This document shows positions 1 through 13,291 of a stretch of DNA of 13,291 bases, one piece after another. How positions within the stretch are numbered: the stretch's first letter is position 1; every line of letters starts with the position of its first letter. The stretch comes from an uncultured archaeon (GTDB lineage: Archaea; Iainarchaeota; Iainarchaeia; Iainarchaeales; 0-14-0-20-30-16), in the NCBI GenBank assembly GCA_964565125.1, contig CAZMCX010000013.1:1-13291 (forward strand), written 5' to 3'. A program made the translations under genes and the position numbers. The notes beneath the pieces are model-generated. The model saw only the letters and a list, made by a program, of their open reading frames with translations. It ran no database searches and had not been told where the DNA came from.

Positions 1-96
1 AAAATCACCTTAATAACCATGGAGGGCAATATTTATAATCTTATCTTATGCTGCCCTTACAGAAGAATAAGCGAATTACTACATAAATCGCGTATA

Positions 97-111
97 CTTA
101 TAATTATATAT
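97..111 (+). promoter_or_regulatory. Putative archaeal TATA-box region upstream of the PolD operon
   Basis: The A/T block cttataattatatat is centred about 24 nt upstream of the DP1 ATG at 128. No Shine-Dalgarno-like purine run lies between them, which fits a leaderless or very short-leader transcript. This is a sequence pattern only. Confidence 0.3.
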
Positions 112-127
112 CTACTATCTAATAGAT

Positions 128-1663
128 ATGCAGACCGATATATCTACATCTCTAAACCTTGATGCTACTGTTGGGGTTGTTATCCAATATGCACAGAAAA
201 AAGATGTAATTATCGATAAGGATGCGGCTATTTTTCTATCAAAGCAGGAAGACTATAAGACAGTAATAGACTCGGCTTTTAAAGATAAAGTTCCGTTTTT
301 AGACTTAAAAAAGGCAGAGGAAATTTTACAGAAATTGAGTTCTAGTGTTGAGATTGTATTTGAAAAAAAAGCAGATATTTCTAATCTGGAAGTTGTTGTT
401 GAAAATCGGGCGAAAAGAAGAGAGGCAAAAGAATATACTTCCAAGATGAAAATAATAAAAGATACAGATATAACAAACAATACAACTGGACAAGGAAAAG
501 TTACTGATTTTGTAGAATTTGTGAGAGATAGATATAATATTTTATCTGGGTTGATAAAAAAACACAACAACTTTTCTCCGGTGCAGTCAAGCGGGATAAA
601 ATATTCTGCAAAGGGGGTAGAAGTAGATGTAATTGGAATGGTATATGAAAAAAGAGACACAAAAACCGGAAATTTAATGGTCATTTTTGATGACAATAAT
701 GGTTTTTTTACCGCAATTTTTGATAAGAATAAACCAATTTATGCGCAGGCAAGAAAACTTTTGAATGATGATGTTGTGGGCATAAAAGGAGTAAAATTAG
801 ATGAAAAATTAATTTATGCTTCTGAGATAATTTTTCCAGATATGCCTGTTGCAACACCAAAAAAAAGTGATATTGATTTGGATATTGTTTTTACTTCTGA
901 TGCTCATATTGGAAGCAATGTTTTTTTTGAAAAAGAATTTAATAATTTTATTGATTGGCTTGACAAAGGGGAAGATAGTAGTAAAATAAAGTATTGTGTT
1001 ATTGCGGGAGACGGGGTTGACGGGATAGGTGTTTATCCAGGCCAAGACGAAGAATTGGCAGTAAAAGATATTTACAAGCAATACGAAATTTTGTCTAATT
1101 ATATTGAAAGAATTCCTGAGCATATAGAAACTTTTATTATTCCTGGAAACCATGATGCCGTGAGGAGGGCAGATCCCCAACCAGCAATACCAAAAGAATA
1201 TTTAAAAAAATTATACGGTCTGAAAAATGTGCATGTTTTAGGATCTCCTTCTATGGTGGAAATTGAGGGCTTAAAAATGTTAATGTATCATGGAAATTCG
1301 ATGAATGAATTACAGGCAAAGTTGGGAATCCATTTTGAGGATCCAATTCCAGTAATGGAAGCCTATCTCTTGAGAAGAGATGTTTGTACAATATATGGTG
1401 GAAAAAATCCAGTATCTCCGGATAAGGGGGGTGTTCTGCAAATAAAAGAAGAACCAGATATTTTTGTTACAGGTCATTTACATTCAAATGGTTATGGGAC
1501 TTATAAAAAAACAATGTTGATAAACCCTGGTGCTTGGCAGGCACAAACATCGTTCCAGAAACAACAAGGCCACATTCCGACTCCGGGAAGAGTGCCAGTA
1601 ATGAATATGAAAACAGGAAAAATATTGGAGAAGGTGTTCATAAATGAAGTTGCCAATATGTGA
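128..1663 (+). CDS. polB: DNA polymerase II (PolD) small subunit DP1, the Mre11-like 3'-5' exonuclease subunit
   Basis: 511-aa ORF with the full calcineurin-like phosphoesterase motif set in DP1 order: VFTSDAHIGS, VIAGDGVDG, IIPGNHD, MYHGNS, VTGHLH. It sits directly upstream of the DP2 gene and overlaps it by 20 nt, the typical archaeal polB-polC operon arrangement. Stop codon is TGA at 1661-1663. Confidence 0.93.
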   Translation: MQTDISTSLNLDATVGVVIQYAQKKDVIIDKDAAIFLSKQEDYKTVIDSAFKDKVPFLDLKKAEEILQKLSSSVEIVFEKKADISNLEVVVENRAKRREAKEYTSKMKIIKDTDITNNTTGQGKVTDFVEFVRDRYNILSGLIKKHNNFSPVQSSGIKYSAKGVEVDVIGMVYEKRDTKTGNLMVIFDDNNGFFTAIFDKNKPIYAQARKLLNDDVVGIKGVKLDEKLIYASEIIFPDMPVATPKKSDIDLDIVFTSDAHIGSNVFFEKEFNNFIDWLDKGEDSSKIKYCVIAGDGVDGIGVYPGQDEELAVKDIYKQYEILSNYIERIPEHIETFIIPGNHDAVRRADPQPAIPKEYLKKLYGLKNVHVLGSPSMVEIEGLKMLMYHGNSMNELQAKLGIHFEDPIPVMEAYLLRRDVCTIYGGKNPVSPDKGGVLQIKEEPDIFVTGHLHSNGYGTYKKTMLINPGAWQAQTSFQKQQGHIPTPGRVPVMNMKTGKILEKVFINEVANM

Positions 1664-4600
1664 TCCAGAAACAAAAAAATATTTTGAAAGAATAGTAATT
1701 GATGTGGATTCCATGTATTCTTTGGCAACAGATATTAGAAAATTGGGTTATGATATTAAAGATGAAGTTGAAATAAAGAGGGCAACAAACCTGGCGGAAA
1801 GAACAGAAGCAATTTTGGAATTGCCCGGTCTTGCAAAAAGATATGAAGAAATAATGGCAGTAAAAAAAGATAGGTTTCCAACAATAATACAAATTTTTGA
1901 CGAAATACTAGATAGTAAATTTGGAAGTTTTCCAACAGATGAAAAAAGATTAGAAGCAGCAGTAAGAACCGCATTAACCTTGTACACAGAGGGGGTTGTT
2001 GTTGCACCTTTGGAGGGAATTCCTGCAATAAAAATAAGTTCTAATTCAGATTCTACAAAATACGTAGACATATTTTATGCCGGCCCAATAAGAGCCGCAG
2101 GTGGAACTGGAACAGTTTTACCAATTGTATTAGCATATTATGGCGGCAAAAAATTAGGTTTGGATAGATATAAAGCAACAGAATCAGAAATAGAACGTTA
2201 TGTTGAAGAATACAGAATTATTGGACGAAAATATGCGCGGCAGATAAAAGTTACAGAAGAAGAGATTAGGCACATTATTAGAGAATGCCCTGTTTGTGTA
2301 AACGGAGAAGCAACAGATCCGGAAGAAGTTGATGTTTATAGAAATCTTGAAAGAGTTCCAACAAATAGATTGAGGGGCGGAGCATTTTTAGTATTGACGG
2401 AGGGTGTAACTCTTAAAGCTGCGAAATTAAAAAAAATTGCAAAAGGATTTGGATTTGATTGGGGCTGGCTTGATAAATTTATTAAAGTAAAAGAAACCGG
2501 AAATACTACAGAAATTTTGCCGAATTACAGATATTTAGAAGGTGCAGCAGCAGGAAGGCCAGTGTTCTCATATCCATCTAGATTTGGCGGTTTTAGATTA
2601 AGATATGGGCGAACAAGAACAACTGGATTAATGGCCAAGGCCTTGCATCCGACTACTATGTATGTTCTTGGAGGTTATGCTGCAGTGGGTACTCAGTTAA
2701 AAGTTGAGAGGCCGGGTAAAGCAGCAGTAATTGGAGCTTGTGATTTAATAGAGCCATCTTATGTTAAACTTAGAGATAAATCTATTGTTAGGGCTGAATC
2801 AAAAGAATGGTATGAAAGTAATCAAATTAATGTTGAAAAAATTTTATTTGTTGGAGATATGTTAATTTCTTATGGTGATTTTAGAAAAACAGCACACCCT
2901 TTGATGCCGCCGGGATATTGTGAAGAATGGTGGGCCTTAGAATTGGAAAAAGAACTTGAAAATAAAAAACTTGGAAAAAAAGAATTTGAAAGTTTTTTGG
3001 ATAATCCTTATGTGGTAAAAGAAGAAGACGCAGTAAAGTTGTCAGATAGTTTTGGGGTTCCATTACACCCAAGATATTTGTATTTCTATACTCAATTAAA
3101 TCAAGAAGATATAATTTATATTAGAAATGCATTACAAAAAGCAGAAAGGAAATATTCTGATGGAATTGAGTTTGATGCAGTATTAGATTATGATGAAAAA
3201 CTTGATTTCTTGTTTACAAAAATTGTAATGCCAATGAAAGTAGAAAATGAAAAAATAATAATAAAACACGGTCTCTCCCTGTTTAAAACTTTTGGTGTTT
3301 TTGACTTGGAAAAAGAAGTTCCAGTTGGTCTTGAACCATTGGATTTATTGTGTTATTTATCTGGTCTTAAAATCAGAGATAAAGCCGGGTCCTTTATCGG
3401 CGCAAGAATGGGTAGGCCTGAAGCAGCAACAGAAAGAAAAATGACTGGGAGTCCACAAGTTTTGTTTCCTATTGGAAAGATGGGTGGAAACACAAGAAGT
3501 ATTAATAAGGCGGTTGATTTTAAATCACAGGAAAGTAAGGGTTTATTTGATTCCAAAGCAGCATCAACTGTAGAAATTGCGTTTTATAAATGTCCTAGAT
3601 GTAAAAAAGAAATTGTGTATCCTTATTGTTGGGAATGTAAAGAAAGAACTGTAAGGCAATATTATTGTAGTTCTTGTAATAAAAGTTATGATGAAAGAAA
3701 AGAAAAATGTACCTGTGGTGGAAAAATATACCATTCTAAAAGATCAAGTTTGTCTTTTGCAAACATATTCAGAGATGCAGTAAAAAGGCTTGGTGTTGAG
3801 GCCCCCGCAATGATAAAAGGTGTTGAGGGGCTAGTGTCAATAGATAAAGTTGCAGAACCCCTAGAAAAAGGAATTTTGAGAGCAAAAAACGGAGTTTATG
3901 TTTTTAAAGATGGGGTTTGTAGAACTGATTTATTAGACTTTAATTTGAGTCATTTTAAACCGGTAGAGTTGAAAATGACAGTTGAAAAAGCAAGAGCTTT
4001 GGGATATGAGCTAGATATTTATGGAAACGAACTTAAAGATGAGAATCAAATGTTAAGGTTATTTCCACAAGATGTTATTTTGAATACTACAGTTGGTGAC
4101 TATTTAGTAAAAGTTGCAACATTTGTAGATGACTTATTAGAAAAGTTTTACAAAAAGCCAAAATTTTACAATGCAAAAGTAAGAGATGATTTAATTGGGC
4201 ATTATATTCTTGCATTAGCGCCACACATTGTTGCGGGAATTGTTGGAAGAGTAATAGGATATAGTGAATCGAGAGTAATGTTTTCACATCCTTATTTTAA
4301 TACTGCAAAAAGAAGAAACTGTTTAACTTTCGATACACCCATAGTTTTAAGTAATAATAAAAATATTTGCTTAATGGAAATCGGTGCCCTTGATGATGGT
4401 TCACATAAAACCGAAATCCCTCTTGAAAATACGTATACTTATTCTGTTGATTCGCGGGGCAAGTTACATAAAAGAAAAGTAATTGCATTATATAAACAGA
4501 AAAATAAAGAAAAAATATTAAAATTGAAAACGAGATTTGGGAGAGAAGTAAAAGTAACTCCTAAACAAAAAATTCTTTATGGAGAAAATGGACTTGTAAA

Positions 4601-6500
4601 ATATAAATTTGCAAAAGACTTGAAAATTGGTGATAATTTATTATCTTTGGCTAATGCAAAATACACAAAAAATAATGAATTAAATATCTTGGAATATTAT
4701 TTACAATCACCCCTAAAGCAAAAAATAAGAGTCCACAACATAAAAAAATTATTAAAACCAAAATTAAAAAAAGATGGCTATGTAAATATCGGAAATAAGT
4801 TAGGAATAAATTGGAAGAAGCTACATACTGCAATTGATTTTGATGCAGTCCCTTTGGATCTTTATGAAAAATTACGTAAACAGTATAAAATTGCGGATGA
4901 TGGTCTGGAGCTATCTTATAATAAACAAAAAAGCAGGATTCCTTGTATAATTGGATTAACTAAAGAACTTGGATGGATTGTTGGATATTATCTGGCGGAT
5001 GGACATGCCCGAACTAGTTATGGAAAATCTAAAGATATAAAGAAATATGTTTATCAAGTAAATTTTGTGTCTGCAGAAAAAGAAATAACTAATAAATTAA
5101 TGAAAATAACTAAAAAACTGTTTAATAGAAATTTAACAAAGAGTAAGCAAAAAAGTGTGGATGATTTATATCTGAGTGGAAGAGTATATTATGATTTATT
5201 TGTGAATATTTTACAAACAGGCAAATGCGCAAGAAATAAAAGGGTCCCCCAAATAATAACTAACTCTAATTCAGAGTGTATTAAAGGTTGTATTGGCGGT
5301 TATGTTGTGGGCGATGGGCATATAGAAAAAACAAGTATTAAGGCAATAAGCGTAAATAAAAATCTAATAAATGAATTTGCATATTTGTGCGCTACTCAAA
5401 ATTTGTTTGCTCACGTTTTTGAAGAAAAAGAAAGAACAATAAAAACCGGCTTAGTAAAAGAATATTACCAAAAAAGAAATAAGTCTATAACTGTAAAATC
5501 ATATGGGTTTAAGTTATATTCCAAAGATTTTAAGGAAATGGTTCAGTACTTGTTTGGATCTAAATTTAAAAAAGCAATACAAAATCTGAAAAGTATTGAA
5601 ATAAAGAAAAAAAGAGTAAGTAAGTTAGGAAATTTTATTATTGATAAATTAGTAAGTATTAAGGAAGTTCCTTATAATGGAAAATATGTATATGACCTAA
5701 TTGTAGAAAAAGAAAAGACCTTTATTGGAGGTTATGGTAATTTGGGGATTTATGATTGTGATGGGGATCAGGATTCTGCAATGCTTTTATTAGATGTATT
5801 TTTAAATTTTTCAAAAGATTATTTACCATCAACAAGAGGCGGAAAACAAGACACCCCGCTTGTTGCTACAATTGTTTTAGATCCACAAGAAATAGATGAT
5901 GAAGCGTATGAAATGGAAACTACATCTAAATATACTTTAGAATTTTACGAATCTGCATTAAAAAAAGCAGAACCCGTATTGAAGTTTTTGAATATTGTTG
6001 GAAATTTTATTGGAACCGATAAACAATTTACAGAATTAAAATTCACACACGATACTATCCAATATGATGCGGGCCCAAAGCAATCTAGTTATACTTTAAT
6101 AAAAGAGATGAAAGATAAAATTTCAAATCAGCTTGACTTGCAATATAAAATAACTGCGGTAGACCACATGGCTGCATTAGAATTAGTTTTATCTACACAT
6201 TTTTTGCCAGATATTATTGGAAATGCAAGAAAATATGCTAGACAAGGCTTTAGGTGTACAAAATGTAACAAGAAATTTAGGCGTATGCCTTTGTTGGGGT
6301 CTTGCTCATGTGGTGGAAACATAAATCTGACAATAGCACAAGGCTCAGTAAGAAAGTATTTGGGGCTTACAGACGGTATTTCAAAGAAATACAAACTTAC
6401 TGATTATTTAGACCAAAGAATAAAATTGATTTACAAAGAAGTTGATTCTTTGTTTAATAATGAGAAAATAAAACAAAAGTCTTTAGGAGACTTTATGTGA
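1644..6500 (+). CDS. polC: DNA polymerase II (PolD) large catalytic subunit DP2, containing an intein
   Basis: 1618-aa ORF with DP2 signature blocks: YAGPIRAAGGTG, GRPVFSYPSRFGGFRLRYGRTR, GARMGRPE, LEKGILRAKNGVYVFKDG, FVDDLLEKFY, LAPHIVAGIVGRVIG, HPYFNTAKRRN...CDGDQDSAMLLLD. It has Cys-cluster zinc modules (CPRCKK...CWEC...CSSC...CTCGG and the C-terminal CTKCNKKFRR...CSCGG). AAGGTG at 1631-1636 lies 7 nt before the ATG at 1644. The extein is 1139 aa after intein removal, a normal DP2 size. Confidence 0.95.
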   Translation: MKLPICDPETKKYFERIVIDVDSMYSLATDIRKLGYDIKDEVEIKRATNLAERTEAILELPGLAKRYEEIMAVKKDRFPTIIQIFDEILDSKFGSFPTDEKRLEAAVRTALTLYTEGVVVAPLEGIPAIKISSNSDSTKYVDIFYAGPIRAAGGTGTVLPIVLAYYGGKKLGLDRYKATESEIERYVEEYRIIGRKYARQIKVTEEEIRHIIRECPVCVNGEATDPEEVDVYRNLERVPTNRLRGGAFLVLTEGVTLKAAKLKKIAKGFGFDWGWLDKFIKVKETGNTTEILPNYRYLEGAAAGRPVFSYPSRFGGFRLRYGRTRTTGLMAKALHPTTMYVLGGYAAVGTQLKVERPGKAAVIGACDLIEPSYVKLRDKSIVRAESKEWYESNQINVEKILFVGDMLISYGDFRKTAHPLMPPGYCEEWWALELEKELENKKLGKKEFESFLDNPYVVKEEDAVKLSDSFGVPLHPRYLYFYTQLNQEDIIYIRNALQKAERKYSDGIEFDAVLDYDEKLDFLFTKIVMPMKVENEKIIIKHGLSLFKTFGVFDLEKEVPVGLEPLDLLCYLSGLKIRDKAGSFIGARMGRPEAATERKMTGSPQVLFPIGKMGGNTRSINKAVDFKSQESKGLFDSKAASTVEIAFYKCPRCKKEIVYPYCWECKERTVRQYYCSSCNKSYDERKEKCTCGGKIYHSKRSSLSFANIFRDAVKRLGVEAPAMIKGVEGLVSIDKVAEPLEKGILRAKNGVYVFKDGVCRTDLLDFNLSHFKPVELKMTVEKARALGYELDIYGNELKDENQMLRLFPQDVILNTTVGDYLVKVATFVDDLLEKFYKKPKFYNAKVRDDLIGHYILALAPHIVAGIVGRVIGYSESRVMFSHPYFNTAKRRNCLTFDTPIVLSNNKNICLMEIGALDDGSHKTEIPLENTYTYSVDSRGKLHKRKVIALYKQKNKEKILKLKTRFGREVKVTPKQKILYGENGLVKYKFAKDLKIGDNLLSLANAKYTKNNELNILEYYLQSPLKQKIRVHNIKKLLKPKLKKDGYVNIGNKLGINWKKLHTAIDFDAVPLDLYEKLRKQYKIADDGLELSYNKQKSRIPCIIGLTKELGWIVGYYLADGHARTSYGKSKDIKKYVYQVNFVSAEKEITNKLMKITKKLFNRNLTKSKQKSVDDLYLSGRVYYDLFVNILQTGKCARNKRVPQIITNSNSECIKGCIGGYVVGDGHIEKTSIKAISVNKNLINEFAYLCATQNLFAHVFEEKERTIKTGLVKEYYQKRNKSITVKSYGFKLYSKDFKEMVQYLFGSKFKKAIQNLKSIEIKKKRVSKLGNFIIDKLVSIKEVPYNGKYVYDLIVEKEKTFIGGYGNLGIYDCDGDQDSAMLLLDVFLNFSKDYLPSTRGGKQDTPLVATIVLDPQEIDDEAYEMETTSKYTLEFYESALKKAEPVLKFLNIVGNFIGTDKQFTELKFTHDTIQYDAGPKQSSYTLIKEMKDKISNQLDLQYKITAVDHMAALELVLSTHFLPDIIGNARKYARQGFRCTKCNKKFRRMPLLGSCSCGGNINLTIAQGSVRKYLGLTDGISKKYKLTDYLDQRIKLIYKEVDSLFNNEKIKQKSLGDFM
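4320..5756 (+). mobile_element. Intein with a LAGLIDADG homing-endonuclease domain, inserted in the DP2 catalytic motif (aa 893-1371 of the ORF, 479 aa)
   Basis: Junctions read KRRN|CLTFDTPIVL...GNLGIYD|CDGDQD, and excising 4320-5756 restores the contiguous RRN-CDGD motif. Block A is CLTFDTPIVL. Block B-like is GREVKVTPKQKIL. The two LAGLIDADG motifs are LGWIVGYYLADGHA (4968-5009) and IKGCIGGYVVGDGHIE (5280-5327). Block F/G-like is YVYDLIVEKEKTFIGGYGNLGIYD, followed by the +1 Cys. Confidence 0.88.
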
Positions 6501-6511
6501 AATCTACGAAA

Positions 6512-6521
6512 TTTATAAATA
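6512..6521 (+). promoter_or_regulatory. Putative TATA box for the FecR-like/cyclase gene pair
   Basis: tttataaata lies in the 52-bp spacer after the polC stop, about 30-40 nt upstream of the ATG at 6553. GGTGG (6544-6548) serves as a Shine-Dalgarno-like element. This suggests the signalling pair has its own promoter. Confidence 0.3.
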
Positions 6522-6552
6522 TTCTTGTAGATATTATATAGCCGGTGGTAAC

Positions 6553-7497
6553 ATGAAGAATGCGTTTCTAATAGTTCTGATTAGTTTTATTGTTTTGATA
6601 ATTATTGTTTTTGGACTTGTTTATTTTATGGGCTTAAAAGACGATCCAACAACGACCCCCAAAGATACTAACAAAGTAAATGAAGTATTTGTAGAAATTT
6701 TGCAAGGTGACGTTTACTATAAAAATTTAGAAACAAAAAATGAATACCTTTTACTTGAAAAAAACCAATATCTCGATGAGAATACCTGGGTTAAAACAGA
6801 TTTAAATAGTAAAGCACAGCTTAATTTTGGAGAAGGGATTTATGCAGTTTTATCAGAAAATACTGAAGTTTTGATAAAAGAATTTTTTGAAAAAGACGGT
6901 CTAAAAACAATTGAATTGGAGCAAACATCTGGAAGTATTTGGCATAGAATAATGAAAATATTTGGAAACGCAGATTATTCTGTTGAAGTCGGAGAGGTTA
7001 TTGCAAGCGTGAGGGGCACAGGGTTCTTTACAGAAATTGATAATAATAATTCAACTGTATCCGTACATGATGGAAATGTAGAGGTATTGGCCGGAGAAAA
7101 AAGATATTATGTGACCTCAGGTTATAAAGTACAGATTAATAGAAATTTAAAGAAAGCATCAACGGTTGTTGATAATGTGGATGTAACAAAAATAATTAAT
7201 AATAGCAAGAAAAATGACGACCCCTTATACAATAAAGATGGAGTTAAAGTAACTAATCTTGGATCTGGCGGATTTATTGATGATAGTTTGGCTATTGATG
7301 ATTCTATTGTTGAAAAGAAAAAAGAAAAACTAAAAAAAGAATATGCTGTCCAAATCGGTATTGCAAAAAGTGCATCTTCTGATGTTACGGATAACATAAT
7401 TGATGAATATTTGGATATTGCAGTAAAAGAGGGGGAAGAAAAAGCAAAGCAGACGATAGAAGAGCAAGGAATTGATATTGGCAAGTATTTTAATTAG
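6553..7497 (+). CDS. Membrane-anchored FecR-domain protein (putative extracytoplasmic sensor or partner)
   Basis: 314 aa. It has an N-terminal hydrophobic anchor, AFLIVLISFIVLIIIVFGLVYFMGL. A FecR-like beta-rich domain pattern follows: AQLNFGEGIYAVLSENTEVLI...SIWHRI...YSVEVGEVIASVRGTGFFTEID...STVSVHDGNVEVLAG. The C-terminal region is charged and coiled-coil-like (KKKEKLKKEY...EGEEKAKQTIEEQ). GGTGG lies 4 nt upstream of the ATG. The stop TAG (7495-7497) abuts the next gene. Confidence 0.7.
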   Translation: MKNAFLIVLISFIVLIIIVFGLVYFMGLKDDPTTTPKDTNKVNEVFVEILQGDVYYKNLETKNEYLLLEKNQYLDENTWVKTDLNSKAQLNFGEGIYAVLSENTEVLIKEFFEKDGLKTIELEQTSGSIWHRIMKIFGNADYSVEVGEVIASVRGTGFFTEIDNNNSTVSVHDGNVEVLAGEKRYYVTSGYKVQINRNLKKASTVVDNVDVTKIINNSKKNDDPLYNKDGVKVTNLGSGGFIDDSLAIDDSIVEKKKEKLKKEYAVQIGIAKSASSDVTDNIIDEYLDIAVKEGEEKAKQTIEEQGIDIGKYFN

Positions 7498-7517
7498 TGG
7501 TAAACGAGGTGTTATTT

Positions 7518-9140
7518 GTGAAAGAAAAAAGAATAGTATTTATCACGGGATTTTTAGTTGCCCTAATTATTGTGTGTGCCTTTGTTGGAGTAAGATTATT
7601 TTCTTATGTTGATAATTTAGTTACTGATCAGTTTTATTATGTTTCTGGAAATAACGATAACATAGTGCTTGTGCTTATTGGTGATGAAACAATTGCAAAG
7701 TTGGGGGCTTGGCCAATAGATAGAGAAAATTATTCTAAATTTTTAGATAAAATAAATGCAAAAATAATTGGTATTGACATTTCTTTTTTTGACCAGACGA
7801 CAAAAGATGATTTAATAAAAAATTCTATGAAAGACAAAAATGTTGTACTGGCGTCTGAGCTTAGTAATGACCTAAAAACAGAAACAGCCCCAATATTTGG
7901 AATAAATTACGGATACGTGAATGTTCCAGTAGAGAAAGATGGTGTTAGCAGAAAAATAATTGAAACAAAGTATACAAATTTTGCAAAAAAGGTATGTGAA
8001 CTTTACACAAACGATTTATGTAAAGAAACTGGAACATATTTAAATTTTTCTTATATACAAAACAACTTTAAAACTTACAAATTTGAAGATATTGTATTAT
8101 CTAATAAAGAATACGATTTTGGAAAAAAGATTGTATTGCTTGGTTCAAATGTGAAAAATTTGCATGACTATGTTAATACCCCATTACAAAAAGAAATGCA
8201 GGGGGTAGTTTATCAAGCAAATTATATCGAAAACTATTTGCAAAAGAACTTTTTGAATAATTATTTCTATCTTGTGTTTTTGTTTTGTGTATTTTTAGTT
8301 ATAATTACATTTTTAGTTGGATATTTTATTGGTTCTAAGTGGTCTATTTTATTAATTGTCTGCTTGTTCTTATTATGTGTTGTTTTATCGCTTGTATTGT
8401 TTAATTATCTAATAATTTTTAGTTTATTTTATCCTCTTATTTCATTATTAGTTTCTGGAATAGTGTTTTATTTAACAGAATACCAATTTAGGGGCATAGA
8501 AAAAAGAGGGATTACAAATTTATTTAGCAAATATGTTTCAAAAAATGTTGTTAATCATATGCTGAAAGATCCAAAAAAATATACAAATTATAATTCTGAA
8601 AGAAAAAGAGTAACTGTATTATTTGGAGATATTAGGGGGTTCACAAAAATGTCCTCTCAAATGGATTCAGAAGATGTAATGCATACTCTAAACGCGTATC
8701 TTAATGAAATGACGGAAATTATTTTCAAACATGGTGGAACTGTAGACAAATATGTTGGCGATGAAATAATGGCAGTATTTAATTCTCCAACAGAAGTTAA
8801 AGACCATGAAAGAAAAGCATTTGAATGTGCTAAAGAAATGTTGGCGCATGTTGCAAAAGTAAATAAGCAAACCAGAAAGAAGCTAAACTATGGTATTGGA
8901 ATAAATTCGGGTTATGTTGTTGCAGGAAGCTTTGGTTCTAAGCATCGTTTGGAATATGGGGTTTTAGGGGATACGGTAAACTTGGCATCCCGTTTTTGTA
9001 GTGTAGCACAAGGTAATGAAATTGTTATTGGCAAAGGAACATATGATGGCCTAAGAATAGTTGATAGAATTGGGCTCGAAGAAAGAGAATATGATCTAAA
9101 AGGAAAAGGATATATCACTGCACATGTTTGGAAAAAATAA
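7518..9140 (+). CDS. CHASE2 sensor domain / transmembrane / class III adenylate (or guanylate) cyclase
   Basis: N-terminal TM segment (ITGFLVALIIVCAFVGV). CHASE2 hallmark IVLVLIGDETIAKLGAWPIDRENYSKFLDKI...IIGIDISFFD. About three TM helices (YFYLVFLFCVFLVIITFLVGYF...ILLIVCLFLLCVVLSLVLF...LISLLVSGIVFYL). The class III cyclase core follows: RVTVLFGDIRGFT, DKYVGDEIMAVF, GINSGYVVAGSFGS, GVLGDTVNLASRF. I prefer the GTG start at 7518 because GAGGTG (7506-7511) lies 6 nt upstream. The ORF-track start, GTG at 7497 overlapping the upstream TAG, is the alternative. Confidence 0.88.
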   Translation: MKEKRIVFITGFLVALIIVCAFVGVRLFSYVDNLVTDQFYYVSGNNDNIVLVLIGDETIAKLGAWPIDRENYSKFLDKINAKIIGIDISFFDQTTKDDLIKNSMKDKNVVLASELSNDLKTETAPIFGINYGYVNVPVEKDGVSRKIIETKYTNFAKKVCELYTNDLCKETGTYLNFSYIQNNFKTYKFEDIVLSNKEYDFGKKIVLLGSNVKNLHDYVNTPLQKEMQGVVYQANYIENYLQKNFLNNYFYLVFLFCVFLVIITFLVGYFIGSKWSILLIVCLFLLCVVLSLVLFNYLIIFSLFYPLISLLVSGIVFYLTEYQFRGIEKRGITNLFSKYVSKNVVNHMLKDPKKYTNYNSERKRVTVLFGDIRGFTKMSSQMDSEDVMHTLNAYLNEMTEIIFKHGGTVDKYVGDEIMAVFNSPTEVKDHERKAFECAKEMLAHVAKVNKQTRKKLNYGIGINSGYVVAGSFGSKHRLEYGVLGDTVNLASRFCSVAQGNEIVIGKGTYDGLRIVDRIGLEEREYDLKGKGYITAHVWKK

Positions 9141-9224
9141 TTTTTCCTGCAGAAAAAATAATCTTTATAGGTTGACAAGATTAATAGGATTCTTTTATGC
9201 TTAGATGTAACTTGTCTTTGGTTT

Positions 9225-9917
9225 ATGCTTACTTGGGTGTGGTTTGTCTTGTTATCTGCGAAAATTGAAGAACTTAAAAAAGACAAAATATCAAAACTAA
9301 TTTCTAGCAGAATAAAAGAGTTTAAAACTAAAAGATCAAGCGAGGAGGTATTTTCTGAACTCTGTTTTTGTATTCTAACTGCGAATTTTAATGCGGAAAG
9401 AAGTATACAGATCCAAGAGTAGATAAGGGAAAAAGGATTTCTGAATTTCCCTGAGCAAAAGCTTGCATCCAAATTAAAAGAATTGGGCCATAGATTCCCA
9501 AACACAAGAGCAAAGTATATTGTGGAAGCAAGGGGGCAAGTAGGGAAAATATACTCGCTAATAGGGGAAAAGGACAGCATTAGTCAAACTAAAGAGAAGC
9601 TTAAACAAAAAGAATCCTCTACTGCGCCAGAAATAAGAAATTGGCTTGTAAAAAATATAAACGGTTTAGGCTTAAAAGAATCCAGCCATTTTCTGCGGAA
9701 TATTGGATTTGAAGATTTTGCAATAATAGATTTTCATATTGTGGATTTGTTGGTGCGGGAAGGTTTAATAGTGAAACAGAAACCTGGTGCATTAGCCCCC
9801 AAAATATATAGAGAAATAGAACAGGCCTTAGTCAAGCTAGGTAAAAAAACAGACCTAAACTTGGCAGAATTAGATTTATACTTGTGGTATTTAGAAACAG
9901 GGAAAGTATTGAAGTAA
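9225..9917 (+). pseudogene. ogg: Archaeal-type (Ogg2 family) N-glycosylase/DNA lyase for 8-oxoguanine, interrupted by a single in-frame TAG at 9420-9422
   Basis: The two track ORFs (9225-9422 and 9483-9917) are in the same frame. Read through the TAG, they form one protein collinear with my memory of Methanocaldococcus jannaschii Ogg: KIEELKK...RIKEFK...ELCFCILTANFNAE...(TAG)...KLKELGHRF...RAKYIV...GLGLKESSHFLRNIGFEDFAIIDFHI...LAELDLYLWYLETGKVLK. The HhH-GPD catalytic Lys (LKESSHFLRN) and Asp (AIIDFH) are intact. The true start is uncertain: ATG 9225, GTG 9237, or TTG 9249, which has GGTG 9 nt upstream and best matches the homologue N-terminus. Confidence 0.8.
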
Positions 9918-9972
9918 TTTGCGAATTTGTGTATTATAAGTGAAAGATTTCTAATTTTTATAGTCAGTAGTG

Positions 9973-10034
9973 GTACTTATTGATGCTCTAACTGTCAATA
10001 ACTGTACTTAAGTTGAAGCTCTAACTGTCAATAA
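9973..10034 (+). repeat. Tandem imperfect direct repeat (29 + 31 bp) immediately upstream of the ATPase promoter; candidate transcription-factor operator
   Basis: Unit 1 (9973-10001) is gtacttattgatgctctaactgtcaataa. Unit 2 (10004-10034) is gtacttaagttgaagctctaactgtcaataa. The core gctctaactgtcaataa is identical at 9985-10001 and 10018-10034, 33 bp apart or about three helical turns. Confidence 0.75.
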
Positions 10035-10042
10035 ATGCAACT

Positions 10043-10052
10043 AATATATAAA
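10043..10052 (+). promoter_or_regulatory. Putative TATA box of the ATPase gene (leaderless configuration)
   Basis: aatatataaa is centred about 27 nt upstream of the ATG at 10075. No SD-like sequence intervenes, which is the classic geometry for an archaeal leaderless mRNA. Confidence 0.45.
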
Positions 10053-10074
10053 TGTTTTGTTTAATAGTATCTTT

Positions 10075-11412
10075 ATGGCTCCAATTAACCCGGTATTAGA
10101 TAGTGAAACTAGAATTTTATTGAATCACAATCCTTGGTGGGAATCTGAATTTTCTTTTGATAATGACACGGATCTAATAAAACTAAAAGATAAAAAATTT
10201 ATCAGGCAAGTAGACTGGTTTGAAAACTTAAAAAAAGGGATATATATTTTAAGAGGGCCTAGACAAGTAGGAAAAACAACAGCCATAAAACAAAAAATCC
10301 TGCAATTGACAAAAAAATATTCTCCCGGAGAAATATTATATCTAAATGTAACAAATTACTCTAATAAAGAATTAGATATTTTGCTGACAAAATTTTTATC
10401 TTTAAATAAACAAATAAAATTTATATTTATAGATGAGATATCTTATATTGAAAATTGGAGTAAACTGATAAAAAGTATTTCTGATTTTGGCTTTTTTGAG
10501 GGAAAAACAGTAATTCTGACTGGATCTAATACTTTGGATATGAGGTATGAATATGAAACTATGCCTGGAAGAACCGGCGAAGGAAAAAGAATTATTGCAA
10601 AACCGGTAAGTTATAAAGAATATTTAGAATTGGTTTGTGGAATAAAAATAGACTTGCCTAAAAAAATGTATAATCAAATTGACTTTTTAAATGCTAAATT
10701 TGAAGAATATTTATTGACGGGGGGGCTGCCAGCAGTAATTAATGATTATCTCTCTACGGGGAAAATAAATGATAGTTTTTATGATATTTATATAAAGTGG
10801 ATTATAGGGGATATAGAAAAATATCGATTTAAGTCTAATACTGCAAAAGCGATATTAAAAAAAGTAATTGCTAGTTTGGGGTCAAAGGTATCTTGGGAAT
10901 CTTTAAATGAATATGCGGGGGTATCTCATGTTACTGTGGCAGAATACATTGATGTTTTGGAAAGATCTTTTTTAGTGAATTATTATTATAATGCTACAAG
11001 TGGATCTGTAGATTCTAAAAAAAGAAAGAAAATTTATTTTTTAGACCCTTTCTTTTATTTTTGCGTTTATAAGTGGATTTTTGGAGAAATAAATATGTAT
11101 TCTAAGGCATATAGTATGTTAAAGGATACAAAATTGTTGGGTCTGATTAAAGAAAACTGTGTAAGTTCTTTTTTATGGCAACAAATTGTTGGCTTATCAG
11201 ACACCATAGATTACAAAACAAAAATATTTTTCTTTAGCCCATCCAGGGGAAAAGAAGTGGATTTTGTATTTGATAATATATGCCTTGAAGTTAAGTCTGA
11301 AGATTCAAATAGGCAATCCGGAATTGTTTTGACAAAAGACAAATTTGAAAAAAATAAAATCCCTCTTGCAATATTTTTATTATATCCCCCTACAGAATTT
11401 AAAAAAAGATAG
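10075..11412 (+). CDS. AAA-type ATPase of the AAA_14 + DUF4143 architecture (the 'archaeal ATPase' family), with a C-terminal nuclease-like motif
   Basis: Walker A is LRGPRQVGKTT and Walker B is IKFIFIDEISY. A long C-terminal domain ends in GKEVDFVFDNICLEVKSED, a D...ExK pattern. I prefer the ATG at 10075 (MAPINPV...) because of the TATA spacing. The ORF-track start is TTG at 10057, 6 codons upstream. Stop is TAG at 11410-11412. Confidence 0.8.
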   Translation: MAPINPVLDSETRILLNHNPWWESEFSFDNDTDLIKLKDKKFIRQVDWFENLKKGIYILRGPRQVGKTTAIKQKILQLTKKYSPGEILYLNVTNYSNKELDILLTKFLSLNKQIKFIFIDEISYIENWSKLIKSISDFGFFEGKTVILTGSNTLDMRYEYETMPGRTGEGKRIIAKPVSYKEYLELVCGIKIDLPKKMYNQIDFLNAKFEEYLLTGGLPAVINDYLSTGKINDSFYDIYIKWIIGDIEKYRFKSNTAKAILKKVIASLGSKVSWESLNEYAGVSHVTVAEYIDVLERSFLVNYYYNATSGSVDSKKRKKIYFLDPFFYFCVYKWIFGEINMYSKAYSMLKDTKLLGLIKENCVSSFLWQQIVGLSDTIDYKTKIFFFSPSRGKEVDFVFDNICLEVKSEDSNRQSGIVLTKDKFEKNKIPLAIFLLYPPTEFKKR

Positions 11413-11531
11413 GCAGTTAATATTTGTTTTTGAAAATTGTGTTGAATAATAGACTCTAAAAATTAGCCCCCAAAGAGGGTTAGGGAAAAAATATTCCCTA
11501 TCTATTTGTTTAAACTTATTTCTTCTCAAGA

Positions 11532-11558
11532 AAGCTTTTTGCTTAACGCAAAAAGTTT
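11532..11558. other. Stem-loop aagctttttgc-ttaac-gcaaaaagttt (11-bp stem including one G-U pair)
   Basis: The inverted repeat was read directly. On the minus strand it carries a T5 run, so it could contribute to termination of the small ORF transcript. Function unknown. Confidence 0.35.
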
Positions 11559-11567
11559 CAGGAGCTG

Positions 11568-11595
11568 AATAAGTTTCCACAGGTGGAAACTTATT
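11568..11595 (-). terminator. Perfect 13-bp inverted repeat (aataagtttccac ag gtggaaacttatt) overlapping the stop codon of the small ORF; candidate terminator or protein-binding palindrome
   Basis: The arms at 11568-11580 and 11583-11595 are exact reverse complements. The right arm includes the TAA stop (complement of 11591-11593). Archaeal termination normally relies on oligo-T, so a terminator role is uncertain. Confidence 0.35.
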
Positions 11596-11755
11596 TCTTC
11601 TTCAACATTGGTAGACCTGTTCTTTTGTTTTCTACTACCTTGTATCCGCTTGGCAATTCTATTGAGCCCTTTGGATCCTTTGAAAAGTAGAACAATCTTC
11701 CTTTTTGATGTAGGTGGTATGTTAAACCCTTACTATTCTTATAACTAAATCCCAT
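11591..11755 (-). CDS. Small basic hypothetical protein, 54 aa (MGFSYKNSKGLTYHLHQKGRLFYFSKDPKGSIELPSGYKVVENKRTGLPMLKKK)
   Basis: I translated this by hand from the minus strand. It is absent from the ORF track because it is shorter than 60 aa. The ATG (complement of 11753-11755) is preceded by GGAGG (complement of 11764-11768) with an 8-nt spacer, the best ribosome-binding site in the window. It fills an otherwise empty 430-bp gap. The sequence is non-repetitive and looks globular. It resembles small conserved hypothetical proteins I recall (Y.LH...lfyFSK...lP.GY.vvEn.rTGLP.lKK), but that is unverified. Confidence 0.6.
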   Translation of the reverse strand: MGFSYKNSKGLTYHLHQKGRLFYFSKDPKGSIELPSGYKVVENKRTGLPMLKKK

Positions 11756-11845
11756 TCAGAATTCCTCCATAACTGTTTACGTATAAATTACTTCGTATTC
11801 CTTAATAAACTTATCGCTTTTTTTATTCATAGTTGCGAAGGAAAA

Positions 11846-13243
11846 GTGGTATTTTTGAAAATATATAACTCCCTAACGAAAAAAATAATGGGATTTAGAG
11901 CTAAAAAAGACATAAACATGTATGTCTGCGGCCCAACGGTTTACAATTATGCACATATTGGCAACATGCGAACCTATATTTTGGGGGATTTAATTACTAG
12001 ATTCTTGGAATATAAGGGTTATAATGTAAAATATGTAAGAAATTATACTGATGTTGACGACAAAACAATAAAGGGATCAATAGAAAGTGGAAAGAGCTTA
12101 GAAGAATTTACTAATTTTTATATTAAGGAATTTGAAAAAGACTGCGCTTTGCTAAATTTGAACGAGCCGGATGTAAAACCAAGGCCAACAAAGCTAATAA
12201 AAGAAATTGTGGAATTTATCGAAGATCTAATAAAAGATGGATATGCTTATAAAGCAAAAGATGGTTCAACTTATTTTGATATTTCTAAATTTGTAAACTA
12301 CGGAAAATTAAATAATATTAAACAAAAAGAGTTGAAAAAAGGCGGGAGTGGCCGTGTAAATCTTGATGAATATGAAAAAGATAATGCCTCCGACTTTGTA
12401 TTATGGAAGGCTTGGAAAGAAGAAGACGGAAAAGTATTTTGGAATACTAGTTTGGGAAAAGGAAGACCTGGCTGGCATATAGAATGTTCTGTAATGTGTT
12501 ACAAATATTTGGGAAAAACAGTTGATATCCATGTGGGTGGAGAAGATTTGAAGTTCCCACACCACGAAAACGAAATTGCACAAAGTGAAGCCCATAACAA
12601 GGTGAGATTTACGAACTATTGGGTGCACGGCGGGATGCTAACTGTTGATGGAAAGAAAATGTCAAAGAGATATGGAAATATTTACACTATTAAAGAAGTT
12701 TTGGAAAAGAGCTATAACCCAATTGCTTTGAAATTGTATTATTTTATGTCAAATTATAGGTCTTCAATGGATTTTTCATTTGATGAACTAAAAGAAACTG
12801 AGTTGAAGCTAAATGGATTAAATAAAACAATAAAAAGACTTGTAGGTTATCACGGCCCCAAAGGCGGTGTGGAAGAATATAAAAAGAAAATAAAGATTTA
12901 TTTGAAAGATATTGAGAAAGTAATGGACAATGATTTTAATACAAGGCTTGCAATGACCTATTTATTAGATATGTTTAGTTATATAAATTTAAATATAACC
13001 GAGGGAAAGTTATCTACGGGGAATGTTAAATTCACTTTACAAACTTTAAAGAAGTTGGATACGGTGTTTGGGATTTTCCAATTTCCTGAAATGCCAACAA
13101 AATTAATATTAAAAAAAGTAAAGAAAAGACAATGGTATAGGGCAAAGAAAAATTATGTAATGGCGGATAAAATGAGAGATCAATTAAAGGACTATCTGGT
13201 TGAAGACCATAAGAACGGTGCGTTCTCTGTGTACAAGATTTGA
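11846..13243 (+). CDS. cysS: Cysteine--tRNA ligase (cysteinyl-tRNA synthetase), class I
   Basis: 465 aa, collinear with E. coli CysS. It begins LKIYNSLT...[20 protein letters not shown] (HIGH motif, HIGN). Zinc and cysteine-binding elements are [10 protein letters not shown] and [23 protein letters not shown]. The KMSKS-type motif is KMSKR, and DDFNT is present in the anticodon-binding region. The start is GTG 11846 per the track, or TTG 11855, which gives MKIYNSLT. Stop is TGA at 13241-13243. Confidence 0.95.
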
Positions 13244-13291
13244 ACCTTAATATCAAGCGACTTGTCGCGAAGATATGTTACTTTTGGCAGA

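What the first reader, a model, noticed from the sequence alone, without database searches (positions are those of the whole stretch)
4320..5756. PolD catalytic-site intein lacking the canonical His/His/His-Asn splicing residues (ends in Tyr-Asp; block B reads TPKQ)
Seen in sequence: a 479-aa insertion splits HPYFNTAKRRN|CDGDQDSAMLLLD, the acidic catalytic motif of DP2. It starts with Cys (CLTFDTPIVL) and is followed by Cys+1, as expected for an intein. The positions that normally drive splicing are all atypical. The terminal dipeptide is Y-D rather than H-N (5751-5756). The block B TxxH motif reads T-P-K-Q, with Gln at 4566-4568, inside an otherwise textbook GREVKVTPKQKIL...LKIGDNLL context. 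The block F position usually held by His appears to be Lys/Thr (EKEKTFIGG). Both LAGLIDADG motifs keep their acidic residues (LADG, VGDG), so the homing endonuclease may still be active. Established knowledge, from memory: PolD is the essential replicase in most archaea that encode it. PolII/DP2 inteins are known in Pyrococcus, and one ends in Gln. Inteins ending in Asp or Gln, and one lacking the block B His (Tko CDC21-1), have been shown to splice by compensatory mechanisms. Inference: if this is the only polC copy, this intein must splice with three or four simultaneous departures from consensus. That would make it either an unusual mechanistic variant or a conditionally splicing regulator of replication.
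Basis: partly seen in the sequence, partly recalled or inferred. Interest (0 to 1): 0.72.

Follow-up and report, generated by a model that had tools for sequence, protein, structure and literature searches.

The report
PolD intein with no catalytic histidines
A self-splicing protein insert in the catalytic loop of an archaeal replicative DNA polymerase lacks all three usual catalytic histidines and ends in aspartate, yet evolves like a working element, so it probably splices by an uncommon chemical route.

Summary
Window 4320-5756 encodes a 479-aa intein (HINT splicing domain plus LAGLIDADG endonuclease). It sits in PolD DP2 at KRRN|CDGDQD, the site used by the Pyrococcus PolII inteins. It has Cys1 and Cys+1, block B reads T-P-K-Q, Lys occupies the block F His position, and it ends in Tyr-Asp.

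The context changes the interpretation. The block F Lys and the [Y/F/I]-Asp terminus are an invariant signature of a whole clade. I found 33 distinct DP2 inteins of this type in DPANN, Asgard and Archaeoglobales assemblies. Only the block B His-to-Gln change, with Asn/Asp-to-Lys next to it, is lineage-specific. It is shared with one sister lineage (L003, 51% identity, bootstrap 91.5%).

It is not decaying. Five assemblies of the window lineage and two of the sister keep every key residue. In the sister lineage intein dN/dS is 0.12, against 0.03-0.06 for the extein. The window's extein shows 20 synonymous substitutions against 4 changed codons.

Best reading: an active class-1-type intein whose splicing core has no conserved histidine. 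Splicing was not tested and a second polC was not excluded. It is a new variant of a known kind.

The parts
128..1663 (+). PolD small subunit DP1 gene, overlapping the start of DP2 by 20 nt (operon partner)
   Evidence: ORF list. Pfam DNA_pol_E_B and Metallophos. The same arrangement occurs in L001, L041 and L003.
1644..6500 (+). PolD large subunit DP2 precursor gene (1618 aa including the intein; 1139 aa of extein)
   Evidence: Pfam PolC_DP2_N (289 bits), central (360 bits) and catalytic (365 bits, split in two by the insert). Extein substitutions against strain L041 are 20 synonymous against 4 changed codons.
1644..4319 (+). N-extein, ending ...HPYFNTAKRRN
   Evidence: It has the same end as the P. 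abyssi/P. horikoshii N-extein.
4320..5756 (+). Intein, 479 aa (Cys1 ... Tyr478-Asp479)
   Evidence: AF2 model pLDDT 89, pTM 0.89. Foldseek best match is PI-PkoII 2cw7 at E 9e-30, followed by the TliVMA intein, PI-PfuI and PI-SceI.
4320..4694 (+). N-terminal half of the HINT splicing domain (residues 1-125; blocks A and B)
   Evidence: TIGR01445 covers intein residues 1-86. Beta-strands span residues 7-110 in the model.
4557..4571 (+). Block B turn T80-P-K82-Q83-K84: Thr B:7 is kept, His B:10 is replaced by Gln (CAA, 4566-4568), and B:9 is Lys
   Evidence: Every other clade member reads T-x-[DNYQ]-H. Only the window lineage and L003/L042 read K-Q.
4695..5624 (+). Linker/DNA-binding region plus LAGLIDADG homing endonuclease domain (residues about 126-435). 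Motif 1 is at 4971-5006 (Asp227 at 4998-5000) and motif 2 at 5295-5324 (Asp332 at 5313-5315).
   Evidence: Pfam LAGLIDADG_3. Foldseek matches to I-DmoI and PI-PkoII. dN/dS is 0.124 for the equivalent region in L003 vs L042. This region is absent from the mini-intein relatives P0144 and L038.
5688..5723 (+). Block F, VYDLIVEKEKTF: Asp459 (F:4) is kept and Lys466 occupies the usual His position
   Evidence: V457, Y458, D459 and K466 are invariant in alignment A1.
5736..5756 (+). Block G, GNLGIYD: penultimate Tyr478 and terminal Asp479 (5751-5756)
   Evidence: Asp is invariant and the penultimate residue is Y, F or I across the clade.
5757..6500 (+). C-extein, starting with Cys+1 and the catalytic loop CDGDQD (5757-5774)
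   Evidence: The two Asp of C-D-G-D correspond to the catalytic D956/D958 of P. abyssi DP2, whose catalytic loop is a known intein site.

Best explanation
Window 4320-5756 encodes a full-length, mobile, class-1-type intein: a HINT splicing domain with a nested LAGLIDADG homing endonuclease. It is inserted in the catalytic loop of the PolD large subunit of a 'Candidatus Diapherotrites' (DPANN) archaeon, at the classical PolII/DP2 intein site.

It belongs to a widespread clade of DP2 inteins for which I found no published description. This clade has replaced the canonical C-terminal catalytic set (block F His, penultimate His, terminal Asn) with Lys, Tyr/Phe/Ile and Asp. Within the clade, this lineage and one sister lineage have also replaced the block B His10 with Gln, with Lys appearing at B:9. 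As a result, the splicing core has no conserved histidine.

The intein most likely still splices by the standard four steps.
1. N-S acyl shift at Asn(-1)-Cys1. Thr80 (B:7) and Asp459 (F:4) assist. The Gln83 amide and/or the Lys82/Lys84 ammonium groups take over oxyanion stabilisation and leaving-group protonation from the missing imidazole.
2. Trans-thioesterification to Cys+1.
3. Release of the intein by attack of the terminal Asp479 carboxylate on its own peptide carbonyl, giving a cyclic anhydride. Lys466 and Tyr478 position or protonate. A carboxylate needs no general base, which would explain why the two His are dispensable.
4. Spontaneous S-N shift, which restores ...KRRNCDGDQD....

Shown: the anatomy, clade membership, conservation and purifying selection. 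Inferred: that it splices, and which residues compensate.
For: Identity and fold:
- Pfam and TIGR intein models match.
- HMMER alignments to solved inteins confirm the block assignments.
- The AF2 model has pLDDT 89, and Foldseek matches PI-PkoII at E 9e-30.
- The site is the same as for the Pab/Pho PolII inteins, inside the DP2 catalytic loop.

Clade signature:
- 33 distinct DP2 inteins end in [Y/F/I]-D, and all have Lys at the block F His position. They come from Iainarchaeia, Micrarchaeota, Undinarchaeota, Woesearchaeota, Asgard and Archaeoglobales assemblies.
- C1, T80, D459, K466 and D479 are invariant in alignment A1.
- Members with degenerate or deleted endonucleases (P0009/L017, P0044, P0144, L038) still keep the splicing residues.

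The K-Q variant is inherited and stable:
- It occurs in the window lineage and in L003/L042 only.
- The two group together with 91.5% bootstrap support even with the two block B columns removed.
- Their exteins are only 44-50% identical.

Selection:
- For L003 vs L042, dN/dS is 0.122 for the intein (N-splicing part 0.108, endonuclease part 0.124, C-splicing part 0.154). The exteins give 0.059 and 0.033.
- For the window vs L041, the extein has 20 synonymous substitutions against 4 changed codons.

Precedent:
- C-terminal Asp and Gln are accepted cyclising residues.
- Tko CDC21-1 splices without block B His by using a Lys.
- In the allelic Pab PolII intein the block B His is reported as important but not essential.
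Against: - No splicing assay exists for this or, to my knowledge, any member of the clade.
- The dN/dS test was possible only in the sister K-Q lineage. The window lineage has just 3 intein substitutions, 2 of them non-synonymous.
- The whole genome could not be searched for a second polC or for polB.
- Block B His is described as the most conserved intein residue, and one of the two previously known inteins lacking it is dead.
- Lys at the block F position also occurs in His-Asn-ending relatives (P0015, P0049). It is therefore not specifically tied to the terminal Asp.
- The compensating roles proposed for Lys82, Gln83 and Lys466 rest on covariation only.
Confidence: 0.78

Rival explanations
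1. Conditional or slow splicer. The intein is active, but its unusual residues make splicing depend on a signal such as pH, redox state (a Cys1-Cys+1 disulfide as in Pab PolII) or temperature. Maturation of PolD, and therefore replication, would be gated post-translationally.
For: - Cys1 and Cys+1 flank the intein as in Pab PolII, where a disulfide and temperature control splicing.
- Gln-ending PolII inteins splice slowly.
- An Asp nucleophile and Lys helpers would be intrinsically pH-sensitive (inference).
Against: - No data bear on regulation.
- The Lys/Tyr/Asp set is invariant across many phyla and habitats. That pattern looks like a general catalytic solution rather than a lineage-specific switch.
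- Conservation is equally well explained by a simple need to splice.
Confidence: 0.15
2. Dead or decaying intein. Loss of block B His inactivated splicing, so this DP2 is a non-functional copy and replication relies on a second polC or on PolB.
For: [quoted passage not shown]
- A second polC could not be excluded.
Against: - The 1618-aa ORF is intact and all DP2 domains are present, unlike Arth_1007, whose exteins total 66 aa.
- The extein is under strong purifying selection in both K-Q lineages.
- Intein dN/dS is 0.12, including the N-terminal splicing part.
- All other catalytic residues are retained across 49% divergence.
- DP1 is co-encoded in an overlapping operon.
Confidence: 0.05
3. Domesticated, non-excised insertion. 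The 479 aa stay in mature DP2 as an extra domain.
For: None directly. It would explain tolerance of atypical splicing residues.
Against: - The insertion lies directly before the two catalytic Asp, in the catalytic loop of the double-psi beta-barrel.
- The splice-junction residues (Cys1, Asp479, Cys+1, Thr80, Asp459) are invariant, which would be unnecessary without splicing.
- Mini-intein relatives lacking the whole middle domain keep the same junction chemistry.
Confidence: 0.02

Closest known systems
Pyrococcus abyssi / P. horikoshii PolII (DP2) inteins
   Same: Identical insertion point (…AAKRRN | CDGDED…), Cys1 and Cys+1, and a non-Asn C-terminus (Gln). The block B His is reported as important but not essential in Pab PolII.
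   Different: They are mini-inteins of 166-185 aa without an endonuclease. They keep His at B:10, at block F and at the penultimate position, and they end in Gln. They did not appear among sequence matches to solved structures at E<=1, so they are allelic but not close relatives.
Carboxydothermus hydrogenoformans RIR1 intein (Amitai, Dassa & Pietrokovski 2004, J Biol Chem 279:3121; content from memory, reference listed)
   Same: The native C-terminal Asp supports splicing. From memory, Asp-to-Asn abolished splicing, meaning the Asp is co-adapted. That matches the strict Asp conservation seen here.
   Different: It is bacterial, sits in ribonucleotide reductase at a different site, and was described as a single case rather than a clade. 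Its block B, F and G:6 residues were not compared here.
Thermococcus kodakaraensis CDC21-1 intein orthologs
   Same: A functional intein family that naturally lacks block B His10 and compensates with a basic residue.
   Different: The host is MCM/CDC21. The compensating Lys58 lies outside the motifs, 23 residues after B:10. The equivalent position here is Asn106 in the window and Arg in L003. Here the candidate compensator is Lys at B:9 next to Gln at B:10, and the C-terminal catalytic residues are also non-canonical.
PI-PkoII (2cw7), TliVMA intein, PI-PfuI and PI-SceI structures
   Same: Same overall architecture of HINT domain plus LAGLIDADG endonuclease (Foldseek E 9e-30 to 1e-12; phmmer E 2.9e-14). 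PI-PkoII also lacks the block F His (it reads DNENF).
   Different: Sequence identity is 9-16%, and they sit in other host proteins and sites.
Arthrobacter FB24 Arth_1007 intein
   Same: Lacks block B His10.
   Different: It is a proven pseudogene. Its exteins total 66 aa, it does not splice, and reversion does not rescue it. Here the host gene is complete and under selection.
RTX/FrpC self-processing module (Asp-Pro cleavage via an aspartyl anhydride)
   Same: A chemical precedent for protein-catalysed backbone cleavage by an Asp side chain forming a cyclic anhydride (abstract, PMC7078468).
   Different: It is an unrelated fold, is Ca2+-dependent, and performs no splicing.

Membership tests
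Intein (HINT splicing domain), class 1 | In-frame insertion at a conserved site of a host protein, whose removal restores the conserved host motif | tested here: met
   Removing residues 893-1371 gives ...AKRRN-CDGDQD..., the DP2 catalytic loop.
Intein (HINT splicing domain), class 1 | N-terminal nucleophile (Cys/Ser1) and +1 nucleophile (Cys/Ser/Thr) | tested here: met
   Cys1 at 4320-4322 and Cys+1 at 5757-5759.
Intein (HINT splicing domain), class 1 | Match to curated splicing-domain profiles | tested here: met
   PF14890 scores 46-49 bits against a cut-off of 35.8. TIGR01445 scores 41.7 bits against a cut-off of 24.5. The C-terminal model TIGR01443 is not matched.
Intein (HINT splicing domain), class 1 | Block B Thr7 and His10 | tested here: not met
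   Thr80 is present, but position 10 is Gln83. The feature is catalytic rather than definitional, since Tko CDC21-1 is an accepted intein without it.
Intein (HINT splicing domain), class 1 | Block F Asp4 and the block F His | tested here: not met
   Asp459 is present, but Lys466 occupies the His position. This position is described as less conserved.
Intein (HINT splicing domain), class 1 | Block G penultimate His and terminal Asn | tested here: not met
   The terminus is Tyr478-Asp479. Asp, Gln and non-His penultimate residues are accepted variants.
Intein (HINT splicing domain), class 1 | HINT fold with nested LAGLIDADG endonuclease | tested here: met
   AF2 pLDDT 89 and pTM 0.89. Foldseek top matches are intein-endonucleases. 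Both LAGLIDADG acidic residues are present.
Intein (HINT splicing domain), class 1 | Actual protein splicing (excision plus extein ligation) | not testable with these tools
   Only indirect evidence is available: purifying selection on the extein and intein.
DP2 (PolII) catalytic-loop allelic inteins | Insertion between Asn and Cys of KRRN|CDGD | tested here: met
   Same flanks as Pab/Pho PolII and as about 75 other DP2 inteins in the sample.
Asp-terminated DP2 intein clade (defined here) | [Y/F/I]-Asp terminus, Lys at the block F His position, and the ..AG.G.L.. block G context | tested here: met
   The window matches all three features. 33 distinct members were found. The window nests inside the clade in the NJ tree.
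Tko CDC21-1-type His-less inteins | Conserved compensating Lys 23 residues after B:10, with MCM as host | tested here: not met
   The position is Asn106 in the window and Arg in L003, and the host is DP2. The window resembles this family in principle but is not a member.
Class 3 inteins | WCT triplet (Trp B:12, Cys F:4, Thr G:5) and no N-terminal nucleophile | tested here: not met
   B:12 is Ile85, F:4 is Asp459, G:5 is Ile477, and Cys1 is present.

The most novel reading that the evidence does not exclude
The K-Q sub-clade (the window lineage plus L003/L042) is a natural, actively splicing intein whose HINT active site uses no histidine at all. The N-S acyl shift would be driven by a Thr/Gln/Lys/Asp constellation. 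C-terminal cleavage would be driven by an Asp carboxylate forming an anhydride, with Lys/Tyr assistance. That would amount to a distinct catalytic sub-class of class 1 inteins, operating in the replicative polymerase.
Probability: 0.5. Interest if true: 0.7.

Novelty: new variant of a known kind. Interest (0 to 1): 0.6.

Why it matters
Block B His10 is described as the most conserved residue among all inteins. Reviews up to 2020 list only two inteins without it, one of them dead.

Here a His-less block B is combined with loss of the other two catalytic His and of the terminal Asn. The host is probably an essential gene, and there is measurable purifying selection.

If splicing is confirmed, this gives three things:
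- A natural test bed for histidine-independent N-S acyl shift and for Asp-anhydride-mediated C-terminal cleavage.
- A ready-made comparison series. His-containing and Gln-containing relatives, and full-length and mini versions, all sit at the same extein site.
- Possibly pH-tunable or metal-insensitive inteins for protein engineering.

It also shows that Asp-terminated inteins are a sizeable, phylogenetically broad clade rather than isolated curiosities.

Tried and rejected
Searches that gave little or nothing:
- Word-indexed protein searches with the whole intein and with its N-terminal 125 aa returned one partial hit and nothing. The exhaustive HMMER search was what worked.
- A metagenome scan with the window+L003 alignment found no relatives. 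The clade alignment then gave 15 loci, none with K-Q.
- Literature searches for Asp-ending PolII inteins, inteins in DPANN, and the Carboxydothermus intein found no description of this clade.
- The Pab PolII mutational paper (Du et al. 2011) is not held. The statement about its block B His is therefore second-hand.

Ideas considered and rejected:
- A hidden His through different block boundaries. There is no His in the last 50 residues and no conserved His in residues 1-125.
- An assembly or sequencing error at CAA. Seven independent assemblies across two lineages agree.
- A class 3 mechanism. There is no WCT triplet.
- Tko CDC21-1-style compensation. The equivalent Lys is absent.
- A strict Lys(F)-Asp(G:7) coupling. 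His-Asn-ending relatives also carry the Lys.

Limitations:
- The AF2 model's coordinates are not exposed, so active-site distances could not be measured.
- dN/dS for the window lineage itself is uninformative, with only 3 intein substitutions.
Full report
**1. What is in the window**

The window (about 30% GC) carries an overlapping DP1-DP2 operon (128-1663 and 1644-6500). Downstream lie a FecR-like gene, a CHASE2-cyclase gene, an AAA_14/DUF4143 ATPase and CysRS.

The 1618-aa DP2 matches all three Pfam DP2 domains at 289-365 bits. The catalytic domain is split in two by an insert that matches Intein_splicing and LAGLIDADG_3.

The same protein is found in an ENA contig (L001). Close variants occur in another ENA sample (L041, 99.16% nt identity), in a further ENA protein (P0155), and in an NCBI MAG named 'Candidatus Diapherotrites archaeon' (PIU02841.1/PIU02641.1). 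The host is therefore a DPANN archaeon.

**2. Checking the observation**

- KRRN|C at 4319/4320.
- T-P-K-Q-K at 4557-4571, with Gln83 (CAA) at 4566-4568.
- VYDLIVEKEKTF at 5688-5723.
- Y-D at 5751-5756.
- CDGDQD from 5757.
- Both LAGLIDADG motifs keep their Asp.

Independent alignments fix the block assignments.
- phmmer against solved inteins pairs 'VTPKQKIL' with 'VTPTHPFF' (Pho CDC21-1), 'VTPSHPVL' (Pho RadA) and 'ITSGHSLF' (PI-PkoII). It pairs 'VEKEKTFI' with 'VPEHHNFI'.
- TIGR01445 (N-terminal splicing region) is matched well above its cut-off. The C-terminal model TIGR01443 is not matched.
- An AlphaFold model built with nine clade sequences is confident (pLDDT 89, pTM 0.89). Its best structural matches are intein-endonucleases: PI-PkoII at E 9e-30, then TliVMA, PI-PfuI and PI-SceI.
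- No alternative His exists. There is none in the last 50 residues. H29 and H50 are not conserved in the sister lineage, whose HINT core has no His at all.

**3. The insertion site is classical**

The P. abyssi and P. horikoshii PolII inteins have the same flanks (…HAAKRRN | CDGDED…) and end in Gln. The DP2 structure paper notes that the catalytic loop carrying the two essential Asp (D956/D958) is an intein site. DP2 is the second most intein-rich archaeal protein, with 80 inteins counted.

**4. A clade with the same odd C-terminal chemistry**

An exhaustive HMMER search of 1.84 billion representatives gave 1049 hits, many of them DP2 proteins with an intein at about residue 900. Parsing the junctions, plus scans of GTDB genomes and JGI metagenomes with a clade alignment (A1), yielded 33 distinct DP2 inteins ending in Asp.

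All of them share three features:
- A penultimate Tyr, Phe or Ile.
- Lys at the block F His position.
- A '..AG.G.L..' block G context.

Hosts include Iainarchaeia/Diapherotrites, Micrarchaeota, Undinarchaeota, Woesearchaeota, Asgard archaea (including the closed Atabeyarchaeia chromosome CP147779.1) and Archaeoglobales.

In alignment A1 the invariant positions include C1, T80, V457-Y458-D459, K466 and D479. Members whose endonuclease motifs have decayed (P0009/L017, P0044) or been deleted (P0144 at 170 aa, L038 at 196 aa) still keep these residues. That is the pattern expected when splicing, not homing, is the indispensable function.

Other inteins at the same site end in x-Asn (mostly with a block F His), x-Gln or, unexpectedly, x-Arg. 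Three His-Asn-ending relatives (P0015, P0029, P0049) share the clade's block F/G architecture, and two of them carry the Lys. The Lys is therefore not strictly coupled to the Asp.

**5. The block B Gln is the derived, rare part**

Every other clade member reads T-x-[D/N/Y/Q]-H in block B. Only the window lineage (T-P-K-Q-K) and L003 (T-G-K-Q-K) have Gln at B:10. L003 is GenBank JBBSVU010000023.1, and its Logan variant is L042.

The two lineages are sisters in an NJ tree. Bootstrap support is 91.5% after removing the two block B columns. Their inteins are 51% identical. Their exteins are only 44-50% identical, and L003's extein is no closer to the window than those of other Iainarchaeia-like loci. 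The K-Q state is therefore old, or it was transferred between distant hosts. Either way it has been maintained.

Sub-clade-specific substitutions in the splicing domain are few: V8I, N/D82K (B:9), H83Q (B:10), L85I, S99K and I436L. The acidic/amide-to-Lys switch next to the lost His is the obvious candidate for compensation.

**6. Is it alive?**

- Integrity. The ORFs are intact (1618, 1624 and 1628 aa) in seven assemblies.
- Window vs L041. The DP2 gene has 31 nt differences. The extein has 20 synonymous changes against 4 changed codons. The intein has 1 synonymous and 2 non-synonymous changes, too few to judge.
- L003 vs L042 (Nei-Gojobori):

| Region | dN/dS |
|---|---|
| N-extein | 0.059 |
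| C-extein | 0.033 |
| Intein, whole | 0.122 |
| Intein, N-terminal splicing part | 0.108 |
| Intein, endonuclease part | 0.124 |
| Intein, C-terminal splicing part | 0.154 |

A decaying intein in a dispensable gene would approach a ratio of 1. This contrasts with the Arth_1007 intein, the literature's His-less pseudogene, whose exteins total 66 aa. Because the insert sits immediately before the catalytic Asp residues, a functional DP2 implies excision.

**7. Mechanism**

Established knowledge:
- Thr B:7, His B:10 and Asp F:4 promote step 1. The block F His and the penultimate His promote Asn cyclisation. About 5% of active inteins lack the penultimate His. Asp and Gln can replace Asn.
- Tko CDC21-1 orthologs lack His B:10 and use Lys58 instead.
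- In Pab PolII, at this very site, the block B His is reported as important but not essential.

Inference for this intein:
- Steps 1 and 2 proceed as in class 1 inteins, using Cys1, Thr80 and Asp459. Gln83 hydrogen-bonds to the scissile amide or the oxyanion. A neighbouring Lys (82 or 84) supplies the charge or the proton.
- Step 3 is attack of the Asp479 carboxylate on its own carbonyl to give an anhydride. This chemistry has a protein precedent in the RTX self-processing module. A carboxylate does not need a base to be activated, which rationalises the loss of both His. Lys466 and Tyr478 may orient the carboxylate or protonate the leaving amine.

None of these residue roles has been tested.

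**8. Comparison and novelty**

This is an intein, allelic to the Pyrococcus PolII inteins. It is structurally nearest to PI-PkoII-type intein-endonucleases. It fails the canonical His and Asn features but passes the definitional ones (see the membership table).

It works like Tko CDC21-1 in doing without His B:10, but it is not a member of that family: the host differs, and the equivalent compensating Lys is absent. It works like the Chy RIR1 intein in using Asp. That comparison rests on my memory of Amitai et al. 2004, whose reference is listed.

I found no description of the [Y/F/I]-Asp DP2 clade or of a histidine-free intein core in the searchable literature. Absence from that library is not proof of absence elsewhere.

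One finding tempers the surprise. Among 198 intein N-domains in the top hits, 40 lack His at B:10, and 39 of those sit in RNA polymerase largest-subunit inteins. Loss of this His therefore recurs in environmental data far more often than the reviews suggest.

**9. Verdict**

The most likely reading is an active, atypical class-1 intein (confidence about 0.78). It belongs to a broad Asp-terminated clade and to a small Gln-for-His sub-clade. It is a new variant of a known kind. Interest is 0.6.

Noticed in passing
Proteins P0035, P0043, P0055, P0067, P0078, P0112, P0121, P0143; no window coordinates: Eight distinct DP2 inteins at the same KRRN|C...|CDGD site appear to end in Arg (…NQLLQIR|CDGDED, …EQIINTR|C). 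They have Cys at block F position 4, a normal TxxH block B, and Cys1. When aligned with Gln-ending relatives, the Arg falls on the terminal Gln/Asn position. A terminal Arg cannot cyclise in the usual way.
   Followed up: partly
Proteins P0011, P0018, P0025-27, P0032, P0042, P0052, P0063, P0070, P0080, P0145 and others: 39 intein N-domains lack His at block B position 10. They sit in multi-intein RNA polymerase largest-subunit proteins (Rpb1 domains 3-7) at two sites. One reads 'ATKAKSFL' (Lys at B:10), and that intein seems to start with Ser. The other reads 'V[TAV]xS[KQE]SLL'. Loss of this His looks recurrent in environmental inteins.
   Followed up: partly
window 4320-5756 vs 1644-4319 and 5757-6500; L003 vs L042: The intein is less diverged than its flanking extein at silent sites in both strain pairs. 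For the window vs L041, differences are 3 of 1437 nt against 28 of 3420 nt (Fisher p=0.016). For L003 vs L042, dS is 0.41 against 0.65-0.82 (chi-square p=2e-4). This could reflect recent homing or gene conversion of the intein, or codon-composition effects.
   Followed up: partly
window 5757-5774; L003 and L042 C-extein start: The DP2 catalytic loop reads CDGDQD in the window and most Iainarchaeia-like loci, and CDGEQD in L003/L042. The usual sequence is CDGDED.
   Followed up: no
L020 (JACRDJ010000039.1), L038 (OBEQ011446911.1), P0144; L017/P0009, P0044: The Asp-terminated clade shows several stages of the intein life cycle. There are full-length members with intact LAGLIDADG motifs, members with degenerate motifs, and mini-inteins of 170-283 aa. 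One mini-intein (L020) has a stop codon in the translated stretch.
   Followed up: partly
L023 (Candidatus Falkowbacteria bin), L008 (Thaumarchaeota bin); also L022 (Dojkabacteria bin) and L025 (Saccharibacteria bin): L023 and L008 are archaeal PolD contigs with an Asp-ending intein, yet they sit in bins labelled as CPR bacteria or Thaumarchaeota, so they are probably mis-binned. L022 and L025 gave only weak intein matches (E 1e-11 and 1e-6) with no DP2 junction detected, so their host is unclear.
   Followed up: no
window 6553-9140: Directly downstream of polD lies a FecR-domain gene (6553-7497). Its stop overlaps the start of a CHASE2-sensor adenylate/guanylate cyclase gene (7497-9140). This is an unusual signalling pair for a DPANN archaeon. 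It is conserved in strain L041.
   Followed up: no
P0015, P0029, P0049: These His-Asn-ending DP2 inteins share the clade's block F/G architecture (YVYD..LEKG..K.FAAG.G.LL.HN). They may represent the ancestral state from which the Tyr-Asp terminus arose.
   Followed up: no

Follow-up and report, generated by a model that had tools for sequence, protein, structure and literature searches.

In Campylobacterota, a CHASE2 class III cyclase adjoins a FecR-domain gene in a cluster that spreads horizontally and also encodes a cAMP phosphodiesterase and a TPR protein; the authors assign the cyclase and the FecR protein, which they place in the outer membrane, to one proposed pathway (PMC9239204). In magnetotactic bacteria, a conserved CHASE2-adenylate cyclase gene comes after mtxA (PDB 4Z29; PMC4439547), and the BiofilmReg operon of Burkholderia comprises a response regulator, a LysM/FecR protein and a CHASE2 histidine kinase (PMC5192318). 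In Sinorhizobium meliloti, deletion of CHASE2 makes the cyclase CyaD1 constitutive for cAMP, which supports an inhibitory or gating role of this domain, and the cAMP regulator Clr targets smc02177, a FecR-domain gene (PMC5498481). Very few archaeal adenylate cyclases belong to class III (PMC8646023), and the scarcity that a preliminary description of our locus had pointed out still agrees with the literature. How archaea use cAMP as a signal is poorly understood.

Here, we analysed a FecR-domain gene and a CHASE2-cyclase gene that lie side by side in 13,291 nucleotides of archaeal DNA (the window). The pair resembles the Campylobacterota cluster in placing a CHASE2-cyclase next to a FecR-domain protein, but it consists of two genes only, and its FecR protein carries an N-terminal TM anchor in a host without an outer membrane. 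The profile of CHASE2-linked FecR proteins picks up the N-terminal domain of MtxA (E 0.0019); MtxA is, however, proteobacterial and has extra Ig-like and TPR-related domains, and the window pair lacks a magnetotaxis context. As in BiofilmReg, an extracytoplasmic FecR-domain gene directly precedes the CHASE2 sensor gene, whereas the output in Burkholderia is a histidine kinase with a response regulator instead of a cyclase and the partner there has a LysM domain, which the archaeal FecR protein lacks. CyaD1, CyaD2 and CyaK of S. meliloti combine CHASE2 with a class III cyclase in the same way as the window but, in the accessible part of their report (PMC5498481), are described with no adjacent FecR partner. 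The catalytic domain is 31-36% identical to the class IIIb domains of Synechocystis Cya2 (2W01), P. aeruginosa CyaB (3R5G) and Spirulina CyaC (1WC0) and shares their metal-binding, transition-state and phosphate-binding residues, while their sensor modules are unlike that of the window. Finally, the archaeal protein has the FecR domain and an aligned Gly-Thr site in common with the FecR/FoxR anti-sigma factors of cell-surface signalling, but it lacks their cytoplasmic anti-sigma domain and is partnered by neither an ECF sigma factor nor a TonB-dependent transducer.

The archaeal locus and its integrity

The host is a small-genome DPANN (Iainarchaeota-like) archaeon. In line with the archaeal setting proposed earlier, the neighbouring genes are archaeal by Pfam, with PolD DP1 and DP2 upstream of the pair and ogg, an AAA_14 ATPase gene and cysS downstream, and the order DP1, DP2, FecR, cyclase, ogg, cysS also occurs in an NCBI Iainarchaeota MAG. 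Searches of the window for tRNAs and Rfam families gave no hit. The pair has the following features:

6511..6548, + strand: promoter-like block upstream of the FecR gene, function predicted from conservation
6512-6521, + strand: TATA-like TTTATAAATA, inside the block, after polC
6529-6541, + strand: conserved AGATATTATATAG, inside the block
6544-6548, + strand: SD-like GGTGG before the FecR gene ATG at 6553
6553..7497, + strand: gene for a single-pass membrane FecR-domain protein, 314 aa (Pfam, hydropathy)
6790-7083, + strand: FecR domain, aa 80-177 (Pfam PF04773)
7015..7020, + strand: Gly155-Thr156 codons, counterpart of the FecR/FoxR self-cleavage (N-O acyl shift) site
7506..7520, + strand: SD-like GAGGTG (7506-7511) and cyclase GTG start (7518-7520), 20 nt past the FecR stop
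7518..9140, + strand: gene for a class III nucleotide cyclase, putatively CHASE2-gated, 540 aa (Pfam, AF2)
aa ~5-27 of the cyclase, + strand: TM1 (hydropathy, AF2)
~7566-8282, + strand: CHASE2 ectodomain (Pfam PF05226)
~8265-8480, + strand: three TM helices (hydropathy, AF2)
~8595-9128, + strand: cytoplasmic cyclase domain (Pfam PF00211)

These domain families occur overwhelmingly in bacteria, which raises the question of whether the contig is an assembly chimera, mis-joined between polC and ogg as the preliminary description had itself allowed for, or whether bacterial DNA was inserted there very recently. Yet GC, GC3 and the tetranucleotide profile of the pair are indistinguishable from its flanks (r 0.964, against 0.945-0.977 for other segments), so that the neighbour-like composition described earlier holds and no break appears. 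Moreover, positions 5228-8218 are matched gap-free at 99.7-100% identity by three independent SRA-run assemblies, and the related loci L086, L087 and L084 are collinear with the window across both junctions of the pair. On these grounds we rule out a chimera or recent insertion, whose probability is negligible.

The TATA-like element reported after polC is present and lies within a block conserved in relatives. Its 31-nt pattern ATTTATAAATATTCTTNNAGATATTATATAG (6511-6541) is exact in the window, in L086/L087 and in L084, although in L084 the upstream gene is a different one (HhH-GPD); AGATATTATATAG occurs only once within the window. This conservation suggests that the block may be the pair's own promoter. 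The FecR gene ends at TAG 7495-7497 and the SD-led start of the cyclase gene follows 20 nt on, exactly as first described. GTG 7518 aligns with the ATG starts of the L086 and L084 orthologues; an earlier in-frame start, GTG 7497, was rejected because homologue N-termini and the SD-like sequence favour GTG 7518. No terminator-like site was found between the two genes. With the short spacer, the SD-like sequence and the conserved upstream block, the arrangement of the two genes is operon-like, as had been proposed from the tight spacing.

The FecR-domain protein and the cyclase

Pfam, hydropathy, motifs and structure prediction bear out the architecture drawn in the preliminary description, and all three domains score above their Pfam cut-offs. 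The FecR domain (PF04773) of ORF 6553-7497 reaches 32.7 bits (cut-off 24), and this family is also matched by 42 of 43 CHASE2-linked FecR partners. By hydropathy, the protein has one N-terminal TM helix (aa ~4-27) preceded by only three cytoplasmic residues, MKN. Its AF2 model, built from a 3-sequence alignment, is of too low a confidence (pLDDT 49) to carry structural conclusions; its secondary structure suggests an all-beta FecR domain and a helical, charged C-terminal region (aa ~250-304). Orthologues are 82% and 76% identical. The protein sequence had no match in a PDB sequence search; a profile of CHASE2-linked FecR proteins weakly matched MtxA, an antifreeze/adhesin domain and a putative anti-sigma factor.

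A Gly-Thr site at which FecR and FoxR cleave themselves by an N-O acyl shift has been described (PMC8144685, PMC11637429). In an hmmalign alignment, G155-T156 falls on G181-T182 of E. coli FecR, and among 43 CHASE2-linked FecR proteins G155 never varies and T156 is conserved to 90% or more, which suggests that the window protein may be cleaved between these residues. Is it then an anti-sigma-like regulator that undergoes regulated intramembrane proteolysis and signals to a transcription factor instead of the cyclase? The conserved cleavage site would fit such a role, as would the genes for an HTH_3/HVO_2718 protein and a Peptidase_M50 site-2 protease that follow the pair in two more distant archaeal loci (L085 and that of P0006). 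These two genes are, however, absent from the window, L086 and L084, and the protein lacks the N-terminal cytoplasmic domain of anti-sigma factors; indeed, with three residues ahead of the TM helix, there is no domain on the cytoplasmic side that could bind a sigma or transcription factor. We found no sigma factor gene in the window, and no TonB-dependent outer-membrane transducer in the window or the related archaeal loci. To our knowledge, archaea have no outer membrane and neither ECF sigma factors nor TonB-dependent transducers. An anti-sigma-like role is thus very improbable.

The cyclase ORF matches CHASE2 (PF05226) with 110.3 bits (cut-off 26.3) and Guanylate_cyc (PF00211) with 106.6 bits (cut-off 21.9), and contains the motifs FGDIRGFT, DKYVGDEIMAVF and GDTVNLASR. 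In keeping with the roughly three TM helices recognized before, hydropathy and AF2 place three after CHASE2, and one more ahead of it. The monomer model is confident (pLDDT 90.6; helices 2-24, 250-271, 273-296 and 304-336), and a fold search with it retrieved the catalytic domains of Cya2, CyaC and CyaB (TM-score 0.78-0.86, normalised to target length). The 50 fold matches listed contained only cyclase domains and no solved CHASE2 structure. Cya2, CyaB and CyaC also matched in the PDB sequence search (E 1e-28 to 1e-34). The metal-binding, transition-state and phosphate-binding residues of class III cyclases are all present (D371, D415, N488, R492, K530) and, together with K411, invariant among 34 relatives.

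Which nucleotide the enzyme converts depends on two further positions. Class IIIb adenylate cyclases carry a Lys-Thr pair there, and class IIIa adenylate cyclases have Asp at the second position. In the alignment with its closest PDB sequences, namely Cya2, the Lys variant of Cya2 (6FHT), CyaB and CyaC, the window cyclase reads DKYVGD (Lys411) and YGVLGD (Gly480), and thus has the Lys of class IIIb without its Thr. Cya2 reads DEFMGD and YGVVGA, and 6FHT reads DKFMGD; the substrate pairs are accordingly Lys-Gly in the window clade, Glu-Gly in Cya2, Lys-Thr in CyaC and presumably Lys-Thr in CyaB. Gly480 is common to the window, P0002, P0003, P0005 and P0006, while nearly all other, more distant relatives of the DPANN cluster have Thr and P0024 has Ser.

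Gly480 is unusual and also found in a guanylate cyclase, Cya2, so that specificity could be relaxed. A guanylate or promiscuous purine-nucleotide cyclase, with cGMP or a mixture as messenger, would agree with this glycine, which runs through the window's clade in place of the class IIIb Thr or class IIIa Asp, and with the place of Cya2 (36% identity) among the top structural matches. ATP is nevertheless favoured by the first specificity position, the dominant one of the two: Lys411 is invariant among the 34 relatives where Cya2 has Glu, and 6FHT, a construct with Lys in place of the Glu of Synechocystis Cya2, is deposited as an adenylate/guanylate cyclase. The other DPANN relatives, moreover, carry the canonical Lys-Thr pair. 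We give the cGMP or mixed reading a small chance; judged by these residues, the window enzyme is probably an adenylate cyclase with a Lys-Gly substrate pair that makes cAMP.

Recurrence and origin of the pair

Is the pairing of FecR and CHASE2-cyclase a common arrangement? In the nearest sequence cluster, all 13 informative contexts have FecR followed by CHASE2-cyclase, four of them archaeal by marker genes and one bacterial. Across 80 GTDB loci, mostly from bacterial genomes, a FecR gene lies within 6 kb of the CHASE2-cyclase in 36, and in 20 of these it precedes the cyclase on the same strand by no more than 360 nt; with the published cases, this substantiates the earlier remark that FecR genes often adjoin CHASE2 sensors in bacteria. 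A scan of genome contigs listed mostly bacterial matches and at least two from Woesearchaeota; among the genes next to these two loci, Pfam detected no domain-of-life marker. Automatic annotation already names a 'FecR domain-containing protein [Candidatus ainarchaeum sp.]', and MAGs of Woesearchaeota, Nanoarchaeota and Thermoplasmatota contain proteins annotated as 'CHASE2 domain-containing protein' or 'adenylate/guanylate cyclase'. The preliminary description had named common, annotated pairs in related archaea as evidence against its reading, and to a large extent this is the situation: as the pair is widespread in bacteria and both common and auto-annotated in related archaea, it extends a known module and does not establish a new system. 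By sequence and gene order, the window pair is a further case of the FecR-CHASE2 module.

The 44 loci (of the 80, mostly bacterial) without a FecR gene within 6 kb indicate that cyclases of this family can function with no partner gene next to them. They would also suit a FecR protein whose role does not depend on the cyclase, such as that of a surface adhesin or an envelope protein, with adjacency reflecting shared regulation or synteny, and so would a weak NCBIfam similarity to the Leptospira adhesins Lsa33 and Lsa19, which is far under the cut-offs. However, same-strand adjacency is kept in Archaea, CPR, Acidobacteriota, Chloroflexi, Firmicutes and cyanobacteria amid entirely different flanking genes, and FecR divergence tracks specifically the CHASE2+TM region (r 0.785; partial r 0.68 versus 0.04 for the cyclase domain). 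An independent FecR protein keeps a small but real chance. Adjacency and correlated divergence point to a possible contact between FecR and CHASE2, though two fast-evolving extracytoplasmic domains could correlate without touching.

With regard to origin, all archaeal-labelled sequences group together, next to CPR bacteria, in a neighbour-joining tree of 196 proteins; the cluster that contains them has 48 members and a weak bootstrap of 33/200. One member of this cluster, P0034, is bacterial, as its contig encodes the bacteria-type ribosomal proteins L28, L33, S21 and L7/L12. The family is common to other DPANN archaea and CPR bacteria, so any transfer between the domains would be ancient; an old transfer from bacteria is plausible. 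Horizontal acquisition, as put forward in the preliminary description, can thus stand, but not as a recent event, because the module and its FecR partner are kept in archaeal contexts down to 45-50% protein identity. Within the archaeal lineage of the window, the module is, as far as these comparisons reach, inherited vertically.

Proposed mechanism and significance

The FecR-domain protein is anchored in the membrane and faces outward; we propose that it binds CHASE2 there and relays an envelope or extracellular cue, possibly after cleaving itself at Gly155-Thr156 like FecR and FoxR. CHASE2 likewise faces outward, between TM1 and the three-helix bundle, and would keep the cytoplasmic catalytic domain in a regulated state; like every class III cyclase, the enzyme would function as a homodimer, turning ATP into cAMP. 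We know of no ligand for any CHASE2 domain. Taken as a whole, that is, an outward FecR partner and a CHASE2-gated cyclase that makes cAMP, encoded by a vertically inherited two-gene operon, we hold this explanation to be reasonably likely.

The cAMP would then act on effectors encoded elsewhere in the genome. Among eight scanned ORFs of the window, each 60 aa or longer, Pfam detected no cNMP-binding domain, in agreement with the first reading, and neither a cAMP effector nor a phosphodiesterase was found in the window or in ~20 kb of L086. At another locus, L091, the pair adjoins a cNMP-binding GNAT acetyltransferase and a PDEase_II/MBL-fold protein; this acetyltransferase has many relatives in Thermoplasmatales-like and Promethearchaeota MAGs, with none named DPANN among the 120 listed.

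We speculate further that the DPANN/CPR module could be an envelope or host-contact sensor of ultra-small, surface-attached cells, in which the self-cleaving FecR protein would respond to attachment or to a molecule of the host surface and turn on cAMP synthesis via CHASE2. This is a long shot; if true, class III cAMP signalling would be a layer of regulation general to DPANN archaea, as yet undescribed and passed between DPANN and CPR lineages.

In summary, a complete receptor-type class III cyclase and its conserved extracytoplasmic partner are stably inherited in at least one DPANN lineage, and MAGs labelled Woesearchaeota or Nanoarchaeota often contain look-alike pairs. Of the forms that the FecR-CHASE2 module takes, the archaeal one is the simplest, with two genes and without an outer membrane, PAS or HAMP domains, and could be a convenient system for learning what CHASE2 and its FecR partner sense. 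The main value of the window pair lies in the evidence it adds for class III cAMP signalling being common in DPANN archaea.

Identity and integrity of the gene pair

Every substantial gene of the window lies on the forward strand, including the pair formed by a FecR-domain gene and a cyclase gene.

Genes of the window (coordinates, strand, product)
128-1663, +, PolD small subunit DP1
1644-6500, +, PolD large subunit DP2 (polC), intein-bearing
6553-7497, +, FecR-domain protein (Pfam)
7518-9140, +, CHASE2 and class III cyclase protein (Pfam)
9225-9917, +, 8-oxoguanine glycosylase (ogg), interrupted
10057-11412, +, AAA_14/DUF4143 ATPase
11846-13243, +, cysteinyl-tRNA synthetase (cysS)

The preliminary description had named FecR, CHASE2 and Guanylate_cyc domains, and all three exceed the curated Pfam cut-offs (32.7 bits versus 24, 110.3 versus 26.3 and 106.6 versus 21.9, respectively). 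The FecR gene stops at TAG 7495-7497, and GTG 7518 is the most likely start of the cyclase: it lines up with the ATG start codons of the two nearest orthologues and is preceded at six bases by GAGGTG (7506-7511). No terminator-like structure was found between the two genes; together with the close spacing and the GAGGTG, this bears out the operon structure proposed earlier. In L086, an Iainarchaeota MAG contig from NCBI, a 58-nt insertion extends the spacer to 78 nt (10946-11023) versus 20 nt in the window, and the SD-like sequence and start region are kept despite the longer spacer. The cyclase orthologue of L087 (Logan SRR22315508, 11024-12649) is called as two genes of 150 and 367 aa versus one 541-aa gene in L086, which otherwise matches L087; a disruption in the assembly or at strain level is the probable cause. 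Ahead of the FecR gene, the block ATTTATAAATATTCTTNNAGATATTATATAG (6511-6541) matches exactly between the window, L086/L087 and L084, a further contig in which the preceding gene is HhH-GPD and not polC. The TATA-like box, some 30-40 nt ahead of the ATG and with GGTGG after it, would fit a short-leader archaeal promoter.

Could the pair result from a mis-joined contig? Three independently assembled contigs from different sequencing runs match positions 5228-8218 gap-free at 99.7-100% identity and cross the junction of polC with FecR as well as that of FecR with the cyclase. The MAG contig of GCA_028710695.1 has the order DP1, DP2, FecR, cyclase, ogg, cysS at 83-87% nucleotide identity; its FecR protein is labelled 'Candidatus ainarchaeum sp.' in the source, a name without a match in the taxonomy, which we read as Candidatus Iainarchaeum of the DPANN phylum Iainarchaeota. 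No break was found at 6500 or 9140 in GC, GC3 or tetranucleotide profile, in line with the earlier remark that the pair is composed like its neighbours. The independent assemblies, the shared gene order and the unbroken composition thus rule out a chimera, and the observation of the pair itself is confirmed by Pfam, gene boundaries, the gene order of relatives and independent assemblies.

A 479-aa intein with a LAGLIDADG domain (4320-5756) interrupts DP2 directly before the CDGDQD motif and is missing from the orthologues in L086, L087 and L084. It begins with Cys, apparently ends in Tyr-Asp and is followed by Cys, a position held by Thr in the intein-less allele; the usual terminus, present in most inteins, is His-Asn. 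The ogg gene contains an in-frame TAG (9420-9422) where both orthologues encode Gln. One C-to-T substitution in CAG would account for this TAG, which could mark a nonsense mutation, a pseudogene or an error in the sequence; other genes of the window use TAG as a regular stop codon. The ATPase gene, in an interval between ogg and cysS (about 9933-11589), has no counterpart there in L086, with a short spacer, or L084, with a radical-SAM gene on the opposite strand, and comparison of these sequences marks the interval as a variable insertion site.

Spread and origin of the pair

Is the arrangement peculiar to this archaeon? We surveyed contigs with cyclase relatives from the nearest sequence cluster, limited to informative cases (the window, L084, L085, the P0006 locus, L086, L088/L089, L090, L091, L092, L093, L094, L095 and L006), and in every one a FecR-domain gene immediately precedes the cyclase gene in the same orientation. 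Marker genes place four of these contexts in the Archaea, with the window and L086 counted as one.

Marker genes and assigned domain of life
Window and L086: archaeal; PolD
L085: archaeal; Topo VI, Rpb4, L21e, RIO1
P0006 locus: archaeal; GatD, TrmB
L094: archaeal; fused primase, S4e, L32e, SUI1
L092: bacterial; L28, L33, S21, L7/L12, NusG-SecE

Relatives that carry a name are labelled Woesearchaeota, Nanoarchaeota and Thermoplasmatota. On the Nanoarchaeota-labelled contig L088, which encodes the relative P0042, the FecR gene of the pair has a sigma-54 activator gene (Sigma54_activat plus HTH_8, 1284-2522), a typically bacterial kind of regulator, 4.4 kb upstream, and it is uncertain to which domain of life the contig belongs. 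Two archaeal relatives at a greater distance (45-50% identity), L085 (5621-7585) and the P0006 locus, carry genes for an HTH_3/HVO_2718-like protein and a Peptidase_M50 site-2 protease downstream of the pair, reflecting either functional linkage or lineage synteny. Among the best 80 loci from GTDB one-genome-per-species representatives, almost all bacterial, 36 have a FecR gene at most 6 kb away, including 20 with the gene in the same orientation and no more than 360 nt upstream; an iterated HMM search retrieved the FecR partners, 42 of 43 of which were confirmed by Pfam. Published bacterial FecR-CHASE2 examples are a Campylobacterota cluster (PMC9239204), the mtxA locus (PMC4439547) and the Burkholderia BiofilmReg operon (PMC5192318).

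In a neighbour-joining tree of 196 proteins, the window cyclase grouped with its relatives P0002, P0003, P0005 and P0006 in 200 of 200 bootstraps, and a larger cluster with all archaeal-labelled sequences, beside CPR bacteria, appeared in 33 of 200. The bacterial P0034 falls inside the cluster of archaeal-labelled sequences. Its contig, L092 (JGI 3300000571), carries the bacteria-type ribosomal proteins L28, L33, S21 and L7/L12; therefore the 'DPANN' cluster is mixed with CPR-like bacteria, and some MAG labels, or some transfers, need checking. Since the cyclase family is overwhelmingly bacterial, acquisition of the pair from bacteria is plausible, and it would be older than the split of lineages only 45-50% identical. 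Of the horizontal acquisition proposed earlier, the bacterial affinity stands; no donor emerged from the tree, with its 33 of 200 bootstraps and P0034 inside the cluster.

Catalytic site, possible functional link and signalling

The FecR protein begins with three residues (MKN) and, by hydropathy, a single strongly hydrophobic helix, followed by an all-beta region and a charged helical C-terminus (secondary structure, low-confidence AF2 model). Without a cytoplasmic domain, it is ruled out as an anti-sigma factor. The cyclase (AF2 model, mean pLDDT 90.6) consists of TM1 (aa about 5-27), CHASE2, helices 250-271, 273-296 and 304-336, and the catalytic domain; its four TM helices place CHASE2 outside and the catalytic domain in the cytoplasm. 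The metal-binding aspartates D371 and D415, the substrate lysine K411, the transition-state residues N488 and R492 and the phosphate-binding lysine K530 do not vary among 34 relatives. At the second substrate position, the window and the four relatives closest to it have Gly480, and most more distant DPANN-cluster sequences the class IIIb Thr. The best PDB matches are Synechocystis Cya2 (2W01), 6FHT, P. aeruginosa CyaB and Spirulina CyaC. Cya2 aligns Glu and Gly at the two substrate positions, whereas the window cyclase has Lys and Gly, as does 6FHT, a Lys-containing Cya2 derivative. On these grounds the predicted activity is that of an adenylate cyclase, although its strictness is in some doubt.

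The adjacency of the pair persists across two domains of life although the flanking genes turn over completely. In a comparison of 46 pairs, the correlation of FecR-domain distances was r = 0.785 with those of CHASE2+TM and only 0.53 with those of the cyclase domain (partial correlations 0.68 and 0.04), which is no more than suggestive of a functional link, because both extracytoplasmic parts are fast-evolving. Gly155-Thr156 of the FecR protein aligns with the self-cleavage site G181-T182 of E. coli FecR and is conserved across 43 FecR partners.

As reported earlier for effectors, our domain search found no cyclic-nucleotide-binding domain in the eight ORFs of the window (at least 60 aa each) that it covered. 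On the Thermoplasmatota-labelled L091 (JBHPHL010000037.1, 345-4240), the genes beside the pair encode a 526-aa GNAT acetyltransferase that contains a cNMP-binding domain, and a 257-aa MBL/PDEase_II/Apyc1-like protein. With the pair, they would make up a complete set of cAMP writer, reader and eraser, and by analogy may hint at which effectors and erasers to expect. Close relatives of the acetyltransferase number in the hundreds in metagenomes, and relatives are common in Thermoplasmatales-like MAGs; among the 120 matches listed, no named relative was from DPANN.

A 2021 paper assigned very few predicted archaeal adenylate cyclases to class III (PMC8646023), and no paper on DPANN class III cyclases came up in our full-text search. 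It therefore seems that the archaeal occurrence has not been described in print, yet the proteins are already labelled by automated annotation. With these labels, the FecR gene upstream in every informative context and the frequency in GTDB loci, the preliminary description overstated rarity and novelty, while identity, operon structure and bacterial affinity hold. In summary, the pair is an archaeal member of a known sensor module.
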